DNA from: Candidatus Micrarchaeota archaeon
Lineage (GTDB): Archaea > B1Sed10-29 > B47-G15
NCBI GenBank assembly: GCA_003660975.1
Contig: QMVG01000002.1
Coordinates: forward strand, 53,850 to 117,849
DNA length: 64,000 nucleotides
Reading direction: 5' to 3'
Shown: positions 1-64,000 of the stretch, one piece after another
Position numbering within the stretch: position 1 is the first letter of the stretch
Layout: the number at the start of each line of letters is the position of its first letter
The notes under the pieces: model-generated
Database searches by the model: none
What the model was told of the DNA's origin: nothing
What the model saw: only the letters and a program-made list of their open reading frames with translations
Position numbers and translations under genes: made by a program

Positions 1-546
1 GATAAAACCGTTCGTTTTACATTTATCTTTTCTTCTATGGCTAGTATGCATTGGGGCATGAGGGCTGTAATATTTCCCCTATTTATTTTTTCTATGACAG
101 GTGCAAACTTTTACACCGGTCTCTTGTACTCGTCAATGGGCTTGCTTGCTATGTTTACATTACCTATGGCAGGCCATTTACTAGACAAAAAGGGCATAAG
201 AGTAAGCATCTATGCTATTGCAGTCCTCGCTATTTCTTCCCTTCTTATGGCCTTCTCAAACAACTTTCTTTTTTTCTATTTATTTTCACTTCTTTATGTC
301 ATCGGAGAGGCATTTAACGGCACTACTCTTAGTTATGTTGATGTTAGTCATTTACCTGAACAAATACGCAAAGAACTAATTTCTTTGAGGGCCTCTCTCT
401 TTGCGTTGGTCTCTTTTATTGCCCCTTTTCTTGCTGGCCTCGTTCTTAAATACAGCTCCTACCAAGTTGTATTGCTTTTATTTTCATCTTTTTTCTGGAT
501 ATTGCTTTTTTACACCTTGTTTTTGTTTGGACGGGGAGAATTATAG
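1..546 (+). CDS. MFS transporter, C-terminal part (5' truncated by window edge)
   Basis: Frame 1 is open from base 1; several hydrophobic helices; MFS motif A-like 'GHLLDKKGIR'. Confidence 0.75.
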   Translation, partial: DKTVRFTFIFSSMASMHWGMRAVIFPLFIFSMTGANFYTGLLYSSMGLLAMFTLPMAGHLLDKKGIRVSIYAIAVLAISSLLMAFSNNFLFFYLFSLLYVIGEAFNGTTLSYVDVSHLPEQIRKELISLRASLFALVSFIAPFLAGLVLKYSSYQVVLLLFSSFFWILLFYTLFLFGRGEL

Positions 547-607
547 AAAACACTAACATAATCTTTAAAAATAGCCTATGTCATTTAATACTCAGCTGGT
601 GAGTGTC

Positions 608-1642
608 ATGAATACCTCTCGTTTTAGGATTTTAGTTAAGCACCCTTTTCACGTGTTGAGGTTTGTGCTGAAAAAGGACATTCCCATATTCACACATATC
701 TATGTGACAAGAAGATGTAATTTGCACTGTGCAAAATGTAGGGTAATTGAGAGGAGAGGTTCAAGAGAGCTGAGCCTGGAAGAATGGAAGAAAGTAATGG
801 ACAGAATGAGTGAATGGGGAACGATAATACTTACTGTTCAGGGTGGGGAAGGAATGTTAAGGCCAGATATTTATGATATTCTATCTTATGCATCAAAGAA
901 ATTCTACACCACATTTTATACTAATGCAGTTTTATTGGATGAAGTAAAAATTAATAAGTTAATAAGCACAGGTATTGCAGGTATTGGTGTCTCTCTTGAC
1001 TCTCTCTCTGCTGTGAAGGAAGCAAAGATGGGGAGAGGAGACATTGCAACTAAGAAAGTGATAGAGTTTCTAGAATACGTGAAAAATATAAAAAGGAAAC
1101 CAAAGATTACAGTAAATACAGTAATAACACACCTTAACCTGTCAGAGATACCTGACCTGGCCAAGTTTGCCAATGAGCATGGTGCATTTTTCTCAGTGGC
1201 AGTTCTAGAGTCAACACCTGGAGACAGGTGGTGGTTCAGGAATTATGCTCCTTTCCTGGAGATAAAAGAGAAAGATTATCCAGAGCTAGAGAGGGTTATC
1301 AATGAGCTAATTAGAATGAAGAAGAAGGGCTATAAAATCTCCAACGATGTAAACCAATTGAAAAATGCCGTTCGTTATATCAAAAAAGAATACACTCCGC
1401 CCTGTAATGCAGCCAAGCTTTATTATTCTGTAAATGAAGACGGGCGTTTTATGGGCTGTCAGGACCTGGAACCTATACCTAAGAGGATTGATGAAATGCA
1501 GTCAATAAAGGAAGCCTGGCAATACAAAAAGATGATTAAGGACATTGAGACATGCCCAGGTTGCTACTATGGCTGTTATGTTTCTATAACTGATTTGGCC
1601 AGCAATCCTTTGAAGTTTTTGATAGGAGAAATTCTCCATTAG
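608..1642 (+). CDS. Radical SAM protein with C-terminal SPASM/twitch-like Cys cluster
   Basis: CxxxCxxC (CNLHCAKC), GGE motif, C-terminal C..GxFMGC..CPGCYYGC. The start could be 578. Confidence 0.85.
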   Translation: MNTSRFRILVKHPFHVLRFVLKKDIPIFTHIYVTRRCNLHCAKCRVIERRGSRELSLEEWKKVMDRMSEWGTIILTVQGGEGMLRPDIYDILSYASKKFYTTFYTNAVLLDEVKINKLISTGIAGIGVSLDSLSAVKEAKMGRGDIATKKVIEFLEYVKNIKRKPKITVNTVITHLNLSEIPDLAKFANEHGAFFSVAVLESTPGDRWWFRNYAPFLEIKEKDYPELERVINELIRMKKKGYKISNDVNQLKNAVRYIKKEYTPPCNAAKLYYSVNEDGRFMGCQDLEPIPKRIDEMQSIKEAWQYKKMIKDIETCPGCYYGCYVSITDLASNPLKFLIGEILH

Positions 1643-1654
1643 AAGGTGTGGTAT

Positions 1655-2788
1655 ATGAAATTGGCTGTGATACAACCACACCTCCATGTATATGGCGGTG
1701 TAGAAAAGGTCATATTAGAAATCGCAAAGAATTTTGATGTCACTGTTTATACTTTGACATATAAGCCTGAATCTCTGTATCCTGAATTTGGTAACCTAGA
1801 TATTAGAGTACTCAAACCCATGTGGCCAAGCGCTTTATTACCTAGCAACCGAATTTTCAACGCCCTCAAAGCTTCGTGGACTTTCTACAAAACAGAATTA
1901 GATGATTATGATATCATAAACCCCCATGGCAGTCCGGCAGAATGGATAGCTAATAAAAATTCAAATGTTTTGTGGTACAATCATGGAATAATGCGTGAAG
2001 TTTTTGACATTTCTTCTTTTAGAAGGAAAGCATATAAACCACCAACACGCGTTGCACATTTTGTTTTCTCAAATATCTTCAAATTCATAGAGAAACACAT
2101 GGTGAAAAATATAAGTTACACTTTAACAAACAGCAATTATTCAAAGACCCTGCTTTGGAAATATTTAGGTATTGAAGCAGAGGTTTTGCACCCTGCAGTA
2201 GATTTAGGACATTTTAAACCGAAAGCCCACAGCAAATATTTCCTGGTTGTCTCTAGAATTGGGTATGAAAAGCGCCAGCATTATGCAATAGAAGCATTCA
2301 AGAAATTTATACAAAAGACTAAGAGAAAAGATTGGAAATTGATAATTGCAGGAGGATATGGAGATGGAGGCAAAGCCCAAGAAGATTATTTTAATATGTT
2401 AAAAAGTATTGCACCAAAAAATGTACAGTTTATGTTAAACATAACTGAGCCAGAGAAGAGAAAATTGATTGAAAATTGTTATGCTTTGCTTTTCCCTTCA
2501 ATGAATGAGCCATTCGGCATTGTTCCTTTAGAGGCCATGGCCGCTGGAAAAGTTGTTATCGTCATGAGGGACTGTGGAGGGCCATTGGATTACATGCAAG
2601 AAGGCAAGAACGGTTTTATTGCACCTTCAATAGAAGCAATGGCGGATAGGATGAATTTTCTTGTTGAGCATAGAAAAATTAATGAGGAAATGGGCAAGTT
2701 TGCAAGAAAATACGTATTTAATAACTTCAAAACGCACGACTTTATAAGAGCTTTTAAGAAAGCCTGCCGTTTAGTTATGGGTGGGTAG
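1655..2788 (+). CDS. Glycosyltransferase family 4 (GT-B)
   Basis: 'GGVEKV' N-terminus, 'SRIGYEKR', 'EPFGIVPLEAMAAG' motif; AGGTG RBS. Confidence 0.9.
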   Translation: MKLAVIQPHLHVYGGVEKVILEIAKNFDVTVYTLTYKPESLYPEFGNLDIRVLKPMWPSALLPSNRIFNALKASWTFYKTELDDYDIINPHGSPAEWIANKNSNVLWYNHGIMREVFDISSFRRKAYKPPTRVAHFVFSNIFKFIEKHMVKNISYTLTNSNYSKTLLWKYLGIEAEVLHPAVDLGHFKPKAHSKYFLVVSRIGYEKRQHYAIEAFKKFIQKTKRKDWKLIIAGGYGDGGKAQEDYFNMLKSIAPKNVQFMLNITEPEKRKLIENCYALLFPSMNEPFGIVPLEAMAAGKVVIVMRDCGGPLDYMQEGKNGFIAPSIEAMADRMNFLVEHRKINEEMGKFARKYVFNNFKTHDFIRAFKKACRLVMGG

Positions 2789-2789
2789 C

Positions 2790-3566
2790 ATGGAAATTGT
2801 GATAGACCCCAAGAAATCTATTAATGAAAATATATCTCACTATTATGAAAAAGCGAAAAAGGCAAAGGCAAAGCTGAAAGGTCTTGAGAGAGCCATTGAA
2901 GAAACAAAAAGGCTGATTGCGATTGAAGAGGAAAAGGAAGCAGAAGCAAATGTTTTGCAAAAGAAAAAAGTTAGGAAAAAAGAATGGTATGAAAAATTTC
3001 ACTGGTGCTTTACTAGGAACGGTCTTTTACTGCTTGCTGGAAAAGATGCTAAAAGCAACCAGGTTTTGGTTTCAAGGCATATGGAGAAGGATGACTTGTA
3101 CTTCCATGCAGATGTGCAGGGAGCACCTTCTGTATTGTTGAAGAAAGGCAGGAATGCAAAGCAAGAGGATATAGAAGACGCAGCAGTATTTGCAGCCTCA
3201 TATTCAAGCGCTTGGAAAAAAGGAGCCAATGCTGTTGATGTGTATTATGTTGGACCCTCACAGGTTAGCAGGTCTGCTCCATCTGGAGAATATTTGCCTA
3301 AGGGAGCTTTTATGATCAAAGGAAAGAAAAATTACATAAGAAATGTTCCTTTGCAGTTATGGGTTTCTTTCTTTGATGGTAAACTGCAAACCCTTCCATA
3401 CAAGACAAATGAAAAAGCATTTCTAATAAAGCCAGGAGGCAGCAGCTCAAAACACGAAACTGCTAAAAAGTTGCTCAAGCTATTGAAAGAAGCGTTTCCA
3501 GATGCAGACATTGACATTGACTGGCTAATGCAGAGACTACCTAATGGAAACTCCATAGTTATGTGA
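2790..3566 (+). CDS. Short NFACT-R (DUF814) protein, Rqc2/RqcH C-terminal half
   Basis: 'WYEKFHW', 'AGKDAKSN', 'FHADVQGAP', 'YSSAWK', 'APSGEYLPKGAFMIKGKKNY' are hallmark archaeal Rqc2 motifs. Confidence 0.85.
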   Translation: MEIVIDPKKSINENISHYYEKAKKAKAKLKGLERAIEETKRLIAIEEEKEAEANVLQKKKVRKKEWYEKFHWCFTRNGLLLLAGKDAKSNQVLVSRHMEKDDLYFHADVQGAPSVLLKKGRNAKQEDIEDAAVFAASYSSAWKKGANAVDVYYVGPSQVSRSAPSGEYLPKGAFMIKGKKNYIRNVPLQLWVSFFDGKLQTLPYKTNEKAFLIKPGGSSSKHETAKKLLKLLKEAFPDADIDIDWLMQRLPNGNSIVM

Positions 3567-4614
3567 TAAATTCCTTTAGCCTTCTCACCGCGTTTTTCTT
3601 TTCCTTATCCCCTATTTTCGCCTTTTCTATGGCCTCCTCCAACACAGATATGCTTTTATCATATACTGCTTTATTAACTGGATAAGGAAAGCCGTCCTTA
3701 CCGCCATGAGCAAAGGAATATTTTACTGGGTCCTTCCAACTAAGCTCTGCGCCGTATATCAGTTCAGAAATAAGCGCCAAAGCTCTGATTGTTTTTGGAC
3801 CAAGCCCTCTTATCGCTATCAGCTCTTGGTAATTTTCAGGCTGCAATTCATAAGCTTTGTATAAAACTTTCCATGCTCTTTTGCTCAAATCACTTTTTTT
3901 CACTTGGTGGTGCTTGGGCAACTTCAAATATTTCATAGAGGTCTGGCCGTTAAAGTATTTTTCTAAATGCACAGGATTGTCTTTAACAATGTCAACAGAT
4001 ACCTTTCTCGCCTCCTCGCTGTTCTTTGATGTCATGTCTAAAACATTTCTCTTTTTGACATCTCCACATATCGCTGTGTGAGGTTCTATAACCAATGATT
4101 TTAAGCCCTCAGACAACCAATGATATCTTCTTGCATTGCCTGAAGCAGCCATCCCCTGCTGTATAACAGCCCAATTACCTGTTTCAGATATAAAAAATGA
4201 GTGTTGGTATAGCTGATAGCCATCTTGTATACAAGCATTGTCCACTTTAGCGACAATCCTGCTTGTTTTTACAAGTTCTTCATTCCCTGTTGTTTTTATT
4301 ATCTCTTCAGGCGTTCTCCTAGAAGCTTTTCCTTTTCCCCCACAAACCACAACACCATGTTCTTTCAGGGATAAAGACAGCTTCAAAGCAGCGCATAGTG
4401 TTGTGGTGCTTCCTGATGAGTGCCAGTCAAAACCCAGCACACAAGCAAAAGCTTGAAACCAGTAGGGATCTGATAACCTTTTTAACAACTCATTAGGGCC
4501 ATAATCATCAACTATTATTTTACTTACTGTTCCACCCAATCTCTGCATTCTCTCAAATAGCCATTTTGGTGCCTTCCCATAATGCAATGGCAGGTCAGCA
4601 ATGCCAGTCCTCAT
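3559..4614 (-). CDS. DUF763 family protein
   Basis: 'MRTGIADLPLHYGKAPKWLF', 'GFDWHSSGSTT', 'FAHGGKDGFPYPV'. Confidence 0.9.
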   Translation of the reverse strand: MRTGIADLPLHYGKAPKWLFERMQRLGGTVSKIIVDDYGPNELLKRLSDPYWFQAFACVLGFDWHSSGSTTTLCAALKLSLSLKEHGVVVCGGKGKASRRTPEEIIKTTGNEELVKTSRIVAKVDNACIQDGYQLYQHSFFISETGNWAVIQQGMAASGNARRYHWLSEGLKSLVIEPHTAICGDVKKRNVLDMTSKNSEEARKVSVDIVKDNPVHLEKYFNGQTSMKYLKLPKHHQVKKSDLSKRAWKVLYKAYELQPENYQELIAIRGLGPKTIRALALISELIYGAELSWKDPVKYSFAHGGKDGFPYPVNKAVYDKSISVLEEAIEKAKIGDKEKKNAVRRLKEFIT

Positions 4615-4679
4615 GTAGCTCCCATAGAAAATTAAGAGGGATATACTTATAAACGCACGCTGCACATGGCGATTGTCCT

Positions 4680-5336
4680 TTATTCATCATCTACTATGCC
4701 ACTGCCAACTATTCTAAAAAGAGCTTCCTCACCCTCTTTTTTAAAGAGGTGCTTCCTGAGTATTGCCTTCCTTCTCCCATCTCCACCATTTTTCTGCAGT
4801 TCTACTATTACCTTTGAGTCATACTTTACTGTATCTCCCCCAACAGGCTCAACTCTGCCAGAGTCAAAGTTTTCATATACTTGGTTAGTGACAAGAACAG
4901 GCACATCATAGGTTCTTGCATATTGCAGAAGGCTGTTCATCTGCTTACCCATAAGCCTATTTATCTCTTTAACATTACTCTCATCTCTCTCCAACCTATA
5001 CAAAGATGAGATGCTGTCTACAATTACAAAATCTGCTCTTTTGAGATTTTTTATCACTTTATCCTGCTCTTCAAAGCTTGTAATTTCATATAAAATGGTG
5101 TTTTTAAGCACCTCTTCATAGCTCTTAGCAGCTATCTGCCTCAGTCTTTTCTCATTGAAGCTTCCTTCAGTGTCTATGAAAATGGCTTTTTTTCCTATTT
5201 TTACAGCATTGACGAGAGCTTGGAGGGCAATATTGGTTTTTCCACTGCCTGCAGGTCCATATATCTGGGTAAGCATCTTTTTTGCTATGCCTCCTCCAAG
5301 GAGTTGGTCCAATGCTCTGCAACCAATAGGAACCAT
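4680..5336 (-). CDS. radB: DNA repair and recombination protein RadB
   Basis: Walker A GPAGSGKT, 'FIDTEG', 'VDSIS', 'LRKH' basic patch; ATPase domain only. Confidence 0.92.
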   Translation of the reverse strand: MVPIGCRALDQLLGGGIAKKMLTQIYGPAGSGKTNIALQALVNAVKIGKKAIFIDTEGSFNEKRLRQIAAKSYEEVLKNTILYEITSFEEQDKVIKNLKRADFVIVDSISSLYRLERDESNVKEINRLMGKQMNSLLQYARTYDVPVLVTNQVYENFDSGRVEPVGGDTVKYDSKVIVELQKNGGDGRRKAILRKHLFKKEGEEALFRIVGSGIVDDE

Positions 5337-5384
5337 AAAGTTATTATACCCTTAATTCTTTATACTGCTTGCGACGGTGACTGT

Positions 5385-5579
5385 ATGGACAAAATACAAG
5401 CAGTAATACTGGGCGTTTTCGTTATACTTGTTCTGACAGGTCTTATAGGTAGCTCCAGCTCTCCAACCTCTATTGAGCAGGAGATAACATTTATGAGCTT
5501 TGAAGAGTATCACCAAATGCAACATAGCGAGGCTATGGGCAATGTTCAGAGTGTTCAACCATTAGGTTTTAATTCATAA
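5385..5579 (+). CDS. Small membrane-anchored hypothetical protein (64 aa)
   Basis: GGTGA RBS before ATG 5385; N-terminal hydrophobic helix; lies directly upstream of cdc48. Confidence 0.6.
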   Translation: MDKIQAVILGVFVILVLTGLIGSSSSPTSIEQEITFMSFEEYHQMQHSEAMGNVQSVQPLGFNS

Positions 5580-7763
<2,184 letters not shown>

Positions 7764-7764
7764 T

Positions 7765-8379
7765 CTAGAGTAAAGACCTTACCAGCTCTACTGTGCCTCC
7801 AAAGCCCAGCCAGAAATTGAACAGCAACATTGTGATAAAGACAACAGCCCAGACCTTGAAGCTCCATGCAGCTACTTTTGAGCCGTCAAGTGGAGGTATT
7901 GGCAGGAGGTTGAAGAGGCCTAAAAAGATATTTATGGTAAATCCCCAAGAGGCAAGTGTTTTAATGAAAGCGATCTGGGGAAGAAGGACATAAAGAAACA
8001 CAAAAAGTATGGACAGCACAAAATTGGAAAAAGGCCCTGCTAAGCTTATAATGCCATCTTCTCTTCGCGTTAGATTTGCCTTGTAAATGTAAACAGCACC
8101 AGGCGCTGCGAATATAAACCTACCTCCTGTTATAACTGCCATCATAAGCGCAAAAACAAGCCCCATGGTCCATGCCTTGTAAAACGCATGACAGCCAAAA
8201 TGGATAGCCACGAACCTATGAGATAACTCGTGGACAACAAAGCCAAGGCCAACTGCAAGAAATATTATTGGAATAAGCTGATAATTGCCAAAGTTTATGG
8301 CAAAAAGACTGAATGCTAATGAAATGGTGAAAAAAGACACAAACAAGTCAAAAATCTCTCCTCTGTAAAACAGCCCCAT
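7765..8379 (-). CDS. Site-2 protease family (M50) membrane metalloprotease
   Basis: HELSH, 'AGPFSN', 'NLLPIPPLDG'. Confidence 0.92.
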   Translation of the reverse strand: MGLFYRGEIFDLFVSFFTISLAFSLFAINFGNYQLIPIIFLAVGLGFVVHELSHRFVAIHFGCHAFYKAWTMGLVFALMMAVITGGRFIFAAPGAVYIYKANLTRREDGIISLAGPFSNFVLSILFVFLYVLLPQIAFIKTLASWGFTINIFLGLFNLLPIPPLDGSKVAAWSFKVWAVVFITMLLFNFWLGFGGTVELVRSLL

Positions 8380-8467
8380 GGGAATCAAGAAGATTACTCA
8401 GAAGATATAAAAAAGCTTTACCAATACGTTTAAAAATTTGTCAGTTCACAATAGATGGGGGATCGCT

Positions 8468-9220
8468 ATGAAATTTGTAAATGTATTTGTTGTACTTGTA
8501 TCAGCCGTTGCAATTGTTATGCTTTCACTTTTAATCCATCCAGCGAACAATGCAGTGGCGGCCCAAGAGGGGCAGATAACAGAGAGCTTTAATGTTTCTG
8601 TAACAGGAGAAGCCTCTGTATATCTCAACCCAAATAAGGTAATTGTTAATCTGGGAGTTGAAACGCTCTCAAAAACCGCAAAAGAGTCTCAGGAGAGAAA
8701 CGCAGAAATAATGAACGACGTGCTTGCAGCTTTAGAGCAGGCAGGCATAAGCAGGGAGCAGATAAAGACAACGCACTACAGCTTATATGCTGACTATGAC
8801 TGGAGTAATGGAGATAGGGTATTCAAAGGCTATAAAACAAGGCATTACATACAAGTGAGCTCTAAGAACATAGACAAGGCAGGAAGCATAGTTGACGCTG
8901 CCTCCTCAGCAGGGGCCAACTACATAGGAGACATACAATTTACATTAACAGATGAGGCTATGCTGGAAGCCAAGAAAGCTGCAATTGCCATAGCTACAAA
9001 CAATTCCAAAGAAAAGGCAATGGCAATCGCCAGAACCTTCGGAAATTACCGCATTGTGCCTGTGAAGCTGAGCCTTTCTTCATATAGCCCATATCCCATA
9101 TACAAAGGTGCCATAGGAAACTATATGGAAAGCGAGAGGTCTGCCTCAACACAGATATATAGTGGAGACATACGTGTTTCAGCAACTGTTCAGGCCCTCT
9201 ATAAGGCGATTCCCTCTTAA
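8468..9220 (+). CDS. SIMPL domain (DUF541) protein
   Basis: Signal/TM helix, 'VSVTGEA..PNKVIVNLGVET', 'GANYIGDIQF'. Confidence 0.88.
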   Translation: MKFVNVFVVLVSAVAIVMLSLLIHPANNAVAAQEGQITESFNVSVTGEASVYLNPNKVIVNLGVETLSKTAKESQERNAEIMNDVLAALEQAGISREQIKTTHYSLYADYDWSNGDRVFKGYKTRHYIQVSSKNIDKAGSIVDAASSAGANYIGDIQFTLTDEAMLEAKKAAIAIATNNSKEKAMAIARTFGNYRIVPVKLSLSSYSPYPIYKGAIGNYMESERSASTQIYSGDIRVSATVQALYKAIPS

Positions 9221-9280
9221 CTCTTTTTAACCTTTTCTTGTTGGGAAACAGTTTTAAGCCCTGTTTTTTCAAAGACAGTT

Positions 9281-9460
9281 ATGGACAATAGGGCCCAAAT
9301 TTCTATAGAGATGCTCCTCGTGGCAGGGGCTTTGTTCGCCGTGGCAGTTCTTGTTGTCAGCAGCCTGACGCAGAGTTCAAAAGAAGCAAGTGATAAGATG
9401 AGCGCCAAGGTAAGCGAGGTTTTGGAGAAAATTGACAAGATGACAGAAGGTGCTTCCTAA
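9281..9460 (+). CDS. Class III signal peptide micro-pilin (59 aa, absent from ORF track)
   Basis: Hand translation MDNRA/QISIEMLLVAGALFAVAVLVV...: RA-Q cleavage site, E at +5, hydrophobic helix. Confidence 0.85.
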   Translation: MDNRAQISIEMLLVAGALFAVAVLVVSSLTQSSKEASDKMSAKVSEVLEKIDKMTEGAS

Positions 9461-9627
9461 TGGACGATAAAGCGCAGATTAGCCTTGAAATGCTCTTGTT
9501 GGCAGCTGCGTTGATAGCTGTGGCTGTCTTGTTTCTGAGCGGTGTTAGGACTTCTTCAAAGTCATTCCAATCAAAGATGACTGCCAACAGCAAGCAGGCC
9601 CTGTCAAAATTGGGGCAAATCAAATGA
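9460..9627 (+). CDS. Class III signal peptide micro-pilin (55 aa, absent from ORF track)
   Basis: Hand translation MDDKA/QISLEMLLLAAALIAVAVLFL...; TAATG overlap with the upstream gene and ATGA overlap with the downstream gene. Confidence 0.85.
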   Translation: MDDKAQISLEMLLLAAALIAVAVLFLSGVRTSSKSFQSKMTANSKQALSKLGQIK

Positions 9628-10022
9628 GGGGTCAGCTGAGCCTTGAAATGTTATTGCTGATGTCTGCAATGATGGGAGCGTTAGCAGTTATCCTGCCTTT
9701 ATATAACTCACTATTTTCTGCTTCCAACACCGTTCTTGAAAAACAAGGGGCTCTGGAAATGGCAAGGAGCTTTAAACATTTATGCTCAATGCTTGATGTT
9801 ATGGGGAAGGAGTCCTCGGCTAACTTTCTTTTTAATTCTCCATGCGATTATGAGATTAGGAAAAAAGAGAATTCAGCAGAAATCAGCTTTGGAGAAGGAA
9901 GTATCAGCTTTGAGCTGGAGGAAAACTGTGAGCTGCCAACCATGGTTGGAAGGGGCAAGCACAATTTTTTTGTTAAGAAAGAGGGGAGCAAGGTTATTGT
10001 TTATGACAGACAAGCAGGTTAA
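9624..10022 (+). CDS. Class III signal peptide pilin-like protein
   Basis: MRG/QLSLEMLLLM... motif. Confidence 0.8.
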   Translation: MRGQLSLEMLLLMSAMMGALAVILPLYNSLFSASNTVLEKQGALEMARSFKHLCSMLDVMGKESSANFLFNSPCDYEIRKKENSAEISFGEGSISFELEENCELPTMVGRGKHNFFVKKEGSKVIVYDRQAG

Positions 10023-10299
10023 AGCTCCCATCAATCTTTTTTCTTGAGAAGCTGATGCCTGTCTCGCAGTCCTCATCAAATGCCACAGAGACACCAACAT
10101 GATTCATCAGCTTTTTTACGCAGCTTTTGCTTAACTCAGCTTTGAGGTTGCAGACCTCTATCGCATCTTGCGTCATTTGGAACAAGATTTCATTGTTTAG
10201 GTCAGGGAGTGGCTGCCTTGACATAATCATAACAGACAATATGACCATAACTAAGAAAAATGCCAGCAAAGCGTCTGTTGTGAACAGAAAAGCTTTCAT
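9994..10299 (-). CDS. Pilin-like protein (class III-like signal)
   Basis: MKA/FLFTTDALLAFFLV...; ATGA overlap with the upstream gene. Confidence 0.7.
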   Translation of the reverse strand: MKAFLFTTDALLAFFLVMVILSVMIMSRQPLPDLNNEILFQMTQDAIEVCNLKAELSKSCVKKLMNHVGVSVAFDEDCETGISFSRKKIDGSFNLLVCHKQ

Positions 10300-10742
10300 T
10301 CGCATTTGCCCCACAGCTCCACTACACATTCTTTATTTCCACATAGCGCGAACCTTCTTAGCGCCAGCCCCTCCTTTTTTCCAGCTGAGAAAAGCTCACG
10401 CCCATTTATCTCATAAATAAACAGACCCCAATGCCTCGGCAGTGCCAGTTCCCTGCCCAAATCGTCATGTTTTTTAAGCATTTCAATGCTTTTTTTGGAT
10501 AACTGGTGGTGTTTTACGTTATTGGCCATTTTTACAGCAAGACCTATGCCATTGTCCTCAGATGATGTGGAGATTAGCAGCTCTGAGGCATCTATCAGCG
10601 CCCTCTGGCTTTCGAAACAATTATATGATTGTTTTATAGATGCATATCTTTGCGTAATGAATATTTGGAATAGAGAAATGGACAGGATTAAGACAAAGAA
10701 AGCAATTAACACATCACTTAGGAATATCTGGGCCTTTCGCAT
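10296..10742 (-). CDS. Pilin-like protein (class III-like signal)
   Basis: MRKA/QIFLSDVLIAFFVL... Confidence 0.72.
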   Translation of the reverse strand: MRKAQIFLSDVLIAFFVLILSISLFQIFITQRYASIKQSYNCFESQRALIDASELLISTSSEDNGIGLAVKMANNVKHHQLSKKSIEMLKKHDDLGRELALPRHWGLFIYEINGRELFSAGKKEGLALRRFALCGNKECVVELWGKCE

Positions 10743-11011
10743 CCTAACACCTTTTTTGATAGCATGTCTTTCCCCAACTTTAGATATATCTTATCACCTT
10801 GCTTGCCAGCGTAGGCAAAATGAAAATCGCTGTCAAATAAGAGCCTATTGCAGGCAGAGGCGTAGTAGCTCAACTCTGCCTCTTTTTTAAGCTTTGACAG
10901 GCCTGAAGCCAGCATAGTGTTGCTTTTCTCAGCTGTGAATATTATCATTGAGATAACGCTCGCTATTAATGCCACAGAAATTATAAACTCAAGGCTAAGC
11001 TGCCCTTTCAA
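10718..11011 (-). CDS. Class III signal peptide pilin-like protein
   Basis: MKG/QLSLEFIISVALI...; TTG start with GGAGG upstream. Confidence 0.78.
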   Translation of the reverse strand: MKGQLSLEFIISVALIASVISMIIFTAEKSNTMLASGLSKLKKEAELSYYASACNRLLFDSDFHFAYAGKQGDKIYLKLGKDMLSKKVLGCERPRYS

Positions 11012-11597
11012 GCACTTCCCCTCCCCTTATGATTAGGTGAACCGTTTTACCTCCTATCTTCTTCTCAGCAACAAAGGCTGGTTCAGGCATCTTCATTTCG
11101 GATTTTAGCCTGCTGGCCACTTCATTGAGAATTCCCCTGACCTCTTTTATTGACTTTAAGTATGCAGGGCAAGCAGTGATATCCAAGAGAGGCGGACACT
11201 TTTCGCTGATTTCAACATTGTTGTTGTTAAAACCTATGAAGAGCATGCACTGGGCATAACTCATTTTTTCGAAAGGCGGGACAAAGAAAAGGATATTAGC
11301 GCCATCAGTATACGCTATGCCTGTTTTTGCATCCAGACCAGAAGCCCACTCGTATATTTCATGACACAGCCGGACATCATCAATATACACATCACCAGTT
11401 CTCATTTCAAACGCTTCTTCAGCAATATCAAAAAAAGCGTCTTCTATTTCATACCTAAACTCATCAAAGGCCAGCCTTTCGTTTATGTTTTCCTTTACCT
11501 GCCACATCGCCTCACTGATTCCTTCTTCCTGCTCTAAATAGAGCAGCACAAATGGGCTTATTACAATAAGCAGTGATATGCTTAGGAAGGCTCTCAT
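10995..11597 (-). CDS. Membrane-anchored hypothetical protein, possible minor pilin
   Basis: MRA/FLSISLLIVI N-terminal helix; first gene of the minus-strand pilin-like operon. Confidence 0.6.
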   Translation of the reverse strand: MRAFLSISLLIVISPFVLLYLEQEEGISEAMWQVKENINERLAFDEFRYEIEDAFFDIAEEAFEMRTGDVYIDDVRLCHEIYEWASGLDAKTGIAYTDGANILFFVPPFEKMSYAQCMLFIGFNNNNVEISEKCPPLLDITACPAYLKSIKEVRGILNEVASRLKSEMKMPEPAFVAEKKIGGKTVHLIIRGGEVLERAA

Positions 11598-11700
11598 CTC
11601 TCTTAATCCTGTCCTGTCCTCATTTATCTGTTTTGCTACCTTTAACAGTTAAACTAAGTTAATCGTTATTTTAAAATACCTATAACGTCCAAAAATACAC

Positions 11701-12348
11701 ATGGCAATTTTTAAGAAGAGCAAGTTAGCTACGAAGGACATACAGTCTCTTGTTCTTGAAATGATTACAAAGGCAAAGCCAAAGGAAGAGGTAATTCAGA
11801 CGCTGACAGCATCAGGTCTGTCTGGTGAAGAAGCCGAAATGATTTATGAATCTGCCAAAAAAGAGTACGAAAAGCTGCTGAAGTCAGAGATAGGCAAAGC
11901 AATACAAAAAGCGGCTGATGAAAGAAAGCAGGAGATTATAAGGCAATTGGAGGAAGAGATGGCAGCAATGGAAAAAGAGCTTAAAACACACCTGGACCTT
12001 GAAGCTATGAAGGAGAAACAGGAGCTCAACAAAAAACTTGAACATGTGGATGCAGAGGTTGGTGCCTTAAAGTCAGAGCTTTTTTCAGTCAAGATGGATA
12101 CAAAGAAAAAAATCAGTGAATTGGAAAGTGAAGTAGAGACAGTGCGCCTGAAAGGCTTTATAAAAATCCTGCTTTCCATTGTTACTATCTTAGCATCCAT
12201 TGTTATGGCCCTCTTCTCAGTCACTAATATATATAAGGTTTTAGCCAATATGGAAGGAGATGTTCTACTGCCAATCGTGCTTTATTTGGTTGTTTTCATA
12301 GGCGCAGTTATGTTTACTTGGCTTGGGGTTAAGGTCTACAGAGCATAG
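11701..12348 (+). CDS. Coiled-coil protein with two C-terminal TM helices
   Basis: E/K-rich heptad region followed by two hydrophobic segments. Confidence 0.7.
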   Translation: MAIFKKSKLATKDIQSLVLEMITKAKPKEEVIQTLTASGLSGEEAEMIYESAKKEYEKLLKSEIGKAIQKAADERKQEIIRQLEEEMAAMEKELKTHLDLEAMKEKQELNKKLEHVDAEVGALKSELFSVKMDTKKKISELESEVETVRLKGFIKILLSIVTILASIVMALFSVTNIYKVLANMEGDVLLPIVLYLVVFIGAVMFTWLGVKVYRA

Positions 12349-12356
12349 GAGATTTT

Positions 12357-13070
12357 ATGGCAGCAAAAGACGATATTTTATTTGAAGAGCTAGTCCAAAA
12401 GAAGAATAACTTAAGAAAAAAGCTTAGAGACATCAAAAAGAAAGTAGTTGACTTAAAGAAAAAGAGAGATGAGAAGAACAAGACAGTAGCGGAGAACAAA
12501 GAGAAAAGGAAGAAAGCGACAGCTAAAATAATAGCAATAAAAGCAGAGCTAGATGTCTTGAACAAAAAAATGAAGGACGCTCCTGAAAAAGCGTATGCTC
12601 TGCTTAAAAAGGAATATGACAGGCTTAATTGGAGATATCAAACAGAGGTATTTAGCAGGAAGAGAGAGGAAGCCATTGTAAAGAGATTGGACGAATTAGA
12701 GCTTGAGATGGAGAGGGCTAGGGAATATGAGGAGCTAAGGAGGAGGTACAAAAAACTCATTAGGCAAATGAAAGCTCTGAAAGAGGATGCAAAGACATAC
12801 CATGAAATAGTGATTCAGAACGCTGCTGAGAGCGAGGCTTACCACAGAGAGCTTGTTAAGTTATATGACTGCATGGACGAGCTGAAGAAGGAGCTTTCTT
12901 CTGTTGAAAAGCAATTGAAAGAGGAGTTTCCAGAAGCAAAAAGCATTGTGAGGAAAAGCCAGAAAAGGGAGATGAAGCAGAAGGCGACTCAAATACTTGA
13001 AGAGTTCAAAAAAGGCAAGAAAAAAATAACCACAGAGGATTTGGCCGTGCTCCAGCAACATTTGGTCTAA
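12357..13070 (+). CDS. Archaeal coiled-coil protein (COG1340-like)
   Basis: 'LNWRYQTEVFSRKREEAIV' and C-terminal 'FKKGKKKITTEDL' resemble this family. Confidence 0.7.
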   Translation: MAAKDDILFEELVQKKNNLRKKLRDIKKKVVDLKKKRDEKNKTVAENKEKRKKATAKIIAIKAELDVLNKKMKDAPEKAYALLKKEYDRLNWRYQTEVFSRKREEAIVKRLDELELEMERAREYEELRRRYKKLIRQMKALKEDAKTYHEIVIQNAAESEAYHRELVKLYDCMDELKKELSSVEKQLKEEFPEAKSIVRKSQKREMKQKATQILEEFKKGKKKITTEDLAVLQQHLV

Positions 13071-13121
13071 TTCAGGCAAAGCTTTTTAATCTATTCTGCT
13101 TTTTATTATCTTGGTGTAGCT

Positions 13122-13388
13122 ATGCCAGAGGACAAACCTTCTGATGAGGAAATGGCCTTTAAGTTGGTCAGCTTGTATGTCAGTGAAATTTCAAGGAAGG
13201 GAGAAAAAAGACAGATGGGTTTGGACACCATAATAAACGCTTACTTTTACACTCTCCTGCGGTTGAAGAAGAAAAGAAAGGAGATGGAATATATAGAACC
13301 AGCTGTTAAGAGGGAAGAGGAGGAATTGGCGAGCTCATTGGACGAACTTCCGATACCACAAATGGACGACCAGTTTAATTTTGACTAA
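13122..13388 (+). CDS. Hypothetical protein
   Basis: GGTGT RBS; 88-aa ORF that fills the gap; no recognised motif. Confidence 0.65.
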   Translation: MPEDKPSDEEMAFKLVSLYVSEISRKGEKRQMGLDTIINAYFYTLLRLKKKRKEMEYIEPAVKREEEELASSLDELPIPQMDDQFNFD

Positions 13389-14533
13389 TGCCTTGTGAGT
13401 ATCTGTATCACATCTCCGTCTGAGAGGCGATGCTCCCTTCCTATCTTCATCTTTTTCTTGCAGTCAAAGGCAGCTATGAACTTTTCCCCTATATCTGAAT
13501 GTATCTTATAAGCGAGGTCTATGGCAGTGCTGCCTCTTTCCATTAGGTAAGCATCAGGAAGCACATTGCCTTTTTTGTCTGAAAAGTGATTTCTATCTTC
13601 CACAGGGTATACAACAATGTAGCCCAGGCTTTCAAAAACTACCTTATTTAAGACCTGTTGCACTCCGGTGCTACCGTAAACATCCAATATCTTTTCCTTT
13701 ATGAATTCAAGCGCTTTTTTCTGTTTTCCAGATACTTCTTTCAGGTATTCAAAGCCAGAAGCTCCTGGCACATATCTTATTAATCCATCTGCATTGGCCC
13801 TTCTCAAAGCAAGCTCTGCCTCAGCGCAGACAGGTATTATATCATACTTTTTCTTTAGCCGTTTAAAGTTTTCCTGTGCAGATGGCAAATCTATTTTATT
13901 GCCTGCAAGCACAATGGGCTTATTTTTTTCTCTTATCCTTCTGGCAAGCTCATATAAGCCTTCATAACCTTCTTCCACAATTTCCCTGATAAGCTCTTCT
14001 TTCATGCCCAATCCTGAGAGCTGTTTGTACAACAGCTCATATAGCTTAAAACCCATTTTGCTCTTTCTCTCAATTTCCTTCCACTTCTTCTCAAGCATGC
14101 CCTCTATCCAAAAGTCAATTTCTTTCTCCAAAAATTCAATGTCTTTTTCAGGGTCATATCCCTCACAAGCCTCTCCCTTTTCATTGGTCATTCCAGACAA
14201 ATCAAGCACATGTATCAGAGCACTGGCTTCCATCAGGTCAGAGAGAAATTGATTTCCAAGCCCTTTGCCCAAATGCGCGTCAGGAACCAGACCAGCCACA
14301 TCAACGAGAGTAATTGGAATAAAGCGCATCCCATTCTCACATTTGCCATTTTTCGGCTTGCATTTTACATTGAGCTCTCTATCCACACAGGGTTTTGAAA
14401 CATACGACACGCCCACATTTGGTTTTATCGTAGTAAAAGGATACGCTGCCCTTGGCACATCTACCAGCGTAGCTGCTGAGAAAAAAGTACTTTTTCCCGA
14501 AGAGGGCTTGCCAACTATGCCTACTTTAAGCAT
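13385..14533 (-). CDS. ychF: OBG-family ATPase YchF/Ola1 with TGS domain
   Basis: GKPSSGKST, 'YPFTT', 'DVAGLV', 'GLGNQFL', NKID, C-terminal TGS. Confidence 0.93.
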   Translation of the reverse strand: MLKVGIVGKPSSGKSTFFSAATLVDVPRAAYPFTTIKPNVGVSYVSKPCVDRELNVKCKPKNGKCENGMRFIPITLVDVAGLVPDAHLGKGLGNQFLSDLMEASALIHVLDLSGMTNEKGEACEGYDPEKDIEFLEKEIDFWIEGMLEKKWKEIERKSKMGFKLYELLYKQLSGLGMKEELIREIVEEGYEGLYELARRIREKNKPIVLAGNKIDLPSAQENFKRLKKKYDIIPVCAEAELALRRANADGLIRYVPGASGFEYLKEVSGKQKKALEFIKEKILDVYGSTGVQQVLNKVVFESLGYIVVYPVEDRNHFSDKKGNVLPDAYLMERGSTAIDLAYKIHSDIGEKFIAAFDCKKKMKIGREHRLSDGDVIQILTRH

Positions 14534-14603
14534 GAAAATCTTCTGTTTTTTTCCTTATTAAAGCCTAACTAATTATAAAAAATAAGCGCCATAATATCTG
14601 CTA

Positions 14604-15863
14604 ATGTGGGTAGAAAAGTACAGGCCTAAGAACCTAGATGATGTGATAGGTTATCCTTCTGTAGTGGAAAAGCTCAGAATATGGGCAGACAACTGGGAAA
14701 AGGGCAGGCCCCAAAAAGCTCTTTTGTTCTCAGGCAGGCCAGGCATAGGAAAGACAGCAATAGCACTAGCCCTGGCATCCGAATATAACTGGGAAGTGCT
14801 TGAGATGAATGCTTCTGATATAAGGGATAAGAAAAGTATAGAAAGGATTGCTGGTCTTGCCTCTGTTTCAAGAACCTTTTCAGGCAATTTGAGGCTGCTT
14901 CTTTTTGACGAGATTGACGGTCTCTATGCTGCTGACAGGGGAGGAGCCTCTGCTGTGCTTAACATAATAAAGACAGCGAAGTGCCCTGTTATTTTAACAG
15001 CGAACAATGCATGGGACAGGAAGATTGCTAATTTGAGACCTGCTGTTGAGATTATAAGTTTCAAAAAAATCCACCACAGTTCTATAAAAAAGCTGCTCCA
15101 AAAGATAGTTAAAAAAGAAGGCCTTAACATACCAGACACGGTTATTTCATTTATTGCAGAAAATGCAGAAGGGGACGTGCGCTCTGCAATAAATGACTTG
15201 GAGAGCATTGCATTCTCAAAGCACTTTGACAAGGAAGTTCTTGAGAGCATCGCGAAGAGAAACAGGCAAGAGGACATATTCAATGCTATGAAAAAAATCC
15301 TGAAAGAAAAGAACTACTTTGAGAGCATATCAGTTGTTGATGAGCTTTCTGAAGACCCCTCCATGCTCATGGCGTGGATAGAGGAAAACATTCCAGCAGA
15401 GTACAAGAGAGCAGAAGACCTGTTTAGAGCTTTTGATATACTCTCTCGTGCAGACCTCTTTTTTGGGAGGACATTGAGCAGGCAGGATTACTCTTTATGG
15501 AGGTATGCAATTACACTTATGACAGCTGGCGTTAGCTATGCAAAAAAAGAAAAATACCCTGGCTTTACCAGATACAATTTCCCAAAGAAGATCTCTTATT
15601 TGTCAGCCAGTAAAAAGCAGAGGAACATCCTAAAAAGCATTGCCCTGAAAGTAGCTAAGCGCTGCCACCTGTCATCAAAAAAGGTTATTTTAGAATACAT
15701 GCCTCTGATAAAAGTTCTAGCAAAAAAAGAGGCAGTAAAGGTGGCTGCCCAGTTTGAGCTTTCAGATGAAGAGTTGAGTTATCTCGGTGTTAAAGACAGC
15801 AAAAAAGTTGTTAAGGAAGCAAATGCATTAAGGGAGGAATATATTAAAAAACTAGTCGCCTAG
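14604..15863 (+). CDS. rfcL: Replication factor C large subunit
   Basis: 'WVEKYRP', GRPGIGKT, 'EMNASD', 'DEIDG', 'WIEENIP'. Confidence 0.93.
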   Translation: MWVEKYRPKNLDDVIGYPSVVEKLRIWADNWEKGRPQKALLFSGRPGIGKTAIALALASEYNWEVLEMNASDIRDKKSIERIAGLASVSRTFSGNLRLLLFDEIDGLYAADRGGASAVLNIIKTAKCPVILTANNAWDRKIANLRPAVEIISFKKIHHSSIKKLLQKIVKKEGLNIPDTVISFIAENAEGDVRSAINDLESIAFSKHFDKEVLESIAKRNRQEDIFNAMKKILKEKNYFESISVVDELSEDPSMLMAWIEENIPAEYKRAEDLFRAFDILSRADLFFGRTLSRQDYSLWRYAITLMTAGVSYAKKEKYPGFTRYNFPKKISYLSASKKQRNILKSIALKVAKRCHLSSKKVILEYMPLIKVLAKKEAVKVAAQFELSDEELSYLGVKDSKKVVKEANALREEYIKKLVA

Positions 15864-17486
15864 TGGCTTTATATCTATTTCCAACGCAGACACTGGAAGC
15901 TCTATGTCAAAGTTGTTTAGCACAAGCGGATGAATCTCTCCCATGACACCTATTTTCTTTCCATCCAGAAGGATGGCAGCGCACCTTCCTCCTATGAAAG
16001 CAGGGTCTTTTTCTTCAACCACGTCTATCTTTTTTCCACACTCTCTTGCTACTGCCTCTGCCACTGCTTTTATTGATGAGAAATCAGCATTTTTGTGGCA
16101 CAGGGCAACTGCAAGATGCAATTCCTCTCTTGCCTTGTTTTCGCTTTTCTCATCTGGGAAAACAACACGGCCTATCTCAAAAATGTTCTGTGGGTATTCA
16201 TAATGCTTGTTTTCCGAAAGCACTTTCATAAGCCCTGGCAGCAGAGAGTTCCTGATAATATTGTAGTTTTCGTTCTTGGCATTGGCCAATTCAATATATT
16301 TTTCTGCTTTTCTGTTCATCTTTTTGAACTCTTCGTCTACATTTGTTAGGTGGTAATTGTAACACTCTAAGAAGGAAAAGCCAACACAGACCTCTGCAAT
16401 CTTTCTGGCTAATATCTCTTCATAGCTTTCTTCCCCCATTGTGTAAACATTTGGGATTTCTTCTTTAAAGTTGTCATATCCATAAGCAATTGAAATGTCA
16501 TTTATGAGGTCAACAGGATGCAATATGTCTGTTCTATATGCAGGATAAAGGACCTCCAAAACATCGCCCTTTACTCTTGCCTCATGCCCCATCATTGCCA
16601 GCAGTTTTGCCATTTCACTGCCAGAAAGCTTTAGACCAAGCCTCCTGTTCGCGTCAGCTATATCAACCTCCATGCTCAGTGGCTCTAGTTTAGGATAAGA
16701 AATTTCGTTAACCTTAACCTCATATATCTCTCCACCCATATCAGCCAACTGTGCAACAACAATATTTAATGTCTGCTCCACCGTTTGCTTATGCGTGCCA
16801 GTTACATCAATGAAAACATTTTTTGTTTTTTCTGTCACAGCTGTTTCTGCGCTGTTTATTATTGGTGGTAATGACAAAACCTGTTTCTTGCTGTCTATCC
16901 ATATAGGGTATTTTGGACCAGCTAGCAGGTGCCCGTATGCTTTTCCTTTGGGGTGCTCTTCAAGAATTTGCTTAACAGTCATCTCATTATCATAACCCAG
17001 GGGCCTAAACTTGAAGCTGCTGTCAACAGCCTTATATGTCAGCGGAAAAGTTATTGTGTCAAGGTCATACAGGCCTATGCTGGCTTTCTTCCTGTTTCTG
17101 CACTGGGTTGTATGCAACTTCTCTTGCATCTGCATTAAGCTTTTGACAGTATAGTCATCAACCTCTATGCCTTTTACTACTGCATTGGCCACGAACGGTC
17201 TTATCTTAACAGCGTCTTTCTCTAATATTGACTTATAATCTGATTTTTTTACTGCGTACCTTCTCAGCCCTGTTCTTATGCCCAAAAAAGATGAAAGCGC
17301 TCTGGCAAAGCCTTCCTCTGAAAGCATGTCAGGTCTGTTTGGAAATATCTCAACGTCTATCTCTGCGTCAGTCACGGCGCTGAGGTCTGTTCCTAACATA
17401 GGTATTTTCTCTATAAGCTCCTTATCACTAATTTCTTTTCCAAGGTAGTCAAGCACCTTTCTTTTGTTTAATATTATGTTCGGCAT
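15852..17486 (-). CDS. pheT: Phenylalanine-tRNA ligase beta subunit
   Basis: 'PNRPDMLS', 'QEKLH', 'PPIINS', 'YRTDILHPVD', 'GEIHP'. Confidence 0.96.
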   Translation of the reverse strand: MPNIILNKRKVLDYLGKEISDKELIEKIPMLGTDLSAVTDAEIDVEIFPNRPDMLSEEGFARALSSFLGIRTGLRRYAVKKSDYKSILEKDAVKIRPFVANAVVKGIEVDDYTVKSLMQMQEKLHTTQCRNRKKASIGLYDLDTITFPLTYKAVDSSFKFRPLGYDNEMTVKQILEEHPKGKAYGHLLAGPKYPIWIDSKKQVLSLPPIINSAETAVTEKTKNVFIDVTGTHKQTVEQTLNIVVAQLADMGGEIYEVKVNEISYPKLEPLSMEVDIADANRRLGLKLSGSEMAKLLAMMGHEARVKGDVLEVLYPAYRTDILHPVDLINDISIAYGYDNFKEEIPNVYTMGEESYEEILARKIAEVCVGFSFLECYNYHLTNVDEEFKKMNRKAEKYIELANAKNENYNIIRNSLLPGLMKVLSENKHYEYPQNIFEIGRVVFPDEKSENKAREELHLAVALCHKNADFSSIKAVAEAVARECGKKIDVVEEKDPAFIGGRCAAILLDGKKIGVMGEIHPLVLNNFDIELPVSALEIDIKPLGD

Positions 17487-17490
17487 GAAA

Positions 17491-18966
17491 TCAACCCATC
17501 AACCACTTTTTGCTTTGCCTCAATTTTTGGATGTCGTTTTTGTAAAGCTCTCTCAAGTCGTTTATCTTGTAGTAATCCATCATTATTCTGTCAAGACCAG
17601 GCCCCCACGCAAGCACAGGAATATCCTCTCCCAATAGAGGCACAACCACTTCTGGCCTAAATATGCCTGCTCCTCCAAGCTCTATCCATTGTTTCTGAGC
17701 AGGGTGGAATATCTCCATCTCTGTGCTGAAATATGTATAAGGGAAATAAGCAGGCCTAAATCTGGCTTTAAGCTTCATTTTTTTGAAGAACTGCTTCAGG
17801 TAGCCTAAAAGGTGTCTAAAATTGGCATTCTTATCAACAACTATACCCTCAAATTGGTTGAACTCAAAGCTGTGACTCCAATCAACTGTTTCATTCCTAA
17901 AGCACCTACCTATGGCAAAGTACTTTGCAGGCAGGTCTTTTTTTATGTCCAGAGACGCAAGTGTTATAGCACTTAGACAGGTAGTGTGTGTTCTCATGAC
18001 AAGTTTTTTAGCTTCATCTGCACTCCATTTGTAATTCCACCCTTTTGAGCCATGTCCCCCTTCTTCGTGCATTCTTTTGACTCTCTCAACAAGCTCTTTT
18101 TTTGGAAGCTCTCCTTTTCCCTTTACATAAAAGGTATCCTGCATTTCCCTTACTGGATGGTCTTGAGCAGTGAAGAGAGCGTCAAAATTCCAAAAAGCAG
18201 TCTGTATTAATGAACCAGTCATTTCCTTGAAGCCCATTTCAAGCCATATCTTTCTGGCATAGTCTTCTGCCTGCCTTACAAAATGCCTCTTTCCAGGATA
18301 TATGCTTCCTGCCTCTGCTTTAACATCATATTTTCTGAATACTAAGTTTTTCCATTTTCCTGTTTTTATCATTTCAGTGTTCAACTGTGATACTTCTTCT
18401 CTTGTTCCTTTTTTTAGCACAGACAGACCCGCGTTCGTTATCTTAGCGAAAAGCTTTTTCCTTTTCTTTAACTCAATCAAAGAGGCCCTTTTTTCCAGCT
18501 CTTTTAACGCTTTTATCTTGTCTTTGGGAATTTTTCCCTTGCTGATTAAAAACAGCATCTCCTCATGAGGCAGGCTTTTTTTCAAGAATTGCCTGCCTGT
18601 TGCTGTAATTTTTATTTTTCCAGAGGAGATTGTTGCAAGGTTCAGTTTTCTAGCCCATGTAAGAGCTATCTGAATTTCGTTTCCCAGCTCTTTTCTGGCC
18701 TGCTTTAAGCTGATCTCCTTTTCTTTTATAAGATTTAAAAGCCTCCTCTCAGGAAAGCCTTTTTTTATATATTCTCTTGCTTCATCTGACAATTTTATTT
18801 CAGTGAGCTCTTTTTCTTCAATGTCAACAAACTTTTTCTCAGCCAACATGGATATAGCATAGCTTACAGAAGCTTCAGGCAGTTTTGTTATCTTGCTCAA
18901 TTCACATAATTCTCTTTTCTTTCCATCTTTTAGAGCATTCAAAACTTTTATTTCGTGCTTGTGCAT
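17491..18966 (-). CDS. pheS: Phenylalanine-tRNA ligase alpha subunit
   Basis: 'FWNFDALF', 'HPVREMQDTF', 'RTHTT', 'FRNE', 'YFPYT', 'WGPGLDR'. Confidence 0.96.
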   Translation of the reverse strand: MHKHEIKVLNALKDGKKRELCELSKITKLPEASVSYAISMLAEKKFVDIEEKELTEIKLSDEAREYIKKGFPERRLLNLIKEKEISLKQARKELGNEIQIALTWARKLNLATISSGKIKITATGRQFLKKSLPHEEMLFLISKGKIPKDKIKALKELEKRASLIELKKRKKLFAKITNAGLSVLKKGTREEVSQLNTEMIKTGKWKNLVFRKYDVKAEAGSIYPGKRHFVRQAEDYARKIWLEMGFKEMTGSLIQTAFWNFDALFTAQDHPVREMQDTFYVKGKGELPKKELVERVKRMHEEGGHGSKGWNYKWSADEAKKLVMRTHTTCLSAITLASLDIKKDLPAKYFAIGRCFRNETVDWSHSFEFNQFEGIVVDKNANFRHLLGYLKQFFKKMKLKARFRPAYFPYTYFSTEMEIFHPAQKQWIELGGAGIFRPEVVVPLLGEDIPVLAWGPGLDRIMMDYYKINDLRELYKNDIQKLRQSKKWLMG

Positions 18967-18986
18967 ACTCTTACCCTTTTTATGAA

Positions 18987-19060
18987 TGGGGTGGGCCGGA
19001 TTTGAACCAGCGACACCCAGGTCTTCAGCCTGGTGCTCTCCCGGTCTGAGCTACCACCCC
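18987..19060 (-). tRNA. tRNA-Phe(GAA), intronless, CCA not encoded
   Basis: Reverse complement GGGGTGG-TAGCTCAG...CCAGG-CT-GAA-GA-CCTGG...GCTGG-TTCAAAT-CCGGC-CCACCCC-A folds as a cloverleaf. Confidence 0.97.
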
Positions 19061-19068
19061 TCGAAGAG

Positions 19069-19091
19069 TTAACGAAGCACTTCTTTATTAA
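19069..19091 (-). promoter_or_regulatory. Shared upstream motif TTAATAAAGAA-N7-GTTAA (copy 1, tRNA-Phe unit)
   Basis: 16 of 23 positions identical to the element upstream of tRNA-His. Confidence 0.55.
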
Positions 19092-19330
19092 TTATAGCTT
19101 TTAAACTGCCGGTTTTGAGGCCCAGAAAGAGCGCAAAACCAGCAGGCTAACTCATTGATTAAACACTGTAAATATAAACGCTGAGGCCTGCTTTCTGCTT
19201 TGCATGAAAATATTATTTTTTAGCTTTTATTTATATCTTTTCCTGGCACCCTGAAGAACACTCTCTTCAATACTTATCAGTTATTTCCAAACTTACTTAC
19301 TACTAACTTATTTAAGCTTCTTGCTTTCGC

Positions 19331-19549
19331 TTATATTACTCCTGCCTCTTCCTTTACTGCATCTACAAACATATCACTGCACTCATCAGAGCAAAAATGA
19401 TATGTATGCTCCACTCCCTGCCCATCCACTTCCATTGTTATTCTATCCGTGAACAATGCCTTCCCTGTCATCAGTTTTCCACAGTAGTCGCACCTATGGA
19501 TTACTCTGCCACAGGTATCGCAAATCCAAAACTCCTCTTTTTTCACCAT
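19331..19549 (-). CDS. Small TRASH/YHS-like metal-binding protein
   Basis: CDTC, CDYCG and FCSDEC motifs; GAGGT RBS. Confidence 0.75.
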   Translation of the reverse strand: MVKKEEFWICDTCGRVIHRCDYCGKLMTGKALFTDRITMEVDGQGVEHTYHFCSDECSDMFVDAVKEEAGVI

Positions 19550-19723
19550 CTTTATTACCTCATTGACTAATGCAATAGTTAATATAAAAAGCCCACCATC
19601 TTATAGTTGTAAAATAAATCATAACTCTGATCCTTTTTAGCTTTGAGTTTCAAAATCAAGCGCATTGCTTATTTTTGGGCCTTCTCTTTATAAATATCTT
19701 TTTACGTAATGCATATGGTGCTT

Positions 19724-20119
19724 ATGAAATTCGTTTTGGATGCGAGTGCTTTCATCAATGCTTCTGCCCTTGACGTGAATGAAGGTGATAGTTACTATAC
19801 TGTATCAGACGTTGAAGAAGAGATAAAAGATGCATCCTCCAAAGGCTTGTTGGAGAGATTGAAGGCCTCTAAGGCCTTGGTGTTTTTGAGCCCTTCAAAA
19901 GAAGCCATAAAAATAGTGGAAAAAGCCGCGTCTAGGTTGGGAAGCATAAGGCATCTGAGCAATACAGATATAAAGGTGCTGGCCCTTGCCCTTGATTTGA
20001 AAGCCACATTAATCTCAGATGACTTCACCATGCAAAACGTTGCTATGGACCTTGGCATAAGCTTTGAGGCTGTTTTGAGAGGCAAGATAAAAGAAAAGAA
20101 GCGTTTCAGGAAGATTTAA
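19724..20119 (+). CDS. Nob1-like PIN-domain nuclease lacking the Zn ribbon
   Basis: 'VLDASAFI', 'LSNTDIKVLALAL', 'SDDFTMQNVA'; ends where the Zn ribbon normally begins. Confidence 0.82.
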   Translation: MKFVLDASAFINASALDVNEGDSYYTVSDVEEEIKDASSKGLLERLKASKALVFLSPSKEAIKIVEKAASRLGSIRHLSNTDIKVLALALDLKATLISDDFTMQNVAMDLGISFEAVLRGKIKEKKRFRKI

Positions 20120-20940
20120 AGCTCTTTTTTAGGTAAGCTTATTTCCTCTTCACCAGCAAAGCTTTCTATTACGAGAGAAGCAATTTGCTTTCTGTAAATA
20201 ATCACCAGTACAAGCAGTATTAACAATGTAATGCTGTATATCGGTTTTTCTATCAGAAAGGCCACCAAGCCTGTTGCTAATCTCTGCAGGTCAAATGTCT
20301 CGCTTATAGTCTTTTCAACAGAGAATTTAAATTCAAACGTGTCAGCCAGCAATGGCTTGTTCCAGATGTAGACAAGCCTTCCTCCTGTTAACACACCTTT
20401 AACAACCTTCGCGCCTTCCACAATCTCGCTATCAGGTCTTGGATTTACACCTATGATTTCCAGTCTTTTTGAAGGAGATATCTTTATCTCAAGCGTATTT
20501 TTTCTAGGTATGACAAAACGCTTGGTTTCATTGTGGTAGTAAAGAAAGTCCTCTCCTCTAAGAACCCTAATTACTGCTCTTGGCCTCTCTTCTGATATTT
20601 TTGCCAGGTTTTTAACTTTGTATTGTATAACAATGTCTGTTCCGAATTGGGGGTCTGTTTCTGTGCTTACGCTGACGTCTTCAATATTCCCCTTAACATA
20701 AAAATCAATGTCATTCAAAAAGCTCTTCCAAAGATTAAGGTCATTTTTGGCAATTATGCTAAGGTTATGTAGTTGTTCAAACTCAGAGGTATTTTGTATG
20801 TCTACTTTATATTCTTCTGTTACTATAGCATCTCCATTTTCTTCTAAGATTATTTCTACATTGTGACCTATCAACTCCTTTGCATATGCAGGTCCTAACA
20901 ATACCATAAAAAGCAAAAACAATGCAATAACTCTTTTCAT
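20116..20940 (-). CDS. Secreted/surface hypothetical protein with C-terminal TM anchor
   Basis: Signal peptide (..AYA/K), C-terminal hydrophobic helix. Confidence 0.7.
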   Translation of the reverse strand: MKRVIALFLLFMVLLGPAYAKELIGHNVEIILEENGDAIVTEEYKVDIQNTSEFEQLHNLSIIAKNDLNLWKSFLNDIDFYVKGNIEDVSVSTETDPQFGTDIVIQYKVKNLAKISEERPRAVIRVLRGEDFLYYHNETKRFVIPRKNTLEIKISPSKRLEIIGVNPRPDSEIVEGAKVVKGVLTGGRLVYIWNKPLLADTFEFKFSVEKTISETFDLQRLATGLVAFLIEKPIYSITLLILLVLVIIYRKQIASLVIESFAGEEEISLPKKEL

Positions 20941-20984
20941 AACCCTCACCTATTTGATGGCTTTTAGCGCTTTTAAAGATTTTG

Positions 20985-21884
20985 TCAAACGCTCAACTTC
21001 ATAAAATCTTCAGCAACTTCTGTGTTTCTGAATATCTGCTTTGCCTCCTTTTTTAGTATCTTAACATCCTCATAACGGGGGCTGAAATGAGTTAGAATTA
21101 GTTGCTTTACTTCTGCCTCTTTCGCAATCCTAGCTGCATCCCTTGCTGTCATATGGCCATAATCATGTGCCTTTTCTTTTATAACATCGCTAAAGGTGGC
21201 CTCCATTATAAGCAGGTCAGAACCCCTTACATAATCTACAATTTTTTTAGAGGGATTGGCATCCATTACTATAGATATCTTCCGTAGGTGCTTTTCCTTT
21301 ACGAGCACATCCTCAGGTTTTATTACTTTGCCCCTGAACCTTATGCTTTTTCCCTCTTTTAACTGTCTGCAAAGCGGATTGTTTAGCAACCCCAGTTTCT
21401 TGAGTTTCTTTTTGTCCAGATTCGGCTCTTTTTTTTCTTCAAACACAAAAGCATAGCAAGGACAAGTGTGCTCAACGCTGAAAGCAGTTACTGAGTAGTC
21501 CTTGTTCTCAAAAATAACTCCGTCCTTTTTTATCTGGTGGACAATTACTTTATAGGAAGGCTCAAAGTAATCCCAATTTACATAAAAATTAACGTGCCTT
21601 CTTATGCCAGATGGACCAAATATGTGCAGCTCTCCATCTCTCTTCATCAAGCTTAGGGATTGGATTAGACCTCCAAGACCAAGCACGTGGTCTGCGTGCA
21701 GATGACTTATAAAGATGTTTTGAACTTTGTAAGGGCTTATTCCAGCTATTGCTAACTGTCTTTGTGTCCCTTCCCCACAATCGAACAGCATTGAGTTTCC
21801 TCTAAACTTTAGGTGAATACTGGGGTGGTTTCTGCTTTTTGTTGGAAGGGAAGCTGAGGTCCCAAGAAATGTTACTTCTATCAT
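20985..21884 (-). CDS. rnz: Ribonuclease Z
   Basis: 'FLGTS', 'DCGEGTQ', HLHADH, 'GHMT', 'LTHFSPRY'; start set at MIEVTFLG. Confidence 0.95.
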   Translation of the reverse strand: MIEVTFLGTSASLPTKSRNHPSIHLKFRGNSMLFDCGEGTQRQLAIAGISPYKVQNIFISHLHADHVLGLGGLIQSLSLMKRDGELHIFGPSGIRRHVNFYVNWDYFEPSYKVIVHQIKKDGVIFENKDYSVTAFSVEHTCPCYAFVFEEKKEPNLDKKKLKKLGLLNNPLCRQLKEGKSIRFRGKVIKPEDVLVKEKHLRKISIVMDANPSKKIVDYVRGSDLLIMEATFSDVIKEKAHDYGHMTARDAARIAKEAEVKQLILTHFSPRYEDVKILKKEAKQIFRNTEVAEDFMKLSV

Positions 21885-21936
21885 AATTTTATTGAGTACT
21901 AACAACTTTTTATATCCAATATGTATATTTTTAAAT

Positions 21937-23283
21937 ATGTTTGATTTTTCTCCTTCCATACTTAATGCAGACGTTGATTATATTGAATTTCGGGCTTCTA
22001 AGATCTTGTCAAACAGCATATCTGTTAAAAATGCAAGGCTTGAGAAAGTTAGCAGTGATACTGCAGAGGACTTTTGTTTTAGGGTTATGGTAGATGGAGC
22101 ATGGGGCATGGCCTCAAGCAATCGCTTTGATAAGATAGATAAAATTAAGAAGGAAGCCATAAAGATGGCAAAGCTTGCTAAGAAAAGAACCTTGGAGTCT
22201 TTCCTAAGCGAGGAGAAAACGCATACGGACAGTGTGGAAGCTAAAGTAAAGGTTAAGAACGAGGACATTCCAATAGACAGAAAAATCAAAGACTTAATTG
22301 AAATGAACAAAGAGATGAAAATAGACAAAAGAATAGTGAATTACTCCCTGCAGTTGTCTGAGCTTAAAACTGAAAAATACTTTATTAATTCTGAATCAAC
22401 AGAGATTTTTTTAAAGCAACAGGACACTTTGCTCTCTTTTTCCTCATACGCAAAGGCAGGCATTTTGCAATCCAGCCACGATGTTTTTGGGGCTCAGAAA
22501 GGATATGAGTTAGTCAAAGAGAATTGGGGTAAGGGAAGAAGGAATGCAGAGAAAAGCATATCTCTGTTGTATGCCAAGAGAATAAAGCCAGGTTCTTATG
22601 ATGTGGTGTTAGATGGAAAGATGGCAGGTGTCTTAGCCCATGAGGCAGTGGGCCATGCGAGTGAAGCAGACGCCGTGTTAACTGGAGAGTCATGTTTTTC
22701 CGGAAAACTAGGAAAGCGCCTGGCCTCCGAGCTTGTGAGCATTGTTGATAATCCAAGGTTGAAATATCAATATGGCTCTTACCCTTATGATGATGAGGGG
22801 GTTAAAAGCAGTAAGACCTCTATAATTGAGAAAGGGATATTAAAGACATATCTTCACTCAAGAGAAACAGCATACAAGTTAAATAGCAAGTCCACAGCCA
22901 ACGCTAGAGCGCAGCACACCAATAGATTTCAATTAGTTAGGATGAGCAACACTTATTTTGATGTTGGTGATTTTAGTAGAGATGAAATTTTTGATTTAAA
23001 GCACGGCATATATCTGGAGGGCAGCAGTGGAGGCGTTGTTGATGTCAGTACAGGTGATTTTCAGTTCGCAGCAGAGTTGGGCAAGACAATAAAGAATGGT
23101 GAAGAAACAGGGCTACTGAGAGACGTGGTTATACATGGAAACATTCTTAAGGTTTTGCAAAAAGTTGACGCTCTTGGAAAGAAAATATACCTGAATCCTG
23201 GAATTTGTGGAAAGGGTTCACAGCTGGTGAGGGTTAGCAGTGGCGGGCCACTTGTAAGAATCAGAGGTGTTAATCTTGCATGA
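21937..23283 (+). CDS. tldD: TldD family metalloprotease
   Basis: 'HEAVGHASEAD', 'YDDEG', 'RMSNTY', 'CGKGSQ'. Confidence 0.92.
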   Translation: MFDFSPSILNADVDYIEFRASKILSNSISVKNARLEKVSSDTAEDFCFRVMVDGAWGMASSNRFDKIDKIKKEAIKMAKLAKKRTLESFLSEEKTHTDSVEAKVKVKNEDIPIDRKIKDLIEMNKEMKIDKRIVNYSLQLSELKTEKYFINSESTEIFLKQQDTLLSFSSYAKAGILQSSHDVFGAQKGYELVKENWGKGRRNAEKSISLLYAKRIKPGSYDVVLDGKMAGVLAHEAVGHASEADAVLTGESCFSGKLGKRLASELVSIVDNPRLKYQYGSYPYDDEGVKSSKTSIIEKGILKTYLHSRETAYKLNSKSTANARAQHTNRFQLVRMSNTYFDVGDFSRDEIFDLKHGIYLEGSSGGVVDVSTGDFQFAAELGKTIKNGEETGLLRDVVIHGNILKVLQKVDALGKKIYLNPGICGKGSQLVRVSSGGPLVRIRGVNLA

Positions 23284-24526
23284 GCTCATAGAGAGAGCTT
23301 TAAAATATGTGGATGAGGTAGAGATTTCCAGAGCAAGGACTAGTTCAAAGGAATTTAAGATGCTTCTTAACAGCTTTGAGGTTTTTGAAGCAGGCAGTTA
23401 TGAAGCTTTCACTCTCAGAATCATAAACAAAGGTCACATTGGTTTTTCTTATTTTGAAAAAGCTGAGCAGTTCAGCGAAGCCCTTCGCAGAGCAATAAAA
23501 CTTTCAAAATTTTCAAAGAAAATAAACCCACACTTTCCAGAAAGGCAAAGGTATAGAAAGGTGAAGGTTTATCACAACTCCTTAGAGAAGGCAGATGAGC
23601 ATTTTGTGGAAAGCCTCTCTGACGCTGTTTCTGTTTTTGACAAAGGTCCTGTTAGGCACATACAGTCAAGATTATCGCTGTCCTTTTCTGAAAATGAGAT
23701 CGTTAATTCCAATGGTCTGGAGATGAAAAGAAAAGAGTCCTTGCTGTCTTTCTTAAGCTCTGCCAATTCAAAAGGAATGACTCTCTATGATGTAAAGTCA
23801 TCAAGAAAACTTTTTGACATGAGGGCTTTTTCAAAAGAAGTCAGAAAGAGGACAATGATTATGCGGAATGCGAAAAAGCTTGTTGGGGATTTTAACCTTA
23901 TATTGTCAGCAGACGTTATTGAAACGCTATTTGATTATTTTCTCTTGCCTGCTGTAAACGGCAAGGCCGTATTTGAGAATAGAAGCCCATTAGCAGGGCA
24001 GCTTGGCCGTAAGATAGCTTCTGAATCTCTGAATCTTATTGAAGAGCCGCTTATTGATTACAGGCCTTCCTCTTCTTTTGCAGATGATGAAGGTGTTCCT
24101 TGCAAAAGAAAATTTTTGATTAAGGAAGGGCTGCTTAATACATTTCTTTTCAATATTGAAACAGCTGCAGAAACTTCGGAGAAAACGACAGGAAACGGCT
24201 TTAAGTATAAGTTCTCGAAACCACCGGGCATAGGGCTAACTAATCTCCTATGCGAAAGCAATGAAGTTCAAGATATTCCAAGTAAGGCAGTTTTGATAAA
24301 AAGCATTATGGGTTTGCACAATGCTAATCGAAGCAGTGGTGATTTCTCAATACAATTACGAGAAGCATACATTTTAAATAAAGGCGAAATTGGAAGGGGA
24401 GTGATTTCATCAGAATGGAGAGGCAATTTTTTTGACATTCTGAAGCAAGTTAATCTTGTTGAAATGTATGAAGTGGGAAGTTATTACCAAGGACCTCTGT
24501 GGCAAATAAAAGGCAAACTGCTATAA
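23267..24526 (+). CDS. TldE/PmbA family protein (divergent)
   Basis: 'DDEGVP', 'TTGN', 'GLHNANRSSGDFS'; follows tldD. Confidence 0.82.
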   Translation: MLILHELIERALKYVDEVEISRARTSSKEFKMLLNSFEVFEAGSYEAFTLRIINKGHIGFSYFEKAEQFSEALRRAIKLSKFSKKINPHFPERQRYRKVKVYHNSLEKADEHFVESLSDAVSVFDKGPVRHIQSRLSLSFSENEIVNSNGLEMKRKESLLSFLSSANSKGMTLYDVKSSRKLFDMRAFSKEVRKRTMIMRNAKKLVGDFNLILSADVIETLFDYFLLPAVNGKAVFENRSPLAGQLGRKIASESLNLIEEPLIDYRPSSSFADDEGVPCKRKFLIKEGLLNTFLFNIETAAETSEKTTGNGFKYKFSKPPGIGLTNLLCESNEVQDIPSKAVLIKSIMGLHNANRSSGDFSIQLREAYILNKGEIGRGVISSEWRGNFFDILKQVNLVEMYEVGSYYQGPLWQIKGKLL

Positions 24527-24583
24527 TTGTATACACAATACTGAGATAATCAAAAAACAAAATTAGAAAAAATGAAGAAGAAG

Positions 24584-24817
24584 TTACTTCTTTCTCTTTG
24601 TTGTCTTCCTTTTTGTTGTTGTCTTCTTCCTTGTAGTTTTCTTCTTAGTAGTCTTCTTTTTTGTTGTCTTTCTCTTTGTTGTCTTCCTTTTTGTTGTTGT
24701 CTTCTTCCTTGTAGTTTTCTTCTTAGTAGTCTTCTTTTTTGTTGTCTTCTTCTTAGTAGTCCTCTTCTTCACAGTTTTTTTCTTTCTCGTAGTCTTCTTT
24801 TTAGTTACCATCCTCAT
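24584..24817 (-). CDS. Lys/Thr/Arg repeat protein, histone H1-like (Hc2-type)
   Basis: Made only of M,V,K,R,T; (K/R)3TT pentapeptide repeats; purine-rich RBS-like sequence; start may be 24811. Confidence 0.75.
   Translation of the reverse strand: MRMVTKKKTTRKKKTVKKRTTKKKTTKKKTTKKKTTRKKTTTKRKTTKRKTTKKKTTKKKTTRKKTTTKRKTTKRKK
24590..24745. repeat. Perfect 78-bp tandem duplication inside the H1-like gene
   Basis: 24590-24667 is identical to 24668-24745; underlying 15-bp degenerate periodicity. Confidence 0.9.
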
Positions 24818-24872
24818 CCCTCATAAAGATTTATATTTTCTGCTAATCATTAAGCATTTAAAAAACTTTCGT

Positions 24873-25745
24873 TTAGATTTTTTTCTTAGCTGTTTTGTCA
24901 ACACTTATCTTATGTATATACCTCTTAAGAGACCTGTGAACTCTGCTTTCAAATATCTCTCCATCTACATCATCTATATTTAACCTCTTGTTGTAAACAA
25001 AAACAACATGCCCCTTTCTATTCACCATCTCTGTTAGCATTCCTATTATCTTGCCTTCAAAGTCACACTCATTTTTTATTTTGCTTCCTCTTCCATACGG
25101 CAAATCGCTCACAACTGCATCTGCTTTTACAGTGCTTTCAAAAGCATTGCACACAAAAACATCTGCCTTTATACCTAAGTGCCTTAAGTTTATGTTTGCA
25201 GCTTCCACCATTTTTTCACTTACATCGCTGCCGATAACTTTCATTCCCATAAGACCTGCTTCGATAAGTATAGAACCAGTGCCACAAAAGGGGTCATAAA
25301 CTGTTTCCCCTTCTCTTACTTCTGCCATGTTTAGCAGCAATCTGGAAAACTCTGCCTTCATTGTTACATGGCTTTTCATCTGGTATTCTCTTTTTATCTT
25401 TCTAAAACGCCAAAGTTCCTTACCAAAAATTACGCTGTCACCCACCTTTTCTGCTCTGACAATGTTTTCTGGAGAACTTAGGTTGACCTTTCCTTTTAGA
25501 AACTTAGGCAACTCAAGTTCTAAGTCTCTCTTTGCCTCAATTCTATACTGGCCGAGATAATCATCATAATTGTTTAACTCTGCAACGTAATGCGAAAGCA
25601 CCAATCTGGAAAATGGAAATGCTTTGTCTATTATCACAATTCCGTTTTCATCATAATGTTTAATAATTTCAACTTCGTAAGTTTTACATAGAGATTTTAT
25701 TTCTTCAAATGCAAGAGGTAACCTTTTCAACTTTATGAAGAACAT
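24873..25745 (-). CDS. Trm11/TrmG10-like tRNA methyltransferase (UPF0020)
   Basis: 'DPFCGTGSILIEA', 'SDLPYG', 'VHRSLKRYI'. Confidence 0.82.
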   Translation of the reverse strand: MFFIKLKRLPLAFEEIKSLCKTYEVEIIKHYDENGIVIIDKAFPFSRLVLSHYVAELNNYDDYLGQYRIEAKRDLELELPKFLKGKVNLSSPENIVRAEKVGDSVIFGKELWRFRKIKREYQMKSHVTMKAEFSRLLLNMAEVREGETVYDPFCGTGSILIEAGLMGMKVIGSDVSEKMVEAANINLRHLGIKADVFVCNAFESTVKADAVVSDLPYGRGSKIKNECDFEGKIIGMLTEMVNRKGHVVFVYNKRLNIDDVDGEIFESRVHRSLKRYIHKISVDKTAKKKI

Positions 25746-25754
25746 GTGATTATA

Positions 25755-27671
25755 ATGGTGGAGAAATTACTTAAAAGCAACTTCAAGACAACTGAGGAAC
25801 TGGAAGTTCCAAAAAGATTGGTAGACCAGATAATCGGTCAGGACACTGGAGTTGAATTAATAAAAAAAGCAGCTAAGCAAAAGAGGAATATATTGCTGCT
25901 CGGTGAACCAGGCACAGGCAAGTCAATGCTTGCCCAAGCAATGGCAGAGCTTTTGCCAACTGAAAATCTTGAGGATTTTCTTGTATACCCAAATAAAGAC
26001 GATCCCAACAATCCTAAGGTTAAAACAGTGCCTGCAGGCACTGGTCGAAAAATAGTGGAGGAAGAGAAAAAAAAGCTTATGAGGGAACAGGCGCCAGTGC
26101 CTGATGTAAAGAATGCGCCTGCCCTGTTTATGGCCCTAAATCTGGTATTTATTCTGGGAATAGCAGCTGCCATATACTTTAAGATTGTATCAGATGTTAT
26201 CCTGGCTGCTTTTATCATATTGGGCGGATTGGGAATGTTTGGCCTTATGTTTGCCTCCTCATTGGTTACTGGTTTGAAGACATTTAGGTTAGGTGGCTCT
26301 GCAGAGCAGATGGCACCAAAATTGCTAATAGATAATTCAAACAAAAAAATAGCGCCTTTCGTTGAAGCTACCGGGGCCAGAGCAGGGGCTTTACTAGGGG
26401 ATGTGAGGCATGACCCTTATCAATCAGGAGGCTTGGGCACCCCTGCCCATTTGAGGATAGAGCCAGGAATGATTCACAAGGCGCATAAAGGAGTGCTGTT
26501 TATTGATGAGATATCTACGCTTTCCCCCAAGAGCCAGCAGGAGTTGTTGACAGCCCTACAGGAGAAGAAATATGCCATTACTGGGCAATCAGAGTTGTCT
26601 TCAGGGGCTATGGTCAGAACAAACCCTGTACCATGTGATTTTATTCTTGTAGCTTCAGGTAATTTGATGGACCTCCAGCATATGCACCCTGCTTTGAGGT
26701 CTAGGATAAGAGGATATGGCTACGAGATATATCTCAACGAAACGATGCCTGACACGCTTGAAAACAGGGAACTTCTCGCAAGGTTTGTTGCCCAGGAAGT
26801 CAAAAAGGATGGAAGAATCCCGCACTTTACAAGGGAAGCAGTGACTGAGATTATAAGAGAGGCAAAAAGAAGAGCAAGCATGAAAAACAGGTTGACATTG
26901 AAGCTGCGGGATCTGGGAGGTCTTGTTAGGGCAGCTGGCGACATAGCTAGGTCAGAGGGCGCTGATTACGTGAGCAAGGAACATGTTTTAAAAGCAAAGA
27001 AGTTTGCTAGGACTCTGGAGCAGCAGCTGGCGGATAGGCAGATTCATCTGAAAAAGGAATACGAGTTGATAAACGTAAAAGGCTATGCTGTCGGAAAGGT
27101 GAATGGCTTAGCGGTAATAGGCGAGGGAGGAATCCTGCTTCCGATAGAAGCAGAGGTTGCCCCTGCTCAAAGTGAAAGAGAAGGGAAGATAATAGCTACA
27201 GGAAAGCTTGGAGAAATAGCCAAAGAGGCAGTACAGAATGTTTCTGCTGTTTTCAAGAAATACAAAGGCACAGACATAAGCTCTCTTGATGTTCACATAC
27301 AGTTCTTGCAGACCTATGAAGGTGTTGAAGGTGATTCTGCCAGTGTAAGTGTGGCAACTGCTGTTATAAGTGCCCTTGAAAGGATTCCAGTGAAGCAGGA
27401 TGTGGCTATGACCGGCAGCCTGTCTGTTAAGGGCGAGGTTTTGCCTGTCGGAGGCATAACAGCCAAAGTAGAGGCAGCAATTGATGCTGGCATTAAGCAA
27501 ATTATAATTCCGTCTGCCAATAAAGATGATTTAGCAATAGACCCAAAGCGATTGAGAAAAATAAAGATAACAACTGCAGACAATATCTGTGACGTGTTAA
27601 AAATAGCTCTGAAGGAAGGCAAGAAAAAAAGGCAGTTGATTTCCAAGATAAAGAAAATAATATCAGAGTAA
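25755..27671 (+). CDS. lonB: Archaeal membrane-bound Lon protease LonB
   Basis: GEPGTGKS, TM insertion in the AAA domain, 'GVEGDSAS', 'PVGGITAKVEAA'. Confidence 0.96.
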   Translation: MVEKLLKSNFKTTEELEVPKRLVDQIIGQDTGVELIKKAAKQKRNILLLGEPGTGKSMLAQAMAELLPTENLEDFLVYPNKDDPNNPKVKTVPAGTGRKIVEEEKKKLMREQAPVPDVKNAPALFMALNLVFILGIAAAIYFKIVSDVILAAFIILGGLGMFGLMFASSLVTGLKTFRLGGSAEQMAPKLLIDNSNKKIAPFVEATGARAGALLGDVRHDPYQSGGLGTPAHLRIEPGMIHKAHKGVLFIDEISTLSPKSQQELLTALQEKKYAITGQSELSSGAMVRTNPVPCDFILVASGNLMDLQHMHPALRSRIRGYGYEIYLNETMPDTLENRELLARFVAQEVKKDGRIPHFTREAVTEIIREAKRRASMKNRLTLKLRDLGGLVRAAGDIARSEGADYVSKEHVLKAKKFARTLEQQLADRQIHLKKEYELINVKGYAVGKVNGLAVIGEGGILLPIEAEVAPAQSEREGKIIATGKLGEIAKEAVQNVSAVFKKYKGTDISSLDVHIQFLQTYEGVEGDSASVSVATAVISALERIPVKQDVAMTGSLSVKGEVLPVGGITAKVEAAIDAGIKQIIIPSANKDDLAIDPKRLRKIKITTADNICDVLKIALKEGKKKRQLISKIKKIISE

Positions 27672-28886
27672 TCAAAATCTCTTTCTTATTATTATGTAAT
27701 CTTTGACGAGAACCACATCTTTTAGTGGGAGGCTTATAGGAGCATCTTTTCCCTTTATTGTCAGCCGTTGCTTTTCCTTGTTTATGTTAAAAGCAGTGCC
27801 AACAATTTCCCCATGTTGGTCGTATACCTCCATGCCTTTTTTTATCCTCATCACTATAAAGCGCTTTATATAGAAGTTCCTTACGACTGCAAGACCTATT
27901 ATGGTGCCTATGAAGATTGCAAACAAGTACATTATGAACAAGTCAGCAGGTATCTTACCTACAATCAATTCAGCAGTGGATGTAACAACCATCCACATAG
28001 AAACAACAGTTACCGAGGATAGCAAGTACTTCTTTATCTTGTGGGGTTCGTTTCTGTAATACATATCGCCAATCCTGCCCAAGATAAACAGCAGTAGGCC
28101 CATTGTGAAAAGGAACATGAAGCCTTCAACAAATGTAGCTGTCTTTACAACGACATCCCGGCTTTCAGCAGTCCCCATCTGCTGAGCTCCTGCCCAAAAG
28201 CTCAGGAGAATCATTATCAGTGAAGCAATGTAAAGAGGAAAACTGGCCCTCTCAACACTTGTTGTTTCCCTAAATGAGTGGATTAGGTTTATTATAGGCT
28301 CTTCAAAACCAAAACCTTTCAACAACAGGTAAAGACCAATAACGAATATGATTATCTTCATTCCCATCTCTTCCAGGAAGGAGAGTGTTAGCAGAATTAT
28401 TCCTGGAAGCCCAAAGATTAACCTTGCAAAATTTGGGTCTTTCAATACTTCCTTTAACACATAATAGCTTTTCTCAAGCTGTTGAGCTTGCTTGACCAAA
28501 AGCACACGTTTAGAAATTATCTTGACCCTTGACTGGATTATTGGTATTAGCTCATCATCGTCTGCCCCGTCTGTGACAAGTATCACACCTTCAATATCAG
28601 CAAACTTTTTCAGCACTTTATCCAGCTGTTTCAGCACTTCCCTGTCTGCCCTATAGCCTCTATTCCTATCTCCAGTTATAGTTACCACTTCAACAGCATC
28701 TTTATTGCTCTTTTTTATCCTTACTGCTTCAAAAATTGTGTTGCCATCTGCCTCTCCAGGGTCTGCCATAAGCAGTGCATTTGCAGCCTTTATGTTTTTT
28801 TCCTCCCCTATTACTGGCCCTTTTATTTTTGCCTTTCTCCCTAAATCATCATCTCTATCCACACAGAGGACAAGGACTTTTCCCAT
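27672..28886 (-). CDS. DUF373 membrane protein with C-terminal PRC-barrel-like domain
   Basis: 'LVLCVDRDDDLG', 'TDGADDE', 'LEKSYY'; C-terminus 'GMEVYDQHGEIVG...LPLKDVVLVKDYIII'. Confidence 0.82.
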   Translation of the reverse strand: MGKVLVLCVDRDDDLGRKAKIKGPVIGEEKNIKAANALLMADPGEADGNTIFEAVRIKKSNKDAVEVVTITGDRNRGYRADREVLKQLDKVLKKFADIEGVILVTDGADDDELIPIIQSRVKIISKRVLLVKQAQQLEKSYYVLKEVLKDPNFARLIFGLPGIILLTLSFLEEMGMKIIIFVIGLYLLLKGFGFEEPIINLIHSFRETTSVERASFPLYIASLIMILLSFWAGAQQMGTAESRDVVVKTATFVEGFMFLFTMGLLLFILGRIGDMYYRNEPHKIKKYLLSSVTVVSMWMVVTSTAELIVGKIPADLFIMYLFAIFIGTIIGLAVVRNFYIKRFIVMRIKKGMEVYDQHGEIVGTAFNINKEKQRLTIKGKDAPISLPLKDVVLVKDYIIIRKRF

Positions 28887-28982
28887 GAGTTTTTTATAGT
28901 GTTTAACAGTTTAAAAACATAGTGTAATGACACCACAGCATTTAAGTATTATAATTGCATTAAAGTTAGTGAAGGTGTCCAA

Positions 28983-29996
28983 ATGGATGAATCCCAAAAG
29001 CAGGTGGTAATTTTCGTTACTCTTATAGTTTTTATGGTAGTTGCCTTTGGAATCCTGTGGTTCTTTAATATGTTAAATATAACTGCCATTCTGTTAATAA
29101 TATTCTTTGTTCTCTTTGTTACCTGGACCCAGGCCCCAAACTACTTTGCCCAGCTTCAGGAATATGAAAGAGCTGTCGTTTTTAGGATGGGCAAGTTTAA
29201 GAAGGAAGCAGGCCCTGGCTGGCTTTTTGTTATCCCTTATATTGAATCATTTAGACGTGTTGACTTGCGGGTGAAAACCATAGACATACCTGTGCAAGAA
29301 GTGGTAACCCACGATAACATAAAGTTGAAGATAGACGCGATTATCTACCTTCGGGTTAAGAGTGCCACAAAGGCCGTGCTAAATGTGAGAGATTATGAGA
29401 AAGCAGCTGTGAGCTTCACCCAGGCAAGACTAAGGGATGTTGTTGGCAAGATGAAGTTAGCAGATGTGATATCAAATGTAGATGTGATTAACAAACACTT
29501 AAAGGCAGGACTTCAAGAGGTTGCTGATGATTGGGGGATTTCTGTTGAGAATATTGAAATTCAATCAATAACATTGCCAAAAGGAGTCCAGGAAGCTATG
29601 CACCAATTGAAAGAGGCAGAGCAGAAAAAATTAGCAGCCAAGGAGTTGGCAGAAGGAACTAAGATAAAGATAAATGCTTTACAGGAAGCTGCAGGCAAGC
29701 TAACTGACCCAACACTTAACTACCTTTACCTCCAATCGCTTCAAAAGATTGCTGAAGGAAAGTCAAGCAAGATTATATTCCCTATGGAGCTATCCAAATT
29801 GGCAGAAAACATATCTCATAGGTTTGGAGGAGATTACGAAAAAGCACAGGAAAAGGCACTTGCTGATTATAGAGAATTGGTAAAAGATGGCGCAAAGAAA
29901 GAAACCATTTTGGAAGCACTTAGAAAGGGAAAGCTATCTAAAAAAAGCAAGAAAAGGAGCAAGAAAAGCAATGATTTCTTGGATATGAGTTCATAA
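28983..29996 (+). CDS. SPFH/band 7 (stomatin-like) protein
   Basis: 'EYERAVVFRMG', 'VDLRVKTIDIPVQEVVTHDN', 'IIFPME'. Confidence 0.92.
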   Translation: MDESQKQVVIFVTLIVFMVVAFGILWFFNMLNITAILLIIFFVLFVTWTQAPNYFAQLQEYERAVVFRMGKFKKEAGPGWLFVIPYIESFRRVDLRVKTIDIPVQEVVTHDNIKLKIDAIIYLRVKSATKAVLNVRDYEKAAVSFTQARLRDVVGKMKLADVISNVDVINKHLKAGLQEVADDWGISVENIEIQSITLPKGVQEAMHQLKEAEQKKLAAKELAEGTKIKINALQEAAGKLTDPTLNYLYLQSLQKIAEGKSSKIIFPMELSKLAENISHRFGGDYEKAQEKALADYRELVKDGAKKETILEALRKGKLSKKSKKRSKKSNDFLDMSS

Positions 29997-30827
29997 GTAA
30001 ACTTCTATCAAAGCTCCGATAAATATCATTATCACAGATATTGAAGAATAAAAACCAACATCTTCAATTATAGGTTTGTAATGCTCCCAACTTTTGTATC
30101 TTTCCTGAATCAATGCCGCGCTCAGTATTCCCCCAGCCACTGCACCAAAGAAGTAAGCCCCTATCTCAAATATGCCATGGGGGAGAAGGGTTAATAATGT
30201 CAAAGGCAGAGCAACAACATAGTTCAAGATTGGATTGCCGAGATGTGACAAACCAAAGGCAGAGGGGTTTTGAGAGATTTTTCCTATTAGAGTGCCAATA
30301 AGAGTTGCATTCCAGCTTATTAGAAAAACAGCTCCTGCGCCGAGTACAAATGAGAAAACAATAGCAAGCCCAAGCACTATTAGGTTGTTTTCAAATATCT
30401 CCACAAAGCTCAGGCTTTTTGTGGCCATACCAGAGGCAGCGCTTTTTTGGATAACATGCGCATTTTCCAATTCCTTTAATTGGTCAGTAAATATTTTTTC
30501 AGCCACAGTTGGGTTTAAGCTGTAAAAAAATGAAGAAGCGATTATGACTGAAAGGAAAAACCACGCATACACTCTTATGATTTTTTCATGCCTTTGAAAT
30601 ATATTTCCCCTCTTTCTCTCTTCTATCTTGAAAATATGAACGAAGAAGGGCGCTGCTGCCACACTTATGAAGGCTACAACGAGATAACCTACTCCGTGTC
30701 CATAAGGAGAGGGACTGCCAACATTCCCTGCTAGCAGTATTGCCACCAAGGTGAAAATGAAGCCAGCTATGAATGCTTTCCATGGTTTTTTCTCTAATAT
30801 TTCTGGGGATACAATAGACTCAATCAT
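29991..30827 (-). CDS. Stage II sporulation protein M (DUF95)-like membrane protein
   Basis: 'IFENN', 'WNA', 'LPHGIFEI', 'GALIE'. Confidence 0.85.
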   Translation of the reverse strand: MIESIVSPEILEKKPWKAFIAGFIFTLVAILLAGNVGSPSPYGHGVGYLVVAFISVAAAPFFVHIFKIEERKRGNIFQRHEKIIRVYAWFFLSVIIASSFFYSLNPTVAEKIFTDQLKELENAHVIQKSAASGMATKSLSFVEIFENNLIVLGLAIVFSFVLGAGAVFLISWNATLIGTLIGKISQNPSAFGLSHLGNPILNYVVALPLTLLTLLPHGIFEIGAYFFGAVAGGILSAALIQERYKSWEHYKPIIEDVGFYSSISVIMIFIGALIEVYL

Positions 30828-30898
30828 CCAATTAATTAAATACCGTTTTATTTAAATATCTGCGTATTCCAAATAATAGCGCTGTTTTTGGTGAGACA

Positions 30899-31465
30899 AT
30901 GAGCAGTTTTGTTATACCTGGAGATTATGTAGGCAAGGAAGAGGAGTTTATCCCTTCCTTTGGTGTTTATAGTGAAGGTGGGGAGCTTTATTCCTCCATC
31001 ATAGGATATGTTAAAACCGATGCAGAGAAGCACAATGTGAAAGTTTTCTCTAAAGCCAAGATTCCTCGCATGCAGAAGGAATCAACAATAGTTGTTGGGA
31101 TTGTTGCTGAGTTAAATGATAACATTGCAATAGTGGATTTAATGCCAATAAAATCAAAATCTTTCTTATTTGTGCCTAATGAGGTTGTTGCTGTGTTGAA
31201 GGTGGCCAATGTTAGCAGGTCTTTTACCAAGAGCCTTAGAGATGTGCTTGGCATAGGAGATATTATAAGGGCAAAGATAGACAGTGTTTACGCCCACTCA
31301 GTGCAGCTTAGGATAGACGAGGCGAATTTAGGCGTTATAAAAGCATATTGCAAGAGGTGCAGGCACCCACTCAAACTGAAGGGACGCAGGCTGGTTTGCG
31401 AAAACTGTGGCCATGTTGAGACAAGAAAGCTCGCAAAGGACTATGGCCAAGGGAAGGTGATGTAA
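30899..31465 (+). CDS. csl4: Exosome RNA-binding protein Csl4
   Basis: 'VIPGD..G.EEEF', S1 domain, C-terminal CxxC..CxxC, 'TRKLA'; adjacent to rpoL. Confidence 0.92.
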   Translation: MSSFVIPGDYVGKEEEFIPSFGVYSEGGELYSSIIGYVKTDAEKHNVKVFSKAKIPRMQKESTIVVGIVAELNDNIAIVDLMPIKSKSFLFVPNEVVAVLKVANVSRSFTKSLRDVLGIGDIIRAKIDSVYAHSVQLRIDEANLGVIKAYCKRCRHPLKLKGRRLVCENCGHVETRKLAKDYGQGKVM

Positions 31466-31728
31466 TGAGGATAAACATAATAAGCAATAGAGCTAAGCAG
31501 ATGGAGTTTTCTCTTGAAGGAGAAGGCCATTTATTCGCTCAGCTTCTAGTTTCAAAGCTCCTTGAGGATAAAGATGTTGAAGTAGCGCAGTATACAATAG
31601 ACCATCCCTTGACAGGACTGCCTACTTTTTTTCTTAAAACAAAAAGCAAAAAACCTGTGGATGCATTAAAGAAAGCTGTAGATTCACTTAAGAGAGATAT
31701 CAATTCCCTGGCGAAGGCATTTAAATGA
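31465..31728 (+). CDS. rpoL: RNA polymerase subunit Rpo11 (L)
   Basis: 'GEGH', 'Y.IDHPL'; conserved csl4-rpoL-DUF99 order. Confidence 0.9.
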   Translation: MRINIISNRAKQMEFSLEGEGHLFAQLLVSKLLEDKDVEVAQYTIDHPLTGLPTFFLKTKSKKPVDALKKAVDSLKRDINSLAKAFK

Positions 31729-32333
31729 AACAAAAAATCAGAATACTTGGAATAGACGACGCATCATTTAAGAAAAAGCAGGACAATGTGTTAGTAGTAG
31801 GAGCTTTGGTAAGGCCAAGTAGTTTTGAAGGCTTTTACCTTGAAGCAGTGCTGTCCACATCTGTTAAGAAAGACGGCTTGGACGCTACAGATAAAATAAT
31901 ATCTATGATTGAAAGTTCTCGGTTTTCGAAACAAGTAAATTATATAATAACACAGGGCACTGTTCTGGCTGGTCTAAACCCAATAAATATAAAAAAGATC
32001 AGTGAAGCACTGTCTGTTCCTGTCCTGAGTGTCGTGAGGGACAGGCCTAACAAAAAAAGGTTCTTAACAGCAGTGAGAAAACTACCAAATGCTGAAAGAA
32101 TAATTAAAGAGCTGGAAGCTAATGGAGAGATTTACAAGTATGAACGCTGCATAAGAGCTGTAAATTACCATAGGTGCAAAACACTGTATTATTACTTGGC
32201 AGGCATGGGCAGAAAGGAAGCAGAGGAATTGATACGCTTCTCTACTTATATGGGAAACATCCCAGAACCAGTAAGGATTGCCCATGTGATTGCAAGCGGT
32301 GTTAGTAGGGGCGAGAGTACGAAGAGGGTATAA
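31725..32333 (+). CDS. DUF99 family (endonuclease V-like) protein
   Basis: 'LGIDD', 'DGLDAT', 'PEPVRIAH'. Confidence 0.88.
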   Translation: MKQKIRILGIDDASFKKKQDNVLVVGALVRPSSFEGFYLEAVLSTSVKKDGLDATDKIISMIESSRFSKQVNYIITQGTVLAGLNPINIKKISEALSVPVLSVVRDRPNKKRFLTAVRKLPNAERIIKELEANGEIYKYERCIRAVNYHRCKTLYYYLAGMGRKEAEELIRFSTYMGNIPEPVRIAHVIASGVSRGESTKRV

Positions 32334-33023
32334 ATGGATTGGAAAAGAATAAGAAAATTGCTGTTTGGAAAAAAGAAGCAAAACGTCTCTGACGAGATAA
32401 AAGATTGGGTAGTTTCTTTTATAGTAGCTGCTGTGATATACTTTGTGATTATGCCTGCTGTTTTTAACAGCCCTTCTCCTGCAGTTGTTGTCTCTTCTTG
32501 CTCTGAGAAAGGCAACCTGAACATAGGAGACATCATATTCGTAGCAGGTGTTGATGTCAAAGACGTACGTGCTCCTATGGTAAACCTAAACAGCTCCTCA
32601 AAAATTAAGCCCATTGTAAATGACTCTTTCTTCGTGAATGAGATGCTTTTTGGCGATAAGCTAATTCGCTTTAACAACAGCAATGATATAGTGGTTTACA
32701 ACTCAAGGCCATATAACTATCAAATAATCCACCACGCTTTCGCAATCCTTAATTTGAGTTCCAAATATTATCTGGTAACAAAAGGCTCTGCAAATGCAAT
32801 ACCTGACCAAATAGGTAAGAACGGCGTTTTTTGTTTAACCGAGAATCCTGGCACATGCCTGTCAACAGCAGTAGATGACAATATGCTTCTTGGCAGGAAG
32901 GTTCTTTTTACCATTCCCTTATTAGGACATATAAAGCTCTTTTTATGTGATCTAACCTTTAACAAGCTGTGTGAAGGCCATGCAAATGCAGGCACTGATT
33001 ATTATTATGTGCTTTCATGCTAA
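32334..33023 (+). CDS. Signal peptidase I (Sec11/S26B)-like protein, divergent
   Basis: TM helix, 'VVVSSCSE....IGD', 'IIHH', 'TKG.AN..PD', 'IPLLG'. Confidence 0.72.
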   Translation: MDWKRIRKLLFGKKKQNVSDEIKDWVVSFIVAAVIYFVIMPAVFNSPSPAVVVSSCSEKGNLNIGDIIFVAGVDVKDVRAPMVNLNSSSKIKPIVNDSFFVNEMLFGDKLIRFNNSNDIVVYNSRPYNYQIIHHAFAILNLSSKYYLVTKGSANAIPDQIGKNGVFCLTENPGTCLSTAVDDNMLLGRKVLFTIPLLGHIKLFLCDLTFNKLCEGHANAGTDYYYVLSC

Positions 33024-33068
33024 TACTTTTATAATAGAATGTTCTAAACTATTGCTAAGGGTGTTTTT

Positions 33069-33812
33069 ATGTTCGATATTAGCTTTGAGAATGCAAAGCT
33101 CTTTAAGGACTGTGTTGATGCGATAGTAAACCTCATCAATGAAGGGGAGTTTGAGATTTCTTCGGAAGGCATAACACTTAGGGCAATGGACCCTTCACAG
33201 ATAGCTATGGTTGATTTCAAAATGCCTAAGAAGGCCTGCTCTTCTTATAAGGTTGAAGGAGATGTGAAAATAGGAGTAAACTTTGAAGACCTATCACGGG
33301 TTATGGGCAGAGCAAGACCAGAAGAGTCTTTAAACCTCAAGTTAAAGGATTCAAGGCTTGAGATGACATTTAAAGGAAAGTTTACCAGGCGCTTTAATCT
33401 TCCTCTGTTAGACATCGGAGGCACAGTTCCAAAGGAACCAAAGATAGAATTTGATGCAAACATTAAGCTGAACGCAAGCGTGCTTAAGGACAGCCTCAAA
33501 GACGCCTCTCTCGTGTCGTCCCATGTTGTGCTTAGCATAGACAAGAACTCATTTGTTATAGAAGCCACTGGCGATAGGGGAGACGTGTTGATAGAGACCA
33601 AGAAGGAGGAAACAGTTGTAATTGCACATGAGTGCACAAACAATGCGAAAGCAATGTTCCCTCTAGAGTATCTGAATGACATATTAAAAGGCGCTGATTC
33701 GAGCACTGTTATAACCTTGTACCTCAAGACAGACGCCCCGTTGAAAGTGGAGTATCCAGTGGGACAGGCAGAGATAGTCTATTATCTTGCGCCAAGAATA
33801 GAAAACGTCTAA
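33069..33812 (+). CDS. pcn: DNA polymerase sliding clamp PCNA
   Basis: 'AMDPSQIAMVD', 'YYLAPRIE'. Confidence 0.96.
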   Translation: MFDISFENAKLFKDCVDAIVNLINEGEFEISSEGITLRAMDPSQIAMVDFKMPKKACSSYKVEGDVKIGVNFEDLSRVMGRARPEESLNLKLKDSRLEMTFKGKFTRRFNLPLLDIGGTVPKEPKIEFDANIKLNASVLKDSLKDASLVSSHVVLSIDKNSFVIEATGDRGDVLIETKKEETVVIAHECTNNAKAMFPLEYLNDILKGADSSTVITLYLKTDAPLKVEYPVGQAEIVYYLAPRIENV

Positions 33813-33925
33813 GCAGACAGCGTAATTATATCTATGTCTTTTGGTTTTCAGCGCAACATCACGTTTTTATTTATTGTGTACAATAAACTAAACATCTGCG
33901 TTCTAAATTTTTATGAGGTGTTGTC

Positions 33926-35026
33926 ATGCAGTTTGATGATTTTGGACCTGAGAAAGTTATTCATGTTTACAACCCAAAGGCAGGCATGAAAGGTTTCGTA
34001 GTCATTGATAACACCACGTTTGGGCCTGGAAAAGGCGGCATAAGGATGACAGCCACGGTCAGCCCTGAAGAGGTCCAGAAGTTGGCAAGAACTATGACAC
34101 TAAAGAACATATTGGCTGAGCTGCCGTTTGGTGGTGCAAAGTCAGGTATTGTTGCAAACCCAAAGCGGATGAGCCTTGAAAAGAAAGAGGAAATCGTTAA
34201 AGCTTTTGCAGAAGCTTTGAAGCCTGTAAGCCCTTCTATCTATATTGCTGCTCCTGATATGAATATGGGGGAAAGGGAGATGAAATGGTATGCTGAAGCT
34301 AACGGCTCTCTTGAGTCGTGCACTGGTAAGCCTAAAAGTATGGGAGGCCTGCCTCATGAATTGGGAAGCACTGGTTTTGGCGTTTTTCACGCGGCCAAAG
34401 TGGCAGCAGAGTTCATAGGCATTGACATCTCAGAGAGCAGTGTTGCTATTGAGGGTTTTGGCAATGTAGGCAACTTCGCAGCCAGGTTTCTCTCAGAAGA
34501 GGGAGCGAGAATAGTTGCTGTTTCTGACTCAAAAGGCACAATATACAATCCAAATGGTTTGGACTATGAAACACTGAATGCTGTTAAAAAGGAGAAGGGA
34601 ACTGTTACAGCTTATCCCGATGGAAAGGTGATAACTTCTGAAGACCTGCTGTCTGTGGATGCGGATATCCTCATAACAGCCGCAGTGCCTGATCTGATAA
34701 GAGAAGAGCACATAGGAAATCTGAAATTCAAGCTGATAGTTGAAGGCTCAAACATTCCAATGACTGCAGATATTGAAAAGGCATTAGCTGAAAGGAAAAT
34801 AACTGTTATCCCTGACTTTGTGGCAAATGCAGGTGGTGTAATTTCATCATATATTGAGTACAAGCGAGGGAGCGAAGGTGAAATGTTTGAGCTTATAGAG
34901 AAAACAATAAAGAAGAATGTAAGAAGGATATTAGAAGGCATCTCAAGTGAGCTTCCTACACCAAGAGACGTGGCGTATGATATCGCGATAAAGAAATTGA
35001 AAGAACACTGTAGGATATGCAGGTGA
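33926..35026 (+). CDS. Glu/Leu/Phe/Val dehydrogenase (glutamate dehydrogenase-like)
   Basis: 'KGGIR', 'FGGAKSG', 'GFGNVG', 'PDFVANAGGV'. Confidence 0.92.
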   Translation: MQFDDFGPEKVIHVYNPKAGMKGFVVIDNTTFGPGKGGIRMTATVSPEEVQKLARTMTLKNILAELPFGGAKSGIVANPKRMSLEKKEEIVKAFAEALKPVSPSIYIAAPDMNMGEREMKWYAEANGSLESCTGKPKSMGGLPHELGSTGFGVFHAAKVAAEFIGIDISESSVAIEGFGNVGNFAARFLSEEGARIVAVSDSKGTIYNPNGLDYETLNAVKKEKGTVTAYPDGKVITSEDLLSVDADILITAAVPDLIREEHIGNLKFKLIVEGSNIPMTADIEKALAERKITVIPDFVANAGGVISSYIEYKRGSEGEMFELIEKTIKKNVRRILEGISSELPTPRDVAYDIAIKKLKEHCRICR

Positions 35027-35030
35027 TGTT

Positions 35031-35948
35031 ATGGTTGATTTTGATTTGGCTGTAATAGGTGGCGGTCCTGGAGGTATGACTGCCGTTATTTACGCCAGGA
35101 GAAAAAATCTCAAAACAGCCATATTTGAGAAAGGCCTCTTTGGAGGCAATACTGCCTTATCCCCACTTATTGAAAATTTTCCCGGCTTTAAGGCCATATC
35201 AGGCTCTGAGCTTTCAAAGAGAATTGAAGAGCAAATGATGCAATATAAACCGATCGTGATAAACGAAGAGGTCAAGGGATTAGAGCTTAATGGTAATGAG
35301 AAGATAATAAAAACAGATAAAGGAAGTTACAGTGCAAGAGCTGTGATAATAGCCACTGGCACTAAATACAGGCAACTAGGAAAAAAAGGAGAAAAAGAGT
35401 TTCTTGGGAAAGGGGTTTTTTACTGCACAATATGCGATGCGCCTCTTATGAGGGGCAAAGAGGTGGCTGTTGTTGGTGGGGGCAATACGGCCTTAAGCTC
35501 AGCGATCTACCTTTCTGAACTATGCCCAAAGATATACTTAATCCACAGGAGAGATGCCTTTAGAGGAGATGAAGAGCTGCAAAAACAAGTAATGTCATTA
35601 AAGAATGTTGAGCTTGTTTTGGATTCAGAAGTGGAGGAAATAAAAGGCAATCTTTTTGTTGACACTGTGGTAGTAAGAAATAAAAAGACAGGAGAAAAAA
35701 GAGAATTGAAGGTAAGCGGTCTTTTTGTCCAAGTAGGAGAAGACCCAAATTCAGAGCTTGCAGAGAGAGCAGGCATTGAGCTTGACGAAAGAAAAAGAAT
35801 AAAAGTAAACCAGCTACAGGAGACAAACATAAAAGGCGTCTACGCTGTTGGAGACGTCTGCAACACCTATGCTCAGACAGTGATAGCAGCAGGTCACGGC
35901 GCTTCTGCTGCTCTAAGGGCTTACGATTACATTAAATATGGGAAGTAG
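35031..35948 (+). CDS. trxB: Thioredoxin reductase
   Basis: GGGPGG, CTICD redox motif, GGGNTA, 'IHRRD'. Confidence 0.92.
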   Translation: MVDFDLAVIGGGPGGMTAVIYARRKNLKTAIFEKGLFGGNTALSPLIENFPGFKAISGSELSKRIEEQMMQYKPIVINEEVKGLELNGNEKIIKTDKGSYSARAVIIATGTKYRQLGKKGEKEFLGKGVFYCTICDAPLMRGKEVAVVGGGNTALSSAIYLSELCPKIYLIHRRDAFRGDEELQKQVMSLKNVELVLDSEVEEIKGNLFVDTVVVRNKKTGEKRELKVSGLFVQVGEDPNSELAERAGIELDERKRIKVNQLQETNIKGVYAVGDVCNTYAQTVIAAGHGASAALRAYDYIKYGK

Positions 35949-35989
35949 AGAATGTAATTATTATAAAGTATTTCTTCTTTTTCTTTTTG

Positions 35990-37747
35990 ATGTCGCTTGC
36001 ACTGCCCTTACCTGAATCGTTCTTGTTTGACATATCTATTATTATAGTAATCGCGACCATATTTGCTTATTTTACTAGATTACTGAGGCAACCGCTTATT
36101 TTGGGCTACATTCTAGCAGGCGTTTTCATAGGGCCTTTGGGGCTGGGAATAGTCACTAACAGCGCTGAGATGGTGGCACTGTCCGAGCTTGGTATTGCCT
36201 TTCTCCTGTTTGGCGCTGCACTTGAGATTGATATCTCTAAGCTGAAAGGTGTAGCGAATGTCTCTGTACTGGCAGGTTTGCTGCAAGTTGGACTTACAAT
36301 TGTTTTTGGATTCCTTGCTTCAATGTTCTTGGGTTTGGATATCATAAGCGCTACATATGTTTCTGTTATACTGGCTTTCAGCAGCACCATGGTAGTTGTA
36401 AAGCTATTGACAGATAATTTTGCAATAAACTCATTGCATGGCAGGCTTATGATAGGTTTGCTTGTGGTTCAAGACATACTGGCCATAGTGGCAATATCCT
36501 TTTTAGATAATTTAGGAAAACCACTGTCTATGGCCTTACTGTATCAAATAATCCTCAACGGCTTGGGTCTGCTGGCCCTTGCCGTGTTGATAAATAAACT
36601 AGTCCTGGTTTCTCTACTAAGAAGAGTCGCCAAGTCTCAGGAGCTTTTTTTCCTCACTGTGGTATCCACATGTTTTGTTTTTATGGGCTTCTCTTACTCA
36701 CTTGGATTTTCAATAGCCATAGGTGCTTTCATAGCAGGCATTTCTCTATCAATGTTTAGGTATAACGTTGAAATAAGTGGTGAAGTGCGCTCTTTGAGAA
36801 ATTTCTTTTCAACGCTGTTTTTCGTTTCATTAGGTATGCAGCTGACCACAATAGGAAGGGCCGAGGTCAGCATGTTGCTGCTCTTCCTTTTCATTGCCAT
36901 CTTTGTCAAACCACTAATAATAAGCTTAGTTTATCTATTGCTTGGTTATGGGGGAAAACTCTCCTTGAGAATAGGTCTGTCTCTTGCTCAGGTGAGTGAA
37001 TTTTCTTTCATTATAGCAGCTGCAGGCGTGTCATCAGGGCAGCTGAGCCCGGAGCTATTCTCTGTTGTTACTACTGTCATAATTGTGAGTGTTTTGCTTA
37101 CACCTTATTTATTTAGGTACCATAGCTTCATATATGATATCTTGTGGGCTTTTGAACAGATAAGCAACATTTCAGTCCCTTTGTTTTTCAGGCGCCGCAT
37201 AAGGAGGCATACGCGTGAACATGAATTGCTTCCCAGGAAGAGCATTGTTCTCATTGGCTGCGACAAGATGGGAGAGAGAATCTTAAACGAGCTGGGTGAT
37301 ACGAAGAAGCTATTGGTTGTTGATTATAATCCAGACGTGATTGAAAACCTTTCAAGAAGAAACATATATTCAATATATGGAGACGCGTACAGCGATGCAG
37401 TGATCAAGAGGATGAATGTGGAAACAGTTAAAGTGTTTATATCTACAATTCCTGACAGCCAGATAACAGCAGCCTTAATAAAAAGGATAAAGAAATTAAA
37501 CCCAAAGGTTGCCTTTTTGGCAAGGGCCAACTTTACTGATGATGCCATTGACTTGTACAAGGCAGGAGCTGATATGGTGATAATGCCAGACATAGTGGCA
37601 GGCCAAAGAATGGCAGAATACATAAGGTTGCTTCACAGGAACCCCCAAAAGATTCAGGAAATAAAGAAAAGGCATTTGGAGTATTTAAGAAAGGAGATAA
37701 AGCAGCACAGACGACACTTTCTTGATAAGCTTATTTTCAATGATTGA
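35990..37747 (+). CDS. CPA2/Kef-type cation:proton antiporter with RCK (TrkA-N) domain
   Basis: 'FSST.VVVK', 'LVVQD', 'QVSEFSFI', 'GCDKMG'. Confidence 0.9.
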   Translation: MSLALPLPESFLFDISIIIVIATIFAYFTRLLRQPLILGYILAGVFIGPLGLGIVTNSAEMVALSELGIAFLLFGAALEIDISKLKGVANVSVLAGLLQVGLTIVFGFLASMFLGLDIISATYVSVILAFSSTMVVVKLLTDNFAINSLHGRLMIGLLVVQDILAIVAISFLDNLGKPLSMALLYQIILNGLGLLALAVLINKLVLVSLLRRVAKSQELFFLTVVSTCFVFMGFSYSLGFSIAIGAFIAGISLSMFRYNVEISGEVRSLRNFFSTLFFVSLGMQLTTIGRAEVSMLLLFLFIAIFVKPLIISLVYLLLGYGGKLSLRIGLSLAQVSEFSFIIAAAGVSSGQLSPELFSVVTTVIIVSVLLTPYLFRYHSFIYDILWAFEQISNISVPLFFRRRIRRHTREHELLPRKSIVLIGCDKMGERILNELGDTKKLLVVDYNPDVIENLSRRNIYSIYGDAYSDAVIKRMNVETVKVFISTIPDSQITAALIKRIKKLNPKVAFLARANFTDDAIDLYKAGADMVIMPDIVAGQRMAEYIRLLHRNPQKIQEIKKRHLEYLRKEIKQHRRHFLDKLIFND

Positions 37748-37782
37748 TATGTTATTTATGGAAGTTGAGTAATAATATTAAC

Positions 37783-38751
37783 ATGGTTTCTGTTGACAAG
37801 CGTGAGGGCCACACAATATCTCATTACCCTTTCTCAAGACTGGCAAAAGCTTATCTTGAAAAAGAAGGCGTAGACATATCTAAGGTCTCAGATGATGATT
37901 TGCAATTAGCTATTGAACGAGTAAAAGCAACTTTGACCAAGAAAAACAGGGAGCTATGGTCTTTTGACGCAGAAGCCAAAAGCTACGCACTGGCTAAGAT
38001 ATTGGTTGCACTGTTAGGCGATTTTTATGTTAAAAAACAATTTGCGAAAGGAGAAGCAAATAGGGCCTTTAATTACTTGATGTCAGAAAAAGAAGAGATA
38101 TTTGATGAGATTGCCTCCCAATTTTTTGACTACGAAAAAAAAGGAGGGAGTTATTCTATATCTTTTATTGATTACCTAAACAATGCGCCGAACTCTGAAA
38201 ATTTTCATTTGATAAATCAGGAACTCAGGAAAGGAAAAGTATATCTGCACAAAAGCAATATGGCTGCATTGATTTCTGAGAAACTATACAACAACATAAT
38301 CAACACACAGCTTAAGAAAAGCGATTTTCCCAAAAAATTTGTTGAGGCCTCCAAACAATTGCAAGTGTTCAGGCGATTTGAGGAAGAGATTTCTGGACCT
38401 GTTGAGCTTTCTGCATTTCCCCCCTGTATGAGAAAGATATATCTTGACTTACAGACAAAACCAAATGTACCTCACAACGCACGCTTCGTGTTTGCTACTT
38501 TTTTAGCTAACATCAAAATGGACATAGACCAAGCGGTAAAACTTTTCTCCAAGCAGGAAAACTTTTCAGAGCAGAAAACTAGATATCATTTAGAACACGC
38601 TTACGGCACCAGAACAGGCAGAAAATATGCTGTCCCATCGTGCAGCAAGATACAAAGCTATGGCCTCTGCTACAAGAATGAAAGTTGCAAATGGGCGTCT
38701 CCAATTACTTATTATAAAAATATGTTGAGGAGGAGACGATGGAAAACATAA
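37783..38751 (+). CDS. priL: DNA primase large subunit
   Basis: 'YPF', 'FPPCM', 'H.ARF', four C-terminal Cys for an Fe-S cluster. Confidence 0.9.
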   Translation: MVSVDKREGHTISHYPFSRLAKAYLEKEGVDISKVSDDDLQLAIERVKATLTKKNRELWSFDAEAKSYALAKILVALLGDFYVKKQFAKGEANRAFNYLMSEKEEIFDEIASQFFDYEKKGGSYSISFIDYLNNAPNSENFHLINQELRKGKVYLHKSNMAALISEKLYNNIINTQLKKSDFPKKFVEASKQLQVFRRFEEEISGPVELSAFPPCMRKIYLDLQTKPNVPHNARFVFATFLANIKMDIDQAVKLFSKQENFSEQKTRYHLEHAYGTRTGRKYAVPSCSKIQSYGLCYKNESCKWASPITYYKNMLRRRRWKT

Positions 38752-39818
38752 ATTTCATAAAAGAAAAATTTAGGGAGTACTATAAAAAGAAAAAGCTTAG
38801 CCCTCCGCCAGATTTTCAGAAAAGGGAATTTGGTTTTGGAGACATAAAAAAGATAGATTATAGGCATGTGAGTTTTAGCTCTGTTGATGAATTTCGCAGG
38901 CATTTTGTGGAGAAAGCGCCTTTATATGCATCATATTCTGCTGCTTATTATGAGTTTCCATCTGCGAGGCCGATGCAAAACAAGAAGATAATTGAAGCTG
39001 ACCTAATATTTGAATTTGACGCTAAAAGTGATGAGAAAAGCTTAACACCTGTAGCAGCTTTAGAAAAAGCGAAAGAGGACACTATAAGGCTGATTGAAGA
39101 TTTTCTAGTAAATGATTTTGGTATAAGCAAAAGCAAGATATCAGTGAACTTCTCTGGAAGCAGGGGCTACCATATCCATGTTTTTGATGATGAGGTGAAA
39201 AAGTTAAACAGCAAAGCAAGAAGAGACATTGTGCGATACATAAAGCCATCACCAGAGTTGATAGCAAGAGTATATGACCCCTCCAAAAACTATACATGGC
39301 ATAATAGGATAAAAAAAGCACTGCAACAGTACAAGGCATTAAGAGAAAAAAGAGAAGACACGTACAAAGAATATGGTATCAACAAAAGAGAAGATGAAAG
39401 GCTGATGCTTATAATCGATCAACTGATAGGAAATAAGGCAAAATTTGATATAAAAAACAAATCAGCCCGCTCTGCTTTTGAAAAACTTATCAAGCACTAC
39501 TTGTATATGAAAACTCTGGCGGTTGATGAGGCAGTTACCTTTGACATGTCTAGACTGATAAGAATACCAAACACTCTACATGGTGGTTCAAGCCTTTTGG
39601 CTGCGAAGCTTAAGTCTTTGGACAAATTTAATCCATATGTAGATGCAGTAGTATTTTATAATCCACCAATCAAAATAAAAGTGCTTGAAGCAGTCAGTCC
39701 ATTTGAGTTAAGAGAGGTCAAATTCGGGCCTTTCAAAAAAGACGAGATTGTTAAGATACCTGAGTATGCAGCGATGTACTTGATATGTAAAGGAGTGGCA
39801 AGGCCGTATGGAGTATGA
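38739..39818 (+). CDS. priS: DNA primase small subunit
   Basis: 'REFGF', 'LIFEFD', 'FSGSRGYH', 'D..RLIRIPNTLH'. Confidence 0.93.
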   Translation: MENINFIKEKFREYYKKKKLSPPPDFQKREFGFGDIKKIDYRHVSFSSVDEFRRHFVEKAPLYASYSAAYYEFPSARPMQNKKIIEADLIFEFDAKSDEKSLTPVAALEKAKEDTIRLIEDFLVNDFGISKSKISVNFSGSRGYHIHVFDDEVKKLNSKARRDIVRYIKPSPELIARVYDPSKNYTWHNRIKKALQQYKALREKREDTYKEYGINKREDERLMLIIDQLIGNKAKFDIKNKSARSAFEKLIKHYLYMKTLAVDEAVTFDMSRLIRIPNTLHGGSSLLAAKLKSLDKFNPYVDAVVFYNPPIKIKVLEAVSPFELREVKFGPFKKDEIVKIPEYAAMYLICKGVARPYGV

Positions 39819-40395
39819 TGACTTGCGCAAGTTGCAGAGGCTTGAAAGAAATAGCCCTAAGTTAAATAAAGTTCCTGATAATTACCTTTCAGCTTTAGCA
39901 GACTTGGTCAAAAAGGCAAAGCAAAGTTTTGACAAAAGCGGTAGCAGAGAAGATATGAGAATGCTTGAGAATGTTCTTGAGGTTGCCAGGGACATATACA
40001 ATAGAAGAGAGCAAAAGATTATTATGAAGGCGCTTGCTGATGCGAGAACAAGTACTGATGACAGTTCAAACATGCTGCCTGAAGAACAGAACCTCTATTT
40101 TCGCATAAAAGAAGCGCTCAAAGACAGTAGGTCTGACTTCTCCGTCATACTAGCAGGCAAAACTCCGAAAAAAGCAGAGACAAATGTGCTAAACGAAAAG
40201 CTTGGTGATGAAATCGCGAAGGAAGATAAGCAGGAAGATTTAAATATTATTCTTGTAAGAACTATAAAGAAGGTGCCTAAATTTGTGGGTTCTGATTTGA
40301 AGGAATACGGGCCCTATGAAGCCAACGAGCTCGTGAATATTCCCAAAAAAGAAGCAGAGCTTCTTTCAAAGCAAGGTTTCATTGAAATCATCTAG
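39808..40395 (+). CDS. GINS family protein (Gins15/51)
   Basis: 'RREQKI', C-terminal 'PKFVGSDLKEYGP'; follows priS. Confidence 0.85.
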   Translation: MEYDDLRKLQRLERNSPKLNKVPDNYLSALADLVKKAKQSFDKSGSREDMRMLENVLEVARDIYNRREQKIIMKALADARTSTDDSSNMLPEEQNLYFRIKEALKDSRSDFSVILAGKTPKKAETNVLNEKLGDEIAKEDKQEDLNIILVRTIKKVPKFVGSDLKEYGPYEANELVNIPKKEAELLSKQGFIEII

Positions 40396-40403
40396 GTGAT
40401 AGA

Positions 40404-40700
40404 ATGAAGGTTCCATCTAAGATAAAAACATATTGTCCATACTGCAGGAAGCACACAGAGCATAAGGTAAAGTCAATAGTGCAGAAGCACTCACCAGCTA
40501 AGCCAAGAACACTAAGCTGGGGGCAGCAGAAGCACTTAAAGAAGATAAAGGGTTACAAGAGCAAAGTGGCAGGTAGCGCAGACCATGTAAAGCAGTCTGC
40601 CCGAAATGTGCTCTATTTACAGTGTACTATTTGCGGTAAGCAGCACCATATGTCTATAGGCTCTAGAACAAAAAAGAAAATTGAAAAGAAAAAGGAGTAG
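40404..40700 (+). CDS. rpl44e: 50S ribosomal protein L44e
   Basis: 'TYCPYCRKHTEH', 'CTICG'; synteny. Confidence 0.9.
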   Translation: MKVPSKIKTYCPYCRKHTEHKVKSIVQKHSPAKPRTLSWGQQKHLKKIKGYKSKVAGSADHVKQSARNVLYLQCTICGKQHHMSIGSRTKKKIEKKKE

Positions 40701-40708
40701 GTGGTTTG

Positions 40709-40897
40709 ATGGACAACTTATTCCTGAAGCCAAAGTCAAAGTTCGTTAAGGTAAAATGCGAGAACTGTGGAAATCAGCAGATAGTCTTTCAATCTTCTGC
40801 TACAGTGGTTAAATGCTTAAAGTGCAATGCGGTTCTGGTTGAGCCTACAGGTGGAAAAGCAAAGATTAATGGCAGTATTGTTAAGGTTCTTGATTAG
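40709..40897 (+). CDS. rps27e: 30S ribosomal protein S27e
   Basis: 'PKSKFVKVKC..C', 'PTGGKA'. Confidence 0.95.
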   Translation: MDNLFLKPKSKFVKVKCENCGNQQIVFQSSATVVKCLKCNAVLVEPTGGKAKINGSIVKVLD

Positions 40898-40906
40898 GGT
40901 TTTGTT

Positions 40907-41680
40907 ATGAGTAGGAAGGAATGGCCAGAAACCGGTGAATTGGTTGTAATTAAGATAAAGAGGGTTAGTCATTACGGTGCAATAGCAGAGCTGCTTGAGT
41001 ATCCTGGAAAAGAGGGTTTCATTCATATTTCAAATGTGGCCAATTCTTGGGTTAAAAACATAAGGAGTTTTGTTTCTGAAGGGCAGGTAAGGGTTGCTTC
41101 TGTAATCAGGGTAAATCCAGACAAGAGGATAGCAGACCTCTCTCTCAGAAAGATCTCCGCGCAGCAGGAGAAGAGGAGACTTTCTGATTGGAAGAGAAAA
41201 AAGAGAGCCAACAAGATATTTGAGAATCTCTGCAAAAAGCTAAAAGAAGACCCAGAAAAGGCATATGCGAAGGTGGCAGAGCCGTTAATAGATGTGTTTG
41301 GTGATTTGTATTCAGTATTTGAGAACATAAAGCTAAACGGACCTGAGGTTTTAGACGCTGTTAAGATACCTGAGAAATGGAAGAAGCTTCTAATAGAGTA
41401 TACAAACGAAAACATAAGCATACCTGAAGTAGAAATAAAAGGTGTGCTAACTTTGACAAGCACTGCTCCAGACGGCGTTGACTTGATAAAAAAAGCCCTG
41501 CTAAAAGCTAAGTCAAATAATGTTAACATATATTATATATCTGCCCCAAGATATGCCATTGAGGTAAAGGGAAAGACATATCAAGAAGCTGAAAAGAGAA
41601 TGGAGAAGGCCGTGGCATCCGTTGTTGATTATATGAAAAAGCACGGAGGAGAGGCTTCATTTGAAAGGATTAAGACCTAG
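40907..41680 (+). CDS. eif2a: Translation initiation factor 2 alpha
   Basis: S1 domain 'EGFIHIS..WVKNIR', 'DLSL', 'APRY'. Confidence 0.95.
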   Translation: MSRKEWPETGELVVIKIKRVSHYGAIAELLEYPGKEGFIHISNVANSWVKNIRSFVSEGQVRVASVIRVNPDKRIADLSLRKISAQQEKRRLSDWKRKKRANKIFENLCKKLKEDPEKAYAKVAEPLIDVFGDLYSVFENIKLNGPEVLDAVKIPEKWKKLLIEYTNENISIPEVEIKGVLTLTSTAPDGVDLIKKALLKAKSNNVNIYYISAPRYAIEVKGKTYQEAEKRMEKAVASVVDYMKKHGGEASFERIKT

Positions 41681-41684
41681 GCTT

Positions 41685-41831
41685 ATGAGATGTCCGAAGT
41701 GTGGCAGATATACTATGAAAAATAGCTGCCCTCTCTGCGGTGCTGAAACAGTCAAAGCAGAGCCGCCGAGGTTTTCACCACTAGACAAATATGGGGAGTA
41801 TAGGAGAAGATTGCTGTATGAAAGAAGCTAA
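41685..41831 (+). CDS. nop10: H/ACA RNP protein Nop10 (absent from ORF track)
   Basis: Hand translation MRCPKCGRYTMKNSCPLCG...PPRFSPLDKYGEYRR; an in-frame TTG at 41661 is an alternative start. Confidence 0.93.
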   Translation: MRCPKCGRYTMKNSCPLCGAETVKAEPPRFSPLDKYGEYRRRLLYERS

Positions 41832-42582
41832 AATAAAGGTTCTGGCAAGACCTAAATTGAAGAGACCGATACTCATAGAGGGACTGCCAGGTTTGGGTCT
41901 TGTAGGCAAAATTGCCATTGACCACTTAATAAGAAGCTTGAAGGCCAAAAAGTTTGCAGAACTTTACTCACCTCATTTTCCCCCAATAGTTATCATTATG
42001 CCAGATGGCAGCGTAAGAATGATAAAAAATGAGTTTTACTATGCCAAAATGCGCGGGAAAGCCAGAGATTTGATACTTCTCACAGGAGACCATCAGGGCC
42101 TCACTGTAGAGTCATTTTATGAACATGCTGGCAAGATTATAGATTTCGCTAAGAGATACAGGACCAGCCTTGTTATCACTTTAGGGGGCTTAGGCACCAA
42201 AAAAATAGTCCAAAGACCCAACGTCTTTGGGGCTGCGAGCAGTAGCGGCTTGGTAAAGAAATACCAAAAGTACAACATCAAATTTGATAGAACAGGGACA
42301 CAAATAACAGGGGCTGCTGGTCTGCTGCTGGGTCTTGGCAAGCTAAAAGGAATAGACGGCCTCTGTTTAATGGGAGAAACTCATGGCAATTATGTTGATC
42401 CAAATGCTGCAAAGGCCGTGTTGAAAGTGCTTGAAAAGATACTCAATATAAAGCTTACATATAAGGAATTGGACAGCCAATCCAAGCAGATGAAGGAAAT
42501 GTTTAAGAAATTGAGAGAGATACAGAAAGCGCCTCAGAAAACGGAGACTGGAAAGCCATTAGATTTATCTTACATAAGATGA
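41818..42582 (+). CDS. PAC2-family proteasome assembly chaperone
   Basis: 'EGLPGLGLVG', 'TLGG', 'LMGET', C-terminal YIR; follows nop10. Confidence 0.9.
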   Translation: MKEAKIKVLARPKLKRPILIEGLPGLGLVGKIAIDHLIRSLKAKKFAELYSPHFPPIVIIMPDGSVRMIKNEFYYAKMRGKARDLILLTGDHQGLTVESFYEHAGKIIDFAKRYRTSLVITLGGLGTKKIVQRPNVFGAASSSGLVKKYQKYNIKFDRTGTQITGAAGLLLGLGKLKGIDGLCLMGETHGNYVDPNAAKAVLKVLEKILNIKLTYKELDSQSKQMKEMFKKLREIQKAPQKTETGKPLDLSYIR

Positions 42583-42586
42583 TCGA

Positions 42587-43813
42587 ATGAAGATTATAGC
42601 AGATCTTCATCTGCATTCCCATTTTTCAAGAGCCACAAGCCCAAAAATGAACTTGGAGGGCATATCTGAAGGTGCAAGGAAAAAGGGTTTGAACCTATTG
42701 GGCACTGGAGATTTTACTCACCCAAAGTATTTTGAAGAGTTAAAAAGAAAACTGCTGCCAAGCGATAATGGGACAGGCATTTATGAGTATAACGGCATTC
42801 ATTTCATGCTTCAGGTTGAGATATCATTAATATATCAACAGGGAGGGAAGCAACGCAGGGTGCATCATGTAATATTTGCTCCAGATTTTGAGGCTGCAGA
42901 GCAGATTAACAGCATGTTTTCTAAGTGGGGGAGGTTAGATTACGATGGAAGGCCTATTTTTGGAAAATCATCTATGGAATTCATGGATGCTCTGATGGCT
43001 CTATGTCCTGATGCTTTTGTGGTTCCTGCTCATGCTTGGACACCATGGTATGGCATATTCGGAAGCATGAGTGGCTTTGACTCTTTAAAGGAAGCCTTCG
43101 GAGAACATGTGAGACATATCCATGCGATAGAGACAGGTTTAAGTAGCGACCCTGCTATGAACTGGAGGATAAGCGAATTGGATAATGTATCTCTGATATC
43201 AAATAGCGATTCGCACTCCCCATATCCTTGGAGACTTGGGAGAGAAGCAAATGTTTTCGACACGAAAATGACATACAAAGACATAACTAATACTATAACA
43301 ACCAGAAAAGGATTTGAGTATACAATAGAGGTAGATCCAGCCTATGGAAAGTACCACTACGATGGGCATAGAAATTGCGGCGTGTCTATGAGCCCTGAAG
43401 AAGCGAGGAAGCACAATAACATCTGTCCTGTCTGCGGCAAGCCACTTACCCTGGGGGTGGAACACAGGGTTGAGGATTTGGCAGACAGACCAGCAGGATA
43501 TAGACCAAAGCATGCAGTTGATTTTATAAAATTGCTGCCTTTAGCAGAGTTAATCGCCACTGCGAGAAAGAGGAGCTTGTCATCACCTACTGTTACAAAA
43601 GAGATGCACCAAATAATGAAAGATTACTCCGAGCTGTATGTGCTTACTGAAATGCCTGAAGATGAAATAAGGAAAATTGCGGATGAAAGCTTAGCAGAAC
43701 TGATACTCAAAAACAGGAATCAAGAATTGAAAATTAAACCAGGCTATGATGGTGTTTACGGTGAAATAATATTGGAGAGCGGAGCTCAGTCCTCGCTTCT
43801 GGATTTTTCCTGA
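42587..43813 (+). CDS. Endonuclease Q family (PHP domain) protein
   Basis: 'DLHLHS.FSRATS', 'GTGD', 'ETGLSSD', 'GKYH', C-terminal PIP-like QSSLLDF. Confidence 0.9.
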   Translation: MKIIADLHLHSHFSRATSPKMNLEGISEGARKKGLNLLGTGDFTHPKYFEELKRKLLPSDNGTGIYEYNGIHFMLQVEISLIYQQGGKQRRVHHVIFAPDFEAAEQINSMFSKWGRLDYDGRPIFGKSSMEFMDALMALCPDAFVVPAHAWTPWYGIFGSMSGFDSLKEAFGEHVRHIHAIETGLSSDPAMNWRISELDNVSLISNSDSHSPYPWRLGREANVFDTKMTYKDITNTITTRKGFEYTIEVDPAYGKYHYDGHRNCGVSMSPEEARKHNNICPVCGKPLTLGVEHRVEDLADRPAGYRPKHAVDFIKLLPLAELIATARKRSLSSPTVTKEMHQIMKDYSELYVLTEMPEDEIRKIADESLAELILKNRNQELKIKPGYDGVYGEIILESGAQSSLLDFS

Positions 43814-45078
43814 TTTAAAAACTCTACGATTTCTTCAATGCTTTTCCTGTACTCCTTTCCTTTTCTCATATCTCTCAGAGTGAAAATTTTTTCATTAATT
43901 TCTTTTGGTCCTACAATCAGGCAAAAAGGAATCTGTTTTGAAGAAGCATAGTCCATTTGTTTCTTGAGCTTCCTATCCATCAGGTCAATGTCACAATTAA
44001 TGCCCTGCTTTCTCAGTTTTTGGCATATTTTTATGCTCTCTTTTCTTACCTCATCTGTTGCAGAGGCTATGAAAACAGCTGTCTTGCTTGGCAGCTTTGG
44101 CAACATTTTCATATCTTTCATAGCATCTATTATTCTCTCTAGACCTATGGTCGTGCCTGTGGCAGGCAGTTCTTTCCCTGCAAAAAGCCCTATCAGTTTA
44201 TCATACCTGCCCCCACCCGTGATGCTTCCTACCTGTCCTTCTTTAACAACTGTCTCAAACACAAAAGAGGTGTAATAATCAAGCCCACGCGCCAATGACA
44301 AATCAAAACTGATAACCTCATCTGGCACTCCAAACAGTTTAACAGCTTCAAAGAAGTCCTCGCTTTCCCCCACGGTCTCTTTGCTCACATAGTCCTTTAC
44401 TCTGTCAAGCACTTTCTTTGGTTTTCCCTTTATTTTTATTATATCCATGATTTCCTTTACCTTCGCATCATCAACGCCCCTTTTCTTTAATTCGTCAATA
44501 ACACCCATTTCACCTATTTTGTCTATCTTATCAACAGCGACAAAAATATCTTTCTCATTTTCAATGCCCAGCTTTTTGTAAATTTCACTCATTAGTTTCC
44601 TGTTGTTAATCCTTATTTCAAAAGATTTGAAACCCACTGCTTTTAACACGTCATTTGTTATTGCTATTATCTCAGCATCTGCCAGCACACTTTTGCTTCC
44701 AACTATGTCAACATCACATTGCCAGAACTCTCTATACCTGCCCTTTTGCGGTTGGTCATATCGCCAGACCCTGCTTATCTGATACCTCTTGAACGGCACT
44801 GGCATATTCCTATTCATAGCCACATATCTAGCGAGAGGAACAGTTAAATCAAATCTTAAGGCAACATCTCTTCCGCCAAGGTCTTTAAATTTCCATATCA
44901 GCTTTTCCTCTTCTCCGTACTTTTTCATTAATACATCAAGAAACTCAACAGCAGGAGTTTCCAAGGCCTCAAAACCATACCTTTCAAAAACTTCCTTTAT
45001 TTTGGATATCACATATTCCCTTATCCTCATCTCTTCAGGAGAAAAATCTCTGGTCCCCTTAGGTATTGAAAGTCTCAT
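43786..45078 (-). CDS. hisS: Histidine-tRNA ligase
   Basis: 'PKGTRDF', 'LRFDLTVP', 'GRYREF.Q', 'RGLDYY', 'GGGRYD'. Confidence 0.97.
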   Translation of the reverse strand: MRLSIPKGTRDFSPEEMRIREYVISKIKEVFERYGFEALETPAVEFLDVLMKKYGEEEKLIWKFKDLGGRDVALRFDLTVPLARYVAMNRNMPVPFKRYQISRVWRYDQPQKGRYREFWQCDVDIVGSKSVLADAEIIAITNDVLKAVGFKSFEIRINNRKLMSEIYKKLGIENEKDIFVAVDKIDKIGEMGVIDELKKRGVDDAKVKEIMDIIKIKGKPKKVLDRVKDYVSKETVGESEDFFEAVKLFGVPDEVISFDLSLARGLDYYTSFVFETVVKEGQVGSITGGGRYDKLIGLFAGKELPATGTTIGLERIIDAMKDMKMLPKLPSKTAVFIASATDEVRKESIKICQKLRKQGINCDIDLMDRKLKKQMDYASSKQIPFCLIVGPKEINEKIFTLRDMRKGKEYRKSIEEIVEFLNQEKSRSED

Positions 45079-45097
45079 ATTGCACACCTTTCAGAAG

Positions 45098-45170
45098 GGC
45101 CCAGGCCGGGATTTGAACCCGGGCTGAGGGATCCACAGTCCCTAGTGCTAACCGCTACACTACCTGGGCC
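45098..45170 (-). tRNA. tRNA-His(GTG) with genomically encoded G-1
   Basis: Reverse complement G-GCCCAGG...AGGGA-CT-GTG-GA-TCCCT...CCGGG-TTCAAAT-CCCGG-CCTGGGC-C; G-1:C73 pair; full CCA not encoded. Confidence 0.97.
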
Positions 45171-45171
45171 A

Positions 45172-45194
45172 TTAACTATAACATTCTTTATTAA
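45172..45194 (-). promoter_or_regulatory. Shared upstream motif TTAATAAAGAA-N7-GTTAA (copy 2, tRNA-His unit)
   Basis: Same motif and spacing as 19069-19091. Confidence 0.55.
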
Positions 45195-45351
45195 GACATT
45201 ATCTTTTATATTGGCTATGAAACAGATAAATAAAATTAGAGAAATCTTTTCAATGCATATCGTTATGAAGTGAATCGCCCATTAATCCTCACTGCCCTTT
45301 TTCTACATTTTCTACTATATAAATTTATTTCGTGCATTTCATAATATTTTC

Positions 45352-46350
45352 ATGCGCAAAATATCTCTGCAAAGCAAGGTAAAAGGAATACCCCGCTGCA
45401 ATTGGTGCTACCACAGGTGTGTTATCCCCGAAGGTAAAACAGGCATATGCCACAACAACATAAATATAAATGGCGAGCTTTACAGTCAGGTCTACGGCAA
45501 GGCAGTTTCAATGGCAGTAGACCCAATAGAAAAGAAGCCACTGTATCACTTCCTTCCAGGAACAACAGCTTTTTCAATAGCCACGACAGGTTGCAATTTC
45601 AGATGCAAACACTGCCAAAACTGGGAGATATCCCAGGCAAAACCAGGAGATTTGCCAACACATGATGCAATGCCTGAAGACATAGTTGAAATGGCAGTGA
45701 GGACTGCATCGTCTTCTATAGCATACACATATAATGAGCCAACAGTTTTCTTTGATTACGCTCACGATACCGGCATACTTGCACGCAAAAAAGGTTTAAA
45801 AAACATTTTCGTGACAAATGGCTACATGACCCCAGAAGCAGTTGAGCTTGCTGCTAAGGACTTTTTGGATGCCTCAAACATAGACATAAAAGGAGACGAG
45901 AACTTTTACAGAAAGGTTGTAGGCGCTGATTACAACAACGTACTGGAAAATGTGAAGAATCAGTATAAAGCAGGCATTTTCATAGAGGTAACTACATTGA
46001 TAATACCAGGTTTCAATGACAATGCTGATTTTATTAGGGAAATAGCAGCTTTCCTGAAATCTCTTTCAAAGGACATACCATGGCACTTTAGCGCATTTTA
46101 TCCTGCCTACCAGATGAGGGATGTTCCTCCAACACCAAGAGAAACAATTTTGAAAATGTGCGAGATAGCAAAAGATGAGGGAATGCACTATGTTTACGCA
46201 GGCAATATATGGGATAGCGGTTATGATAACAGCTATTGCCCTTACTGTGGTGCATTGCTTGTAAGGAGAAAAGGATATGATGTTGAACTTTTAATCCATG
46301 AAAACAAATGCCCAAACTGTGGCAGGAAGCTGAATTTTGTTTTAAAGTGA
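45352..46350 (+). CDS. AmmeMemoRadiSam-type radical SAM enzyme
   Basis: 'DPIEKKPLYHF', CNFRCKHC, 'QNWEISQ', 'YTYNEP'. Confidence 0.92.
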   Translation: MRKISLQSKVKGIPRCNWCYHRCVIPEGKTGICHNNININGELYSQVYGKAVSMAVDPIEKKPLYHFLPGTTAFSIATTGCNFRCKHCQNWEISQAKPGDLPTHDAMPEDIVEMAVRTASSSIAYTYNEPTVFFDYAHDTGILARKKGLKNIFVTNGYMTPEAVELAAKDFLDASNIDIKGDENFYRKVVGADYNNVLENVKNQYKAGIFIEVTTLIIPGFNDNADFIREIAAFLKSLSKDIPWHFSAFYPAYQMRDVPPTPRETILKMCEIAKDEGMHYVYAGNIWDSGYDNSYCPYCGALLVRRKGYDVELLIHENKCPNCGRKLNFVLK

Positions 46351-46398
46351 GCGATACTTTTAAAATATCACATCTCTTATTACAAGGAGGGGGTGTAA

Positions 46399-47775
46399 AT
46401 GGAGAAAAAAACGAAGTATCAAAAATTAGCTGAAAAGATTCTAATGAAAAAAGAGAGCGCTTGGTTGATGTTAAGGAAAAATGAAGAAAAGAAGGTTTTT
46501 TCCTTTGCAGAGAGCTACAAGGATTTTTTGAATAAGTCAAAGACAGAGTTGGAGGCCGTTGAGACAATAAGAAAGATAGCTGAGTCGTACGGCTTTAAAG
46601 AGTATCCAAAAAGCAAAGTAAAGTATTATCTAATAAACAGGGGCAAAAACATAGCACTGGTGAAAAAGGGAGAGAGCATTGAAAAGGGTGTAAATATAGC
46701 TATATCCCATCTTGATTCTCCTCGCTTGGATCTGAAACCACACCCCCTTTATGAGGACTCTGATATCGCCTTGTTCAAGACGCATTACTATGGGGGAATA
46801 AAGAAATACCACTGGGTTTCATCACAGTTGGCTCTTCATGGTATTGTCATAAGAAAAGACGGTAAGAAAATTCATGTAAAAATAGGCGATTCAAAGAAAG
46901 ACCCTGTTTTTACAATTGCAGACCTGCTTCCTCATCTGGATAAGAAGCAAGAGGAAAAACCAATGAAAGAGGCTATAGAAGCAGAGCAGCTGAACATAAT
47001 TGTAGGCAATATGCCTGTTAATGACAAAAAGATAGATGAAAAGATTAAGCTGAACATAATGAAAATCTTGAACGAAAAATATGGCATAACTGAGGAAGAT
47101 TTTGTGACAGCTGAGTTGCACGCAGTGCCTGTTGCAGAGGCGAGAGACCTTGGTTTTGACAAAAGCATGGTAATTTCCTACGGCCAGGATGACAAGTCGT
47201 CTACTTATGCTGCATTGCTTGCCTTTTTAGAGGCGAAAGCAAAGAAGACATTGATATTTTTAGGAGTGGACAAGGAAGAGATAGGCAGTGAGGGCCCAAC
47301 TGGCATGAAATCATCCTTTATAGAGGAAGTCATAAGGACCCTGACAAAGCAGGATCCGCGTTTGCTACTTTCGCGCTCAAAGGTTCTGTCCTGTGATGTG
47401 GATGCTGCTGTAAACCCAACATTCAAAGATGTGCACGACACTTTAAATGCCAATTACCTAGGTAGAGGGCCAGTGGTTGCCATGTATACAGGATATGGCG
47501 GCAAATACAGTGCAAGCGATGCAGGAGCCGAATATACATATAAATTGATATCAATATTAAGAAAACATAAAATCCCTTGGCAATCAGGGGAGCTTGGGAA
47601 AGTAGACGAGGGAGGGGGAGGCACGATAGCGAAATACGTAGCTAAGTATAACTGCGATGTTATTGACTTTGGTCCTCCTGTCCTAGGCATGCATGGACCT
47701 ATGGAAGTTGCCAGCAAGATAGATGTTTACTACACTTACAAAGGCATAAAAGCCTTCTATGAAGAGATGGAATAA
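46399..47775 (+). CDS. M18 family aminopeptidase
   Basis: 'HLDSPRLDLK', 'GQDD', 'KEEIGS', 'GGGGT', 'MHGP'. Confidence 0.92.
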   Translation: MEKKTKYQKLAEKILMKKESAWLMLRKNEEKKVFSFAESYKDFLNKSKTELEAVETIRKIAESYGFKEYPKSKVKYYLINRGKNIALVKKGESIEKGVNIAISHLDSPRLDLKPHPLYEDSDIALFKTHYYGGIKKYHWVSSQLALHGIVIRKDGKKIHVKIGDSKKDPVFTIADLLPHLDKKQEEKPMKEAIEAEQLNIIVGNMPVNDKKIDEKIKLNIMKILNEKYGITEEDFVTAELHAVPVAEARDLGFDKSMVISYGQDDKSSTYAALLAFLEAKAKKTLIFLGVDKEEIGSEGPTGMKSSFIEEVIRTLTKQDPRLLLSRSKVLSCDVDAAVNPTFKDVHDTLNANYLGRGPVVAMYTGYGGKYSASDAGAEYTYKLISILRKHKIPWQSGELGKVDEGGGGTIAKYVAKYNCDVIDFGPPVLGMHGPMEVASKIDVYYTYKGIKAFYEEME

Positions 47776-48390
47776 TCAAATCCACCCAAAAACAGCTGCT
47801 ATAAGCAGGGCACCAACACCACCAAGGCCTCCCATTATTGAGACAAGAAGCGTGAGGCCATTTATTGGGATTGCTATGCCGAGAATAAATTTGACCACAA
47901 GCAGAGCAATTAAGCCAGCGATAGCATTGGCCAAAAACTGCTTGAAAAGCCACAAGGCGACAAATGTTATTGCCAATAACAATAATCCAATTAAAACATA
48001 TGAGTAATTGCCTTTTATGCTTCCGATTAATTTCTTTACTTTTTCTGTTGTTCCCTTTTTTCTTGGAATGTATGTGTAATTGACTTGGTTTTCATCTGTC
48101 CCATTGCTGAAGAAAAGGGAAAGCGTTTTGCTTTCTGCTGAGCTCAACACAAAAACATAACCCTGTTCCACAGGATTTACTGTCAAATTCTCGCCGTCTA
48201 ACACTGCTTTTTCCAGTTTGTAATTGTCCTCTATGTTGCTTATCAGGCAGCTAACGTTTTCCCTTGAAGCCATTATCTTATGCCCCTCAATATTGGAGGC
48301 AGCACACTGTATGGTAAAAGCATTAACAGTAAGCAATGTTAAAAGCAGAGCCAAGGCCGGGTAAACACTTCTTTTAGAATATTTTGGCAT
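47776..48390 (-). CDS. Membrane protein with exported N-domain and BofA-like C-terminus
   Basis: Signal peptide; C-terminal 'N..AG..AL....IPIN..TL....GG..GV' pattern. Confidence 0.65.
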   Translation of the reverse strand: MPKYSKRSVYPALALLLTLLTVNAFTIQCAASNIEGHKIMASRENVSCLISNIEDNYKLEKAVLDGENLTVNPVEQGYVFVLSSAESKTLSLFFSNGTDENQVNYTYIPRKKGTTEKVKKLIGSIKGNYSYVLIGLLLLAITFVALWLFKQFLANAIAGLIALLVVKFILGIAIPINGLTLLVSIMGGLGGVGALLIAAVFGWI

Positions 48391-48425
48391 ATGCTTATAT
48401 AGGTGCAAGGTTCCATAAATATCTC

Positions 48426-49058
48426 ATGGTTGAGTATACAAAGGAGCAGCAGCAAATAGCTCGTTCTTTGCTTAAAGGTCCGAAAACAATAGAGGAATTG
48501 AGAAAGGACCTTAACATGCCTACAGATGAGATATTAAAACATCTTAAAGAACTAATAAAGCTAAAGGTTGTGGAAAAAAGTGGCTTCCCAACCAAATACA
48601 AGCTTCTGGATGTAATTGTTAACAGGGTGAAATCAGGAAAAGAGAGCCGCCTAAGCGATTACCCTTATGAGGTGCTAATGATAATAGAAGGCATGAGCAG
48701 TGATAAGGAAGCTCTTGAAAAGCAGATGCAGATGCTAAAGGAGAAAATAGAATCAGAGAAAGGCATTGACATAATAAAGCTGAACTTGGCAGATGTCGTA
48801 AAAAATGAGAATAACTTCACTACGTTTATCAGCCTGCAGTTCGGCTGTGAGACATTTGCCGATTTGATTAGGATGATTATACAATATGGCCCTTCCAGCG
48901 TTGAAATTCTAGCTCCGCAAGAAGCTGAATTGTCAATAAGAGAAATGCAGGAAATTTCAAATGACGTGATGTCTGCTGTCCATTACTACATCACACTTAT
49001 AGTTCAACTCAAGCAGGCCATGGGGAAAATGGCAGAAGGAGGGCATTTAAACAAATGA
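48426..49058 (+). CDS. Winged-helix domain protein
   Basis: N-terminal 'GPKTIEEL...LKELIKLKVVEK' wHTH; C-domain with 'YGPSSVEILAP'. Confidence 0.7.
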   Translation: MVEYTKEQQQIARSLLKGPKTIEELRKDLNMPTDEILKHLKELIKLKVVEKSGFPTKYKLLDVIVNRVKSGKESRLSDYPYEVLMIIEGMSSDKEALEKQMQMLKEKIESEKGIDIIKLNLADVVKNENNFTTFISLQFGCETFADLIRMIIQYGPSSVEILAPQEAELSIREMQEISNDVMSAVHYYITLIVQLKQAMGKMAEGGHLNK

Positions 49059-49099
49059 CGAAGTTGTGCCTGACGTTATCTGAAAACCGCACCACAATA

Positions 49100-49199
49100 T
49101 TTATAAACCCTATCAATATCATTTAATCCACAGATATGGTGGGATAGCCATGTCTGTTGATAACAAAGAATAAATCTTTGTTCGATAAAAACGAGGTGA
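49100..49199 (+). promoter_or_regulatory. S-layer gene promoter and structured 5' UTR
   Basis: TTTATAAA at 49100-49107; hairpins 49131-49156 and 49162-49182; GAGGTGA RBS at 49193-49199. Confidence 0.65.
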
Positions 49200-49206
49200 A
49201 GAAAGC

Positions 49207-51897
49207 ATGAGAAGTTTGAATTTAAAGAGGGTGGCGGCCATCGCAGCTGGAGCTGCAATGGTTGGTAGCACACTTGCTACTGGTTTGGCTGCAGTAAACA
49301 CCCAAGGTGACGTCACAAGCTTTGTACAGAACGTCAAAGCAAACCTAGACGACGTGGAGATCGTCGTCGGAACGAACGGAGCTGCAATCAGTGACGGAAT
49401 ACAGGCAGCTAAGTTAGCAGCTGTTCTTGCAACCCTCAACTTTGAGGAAGCAACTGACGTAGCAGCAGTACCTGACACATCAGGAGTAACAATCGGCGAG
49501 AAGTCAGTAAAGGTCTCAACATCAACAGGAGGAACAATAGTACAGCCATCAGAGGTAGAGTTCCCAATAGTCTACCCAGCAGTAGTGGATTACTCCTCAA
49601 GCGTAAGTTATTCTACCGGTTCAAAACCAGCAACCTTGACGCCAGATGTCCTCCCAGGTGTTCTGACCAGGTCAACATTTGAGACAATAACATCAGGAGG
49701 AACAACTGTTGACAGGATGCTTGAGGAGCAGATAGTGATAGACAGCGGCAATGTCAAGTACGCAGAGGACACAGACCCAGACGGACACGGGCTGTACTGG
49801 AACCTCGGAGGCAAGGACCACATCCACTACAAGCTCGACTTTACGAAGAGCGGAAATGGTCTGCCAACAGGTTCTGGCAACTACTCAGAAACGCCTGAGA
49901 TAACACTTCTGGGACACACCTATGGAATAAACACAAGAAAGCTAGCTGACAATGTATTTGAGCTCTACGCAGGAGACAAGATAACACTGACATCAGGAGA
50001 TGAGTACGAGACAGCAGACGGTTACACAATAAAAGTCAACTTAGTGAGCCAAATAACTAGTGAAAGCACCACACGTGGAAAGGTCTCCTTGACCGTGACA
50101 TCTCCTGACGGAGACGAGCAGACAAGAAGCATCCAGGAAGGAAACTCATACGAGTTCTTCGGAGGAGCAGTCACAATAACAGTTGACAGCGCAGCAACAG
50201 GTTTCACTCAGGAGAACGTCCAGACAGGAGTTGCAACCCTTAGGATCGGAACAGGCTCATTGAAGTTTGAGAAAGGAGATCCATTCCCACTTGACCCTGC
50301 CTGGAAGGTCAAGGACATAACCTGGAGCTCTGGATACCTGCAGTCAATAGACATAACATACGGAAACCCAGACGGAGAAACATACTTTGAGAAGGGAGAC
50401 TTCCAGGGAGATGTGAAGCACGGGCTTGCGCAGGGAGTAATCGTGCCAGGTCCAAAGGACGCAGACGGAAAATCCCTGTTCAACATCCAGCTTGCAGGCT
50501 TTGGAGGTTCAACCCAGATAGACACAACAACACTTGAGTTTGAGGGAGACGGCAGCGACTCAGATGCTGTAATGCACGTGACATGGGTTGACCCAGACGG
50601 CTTGACAAATGTGCTGGATGCCAGCAAGGACGAATTGGCTCCATTCCACAAACTAGTTGCTGGTTCAAATGAGACATTGAACGCGACAACAGAGGCCAAC
50701 TACTTCATAGTGAACGACAAGCTATTTGTCTTCAAGGGATGGACAACAGAGGGGCTTCCAACGCATTTCGTAAAGCCAAGGTTCGCAATAGGCTCAGCAA
50801 CAGGTCCTGTAATTGAGGGAGACCCTGTTGACATGTCAAAGGCATCACCAACAGGACACTTCAAGTACACATCAGGAGCTTCAGCAACAGGAGGCAACAT
50901 AGACTGTACATTCACGTACTACAGCAATGCCTCAAAGGACGATGGCTGGATACACATAGCATACGATGCCGCAACATGTGACATAATACCTGACCAAGTG
51001 AACGCAGGAATGGAAGCAGTAATGGACCAAGCAGCTCAGAGCGGTACGCCTGTAACAATGGACCTCAGGTATGTGAGGGGCGCAAAGCTGAACGCCTCAA
51101 GCGAGACCAATGTGGATGGAAAGACATTCCCTGTTGTGTTGCTCTGGGAGGCGAACCAGACATACCCAGGAGCTGACAGGCCAATTGTTATAATGTATGA
51201 CGGCTCAACAACAACTGGTTTCAGCAAGGATTACACAGGCATACTGGCAGGAATTCCAACAAACATAACCCTCTTAGGAAATGGAGCTAAGGGAGGAGCA
51301 GTCCTGAACATGTCAGAGTACACAGACAACAAGCTGGTTGACACACCTGCAAACAGTGCCTCAACAAGCAGCACAATACAAAACAAATACCACATAACAG
51401 CCTACAGCTCTGAGTTGTCTGCGGATGGAAACAAGTTGACAATTGTCGTGCCAGAGGCCGCAAGGTCAGCTGTTGTGAAGGTGGCCAAGACCATTGAGGA
51501 AACAGAAGGCGAGGAAGGACAGGCATACTACACGCTGTCTGAGGGAGATTCAATCAGCGGCGTGACAATAGAAGAGATCAACGCAGAGATAACTGGTCTG
51601 GACAGCATCACCTGCGGTGCAGCTGAGGGAACACTCTACTCCAAGAAGACTGCACTTGACCCAACAGCTCTGGTGACGACGGACACAGCCGCAACAGCAA
51701 CATACCAGATTGTTGTTGGAGGTCCATTTGTCAACAAGTTGGCACAGGCCATTGACACAACTGGACTGACAACGACAGGAGCTGGTGCACAGTACCTCAT
51801 CGCAACAGATGATGGTACAAAGTTGCTGGCTGCTGGTTACACAGCAAGCGACACTGCGGCTGCAGTTGACGAGTTAATCCGTCTGTTGCAAGGATAA
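49207..51897 (+). CDS. S-layer protein (S_layer_N/C type)
   Basis: 'KRVAAIAAGAAM', 'IVVG..AAISD', C-terminal 'VVGGPFVN', 'AGYTASDT'; acidic and Thr/Gly-rich; strong codon bias; 8 NxS/T sequons counted. Confidence 0.92.
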   Translation: MRSLNLKRVAAIAAGAAMVGSTLATGLAAVNTQGDVTSFVQNVKANLDDVEIVVGTNGAAISDGIQAAKLAAVLATLNFEEATDVAAVPDTSGVTIGEKSVKVSTSTGGTIVQPSEVEFPIVYPAVVDYSSSVSYSTGSKPATLTPDVLPGVLTRSTFETITSGGTTVDRMLEEQIVIDSGNVKYAEDTDPDGHGLYWNLGGKDHIHYKLDFTKSGNGLPTGSGNYSETPEITLLGHTYGINTRKLADNVFELYAGDKITLTSGDEYETADGYTIKVNLVSQITSESTTRGKVSLTVTSPDGDEQTRSIQEGNSYEFFGGAVTITVDSAATGFTQENVQTGVATLRIGTGSLKFEKGDPFPLDPAWKVKDITWSSGYLQSIDITYGNPDGETYFEKGDFQGDVKHGLAQGVIVPGPKDADGKSLFNIQLAGFGGSTQIDTTTLEFEGDGSDSDAVMHVTWVDPDGLTNVLDASKDELAPFHKLVAGSNETLNATTEANYFIVNDKLFVFKGWTTEGLPTHFVKPRFAIGSATGPVIEGDPVDMSKASPTGHFKYTSGASATGGNIDCTFTYYSNASKDDGWIHIAYDAATCDIIPDQVNAGMEAVMDQAAQSGTPVTMDLRYVRGAKLNASSETNVDGKTFPVVLLWEANQTYPGADRPIVIMYDGSTTTGFSKDYTGILAGIPTNITLLGNGAKGGAVLNMSEYTDNKLVDTPANSASTSSTIQNKYHITAYSSELSADGNKLTIVVPEAARSAVVKVAKTIEETEGEEGQAYYTLSEGDSISGVTIEEINAEITGLDSITCGAAEGTLYSKKTALDPTALVTTDTAATATYQIVVGGPFVNKLAQAIDTTGLTTTGAGAQYLIATDDGTKLLAAGYTASDTAAAVDELIRLLQG

Positions 51898-51932
51898 GGG
51901 CTCTAACCCCCTTTTCCCTTATTTTTGTTTTT
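51896..51932 (+). terminator. Probable terminator after the S-layer gene
   Basis: Short GGG/CCC stem followed by pyrimidine and T tracts. Confidence 0.55.
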
Positions 51933-51988
51933 ACAAAGCTCTGAGCGTTAGCTCTGTTTAAATATAAGAAAAATGTTAAGTGATAACT

Positions 51989-52546
51989 ATGAAAAAAAGG
52001 ACTAAAGCAGGATCAAAAAAGCAAGCGCAGTGGAAATACGGCCTTATCACCGTAATTGCAATTATCATTATTGCCTCAATAATCCTTTTAAGCTCCTCGC
52101 CTGTTAGCAGGTATAGGATAGGAAACACTGATGCTTACATCGTAGGCCATGATGCAGTAAACAGAATAAAACAGCTTCTGGAAGAATCCTCTCGCGTAAT
52201 TATTATAGCAGAAGGAGACAACCACACAACCCAAACAACCGGCTTTATATCATCTGCAGTAACATATCTTGCGAGGGACTTTCCGAAGCGACTAAATAGC
52301 TCAGACATCTATGGCATAGAGTATTACGGGGGCAGGGCCATTGGTTGCATAGGAGAGAATGCAAGCCTGGACTTTTGCCTCAATTTCAAGCCCTCTGATA
52401 AGGAACTGCTCATAAAAATTAAATACCCAAATTACAGCGAGAACAATATTTTAGTTTACGATAACACCATTGAGTTCAGAGGCAAGTCAGGAGCAGATAC
52501 CCTATCTCTTGTGAAAGCTTTTGAACAGCTCTTCCTAGGGAAGTGA
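51989..52546 (+). CDS. Membrane-anchored hypothetical protein
   Basis: Basic N-terminus, single TM, NxS/T sequons. Confidence 0.7.
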   Translation: MKKRTKAGSKKQAQWKYGLITVIAIIIIASIILLSSSPVSRYRIGNTDAYIVGHDAVNRIKQLLEESSRVIIIAEGDNHTTQTTGFISSAVTYLARDFPKRLNSSDIYGIEYYGGRAIGCIGENASLDFCLNFKPSDKELLIKIKYPNYSENNILVYDNTIEFRGKSGADTLSLVKAFEQLFLGK

Positions 52547-52550
52547 TTTT

Positions 52551-53459
52551 TTGAGATTGAACGTCCTGTGGTTTACACTATCTCTTGTGCTTATTTTTCT
52601 TTTGTATGAGCTCAGCGGCGCAAAAGTGCAAGGAATTAACCTTGCATACTTCTCCCTTTCTTCATTGCTTTTTCTCGCATCAACCTTTTTTTGGGCCTTA
52701 GCCTGGATCTATGTTATGAAAGCACCAACAAGAAAAGCACTTATTATACACCTAAGGTCTCTGGCAGGTGTTTTTGCTCCTATGGGTCTTGGAGCTGACA
52801 TGCTCAGAAGCTTTTGGGCATCAAAAGAAAAAGGAATGAAACCAGACAGGGCTTTGGCTTGCAGTTTGATAGTTAAGTTTTTCAAGTTTATTTTAATGTT
52901 CCTACTTTTACTGTTCAGCGTAATTGCCCTGAGCAGCCGTTCATATGATTTCCCTCAATACGTGTTCATCTTTATAAGCATGCTTTTCTCTGCTCTCATA
53001 GGTCTTTTGATAATTATCCTGCTGAGGTCAAGAAAAACAATTGCATTTATCCACCATTTCATTAGGAAGTTATTCTTATGGCGCTTTCATGAGGAGCTTA
53101 ACCTTAACTTTGACAGGTTGAGGTTGAGAGACATTGCCTTTATAATCATTGTGCTTATGCTGTCTGTTGTTTTTGAGATAGGGGCTGCCTGGGCTGCTTT
53201 CTTGTCCGTTTCTCAAGAGCTTCCTCTGCTACATATCATTATATTTTCCAGCGTTGCTTCCTCTCTTGCGCTGATAACCGTGTCGCCACAGGGGCTCGGA
53301 TTCGTTGAGGCAGGCTCTTACTTTCTTCTGTCAATGGGCTACTTTTCGCTTTCAAGAGTGGTTATAGGCAATGTTTTAATAGTATGGAACATAGTAAGAT
53401 TATGGATTCCCAGCATTGTGGGTCTATTTGCTTCACTTGTAAAGAGGTCTGATAGATGA
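52551..53459 (+). CDS. LPG-synthase TM / flippase-like protein (UPF0104)
   Basis: Multi-TM; 'P..LGAD..R', 'PQGLGFVE'. Confidence 0.82.
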   Translation: MRLNVLWFTLSLVLIFLLYELSGAKVQGINLAYFSLSSLLFLASTFFWALAWIYVMKAPTRKALIIHLRSLAGVFAPMGLGADMLRSFWASKEKGMKPDRALACSLIVKFFKFILMFLLLLFSVIALSSRSYDFPQYVFIFISMLFSALIGLLIIILLRSRKTIAFIHHFIRKLFLWRFHEELNLNFDRLRLRDIAFIIIVLMLSVVFEIGAAWAAFLSVSQELPLLHIIIFSSVASSLALITVSPQGLGFVEAGSYFLLSMGYFSLSRVVIGNVLIVWNIVRLWIPSIVGLFASLVKRSDR

Positions 53460-54139
53460 TAACAGTTGTGATGCCTGCGTTTAATGAAGCCGAGAAAGGC
53501 ATTGAAAATAACTTGAAAGAGCTGTGCAGGTTAAAAGAAGTTGACGAGATTGTTGTTGTTAATGACGGAAGCAGCGATGACACAGCCAAAATCGTCCAAA
53601 GCATTGCTAGAAGAAACAGGAAAGTTAAGTTAGTGAACCATGAGAGAAACAAAGGAAAAGGAGAAGCCATGAGGACAGGTGTTAAAAATGCTAGGGGAGA
53701 CCTTATTGTTTTCATTGACGCCTCACAGTTTAGTATTTCAGACATTCCAAAGGTAGTAAAGAAAGCGAAAAATTATGACATAGTGATCGGCATTAGGGAC
53801 TTCAGCAAGATACCTCTGCTCAGAAGAATAAATAACCTCCTATCAAGGCTCGCTGTTTTCATAGCAACAGGCAGACATATCAGCGACAGCATAAGTGGCT
53901 TTAGGGCAATAAGAAAAAAAGACTTCATTGCACTTGATACTAAGGAAAGGGGCTATGCAATAGAAATAGAGATGAACTTCAAGGCATTAAGCAGGGGGAT
54001 GACTGTAGGTGAAGTTCCGGTTAAGGTCTACTACGAAAAAGAGTCCTCTTTACCCACATTGGGCTCTTTAAAGAGATCCGTATACGAGTCCTGCTTTACT
54101 GTGCTTGGTGTGTTTAGGACCTGGCTTGGGCTGTGGTGA
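53456..54139 (+). CDS. GT2 dolichol-phosphate glycosyltransferase-like
   Basis: 'PAFNE', 'NDGSSD', 'N.GKG.A', 'SGFRA'. Confidence 0.9.
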   Translation: MITVVMPAFNEAEKGIENNLKELCRLKEVDEIVVVNDGSSDDTAKIVQSIARRNRKVKLVNHERNKGKGEAMRTGVKNARGDLIVFIDASQFSISDIPKVVKKAKNYDIVIGIRDFSKIPLLRRINNLLSRLAVFIATGRHISDSISGFRAIRKKDFIALDTKERGYAIEIEMNFKALSRGMTVGEVPVKVYYEKESSLPTLGSLKRSVYESCFTVLGVFRTWLGLW

Positions 54140-54140
54140 T

Positions 54141-54557
54141 ATGGTAAGGAAATATTATACATTCAAACAGTTCAGGGAAATGCTTTTTGTAATTACCATA
54201 ATCCTTATATCTTTGCTGGCCATTTTACTTTCTTTGATTTCACCATACAAGCAGGAAGCAACTGTTTATGAACTTTGGCTGTCTAATTATTCTTCAACAG
54301 TAGAGAAAGGCGAGAACATAACTTTTTTCATAAACAGCAACAGCGAGAGCAACAAGTTGTTTTCAATTGCCATATATTTTGACAGTAAATTGAAGGCAAA
54401 TTTTCTGAGCACTTTGAACAAAAATAGTATAAAAGTAAACCTGCCAAACGACCTTGATAAAGGAAAGCACAGGATTTCTGTTGTGGTTTTTGATACCTCT
54501 ACAGGAGATTGGTTTGGTCAAGGGCATCAGTTGTTCTATACGGTGAACGTCTTATGA
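54141..54557 (+). CDS. Membrane-anchored hypothetical protein (beta-rich exported domain)
   Basis: GGTGA RBS; single TM; coupled to neighbouring genes. Confidence 0.65.
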   Translation: MVRKYYTFKQFREMLFVITIILISLLAILLSLISPYKQEATVYELWLSNYSSTVEKGENITFFINSNSESNKLFSIAIYFDSKLKANFLSTLNKNSIKVNLPNDLDKGKHRISVVVFDTSTGDWFGQGHQLFYTVNVL

Positions 54558-55978
54558 AAAAGATAACAGTTTCATTGTTGCTTGCTTTGATATTCATTAC
54601 AGGGCTCGCATTAAGGCTAATGCCTGCGCTCAATTCAGAGCTTCCACTTAGGTTTGATTCTTACTATCACGCCCGTGTTGCAGAGTTGATAAATAGAGAC
54701 ATGTCTATCCCATCTTGGGAACCATGGCCTTATGGTGGAAGGCCCCATGTATACCCTCCTGCCTATCCGCTGCTTTTGCTTTTTATTTCCAAGCTTTTTA
54801 TGACAACTACTTTGAATGCAAGCAGGTTTGTACTTCCTTTCATAAGCTCTTTGATTGTTGTAGCAGCTTTTTACTTTGTTAGGTCATTTAAGTCAGAAAG
54901 GGCAGCATTGATAGCCAGTTTTCTGATTTCAGTTAACCCTTATCTTGTGTCATCATCATACGATTCTCCCCAAGTGATAGGGATACTCCTTCTTATTATC
55001 GCAGTGTATTTTGTTTTCAAAAAAGAATTTTTTAAAGCATCCATCTTGCTAGCATCAGTTTTTTTCTTTAATCCATTTAGCTTAGTTATGTTCTCAGTTC
55101 CGCTTTTTGCCTATCTGTTGATAAGGGACAAAACACTCAACACTGCAAAGACATTCTCATTACCTATAATCACCTCCATTCTCTGGCTGCTTTTAAATTT
55201 CAACGCTACGTCCTGCTATAACAATTGGATAGGGCCTTTATTCATAATGAAAAAAATAAACCCCTGGATAAATTTCGCTACACCTATATTCATATTTCTT
55301 CCAATTATAGCCTTTGTTATGATTAAAGACCTTAAGGACAAGTTCAGGTTTTTCTGGTTTATCTCTTCAATTGTTTTTGTGGCAGTATTCATGCTTCATT
55401 TTATTACTCCTATTTTCCATCCTTGGAGGGCAGATGTTTATCTAATGCTTGCCCTCTCTTTTCTGTTTTCCGATTCTTTGTCAAGCCTAAACTGGAAAAA
55501 CCTATTTCTGTTCATAACACTCTCAATGATAAGCCTTGCCTCCCTTTTCTCTGTTTTCCTAGCATCTCCCTTGATGATGCCCCCCCTCACACAGAACGAG
55601 TACAAACTGGTTGATTTTATCAGCAAAAACAATAAGGGGCTGCCGATATTGGCAAATCATGACATGTGCTCAAATATTCTAACCTTGACAAATAAAAGCT
55701 GTCTCTTGGACTTGAACTTTGAGTGCATACCAAATGCAACGAGTTGGTACGACTACGAACAGTTCTTCTGGGTAGCAAGCAGGCAGGAGATGAGAGACAT
55801 TATAAATAGGAATCCAGATATATCCTATATTGCATACTCCTCAGGAGATTGGGGAAGGCAGTTCTTGGAATCTATGGATGTTGACAAGGTATATTCAGCG
55901 TGGACTGATTCGTCCAGAGATGCGAGCCTGTATAAGGTTAACAGAATTAAAGGCAATATAACGTATATGGAGGGCTGA
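54554..55978 (+). CDS. GT-C fold (STT3/PMT-like) membrane glycosyltransferase 1
   Basis: 'FDSYYHAR', 'GRPHVYPP', many TMs, soluble C-domain. Confidence 0.72.
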   Translation: MKKITVSLLLALIFITGLALRLMPALNSELPLRFDSYYHARVAELINRDMSIPSWEPWPYGGRPHVYPPAYPLLLLFISKLFMTTTLNASRFVLPFISSLIVVAAFYFVRSFKSERAALIASFLISVNPYLVSSSYDSPQVIGILLLIIAVYFVFKKEFFKASILLASVFFFNPFSLVMFSVPLFAYLLIRDKTLNTAKTFSLPIITSILWLLLNFNATSCYNNWIGPLFIMKKINPWINFATPIFIFLPIIAFVMIKDLKDKFRFFWFISSIVFVAVFMLHFITPIFHPWRADVYLMLALSFLFSDSLSSLNWKNLFLFITLSMISLASLFSVFLASPLMMPPLTQNEYKLVDFISKNNKGLPILANHDMCSNILTLTNKSCLLDLNFECIPNATSWYDYEQFFWVASRQEMRDIINRNPDISYIAYSSGDWGRQFLESMDVDKVYSAWTDSSRDASLYKVNRIKGNITYMEG

Positions 55979-55981
55979 GAA

Positions 55982-57412
55982 GTGAACAAAAGGTTGTTGT
56001 TGCTTTTCATTTTCTTTTTTGTATTTTTCTCACTCCCACAACTGCTAAGATTCGCGCTTTACTCTCCGTCTATCATAGGCACAACCCCTTATTTTCACAT
56101 TAGAATGGCCGAATTGCTTCTCTCAGGTCAAGCTTATGATTCTTTGTCATTTGGAGGCAGATATTACACATACCCACCTGCCTATCACTGGCTTTTGGCA
56201 ATTAGTCCTTTGAAATATCTTTTGAACCCCTTCATAGGTGCTTTGGGCGTAGTGCTTCTTTATTTCATCGCAAGAGAATTGGGCTTTTCAGAGGAATCTG
56301 CTTTATTCTCATCAGCGCTTCTGGGTTTTATCCCTGGCTATTTGTATCTTTCTGGACACATCAACCCGAGAATGCCCGCGCTCTTTTTCTTAATGCTTAC
56401 ATTCCTCTTTCTCCTAAAGTCAAGAAAAGATAAAAGAATGTTTTATTTGTCTTTTCTCTCAATGCCAATCGTTTTTCTCATACATCCCCTCGTGGGAGCA
56501 GTTGCCGTCTTTTTGGTTCTTTTTCTTTTCAGGAGCATGTTTAAAAGGGTTGCCCTGCTTTCTCTCTTTTCTTTATCTGTATTTCTTCTGTGGTTCCTGC
56601 CATTAGCTCTTAACTTAGGTCTTCCGCAATATAGCTCATTCTATTCTGTTTATGTGGAGCTGAAAACAGGCATTCAATACTTCATATTTGAATACGGTTT
56701 GGTGAGCGATTCCATCACAGCTTTTATGCTGCTTCTGTCTTTATACGCAATATTTAAGGTGAAAGGCAAGAGCTTTGTGAAGGAATGGGCAATATTGGCT
56801 TTCTTCCTTCCACTACTGATAGGAAATAGGATAAATGAGCAACTGCTGTTTCCAGTAGCTCTTTTGGCTGCTGAGGTTTTTATTAATCATTGGAATAGGT
56901 TCTGGAAAGACATCAAGTTAGATTTCGTGCCTGTTAAGGTCTGGACAGCTTTGTTTATGCTTTACGTTTCTGTAGCTGCAATACTTGCCGCAGGAGCTCT
57001 TATGTTTTTCCCACCGTCAGCAGAAGAATACCACGCAATGCAGTGGCTGTCATTACATAGTCCAGAAAATGCCGTGGTATTCGCTGATTGGTTCTACGGT
57101 CATTGGATAAGTGCTATTGCAAAAAGGAAGAATGTTATGGACGCTTATGCCGAATACGCGCCGAACCTGGAACAGAGGTTCAGGGACAGCAACAAAATAC
57201 TTTACGGCTCTGATATAAATGTTACTATATCTTTGCTTAGGAAATATAATGTGTCTTATGTTTACTATGAAAGGCCAAGAGATGCGGAGTTATGCTCTGG
57301 TTTTCCATATATAACACGCTATCCATACTTTAAAAAGCTCTACCAGGATAAGAGAATTTACATATACAAGGTAGATTATCTTGGCAACTCAACACCAGTG
57401 CCTATCTGCTGA
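55982..57412 (+). CDS. GT-C fold (STT3-like) membrane glycosyltransferase 2
   Basis: 'PYFHIR', 'GRYYTYPP', 'AMQWL...PENAVVFADWFYGHWI', 'LRKYNVSYV'. Confidence 0.75.
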   Translation: MNKRLLLLFIFFFVFFSLPQLLRFALYSPSIIGTTPYFHIRMAELLLSGQAYDSLSFGGRYYTYPPAYHWLLAISPLKYLLNPFIGALGVVLLYFIARELGFSEESALFSSALLGFIPGYLYLSGHINPRMPALFFLMLTFLFLLKSRKDKRMFYLSFLSMPIVFLIHPLVGAVAVFLVLFLFRSMFKRVALLSLFSLSVFLLWFLPLALNLGLPQYSSFYSVYVELKTGIQYFIFEYGLVSDSITAFMLLLSLYAIFKVKGKSFVKEWAILAFFLPLLIGNRINEQLLFPVALLAAEVFINHWNRFWKDIKLDFVPVKVWTALFMLYVSVAAILAAGALMFFPPSAEEYHAMQWLSLHSPENAVVFADWFYGHWISAIAKRKNVMDAYAEYAPNLEQRFRDSNKILYGSDINVTISLLRKYNVSYVYYERPRDAELCSGFPYITRYPYFKKLYQDKRIYIYKVDYLGNSTPVPIC

Positions 57413-58500
57413 CAGTTGTTAAATAAACAGTCGATAACAACAGTGGCATAGCTTCCTTTTGGCAGGGAAAAATCCAGCAAGTATCTCCCCTCAGCTTCTT
57501 TTACTATTTTCATATCTCCTATTTCTATCCACAGTTTTCTTCTGGTTCCCTTGCTTCTCAAATCATGAAGGTTGTTTACCCTAAAGTCTTCTAATGTCAA
57601 ACCATGTCTTTCTAATATCTCCTGTTCCAATTCATTTTCCAATTCCAGCGCATATCCGTATATGGGGCCAGTCTCATAGTCCAGGCCTCTTTTTATGCAC
57701 TCTGCTAGAAATTCGTTAAAGAGCTTGGCTTGGTAAGCGTGAACAAACATCTTTAATAACGAGCGGGGTAGCATTCTCAGTGCCCTTAGGTAATTTCTTG
57801 GCTGTCTTGACAGGGAGACGAGCATTTTTCTTTCAAAGCGCAGGCGCTTTGGAAAATATTTTAAAGCTTCCTTGAAGTTCATCTCCTCAGCCAGTTTTTT
57901 TCTTGCCTTTATTGAATTTTCATCTTCTCTTTCATCAACAGCTGTTAAGTATGTCATAACTGCTTTTTCAAAATCTTTTTTTACTATGCTTTCTCCAACA
58001 TCGGCAGTTATCGGCCTTATAACTCCAAAGCGCTGTTCTCCGAAAAAATTGGGAAATTTATCCATGCGCCTAGGCTCTCTATCAGAGTAAACCCTTATTA
58101 TGAAATGGTTTCCTACAAGGTCTCCTATGAAAACCCCTCTGTCCCTGTAAGCCAATGGAACAAGCTCTATATTTTCCACATTGAATTTTTTTAGCTCTTC
58201 CTTTCTAACGCCCTTTATGCTTATGAGTTGCGAGCTTATTGACCTCTTGTCCTTTGTTCCAGCAAAAGAGACGCTTCTATTAGGAATGTTTAGCTGTTTA
58301 GCAATTTTTTCAACAGCCAACAACGTGTCCCAGTTTCTCTTTTTCATTACGCATAGAAGGTATTCCCCTCTTCCCCCTTGAAACCTATATTTCTTGTTTA
58401 CAGACAGAACACCGTAATCTTTTGTTATCTCTTCAACAATAAAATCCTCTGCTTTTTCCTTAATTTTGTATGCGCTAGTTCCTGTATCTGAGGATTGCAC
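57376..58500 (-). CDS. truD: tRNA pseudouridine(13) synthase TruD
   Basis: 'EDFIVEE', 'AGTKDK', 'PNFFGEQRFG', 'LPKGSYAT'; probable GTG start inside the 3' end of aRF1. Confidence 0.92.
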   Translation of the reverse strand: MQSSDTGTSAYKIKEKAEDFIVEEITKDYGVLSVNKKYRFQGGRGEYLLCVMKKRNWDTLLAVEKIAKQLNIPNRSVSFAGTKDKRSISSQLISIKGVRKEELKKFNVENIELVPLAYRDRGVFIGDLVGNHFIIRVYSDREPRRMDKFPNFFGEQRFGVIRPITADVGESIVKKDFEKAVMTYLTAVDEREDENSIKARKKLAEEMNFKEALKYFPKRLRFERKMLVSLSRQPRNYLRALRMLPRSLLKMFVHAYQAKLFNEFLAECIKRGLDYETGPIYGYALELENELEQEILERHGLTLEDFRVNNLHDLRSKGTRRKLWIEIGDMKIVKEAEGRYLLDFSLPKGSYATVVIDCLFNNCQQIGTGVELPR

Positions 58501-59566
58501 CGATACCACCAAAGCCCTTAAGGAACTGTTGCCCCCCATTCGTGCTTGTGCTTATTATTTCCACTTTTGTTCCCATTTCTTCGGCAATGCTCTCAAGTTC
58601 GTCTATCTTTTCATCATCCAAGCCCTCGGATAGCATTAAAAGTTCCACCTGTCCTCTTTCAAGAGCTTCTCTTACCTCTTTTTCGCCATATGCAGCCAGG
58701 TTTCCAACACTTGCTTCTTTTATGAACCTATCAACAAGCTTCTTTTCTTTGGCTGTTTCCATCTCCTCAATAATCTCTCCGCTTTTGTCTAAAATTTCCT
58801 TTATTCCAAACTCGTCAGTATAACCTGTGTCCACCACACCAACAATTTTTTTCTTGACCTCTGGCCTTAGATATGGCCCGTCAATAAATCCGTACTTTGT
58901 AGGTCCGCTTCCTCCTGCTATGATTGCCTTTACTTTTGGGTCAGAAAAAGCTTCGTTTATGACTTCAGCAACCTTTTTGTAGAAATCCACAGCTGCTTCC
59001 TCTATAAGTCTCGTAAATCTCATAGCACTTTGGCCTCCCTTGTGGTGTTTTCCAGGAACGTTGGATGTCATATGTCTTATAATGTTCAAGTGCTTGCCTT
59101 CAATCAGGGCGATTGTTGCCTCTCTCCTGTCCATTGCAAAAGCACCATAAATCTCCTTTGCTCCAAGCATGTCTTCAAGTGGCTTAGTGTAGAAACTTGA
59201 ATCGCACCTGTAAATCTGAACGTTTATGGGCTTTGGAGGGATGAGAGTGATTAATTTTATATCTGGCTGGTCGTTTCGGCTGCTAACATTACCACAGAAA
59301 ATAGCAACCCCCTTATCGCCTGTTTTGTGAACCCCTTTTAACACTTGAAGTATCCTGTCAATAGCTGCCTGGACATTTTTTCGTGTACTCTTGCTTTTTA
59401 TGTTTGCTGCCTGGCCGTATTCACTTCTTAACCTTGCGCTTATTTCATTAACATTTGCGTTTGGTGGAATGTAAACACTAATCAATTCAGTTCCCTGTCC
59501 CCTTATGCTTTTGAGATACTTTAACTCCTTTTTTAGCTGGTGCATTTCCTTTGAACTTTCAGGCAT
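58475..59566 (-). CDS. prf1: Peptide chain release factor aRF1 (compact)
   Basis: NIKS, YRCD, GGQ, 'GGIGAILRY'. Confidence 0.96.
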   Translation of the reverse strand: MPESSKEMHQLKKELKYLKSIRGQGTELISVYIPPNANVNEISARLRSEYGQAANIKSKSTRKNVQAAIDRILQVLKGVHKTGDKGVAIFCGNVSSRNDQPDIKLITLIPPKPINVQIYRCDSSFYTKPLEDMLGAKEIYGAFAMDRREATIALIEGKHLNIIRHMTSNVPGKHHKGGQSAMRFTRLIEEAAVDFYKKVAEVINEAFSDPKVKAIIAGGSGPTKYGFIDGPYLRPEVKKKIVGVVDTGYTDEFGIKEILDKSGEIIEEMETAKEKKLVDRFIKEASVGNLAAYGEKEVREALERGQVELLMLSEGLDDEKIDELESIAEEMGTKVEIISTSTNGGQQFLKGFGGIGAILRYRN

Positions 59567-62137
59567 TCAATCACCCTTTCTTAGTGTTTTCCACAGCTCG
59601 ACAACAGAGAAGACAACAACTGTCAGCAGTATTACTCTTATCCAATCAACAGCATGCAACGGCGTTGTTTTGAAGATAACATCAAGCACAGGCGTTTGAA
59701 CTATTAGCACCTGAATTAAAAGTGATGACACCACTGCAAAGCCCATCCACTTGTTAGACAGCAAGTGCAATCTGCTTAGCCTTCTTTTAGACTTGAAGTT
59801 TACTGCTATCATTGTTTCTAAAAATACAATCGTGGTGAACGCAACAGTTCCTGCCTTTCCTGTCCCGGCATTTAACTCCCAGTAAAACGCCAGCACAGTT
59901 ATTATTCCCACAAGCAAGCCGATGAATGCAATAGTTATCATTTCTTCCCTATTTAAAGGATTATCCTCCTTTGGGTTTGGTTTTCTTTTCATAACATCCT
60001 TTTCAGCTTTTTCAACACTTAATGCGAGGGCCGGCAAGCCATCAGTTATCAAATTCATCCACAGTATTTGAACAGGCAGCAAGATTAACGGCAGTCCTGC
60101 CATCATGCTGCTCGCAACAGCCAAAACCTCTCCAGAATTACAAGAGAGTAAATACGTTATTGACTTTTTTATGTTGTCATATATCACTCTTCCTTCTTTT
60201 ACAGCTTCAACTATGGTGGTGAAGTCATCATCCTCTATTACCATATCCGCTGCCTCTTTCGCAACATCTGTTCCCTTCATTCCCATCGCTATGCCTATAT
60301 CTGCCTTTTTTAGAGCAGGAGCATCGTTAACACCATCTCCTGTCATGCCTACAATCTCTCCATTTTGTTGTAAAGCTCTCACTATTCTAAGCTTGTGTTG
60401 TGGAGAAACTCTGGCAAAAACAGCGATGCTCCTCACATCTCTTTTTAGCTCCTCATCAGACATCTTTTCCAATTCCCTTCCATTGACAACTCTTCTCTTT
60501 CTGAGCAAGCCAACATCCTCAGCGATTGCCTTGGCCGTTATCTCGTGGTCTCCTGTTATCATAATTACACTTATCCCTGCTTTCTCGCAGTTCTCTATTG
60601 CTTCCTTTACTCCTTCTCTTGGTGGGTCTCTCATGGCAATCAAACCAACAAAAACAAAATCTTTCTCGTCTTTTTCACTAAAATCTCTGTTTACCTTTTC
60701 TTTCACAGCCATCGCAAGAACACGCAGTGCCTTACTGTTTAGGTCCTTAAACACCCTCATTATCTCCTCTTGCTTCCGCTTTGTTAAGCGCTTTAGCCTC
60801 CTGCCTTCTCTGTAGTAGCTACAATTTTCAATCACGATTTCTGGAGCCCCTTTCATATATGCCTTTAGAATTCCCTTCCTTTCGTATACAACAGTCATTT
60901 TTTTCCTTTCGCTGGAAAAGCTAACCTCCTTAACCTTTTTGTAATCAACGAGCTTTATGCCTGCTTTTATTGACGCTTCAAGCAATGCATTTTCCGTCGG
61001 GTCTCCAAGCACAACGCCTTCAACAATTTTTGAATTGTTGCAGAGCGCACCTATCTTAAGGGCTTTCAGCTGGTTATATGATAGTTTGTCTTTTATTGAA
61101 ACCAATTTGTTGTCAGCATATATCTTTTCCACAGTCATCTTGTTCTCTGTTATCGTGCCAGTTTTGTCAACACATAGATACGTGGCACTACCTAAGGTTT
61201 CCACGATTGGCAGCCTTTTCACAAGACTTTTCTTTCTGGCCATTCTCTGAATGCCAAAAGCAAGAGCTAACGTAACAATAGCAGGAAGGCCTTCTGGGAT
61301 AACTGCCACTGCCAAGCTTATAGATGTGAGTATCATTTCAATAATCTCAATGCCTTTCAAGACTCCCATAATAAATATTAATATGATTATGAAGAGAATG
61401 AGAATGCCAAGGTTTTTGCTGAATACTGCCAACCTTTTCTGCAAAGGAGTTTCCTCTTTTTCTGTGCTCTCAACTAGATGCGCTATTTTTCCTATTTCGG
61501 TATCCATGCCTGTTTTGCAAACAACTGCCTTTGCGTTGCCCTTTACTACCAAACTGCCTTTGAAGAGCATGTTGAGCCTTTCACTGACTAAGCTGGCCTC
61601 TTTGACAATCTTAGCTGTTTTCCTCACAGCTTTTGACTCACCTGTGAGCATTGACTCATCGACATATAAATCGTTTTCATAGATTATTCTGGCATCTGCT
61701 GGTACAGCAGAACCTTCTGATAAAATAATTATATCTCCAGGCACCAATTCTCTTGAAGGGATTTGCATTTCTTTCCCATTTCTTATTACAATGCTCTTAG
61801 GGTGGCTTAATTTTCTTAAGGCCTCTATGGCTTTGTCTGCCTTGTATTCCTGCACAAAGCCAAAGACAGCGTTTAAAATTACTATTGCCAAGATGATAAG
61901 AGCGTCTATTGTATTTCCTATGAAAAATGAAAAAGCTGTTGCAAATATAAGCACAATCACAAGAGGGCTCTCAAATTGAGACATAAATATTTTTAACAGT
62001 TTGTGCTTCTCTTCCCTGCGTATCTCATTGTAGCCGAATTTTTTCAACCTACGTTTTGCCTCTGTCTCGCTTAAACCATTAACACTTGTTTTTAGTATCT
62101 CAATTGCTCTCTTGCTGGGGAGGGAATAGTAATCCAT
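59567..62137 (-). CDS. Cation-transporting (Ca2+-type, IIA) P-type ATPase
   Basis: TGES, PEGL, DKTGT, KGAPE, GDGVNDAPAL, 'WMNLITDGLPA'. Confidence 0.95.
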   Translation of the reverse strand: MDYYSLPSKRAIEILKTSVNGLSETEAKRRLKKFGYNEIRREEKHKLLKIFMSQFESPLVIVLIFATAFSFFIGNTIDALIILAIVILNAVFGFVQEYKADKAIEALRKLSHPKSIVIRNGKEMQIPSRELVPGDIIILSEGSAVPADARIIYENDLYVDESMLTGESKAVRKTAKIVKEASLVSERLNMLFKGSLVVKGNAKAVVCKTGMDTEIGKIAHLVESTEKEETPLQKRLAVFSKNLGILILFIIILIFIMGVLKGIEIIEMILTSISLAVAVIPEGLPAIVTLALAFGIQRMARKKSLVKRLPIVETLGSATYLCVDKTGTITENKMTVEKIYADNKLVSIKDKLSYNQLKALKIGALCNNSKIVEGVVLGDPTENALLEASIKAGIKLVDYKKVKEVSFSSERKKMTVVYERKGILKAYMKGAPEIVIENCSYYREGRRLKRLTKRKQEEIMRVFKDLNSKALRVLAMAVKEKVNRDFSEKDEKDFVFVGLIAMRDPPREGVKEAIENCEKAGISVIMITGDHEITAKAIAEDVGLLRKRRVVNGRELEKMSDEELKRDVRSIAVFARVSPQHKLRIVRALQQNGEIVGMTGDGVNDAPALKKADIGIAMGMKGTDVAKEAADMVIEDDDFTTIVEAVKEGRVIYDNIKKSITYLLSCNSGEVLAVASSMMAGLPLILLPVQILWMNLITDGLPALALSVEKAEKDVMKRKPNPKEDNPLNREEMITIAFIGLLVGIITVLAFYWELNAGTGKAGTVAFTTIVFLETMIAVNFKSKRRLSRLHLLSNKWMGFAVVSSLLIQVLIVQTPVLDVIFKTTPLHAVDWIRVILLTVVVFSVVELWKTLRKGD

Positions 62138-62165
62138 GTTTTTTTAAAAGCAGCTCTTGTTTAAA

Positions 62166-63062
62166 TCAATAACTATCTATTATTTTCATTAATTCTAATG
62201 CCTCATCAGGCAAAAGCAGGGCTTTTTTGTAATTTTTCCAATCGTCCAAGACAATGCGCGGACATGCAGTTATTACAAAGGCATCAAAAGGCAGGTAATC
62301 CAAAAGCTCTGGCTTTATGTTCTCTGCGCTGATTAGGTATGAATTGGGAATTTTCTTTTTTAGTTCCATGGCCTGCCTGAGATGTTTCTGTCCTGGCTTT
62401 TCCCCTATTACAATAGCAAAAGTACTTGCTTTTACTGCTTTTGATATTCTGATATATCTCTCTTTTTCCCAGTTTTCCTCTACTTTTTCTACTTCGCCAG
62501 TGTATGGGTCTGCCCTTATGACCTTTTTCTTTGTCGCGAATGACAGCATTTGCGGATGGAAAAGCCCACTGCCTATGAAAAGAAAGCCGTCAACTTTGTC
62601 TTTTATTGCCAAGGCATTTGACACATCACAGCCAAGTATCTGCGCATTCCTGTGAACATGAACTGAAAAGGATTTTTTCTTCAAGTAATTCATTACCTCT
62701 GCTACCTTGTGCAAGTGCTGTGCTGTTGTCACTATGCCAACACTCTTCGGAAGAAGTTGCTCGGCTTTCTTTACAACAGGCATGACATCCTTTTTTGAAT
62801 AACACGGAACATATACCACATTCTTGCTGGGAATCATCTGGGTATGGCCATAATGTATCGTCAAGTCATAATTCACTTTAATGTCACAGGCACCATAGCA
62901 GGGGTCTGCGCTTAGGATGATTTCTGCTCCGGTTTCAGAAAGTTTGTCCATTATCTCCTTAGCATATTGCTTGAGGCCTTCTGGCAGCTGCACAAGCACC
63001 TTCTTTGCCTTTCTCCGCACTATCTCCTTTTTTACCCTTTCAAATTCAAAATCATAATCCAT
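62166..63062 (-). CDS. dph2: Diphthamide biosynthesis enzyme Dph2
   Basis: 'QLPEGLK', 'CYGACD', 'QILGC', 'TACPR'. Confidence 0.93.
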   Translation of the reverse strand: MDYDFEFERVKKEIVRRKAKKVLVQLPEGLKQYAKEIMDKLSETGAEIILSADPCYGACDIKVNYDLTIHYGHTQMIPSKNVVYVPCYSKKDVMPVVKKAEQLLPKSVGIVTTAQHLHKVAEVMNYLKKKSFSVHVHRNAQILGCDVSNALAIKDKVDGFLFIGSGLFHPQMLSFATKKKVIRADPYTGEVEKVEENWEKERYIRISKAVKASTFAIVIGEKPGQKHLRQAMELKKKIPNSYLISAENIKPELLDYLPFDAFVITACPRIVLDDWKNYKKALLLPDEALELMKIIDSY

Positions 63063-63063
63063 A

Positions 63064-63492
63064 TCAGAACCCTAACTTGCGTCTCTTCTTTTCTTCTTCA
63101 TATTCCTCATTTAACTTCTTTTCTATAGCTTTTTTAAGCGGAAAGTTAAAACGATTGATGTCCACCCCATAGCGGGACATTAGCTGTATGCCAAGCTCCA
63201 CAGCTTTGGCCATATCCTTCTTTGACAGTTCATTTATTTCCCCCGTGGCTACTAGGACAGGATCTGCTTTTTTTGCCTTTTCCGCCTCTGCCCTCAAGCG
63301 AGATTTCATATCTGGGTCCCAAGTCTTATTATATTTATTTATGGTCTTTTCACGCTTTTTTCTTTCCATTTCTATTAACTCATCAACATCTCTAACCTCT
63401 TTTGCTACTGTTTTTTTCGTTTTCCCCGGTATTTGGAAGATAAAAGGCGCTGCAACTTTTCCAAGACGTGCTTTCTTTCTTCTAAAGCCCAT
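63064..63492 (-). CDS. Basic hypothetical protein
   Basis: GAGGTG RBS; abuts dph2; no recognised motif. Confidence 0.65.
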   Translation of the reverse strand: MGFRRKKARLGKVAAPFIFQIPGKTKKTVAKEVRDVDELIEMERKKREKTINKYNKTWDPDMKSRLRAEAEKAKKADPVLVATGEINELSKKDMAKAVELGIQLMSRYGVDINRFNFPLKKAIEKKLNEEYEEEKKRRKLGF

Positions 63493-63505
63493 TTTGACAC
63501 CTCTC

Positions 63506-63569
63506 GCGCGTCAGAGGCGTTATCATATCATCGCCGAGGCTCATTGGTTGTACACCACTTCATTCGCGC
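63506..63569 (-). ncRNA. C/D box guide sRNA (candidate)
   Basis: GCGCG-A-AUGAAGU(C)-12 nt-AUGA(D')-GCCucGGC-G-AUGAUAU(C')-10 nt-CUGA(D)-CGCGC; TTTTAAAA about 22 nt upstream. Confidence 0.75.
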
Positions 63570-63628
63570 AATAAAATACTGTTTTTTACTTTTTAAAAGC
63601 TTGCTTTTGCAGTTCTGTGAATTTATTG

Positions 63629-63726
63629 TTGGTGAGATATTCGGTAGATGTCTAAAGTCCAGCTAGAGGCCGAATTTGGGCAGAGCGAAGCGTAGTTGTA
63701 TGTCTGCTGTTATCTGAAGTCGCCAA
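63629..63726. other. Imperfect long hairpin, possible decayed attC-like site or ncRNA
   Basis: Ends pair (TTGGTGA/TCGCCAA, GATA/TATC); on the minus strand, AGATAAC lies about 16 nt after the upstream ORF stop. Confidence 0.35.
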
Positions 63727-63731
63727 AAAAC

Positions 63732-63980
63732 TTATTCTATTTCTTCTTTTATCCATAGTTTTTCACCTCTTACCCAATCAATAACTATTTGCTTGTAATC
63801 GTCCTTTATTTTGTATATGTAATCTCTTTCTGCATGACTCCAGGAACTCTCTATAATGTCCTCTTTTTTCAACGGTTTTCTTCTCATTTTTAGACCTGCT
63901 CGTGCTCCAGCAATATCTCTACCCGTTATTTTTTTATCAATTCCTTCGGAAGGTTTTCTCTTCGCAATCTCATTCATCAA
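63732..63980 (-). CDS. Hypothetical protein, possibly 5' truncated by window edge
   Basis: Frame stays open to position 64000. Confidence 0.55.
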   Translation of the reverse strand: MMNEIAKRKPSEGIDKKITGRDIAGARAGLKMRRKPLKKEDIIESSWSHAERDYIYKIKDDYKQIVIDWVRGEKLWIKEEIE

Positions 63981-64000
63981 GAAGGTTACCTGTTTGCTTG

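Follow-up and report, generated by a model that had tools for sequence, protein, structure and literature searches.

In mitochondria, polycistronic transcripts are cut at their tRNAs by RNase P and RNase Z/ELAC2, an arrangement termed tRNA punctuation. In Escherichia coli, the tRNAs of the thrU-tyrU-glyT-thrT-tufB operon are co-transcribed with a downstream translation-factor mRNA and freed by processing; these tRNAs are cognate to nothing, have their CCA encoded and are matured at the 3′ side by other nucleases. A tRNA gene adjoining the gene of its charging enzyme is known from pylT-pylS, while tRNA-sensing control of aminoacyl-tRNA synthetase (aaRS) genes is known from bacterial T-box leaders and from the thrS operator. 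Little has been established, to our knowledge, on how archaeal cells balance their synthetases against their tRNAs, and no T-box system of the bacterial kind is known from archaea.

Excision of mitochondrial tRNAs by RNase P and RNase Z is stated in two reports (PMC3790967, PMC8437803). For the DPANN archaeon N. equitans, an RNA-seq study describes dicistronic precursors of a tRNA and a C/D sRNA, whose cleavage by RNase Z generates the 5′ end of the sRNA (PMC3491384). Our literature search found no description of a scheme of cognate tRNA/aaRS units for the standard amino acids.

The window analysed here is a 64-kb stretch of DNA (64,000 nucleotides) from a small, uncultured archaeon represented by a DPANN metagenome-assembled genome that is 89.7% complete. 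Within it, a tRNA-Phe gene directly precedes the genes for both subunits of phenylalanyl-tRNA synthetase (PheRS):

19086-19107, minus strand: AT-rich TATA-like stretch, candidate archaeal promoter of the tRNA-Phe unit (by eye)
18987-19060, minus strand: tRNA-Phe(GAA) (ARAGORN; Infernal RF00005, 65.4 bits), discriminator A, CCA not encoded
18967-18986, minus strand: spacer of 20 nt from tRNA-Phe to pheS, without a T-run, with a weak Shine-Dalgarno (SD)-like AGGGT
17491-18966, minus strand: pheS, PheRS alpha subunit, 491 aa (PF01409, 4e-80)
15852-17486, minus strand: pheT, PheRS beta subunit, 544 aa (PF17759, PF03484 and PF03483; B5, B3_4)

The letters 3′ of the discriminator A are TTCATAAAAAGGGTAAGAGT, followed by the ATG of pheS, a start codon backed by relatives that align from residue 1. 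According to the ORF map pheS and pheT are separated by 4 nt, and pheT is the last gene of the unit because the next gene converges from the other strand. This tRNA-Phe gene is the only one found, making up one of the 44 retained tRNAs in a genome-wide count of labels. The TATA-like stretch sits 26-47 nt upstream of the tRNA 5′ end and may be the promoter of the tRNA-Phe/pheST unit; again by eye, most of the genome's stand-alone tRNAs have similar TTTAAA/TTTATA-like boxes 25-45 nt ahead of them. A promoter and terminator scan of the bacterial type, applied to this archaeal host, found no terminator-like site across 18700-19700. Three sigma-70-like promoter matches from such a model (2.5 expected) were set aside as uninformative for an archaeon. 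The junction between tRNA-Phe and pheS was bridged by contigs from two other samples, X3 (18653-19008 with 0 differences and 18981-19174 with 2) and X4 (18567-19054 with 4 differences), ruling out an assembly artefact on the pheS side. The contigs of the source runs themselves break within tRNA-Phe, with a 30-nt overlap at 19011-19040.

ARAGORN found exactly two tRNAs in the window, and the second, tRNA-His, has the same arrangement:

45097-45169, minus strand: tRNA-His(GTG) (ARAGORN; Infernal 64.8 bits), the sole tRNA-His gene found
45079-45096, minus strand: spacer of 18 nt from tRNA-His to hisS, with an SD-like GGTG 9-12 nt before the ATG and without a T-run
43786-45078, minus strand: hisS, histidyl-tRNA synthetase (HisRS), 430 aa (PF13393, 1.7e-51; PF03129), ATG at 45078

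In the DNA, a G stands before the 5′ end of tRNA-His. An initial annotation, made from the sequence, had placed a CCA-less tRNA-Phe(GAA) 20 nt before the pheS ATG on the same strand and had noted that the design recurs for His, such that both window tRNAs pair with their cognate enzyme. ARAGORN, Infernal and PF01409 agree with the former placement, inspection of the letters after the discriminator bears out the lack of CCA, and the tRNA-His gene 18 nt before hisS upholds the count of two out of two. The spacer ahead of pheS had been described as free of a T-tract but carrying an RBS-like sequence; there is indeed no run of four or more T in its 20 nt, but the RBS-like sequence is weaker than claimed. 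Four 4-mers (GGTG, GAGG, AGGT and GGAG) show a positional peak ahead of the genome's genes; none of them occurs in this spacer, where only AGGGT is found, and the His, Cys and Ser spacers each contain one. These 4-mers are taken as SD sequences from their positional enrichment because two short search motifs failed to locate the 3′ end of 16S rRNA in the assembly; GGTG peaks 9-12 nt before the long ORFs of the genome, matching the hisS spacer.

The enzymes needed to free such tRNAs are encoded in the genome, comprising RNase P (RNA at 162 bits, and Rpp21), RNase Z and, for later CCA addition, the CCA-adding enzyme (PF09249, 156 bits). The RNase Z gene lies in the window:

20985-21959, minus strand: RNase Z-type metallo-beta-lactamase (PF12706, 9e-17; PF13691, tRNase Z endonuclease, 1.2e-8)
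19709-20119, plus strand: PIN gene, between the RNase Z gene and tRNA-Phe

Its RNase Z domains confirm the earlier report of rnz about 1.9 kb upstream of tRNA-Phe. It is not in the same operon, and its nearness is probably incidental because the opposite-strand PIN gene separates the two.

Six cognate units were found genome-wide, with gene identities assigned from Pfam and NCBIfam: tRNA-Phe>pheST, tRNA-His>hisS, tRNA-Cys>cysS, tRNA-Ser>serS, tRNA-Lys>lysK and argS>tRNA-Arg. Their tRNAs score 61-71 bits with Infernal, and CCA is not encoded 3′ of any of them. The spacers from tRNA to synthetase gene measure 20 nt (Phe), 18 nt (His), 17 nt (Cys), 31-32 nt (Ser) and 2 nt (Lys), and all five lack both a run of four or more T and a hairpin-T site. 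This lack is weak evidence because T5 runs do not separate tRNA classes genome-wide, being present after 3 of 13 ORF-leading tRNAs and 6 of 26 others (Fisher P = 1); the expectation that T5 runs would follow stand-alone tRNAs but not ORF-leading ones thus failed, and the argument was dropped. The stop codon of serS abuts tRNA-Lys (0 nt), which ends 2 nt before lysK, and the stop codon of argS abuts tRNA-Arg(TCT), again with 0 nt between, so that here the tRNA stands behind the enzyme gene. In these units, as in punctuation, tRNA genes abut protein genes with no or few bases between them. tRNA-Phe, tRNA-His and tRNA-Cys are single genes in this genome, and queries with pheS, cysS, serS, lysK and argS returned one match each, while the sole second match to hisS is weak (E 2.3e-5) and falls on the anticodon-binding domain of the thrS gene. 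On these counts, the units are not an extra, specialised or orthogonal pair beside a standard set.

This genome shows a strong excess of cognate pairing. An abutting tRNA is present at 6 of 19 aaRS kinds and is cognate in all six; the other 13 have no adjacent tRNA. The permutation check proposed in the initial annotation, carried out genome-wide, came out in favour of pairing: when the 44 tRNA labels were shuffled 1,000,000 times, six cognate matches never arose, and the maximum, five, arose once. Same-strand adjacency of tRNA and cognate enzyme is accordingly above chance. Also, aaRS genes make up 5 of the 13 tRNA-led ORFs (hypergeometric P ~4e-7, assuming 1,400 genes). Other genes preceded by tRNAs in this genome include those for L18e, Rpp21 and a diphthamide synthase.

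Our best reading, to which we assign a probability of roughly 0.6, is that each unit is a single transcript cut by RNase P and RNase Z, coupling the supply of tRNA and synthetase, much as the initial annotation had proposed for tRNA-Phe with RNase Z; we infer the co-transcription, the cut sites and the selective reason. A promoter ahead of tRNA-Phe would drive tRNA-Phe, pheS and pheT as one transcription unit. RNase P would trim the 5′ side of the tRNA, and RNase Z would cut after discriminator A73, at 18987/18986, such that one cut would yield both the 3′ end of the tRNA and a pheST mRNA beginning with a leader of 20 nt, after which the CCA-adding enzyme would place CCA onto the freed 3′ end. 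For lysK, the RNase Z cut would turn an internal AUG into a leaderless 5′ end and, because the 2-nt spacer holds no SD sequence, translation should depend on this cut. The spacers are also so short that an archaeal TATA box, at ~26 nt ahead of the start of transcription, would have to lie within the tRNA. The six units may be part of a lineage-wide habit in which translation-gene operons are punctuated by tRNAs, with a shared promoter coupling the supply of a tRNA to that of its charging enzyme in a streamlined genome.

Compared with the systems described above, the likeness to mitochondrial punctuation lies in the 0-2 nt abutment at serS/tRNA-Lys/lysK and argS/tRNA-Arg, in the presence of genes for the same two nucleases and in the mRNA ends that the cuts would create, a nearly leaderless lysK and a serS ending at its stop codon. 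Unlike a mitochondrial genome, this archaeal chromosome is of the free-living type and has many promoters; only some of its genes are punctuated, the tRNA beside an aaRS gene is usually cognate, and the listed sequencing runs that contain the locus include no RNA run. The tRNAs that lead the L18e, Rpp21 and diphthamide-synthase genes resemble those of the tufB operon, but here CCA is absent, RNase Z is expected to act and the pairing is cognate. As in T-box and thrS control, a tRNA-shaped element stands in the leader of its own synthetase gene, and the logic could be similar; unlike them, the element gave no T-box match and is a real, sole tRNA gene that must be cut out to function, and any sensing is putative. 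N. equitans has no RNase P, whereas this genome has RNase P RNA. The proposed RNase Z step, in which a cut at the tRNA 3′ end makes the downstream 5′ end, resembles that described for N. equitans, where the downstream RNA is a small guide RNA without a cognate relation (PMC3491384). A tRNA directly beside its charging-enzyme gene on the same strand is shared with pylT-pylS and with the tRNA-Trp(A73)/TrpRS-A pair of CPR bacteria (PMC5370408), but those are extra, specialised or transferred pairs beside the standard set. The present genome instead uses its sole housekeeping tRNA-Phe, tRNA-His and tRNA-Cys and its only enzyme copies, for six amino acids at once.

Six housekeeping pairs arranged as single units, two with 0-2 nt junctions, provide a concrete and testable architecture for tRNA/synthetase coupling, and would extend tRNA punctuation, a mitochondrial hallmark, to cellular archaeal chromosomes. 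Annotation software that handles tRNA genes apart from mRNA genes will miss such units and predict promoters that may not exist.

To follow the arrangement in relatives, 29 loci per enzyme were surveyed, with the same strand required. We found tRNA-His within 60 nt upstream of hisS in 7 loci, tRNA-Lys within 130 nt upstream of lysK in 8 (11 including calls by eye), tRNA-Cys within 150 nt upstream of cysS in 6 (and at 311-474 nt in another 4), tRNA-Arg within 100 nt downstream of argS in 7 (and at 205-292 nt in another 6) and tRNA-Tyr 25-30 nt upstream of tyrS in 3. Among named records, tRNA-Cys stands 7-37 nt before cysS in all nine assessable Aenigmatarchaeota loci. These counts overstate the number of evolutionary events because related genomes are not independent. 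Intron-containing D-, T- or anticodon loops cause tRNA finders to miss or mislabel many such tRNAs: in intron mode, ARAGORN labelled the tRNAs beside cysS and lysK as Leu, Thr, His or Ser, while on isolated segments it called those of L115 and L116 as tRNA-Lys(TTT). The tRNAs of L139, L292, L316 and L335 were read as tRNA-Cys by eye from a CTGCA anticodon loop and U73, and L109, L111, L132, L094, L098, L105 and L149 are by-eye or motif calls excluded from the ARAGORN counts.

Cognate pairing is not a rule. The prediction of cognate adjacency in relatives held for His, Lys, Cys, Arg and Tyr and failed for Phe, Asp and Thr, with a cognate tRNA in 0 of 29 relatives' loci each for the Asp and Thr enzymes. 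None of 29 relatives' loci, 27 named-genome loci and 36 metagenome loci shows the tRNA-Phe>pheS junction; the best PheS among them is only 53-56% identical over its full length, and no close relative is included. The one metagenome scan yielded 41 loci, with a best full-length PheS of 53% identity and with matches of 65-69% that lack the 5′ end. At one locus (L032, genome G008), only the 3′ half of a tRNA is present, ~77 nt before pheS at the contig edge. A tRNA-Ser accompanies serS in one of 29 loci, at 173 nt, and non-cognate tRNAs stand within 50 nt ahead of serS in 7 of 29 (Gly-GCC in 5, Asn in 1, Phe in 1). Similarly, tRNA-Lys lies 19 nt upstream of aspS in 1 of 29. The repeated, independent cognate pairs (His, Lys, Cys, Arg, Tyr, Phe, Ser) amount to a natural experiment on selection for partner linkage in streamlined, gene-exchanging genomes.

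Such linkage could itself be what is selected. Matched pairs may stay together since they survive loss, recombination and horizontal transfer together, following the logic of selfish operons, with co-transcription as a by-product. The enzymes of the widely conserved pairs do have their closest relatives in other phyla or domains, with the cysteinyl enzyme (CysRS) 46-52% identical to CPR-bacterial enzymes and HisRS 41-50% identical to enzymes of Asgard archaea and Chloroflexota, and the CPR tRNA-Trp(A73)/TrpRS-A operon is interpreted as a transferred pair (PMC5370408). Gene order varies, with either the tRNA or the enzyme (Arg) first, and some relatives retain the pair across spacers of 200-470 nt with T-runs after the tRNA, indicating that linkage can persist without obvious co-transcription. 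However, a tRNA is adjacent at 0 of 22 CPR-bacterial cysS loci encoding a similar CysRS (tRNA-Cys being the one sought) and at 0 of 51 bacterial-titled hisS loci, in the tight junctions the spacer is short and often carries an SD-like GGTGA placed 4-8 nt ahead of the ATG, and the 0-2 nt junctions of this genome exceed mere linkage. We regard co-inheritance as the sole reason for the pairing as unlikely.

A further idea, and one that we hold to be quite unlikely, is that DPANN archaea repeatedly evolved a real tRNA within the transcript of its own synthetase, for at least seven amino acids, with the uncut precursor serving as a cis sensor through which the synthetase, or flux through RNase Z and RNase P, gates translation of the enzyme. 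If true, this would be an archaeal counterpart of T-box and thrS-operator control that uses a genuine tRNA and not a mimic.

A simpler feedback, which the initial annotation had raised for PheRS and in which the synthetase binds the tRNA still attached to the mRNA and blocks the ribosome site or slows the RNase Z cut, would let enzyme synthesis track the ratio of free tRNA to enzyme. It would account for the tRNA being cognate, and a synthetase bound at the acceptor end would sit close to the start codon, which is 2-32 nt away in five of the units. There is precedent in the E. coli thrS leader, which contains a tRNA mimic, and we know of no T-box in archaea; a search of 15000-22500 against Rfam (E up to 0.1) likewise found the tRNA alone and no T-box. 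Against this, argS>tRNA-Arg, the most widely conserved pair, has its tRNA behind the gene, and therefore leader-based feedback cannot be the general explanation. Moreover, serS is mostly led by non-cognate tRNAs, spacers reach 100-470 nt in many relatives, and the folded Phe, His, Cys and Lys precursors show no significant extra structure (z -0.7 to -2.2). Taken together, these observations make such feedback a very doubtful candidate.

Least probable of all is that the genes are merely packed together, pheS having its own start site and a promoter within the tRNA gene or immediately behind it. In favour, the genome is compact, some unrelated genes (for an HDAC, for an EamA transporter and three ORFs with 130, 222 and 283 aa) are likewise led by tRNAs, the Phe junction is unique to this lineage and the A/T-rich T-loop ~37 nt before the ATG might act as a weak TATA box. 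Against it, 6 of 6 junctions are cognate with no shuffle reaching that number, five amino acids show recurrent cognate pairing in relatives, the tRNA body is G+C-rich and constrained, and the 0-2 nt junctions leave signals no room.

In the foldings, the cloverleaf was recovered for the Phe and His precursors, and a hairpin is predicted over the pheS start codon, with a non-significant z of only -2.2 for the whole RNA.

The initial annotation had proposed tRNA-Phe as the leader of pheS-pheT, on one transcript cut by RNase Z, with the same design for His. The gene order at both loci was confirmed by ARAGORN, Infernal and Pfam: ARAGORN, run over the whole window, called two tRNAs, and both adjoin the gene of their own aminoacyl-tRNA synthetase (aaRS), here termed a cognate unit.

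Features of the Phe and His loci in the window
18987-19060, minus strand: tRNA-Phe(GAA) (ARAGORN; Infernal 65.4 bits)
Starting 20 nt after tRNA-Phe: pheS, PheRS alpha, 491 aa (PF01409, 4e-80)
Starting 4 bases after pheS: pheT, PheRS beta, 544 aa (PF17759, B5, B3_4)
19709-20119, plus strand: PIN-domain ribonuclease gene, between rnz and tRNA-Phe (PF17146, 1.3e-20)
20116-20949, minus strand: 277-aa ORF without a Pfam match, between rnz and tRNA-Phe
20985-21959, minus strand: RNase Z-type gene, rnz (PF12706, PF13691)
45097-45169, minus strand: tRNA-His(GTG) (ARAGORN; Infernal 64.8 bits)

The discriminator A of tRNA-Phe is followed by the spacer TTCATAAAAAGGGTAAGAGT and the ATG of the 491-aa ORF, a start codon that is sound because the PheS alignments of relatives begin at residue 1. 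The 3′ end of tRNA-His is followed by 18 nt and the ATG of HisRS (PF13393, 1.7e-51). CCA is not encoded 3′ of either tRNA, as had been stated for tRNA-Phe. The location of rnz near tRNA-Phe was also verified; the PIN gene on the opposite strand separates the two, and the proximity was taken as incidental. The contigs of the source runs break within tRNA-Phe, with a 30-nt overlap. Contigs from two other samples bridge the junction, one (X3) spanning 18653-19008 with 0 differences and also 18981-19174 with 2 differences, the other (X4) spanning 18567-19054 with 4 differences, demonstrating that the layout is real DNA.

The assembly holding the window (1.33 Mb, 130 contigs, completeness 89.7%, contamination 0.27%) probably represents a DPANN archaeon, judging by the titles of its closest PheS records (Pacearchaeota, Woesearchaeota or Nanoarchaeota). 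ARAGORN made 55 tRNA calls, of which 44 were retained after discarding nine on three small contigs with bacterial-looking clusters, one CCA-encoding call on contig C6 and one with a 2,153-nt 'intron'. The small contigs C108, C109 and C96, with a dense cluster of 76-77-nt tRNAs, and C6, with a CCA-encoding tRNA-Leu, resemble bacterial sequence and may have contaminated the bin. The ORF downstream of each tRNA was inspected and scanned for domains, and a survey of aaRS genes located all 19 expected kinds.

Further cognate units in the genome
tRNA-Cys(GCA), then CysRS: spacer 17 nt
tRNA-Ser(GGA), then SerRS: spacer 31-32 nt
tRNA-Lys(CTT), then class I LysRS: spacer 2 nt
argS, then tRNA-Arg(TCT), the sixth unit: tRNA abutting the argS stop codon (0 nt), T7 run 3′ of the tRNA

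The Ser and Lys units form one array, with base 1 of tRNA-Lys directly after the serS stop codon. All six tRNAs scored 61-71 bits with Infernal, and in this genome the other 13 of the 19 aaRS kinds had no adjoining tRNA. Four aaRS genes lie within 10 kb on one contig (C5:34270-44127): cysS, led by tRNA-Cys, occupies one strand, and the opposite strand has ileS and valS, 5 nt apart, as well as proS.

When the 44 tRNA labels were shuffled over positions, a check that the initial annotation had suggested, the observed 6/6 cognate junctions were reached in 0 of 1,000,000 shuffles; the maximum was five, seen once, and the analytic product was ~5e-9. Among 13 ORF-leading tRNAs, chosen by hand with spacers of ≤33 nt, five precede aaRS genes (P ~4e-7, assuming 1,400 genes); Ser-TGA (34 nt), Thr-GGT (39 nt, T5 run between), Glu (46 nt) and Gln (52 nt) fell outside this set. 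The other eight ORFs encode ribosomal protein L18e, the RNase P protein Rpp21, a diphthamide-synthase homologue, a histone-deacetylase-family protein, an EamA transporter and three unknowns. The Rpp21 gene (PF04032, 3e-16), for a subunit of a tRNA-processing enzyme, is thus itself tRNA-led, following tRNA-Gly(GCC) on the same strand with a T5 run in the spacer (C8:3808-4272, locus L015).

For each enzyme, 40 relatives were searched, and same-strand tRNAs were counted with intron-aware ARAGORN in the best 29 loci outside this genome. Cognate adjacency recurred for His, Lys, Cys, Arg and Tyr, but not for Phe (upstream), Asp or Thr (each 0/29). For hisS, tRNA-His lay 10-58 nt upstream in 7/29 loci and at 1,271 nt in one more, three further loci qualified on T-arm and acceptor motif alone, and no non-cognate upstream tRNA was found among the 29. 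For lysK, ARAGORN placed tRNA-Lys ≤130 nt upstream in six of the 29; re-calling gave an intron-containing tRNA-Lys(TTT) at two further loci, three were recognized by eye, their introns lying in the D- or T-loop, and three others lay at 302-636 nt. Since serS adjoins lysK in many relatives and tRNA-Lys follows serS in at least eight loci, the serS-tRNA-Lys-lysK order is old. In the serS-lysK gap of two relatives (L109 in G008, L111 in G011), ARAGORN missed or mislabelled tRNA-Lys(CTT) genes with D-loop introns, L109 also having a T-loop intron; a GGTGAAG motif is common to intron 3′ ends in several relatives. For cysS, tRNA-Cys lay 13-145 nt upstream in 6/29 loci, at 311-474 nt in four more, and was assigned by eye or motif in two. 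Downstream of argS, tRNA-Arg was found at 35-99 nt in 7/29 loci, one of them doubtful (GCG call, 130-nt intron); in a further six the distance was 205-292 nt, in one it was 661 nt, and one locus had the tRNA on the opposite strand. Upstream tRNA-Tyr, 25-30 nt from tyrS, was confined to 3/29 loci of a single genus.

The Phe arrangement was likewise missing at all 27 named genome loci and at all 36 metagenome loci in which the 5′ end of pheS is covered, full-length identity to the query PheS never exceeding 56% in the comparison set. In relatives, tRNA-Phe is usually next to tRNA-Gly(TCC), often upstream of serS. Several relatives share a conserved non-cognate tRNA-Thr(GGT) behind pheST, just 3′ of pheT on the same strand (L051, L063 and L068, on named Woesearchaeota/Pacearchaeota/Nanoarchaeota contigs). 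One aspS locus had tRNA-Lys 19 nt upstream. Among the 29 serS loci, the single tRNA-Ser was at 173 nt, and non-cognate tRNAs lay 15-50 nt upstream in seven (Gly-GCC five, Asn one, Phe one). Overall, at least seven junction kinds were cognate versus ~3 non-cognate, a rough binomial P of ~1e-6 to 2e-5 for related genomes that are not independent.

Named records, partly overlapping the relatives set (same contigs), were compared for two enzymes. Among 80 hisS loci, tRNA-His was upstream in 0/51 bacterial-titled ones; the 29 archaeal loci included two, with Woesearchaeota titles, where it lay at distances of 21 and 40 nt, and a third with a distance of 754 nt. The 80 cysS loci included 10 titled Aenigmatarchaeota, one without upstream sequence; all nine others had a tRNA 7-37 nt upstream, called tRNA-Cys by ARAGORN in six and Leu with an intron in three, which by eye have a CTGCA anticodon loop and U73. 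No upstream tRNA was found at 22 CPR-bacterial cysS loci (CysRS 46-52% identical). The query CysRS is 46-52% identical to many CPR (Patescibacteria) enzymes (L284-L357), level with many archaeal ones, a pattern that hints at DPANN-CPR exchange.

In long ORFs of the genome, GGTG, GAGG, AGGT and GGAG peak 8-13 nt upstream of the start, at least one occurring in 253/602. The His, Cys and Ser spacers match this Shine-Dalgarno (SD) pattern, and the tight spacers in named records often carry GGTGA 4-8 nt before the ATG. The RBS-like sequence reported in the Phe spacer exists as AGGGT, but none of the four SD 4-mers is present; the lysK spacer is too short for an SD-like motif.

These genomic tests were favourable and partly support the initial interpretation, and we put co-transcription and processing of the tRNA/aaRS units at roughly 60%. 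The spacers are too short for an archaeal promoter, since box A lies ~26 nt before the start site in N. equitans, where RNA-seq has also shown RNase Z to create the downstream RNA 5′ end in tRNA-C/D sRNA precursors (PMC3491384). Two junctions in the genome have 0 nt between genes, the units lack an encoded CCA, and RNase Z, RNase P RNA, Rpp21 and a CCA-adding enzyme are all encoded. A single transcript would start at a TATA-like box 26-47 nt upstream of tRNA-Phe, the tRNA would be excised by RNase P and RNase Z, and the RNase Z cut would leave a pheST mRNA with its 5′ end at 18986. At lysK, this cut would turn an internal, SD-less AUG into a nearly leaderless 5′ end, so that lysK translation should depend on tRNA-Lys processing; archaea translate leaderless mRNAs.

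A shared promoter coupling tRNA and synthetase supply would be one candidate reason for cognate pairing; another is that linkage keeps matched partners together through gene loss and exchange. Feedback in cis, the synthetase acting on the uncut tRNA-mRNA precursor, is possible, but the argS-tRNA-Arg order and the non-cognate tRNAs in front of serS argue against its being general.

tRNA punctuation, tRNA-mRNA operons and pylT-pylS-type cassettes are each known; joining them for housekeeping pairs of a cellular genome seems to be novel. Full-text searches of the main text of non-subscription articles found no account in which cognate tRNA/aaRS units serve as a scheme for the standard amino acids. 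The nearest item is a tRNA-Trp(A73)/TrpRS-A operon in CPR bacteria (PMC5370408).

Outside the window, three to four repeated-sequence families begin directly 3′ of many stand-alone tRNAs (examples: C1:55982-56050, C4:500-576, C4:56463-56530, C1:67066-67110, C4:30070-30116, C1:66340-66380, C2:4350-4391). In one family, several genes for tRNA-Leu, Thr, Ala and Ser are trailed by a GGGACC...GGTCCC hairpin and then a conserved block of ~40 nt; the second family is T-rich and follows tRNA-Val and tRNA-Ile, and the third, rich in G+C, occurs behind tRNA-Gln and tRNA-Val. These repeats might act as terminators, be freed by RNase Z as small RNAs, or represent attachment scars of mobile elements.

Follow-up and report, generated by a model that had tools for sequence, protein, structure and literature searches.

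A tRNA-His gene directly upstream of hisS is one of six cognate tRNA and synthetase gene pairs in a micrarchaeal genome

The tRNA-His/hisS and tRNA-Phe/pheS-pheT loci

Two tRNA genes only were found by ARAGORN in the 64,000-nucleotide stretch of Candidatus Micrarchaeota DNA that was analysed (the window), those for tRNA-His(GTG) and tRNA-Phe(GAA), each being the sole gene for its tRNA found by ARAGORN in the genome and each lying directly ahead of the gene or genes for its charging enzyme (Table 1). ARAGORN (45097-45169 (-)), Rfam (RF00005 at 45169-45098, 64.8 bits, E 6.6e-14) and inspection of the sequence agreed with an earlier, sequence-only reading that a tRNA-His with encoded G-1 and C73 ends 19 nt before the hisS ATG. 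As the Rfam match ends at 45098, C73 is assigned to this position; G-1 is the genome-encoded G at 45170, 5' of G1, and it faces the discriminator C73, while CCA is not encoded at the 3' end of the tRNA, C73 being followed by C-T-T.

The spacer contains a Shine-Dalgarno motif, AGGTG, at 45089-45085, 6 nt ahead of the hisS ATG (45078-45076) and complementary to the 3' end of the 16S rRNA of this genome (...GATCACCTCCT), bearing out the ribosome-binding site that had been proposed there. It has no T-run and is too small to hold a BRE/TATA element together with a start site. The product of hisS matched the Pfam families tRNA-synt_His (1.7e-51) and HGTP_anticodon (1.4e-19), and its N-terminus, MRLSIPKGTRD, aligned with MNLKPPKGTRD and similar sequences in relatives, so the start was taken as the ATG at 45078 and not the in-frame GTG at 45087. 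A convergent ORF (42587-43813(+)) overlaps the 3' end of hisS, which is thus the last gene of its unit, and the neighbouring genes are unrelated to it by ORF table and Pfam. The candidate TATA-like box for the unit lies approximately 37 nt upstream of G-1, within a divergent intergenic region of 181 nt (45171-45351), and similar AT-rich boxes are found some 25-40 nt upstream of other tRNAs in the genome. No T-box or other leader family was matched by Rfam in 44900-45400 at E<=1, the matches there being the tRNA, a mascRNA-type tRNA look-alike that covers identical positions and a single weak snoRNA hit.

The tRNA-Phe unit, also correctly described by the sequence-only reading, consists of the tRNA, a 20-nt spacer, pheS and, 4 nt further on, pheT, with Pfam matches to tRNA-synt_2d (4e-80) and to tRNA_synthFbeta (6.2e-49), B5 and B3_4. 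Inspection of the sequence ahead of this tRNA found a TATA-like CTATAATTAATAAAG at about 19097-19083.

Table 1. Features of the two tRNA-synthetase units and the tRNase Z gene, in window positions
Feature	Position	Strand	Basis
tRNA-His(GTG)	45098..45170	-	ARAGORN; Rfam RF00005; sequence
Spacer tRNA-His to hisS, 19 nt, CTTCTGAAAGGTGTGCAAT	45079..45097	-	sequence
hisS, histidyl-tRNA synthetase, 430 aa including stop	43786..45078	-	Pfam; ORF table; N-terminal alignment
Candidate TATA-like box AATATAAAAG, tRNA-His/hisS	45203..45212	-	read from sequence, putative
tRNA-Phe(GAA), discriminator A73	18987..19060	-	ARAGORN; sequence
Spacer tRNA-Phe to pheS ATG, 20 nt, TTCATAAAAAGGGTAAGAGT	18967..18986	-	sequence
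pheS (18966-17491) and pheT (17486-15852)	15852..18966	-	Pfam; ORFs
tRNase Z gene	20985..21959	-	NCBIfam TIGR02651, 356 bits, above cut-off; ORF

Cognate junctions in the genome and in its relatives

The earlier reading had taken tRNA-His/hisS as the second cognate pair and had called for a genome-wide survey of such adjacency; the pairing holds but the number does not, as the survey (1.33 Mb in 130 contigs, metagenome-assembled, 89.7% complete) found six cognate junctions, rather than two, among 19 synthetase loci, with no tRNA within 2 kb of the remaining 13. Cognate tRNAs lie 2-32 nt upstream of the Phe, His, Cys, Ser and Lys synthetase genes (tRNA 3' end to ATG: Lys 2 nt, Cys 17, His 19, Phe 20, Ser about 31), while tRNA-Arg(TCT) comes directly after argS (0 nt), the argS stop TAA abutting a tRNA that is itself followed by a T7 run (contig C3, junction 33221/33222); because this tRNA follows its synthetase gene, "leader" is too narrow a term for the arrangement. 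On contig C8 the serS stop TAA likewise abuts the 5' end of tRNA-Lys (0 nt), which is followed by TT and the lysS ATG, the two tRNA boundaries falling at 32186/32187 and 32113/32112. Abutment within 0 to a few nt is thus seen at serS/tRNA-Lys/lysS and argS/tRNA-Arg but not for His, Phe and Cys, which have 17-20-nt leaders with a Shine-Dalgarno sequence. Motifs of this kind, complementary to the 16S 3' end, precede the ATG by 5-8 nt in the His, Cys and Ser units; the lysS AUG has none. All six enzymes are canonical by Pfam (HisRS, PheRS, CysRS, SerRS, class I LysRS and ArgRS). Every one of the six tRNAs that touch synthetase genes is cognate (exact chance P = 9.1e-9), and 2,000,000 label shuffles gave at most five of six, obtained twice. 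The TTC noted at or next to the start of both trailers is, by comparison, trivial, as trailers begin with T at 38 of the 43 tRNAs of the genome, and those of Cys, Ser and Lys begin with TAA or TTA.

Synteny was compared at 29 loci per enzyme in relatives, all of whose genomes are metagenome-assembled; the family of the present genome has no other member among the 40 relatives considered. A cognate tRNA on the same strand within 150 nt was found at 7 His, 9 Lys, 7 Cys and 8 Arg (downstream) loci, belonging to several families, counts of which 3 of 9 for Lys, 1 of 7 for Cys and 2 of 8 for Arg depend on isotypes read manually in the anticodon loop (many of the relatives' tRNAs escaped ARAGORN when introns were not searched for, and with -i it miscalled six intron-bearing ones, which make seven table rows as one tRNA is common to a lysS and a serS locus). 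No non-cognate tRNA was present within 150 nt on the same strand at these His, Lys, Cys and Arg loci, and 12 of the cognate junctions are of 40 nt or less. At gltX, taken like pheS as a control, tRNA-Glu was found at 0/29 loci and any tRNA at 1/29. The expected synteny therefore stands for hisS, lysS, cysS and argS but not for pheS, which has a tRNA of any kind at 0/29 loci, making the tRNA-Phe/pheS pair private to this lineage among the relatives examined, nor for the nearest HisRS. The closest sequences found in metagenomes (loci L300-L304, 51-55% identity, with nothing above 55%) have no adjoining tRNA-His.

Linkage at hisS is patchy, the pair being present at 7 of 26 testable loci of relatives, with tRNA-His absent within 1.5 kb at 18 of the 26, and only one of 80 metagenome loci has tRNA-His directly upstream of hisS. 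A contig search with the HisRS alignment gave, among the matches listed, about six archaeal loci, none with tRNA-His; those matches came mostly from Bacteroidota and Patescibacteria, and the search serves mainly as a bacterial control. The HisRS tree follows taxonomic families and the linked genes do not cluster upon it, requiring 7 changes of linkage label (at least 6 of them forced by well-supported branches), a number as low in 290 of 500 shuffles, and so transfer of a mobile cassette is ruled out as the explanation of the distribution.

The proposal that this architecture is selected rather than due to chance is supported by the six cognate junctions among 19 synthetase loci (P = 9e-9 that all six would be cognate by chance) and by the recurrence in relatives. 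As to the idea of a tRNA-leader architecture of fixed form, neither the 19-20-nt geometry nor the spacer sequence recurs along with the linkage, spacers in relatives running from 6 to more than 300 nt without conserved sequence.

Proposed co-transcription and its alternatives

An archaeal TATA box lies about 26 nt before the start site, and a separate promoter therefore does not fit within the spacers of this genome, serS possibly excepted. This holds for the same-strand His, Phe, Cys and Lys junctions; the Ser spacer, which begins TAATTTAAAT, is ambiguous in this respect. Given that the only tRNA-His gene lies 19 nt ahead of hisS, and that this is one of six matched pairs, it is probable that the tRNA and the mRNA are transcribed together and separated by later cleavage. 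A search for RNA sequencing runs over window 43786-45400 listed none. A run of four or more T residues follows none of the five leader tRNAs, compared to 12 of the 38 other tRNAs, a difference that is not significant alone; repeated hairpin/T-run trailer modules, which occur only after tRNAs, were found after at least 12 stand-alone tRNAs and after none of the five leader tRNAs. Genes for both predicted cuts are present in the genome, where RNase P RNA (162 bits) and Rpp21 are encoded as well as tRNase Z (the TIGR02651 match being at C2:74840-75727(-), window 20991-21878).

From gene order, spacing, cognate specificity, recurrence and the presence of these processing genes, we infer a likely model in which tRNA-punctuated co-transcripts are cut by RNase P and tRNase Z and the cognate linkage is under selection. 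The transcription units would be tRNA-His-hisS, tRNA-Phe-pheS-pheT, tRNA-Cys-cysS, tRNA-Ser-serS-tRNA-Lys-lysS and argS-tRNA-Arg. A promoter upstream of the tRNA would give a tRNA-mRNA precursor, from which RNase P would trim the 5' leader, retaining the encoded G-1, and tRNase Z would cut after C73 (45098) to free tRNA-His for CCA addition; the same cut would leave an hisS mRNA starting at 45097, with a 19-nt leader and the AGGTG ribosome-binding site. The tRNAs would act as punctuation in the transcript, and the supply of each charging enzyme would be tied firmly to that of its tRNA; selection may favour such linkage in this group of small-genome archaea, with repeated gain or loss. Against this, the steady-state levels normally required of a tRNA and of an mRNA differ greatly, and a single promoter does not obviously provide for both; the linkage is also patchy among relatives.

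The tRNA might further serve as an operator, the synthetase binding its cognate tRNA while this is still on the mRNA so that excess enzyme represses its own synthesis, either because the bound tRNA blocks the nearby ribosome-binding site or because it delays release by tRNase Z; this would be a layer atop co-transcription. A known analogue is E. coli thrS, in which a tRNA-Thr mimic just upstream of the Shine-Dalgarno sequence is bound by ThrRS, and a complete tRNA is similarly placed 2-32 nt upstream in the present genome, bringing the Shine-Dalgarno sequence and AUG within that distance of the acceptor end that synthetases contact. The strict cognate specificity and the 12-19 nt between tRNA-Lys and the lysS ATG in four relatives also fit, and Randau speculates (PMC3491384) that half of tRNA-His, lying in the 5'-UTR of valS in N. 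equitans, has a regulatory role. A special case could be lysS, whose AUG, being 2 nt from the tRNA and lacking a Shine-Dalgarno sequence, is possibly translated only once tRNase Z has yielded a leaderless mRNA. The operator remains speculative, as the spacers differ in geometry between relatives and the linkage is found in only some of them; tRNA-Arg, downstream of argS in this genome and at 16 loci of relatives, cannot occlude a start, and a non-cognate tRNA-Gly(GCC) leads serS in five genomes of one family (f4). Predicted MFE folds of tRNA, spacer and 33 nt of coding sequence for the five units, made without a shuffle control, keep the cloverleaf acceptor stems and give no convincing sequestration of the Shine-Dalgarno sequence by the tRNA body. 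The variable geometry and the downstream tRNA-Arg argue, on sequence grounds, against an operator as a general rule, and we consider it unlikely that DPANN-type archaea use a real cognate tRNA on synthetase mRNA as a feedback element gating ribosome access or tRNase Z release.

Less probable still is that each gene has its own promoter and that adjacency merely keeps co-adapted tRNA and synthetase alleles together when DNA is recombined or transferred. Relatives offer some evidence for this, in that their spacers vary and some of 36-57 nt carry TATA-like runs (G003, G017 and G028 for His, G022 for Lys), suggesting that adjacency can probably persist with separate promoters; the tRNA may also stand on either side of the gene, several relatives have the cognate tRNA at a distance of 220-670 nt, and pylT-pylS is considered to move as a unit (PMC9499178). 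However, the spacers of 0, 2, 17, 19 and 20 nt in this genome leave no room for promoters, and the HisRS tree, with its unclustered linked genes, does not favour such an account. That the genes adjoin by chance because the genome is compact, or through an error of assembly, can be considered refuted as far as sequence statistics reach. Genes are densely packed, and crude ORF calls place a same-strand start no more than about 35 nt from 10 tRNAs; yet the cognate synthetase accounts for five of these 10 ORFs, among approximately 1,290 crude ORFs in the genome, and the same pairs occur in independent assemblies.

Known systems and wider meaning

To our knowledge, there is little established knowledge of how archaea match a tRNA to the enzyme that charges it, a task for which bacteria use T-boxes, attenuators and tRNA mimics. 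In the genome studied here a third of the synthetase genes are physically linked to the genes for their cognate tRNAs, and the same arrangement is seen again in several small-genome archaeal families. If the pairs are co-transcribed as we propose, tRNA-processing enzymes would set mRNA ends and tRNA and enzyme output would be coupled at the promoter, giving a simple experimental system for self-regulation of a synthetase via its own pre-tRNA. Mitochondrial polycistronic transcripts are punctuated by tRNAs in this way, with a similar abutment of 0 to a few nt and with cuts by RNase P and RNase Z which here would likewise set mRNA ends, including that of a leaderless lysS; unlike in mitochondria, the chromosome is of a free-living archaeal type, only some units are punctuated and the tRNAs match the neighbouring synthetase. 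The bacterial tRNA-protein operon thrU-tyrU-glyT-thrT-tufB of E. coli also joins tRNAs to a gene of the translation apparatus and has them excised by RNase P and 3' nucleases, as would happen here, but there the tRNAs and the protein are not cognate partners.

In thrS, and in the T-box leaders of Gram-positive synthetase genes (PMC2879506), an RNA element immediately ahead of the coding sequence likewise ties a synthetase gene to its cognate tRNA; there the element is a mimic or a sensor that acts on tRNA in trans, whereas here the element is a functional tRNA gene and any regulation is putative. Were the feedback reading true, the maturation of its tRNA substrate would gate the synthesis of each enzyme, and archaea would have an equivalent of T-box or thrS control made from the tRNA gene itself.

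The arrangement is a variant of two kinds already known, the pylT-pylS pair and archaeal tRNA-mRNA co-transcripts. The pylT-pylS pair forms part of the pylTSBCD cluster found in Methanosarcinaceae and their relatives (PMC9499178), and the likeness is of an archaeal tRNA gene directly upstream of its own synthetase gene on the same strand. That cluster serves a 21st amino acid, has biosynthesis genes alongside and is dedicated and transferable, whereas the adjacency here concerns six canonical housekeeping pairs in one genome, none for a non-canonical amino acid and some with junctions of 0-2 nt. Among co-transcripts, PMC4247193 places a tRNA-Lys within the 5'-UTR of TK0306 in T. kodakarensis, and PMC3491384 describes tRNA precursors merging with adjacent mRNAs, and tRNA-sRNA dicistrons cut by RNase Z, in N. 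equitans. In these examples a longer transcript carries a tRNA towards its 5' end, and tRNA processing frees the RNA downstream, as the genes suggest here; the N. equitans case also involves a synthetase gene. They are isolated instances, however, in which tRNA and gene do not match (tRNA-Lys paired with a helicase, half of tRNA-His with valS), in contrast to the systematically cognate pairs seen here across families. Cognate linkage of tRNA and synthetase genes in archaea was not found reported in the full-text literature, to which the search was confined, subscription-only papers lying outside its scope. In metagenome genomes with poor annotation, the junctions also pin down start codons and the limits of operons, and linked natural tRNA/synthetase pairs of this kind are easy to mine.

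Synthetase genes beside their own tRNA genes

From tRNA-Phe lying before pheS and tRNA-His before hisS, the sequence-only reading had argued for a selected tRNA-leader architecture and had proposed a genome-wide survey of adjacency; across the source assembly (1.33 Mb, 130 contigs, 89.7% complete) this survey found that 6 of 19 synthetase loci touch a tRNA gene, and that all six junctions are cognate. Synthetase genes were located by seven Pfam family searches (PheRS counted once; several enzymes known to family level only, namely Ile/Val/Leu/Met, Pro/Thr/Gly, Asp/Asn and Tyr/Trp) and tRNAs by ARAGORN with intron search (55 calls), and the crude ORFs beside every tRNA (94 proteins) were compared with Pfam. 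No tRNA lay within 2,011 nt at the remaining 13 synthetase loci. For Phe, His and Cys the unit's own tRNA gene is the only one called by ARAGORN in the assembly.

Cognate tRNA-synthetase units of the source assembly, and the tRNase Z gene (C2, C3, C5 and C8 are contigs)
Feature	Contig	Coordinates in window	Strand	Remarks
tRNA-Phe(GAA), before pheS	C2, in window	18987-19060	-	ARAGORN
tRNA-His(GTG), before hisS	C2, in window	45097-45169	-	ARAGORN; Rfam tRNA model 45169-45098, 64.8 bits
hisS, complete HisRS ORF	C2, in window	43786-45078	-	ATG at 45078
tRNase Z gene	C2, in window	20985-21959	-	
tRNA-Cys(GCA), 17 nt, cysS	C5			
tRNA-Ser(GGA), ~31 nt, serS, tRNA-Lys(CTT), 2 nt (TT), class I lysS ATG	C8			serS stop TAA abuts tRNA-Lys
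argS, tRNA-Arg(TCT), T7	C3			argS stop TAA abuts tRNA-Arg

Chance pairing was assessed on 43 tRNAs, 12 of the 55 calls having been left out beforehand (ten on the bacterial-looking contigs C6, C96, C108 and C109, a "tRNA-Gly" with a 2,153-nt intron and one "tRNA-Stop"). With isotype labels assigned at random, the exact probability of all six junctions being cognate is P = 9.1e-9, and 2,000,000 label shuffles gave at best five of six, twice. By crude ORF calls (1,286 in all), a same-strand ORF starts within ~35 nt of 10 tRNAs, and five of those ORFs are the cognate synthetase. The tRNAs of the four short contigs look bacterial, being intron-free, with a -10-like bacterial-type box upstream on C6 and a tight six-tRNA array on C109, and these contigs are likely bin contamination despite the 0.27% estimate.

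In the window (C2:53850-117849) ARAGORN calls two tRNA genes, each on the minus strand. That tRNA-His carries an encoded G-1 and C73 and stands 19 nt before the hisS ATG, as had been read from the sequence, was borne out by ARAGORN, Rfam and the sequence itself: the Rfam alignment ends at 45098, which is therefore the discriminator C73, and a genome-encoded G at 45170 precedes G1, opposite C73. The CCA is not encoded, since C73 is followed by C-T-T. The spacer (45097-45079) reads CTTCTGAAAGGTGTGCAAT, with AGGTG 6 nt 5' of the ATG and complementary to the 16S 3' end (...GATCACCTCCT), and the HisRS N-terminus aligns with that of relatives residue for residue, so that this ATG is fixed as the start codon. 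The Phe unit also has the geometry first described, in the order tRNA-Phe, 20 nt, pheS, 4 nt, pheT.

On the same strand as this Phe unit, and 2 kb upstream of it, is the tRNase Z gene; between the two are an ORF of 277 aa, a divergent PIN-domain gene (19709-20119, plus strand) and a zinc-finger ORF of 72 aa. Elsewhere in the assembly, four synthetase genes fall within 10 kb on C5 (34270-44139), these being cysS with its tRNA (plus strand) and, on the minus strand, two class I genes of Ile/Val/Leu type (969 and 783 aa) and one class II gene of G/H/P/S/T type (492 aa). At C8:3808-4272 (locus L031) tRNA-Gly(GCC) lies ~12 nt 5' of an ORF with an RNase P Rpr2/Rpp21 domain, so that the pre-tRNA would adjoin the gene for a subunit of its own processing enzyme. 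Two contig ends each carry part of the 16S rRNA gene (C5:73100-73943 and C3:116603-117234), with tRNA-Ala(GGC) 3' of its 3' half on C3.

Transcription and processing of the units

The archaeal TATA box is centred ~26 nt 5' of the transcription start, and hence spacers of 0, 2, 17, 19 and 20 nt leave no room for BRE/TATA and a start site. The serS spacer, beginning TAATTTAAAT ~31 nt 5' of the ATG, is the only one in this genome that could conceivably hold a promoter. The divergent intergenic region upstream of tRNA-His is 181 nt long and contains a TATA-like AATATAAAAG ~37 nt before G-1, and similar boxes sit 25-40 nt 5' of other tRNAs of the assembly. None of the five leader tRNAs (Phe, His, Cys, Ser and Lys, each 5' of its own synthetase gene) is followed by a run of four or more Ts, which follows 12 of the 38 others. 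Families of a repeated hairpin/T-run module lie 3' of at least 12 stand-alone tRNAs and after no leader tRNA; in BLAST searches with three modules, all 19 matches fell no more than 150 nt 3' of a tRNA, with none elsewhere in the genome. These modules (30-130 nt, on C1-C5; for example C1:67066-67165, C4:56463-56552 and C1:66340-66405, outside the window) accompany tRNAs for Leu (three), Val (three), Gln (two), Thr, Ala, Ile and Ser, and may be terminators or processing modules specific to tRNAs, or else a miniature element that targets them.

From these sequence features we infer co-transcription and the cleavage sites, and the units are probably tRNA-punctuated operons, providing simple co-expression and linkage. 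Transcription would begin 5' of the tRNA, which would be freed by RNase P and tRNase Z (RNase P RNA, the Rpp21 subunit and tRNase Z are all encoded), leaving an mRNA whose 5' end is the base after the discriminator. The hisS mRNA would thus begin at 45097 with a 19-nt leader containing the Shine-Dalgarno sequence, the lysS mRNA would have a 2-nt 5' end and be effectively leaderless, and RNase P cleavage would place the 3' ends of the serS and argS mRNAs at the stop codon. Transcription of each tRNA would so be coupled to that of its own enzyme.

Analogues include tRNA punctuation in mitochondria, the thrS operator and the tufB operon. A cognate tRNA before its synthetase is the textbook order of pylT-pylS (extract of PMC9499178), which five of the six pairs here resemble in having the tRNA 5' of the synthetase gene. 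In T. kodakarensis and N. equitans, RNA-seq has found tRNAs inside mRNA 5' regions and dicistrons cut by RNase Z (extracts of PMC4247193 and PMC3491384). In a full-text literature search covering few subscription journals, no description was found of systematic cognate tRNA-synthetase linkage for the canonical amino acids in archaea.

Linkage in relatives

Forty relatives were available (17 belonging to the source genome's order, 13 to its class and 10 to its domain, all from other families), and the best 29 matches each for hisS, pheS, lysS, cysS, serS and argS were taken with 1.5-kb flanks and scanned with ARAGORN -i. All genomes are metagenome-assembled, the relatives are non-independent samples, and distances run to the boundaries of the protein match, with start codons unverified. 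The synteny that the sequence-only reading had proposed as a check was patchy for His and absent for Phe: a same-strand cognate tRNA lay within 150 nt upstream of hisS in 7 of the 26 loci that could be tested (families f2, f4 (three), f8, f9 and f21; one more at 1,277 nt) and of pheS in 0 of 27, with none further away, nor did any tRNA occur at the 29 pheS loci. The corresponding counts were 9/27 for lysS (three more at 311-645 nt), 7/28 for cysS (four more at 314-474 nt) and 0/29 for serS (one at 173 nt); downstream of argS, 8/29 loci had a same-strand tRNA-Arg within 150 nt, and seven further tRNA-Arg(TCT) lay at 220-667 nt on the same strand. At the His, Lys, Cys and Arg loci every same-strand tRNA within 150 nt was cognate. 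At gltX, taken as a control, tRNA-Glu was found in 0/29 loci and any tRNA in 1/29. Encoded G at -1 was present in 8 of 8 tRNA-His genes compared.

Six intron-bearing tRNAs of relatives were miscalled by ARAGORN, and their isotypes were re-read by eye from the anticodon loop; through such miscalls, automated surveys of adjacency would count too few cognate pairs. Synthetase-adjacent tRNAs often have non-canonical or multiple introns of up to ~130 nt (loci L101, L105, L106, L129, L194 and L198). In many relatives serS and lysS are neighbours with tRNA-Lys between them (loci L159-L187 and L099-L127), and in f4 the array runs tRNA-Val(TAC), tRNA-Gly(GCC), serS, tRNA-Lys(CTT), lysS.

A second reading, for why the pairs are cognate, is a synthetase-binding operator, in which the enzyme would bind its cognate tRNA still attached to its own mRNA and so exert feedback control. 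The tight junctions of this genome make it attractive, but it is unlikely to be what lies behind the cognate pairing, because variable spacers among relatives, tRNA-Arg downstream of argS and a non-cognate tRNA-Gly(GCC) before serS (in five f4 genomes) fit it poorly. Twelve junctions in relatives are of 40 nt or less, several with SD-like motifs, and others, 36-57 nt long, contain TATA-like runs (G003, G017 and G028, and G022 for Lys), so that separate promoters are plausible in those relatives. The order found here, serS followed by tRNA-Lys(CTT) as the lysS leader, recurs in nine relatives' genomes.

Phylogenetic distribution of the tRNA-His-hisS pair

The maximum-likelihood tree of HisRS (30 rows) agreed with the taxonomic families. 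The eight linked hisS genes are scattered on it, needing seven label changes, of which well-supported branches force at least six, and a score as low was reached in 290 of 500 shuffles; linkage is absent from the nearest rows to our HisRS, G038 (which sits on a long branch) and G002. As linked genes do not cluster, linkage has been gained or lost repeatedly and was not spread as one cassette.

A search of genome contigs with a HisRS alignment listed 80 matches, mostly from Bacteroidota and Patescibacteria. Among those listed, tRNA-His was absent from the many Bacteroidota loci and the six or so archaeal ones. Two Patescibacteria (CPR) loci, L228 and L236, had it upstream of hisS on the same strand (at 72 and 128 nt), as did one more locus at ~1,300 nt; the habit may extend to such small-genome bacteria. 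In 80 metagenome hisS loci (39-55% identity, taxonomy unassigned), tRNA-His lay upstream at 32 nt in one and at 720 nt in two, and ~200 nt downstream in two; the five closest (51-55%) were without tRNA-His, two of them having less than 500 nt of upstream flank. Seven of the 80 (L365, L368, L369, L371, L375, L377 and L378; 40-43% identity) have a non-cognate tRNA-Ala(CGC) directly 3' of hisS on the same strand.
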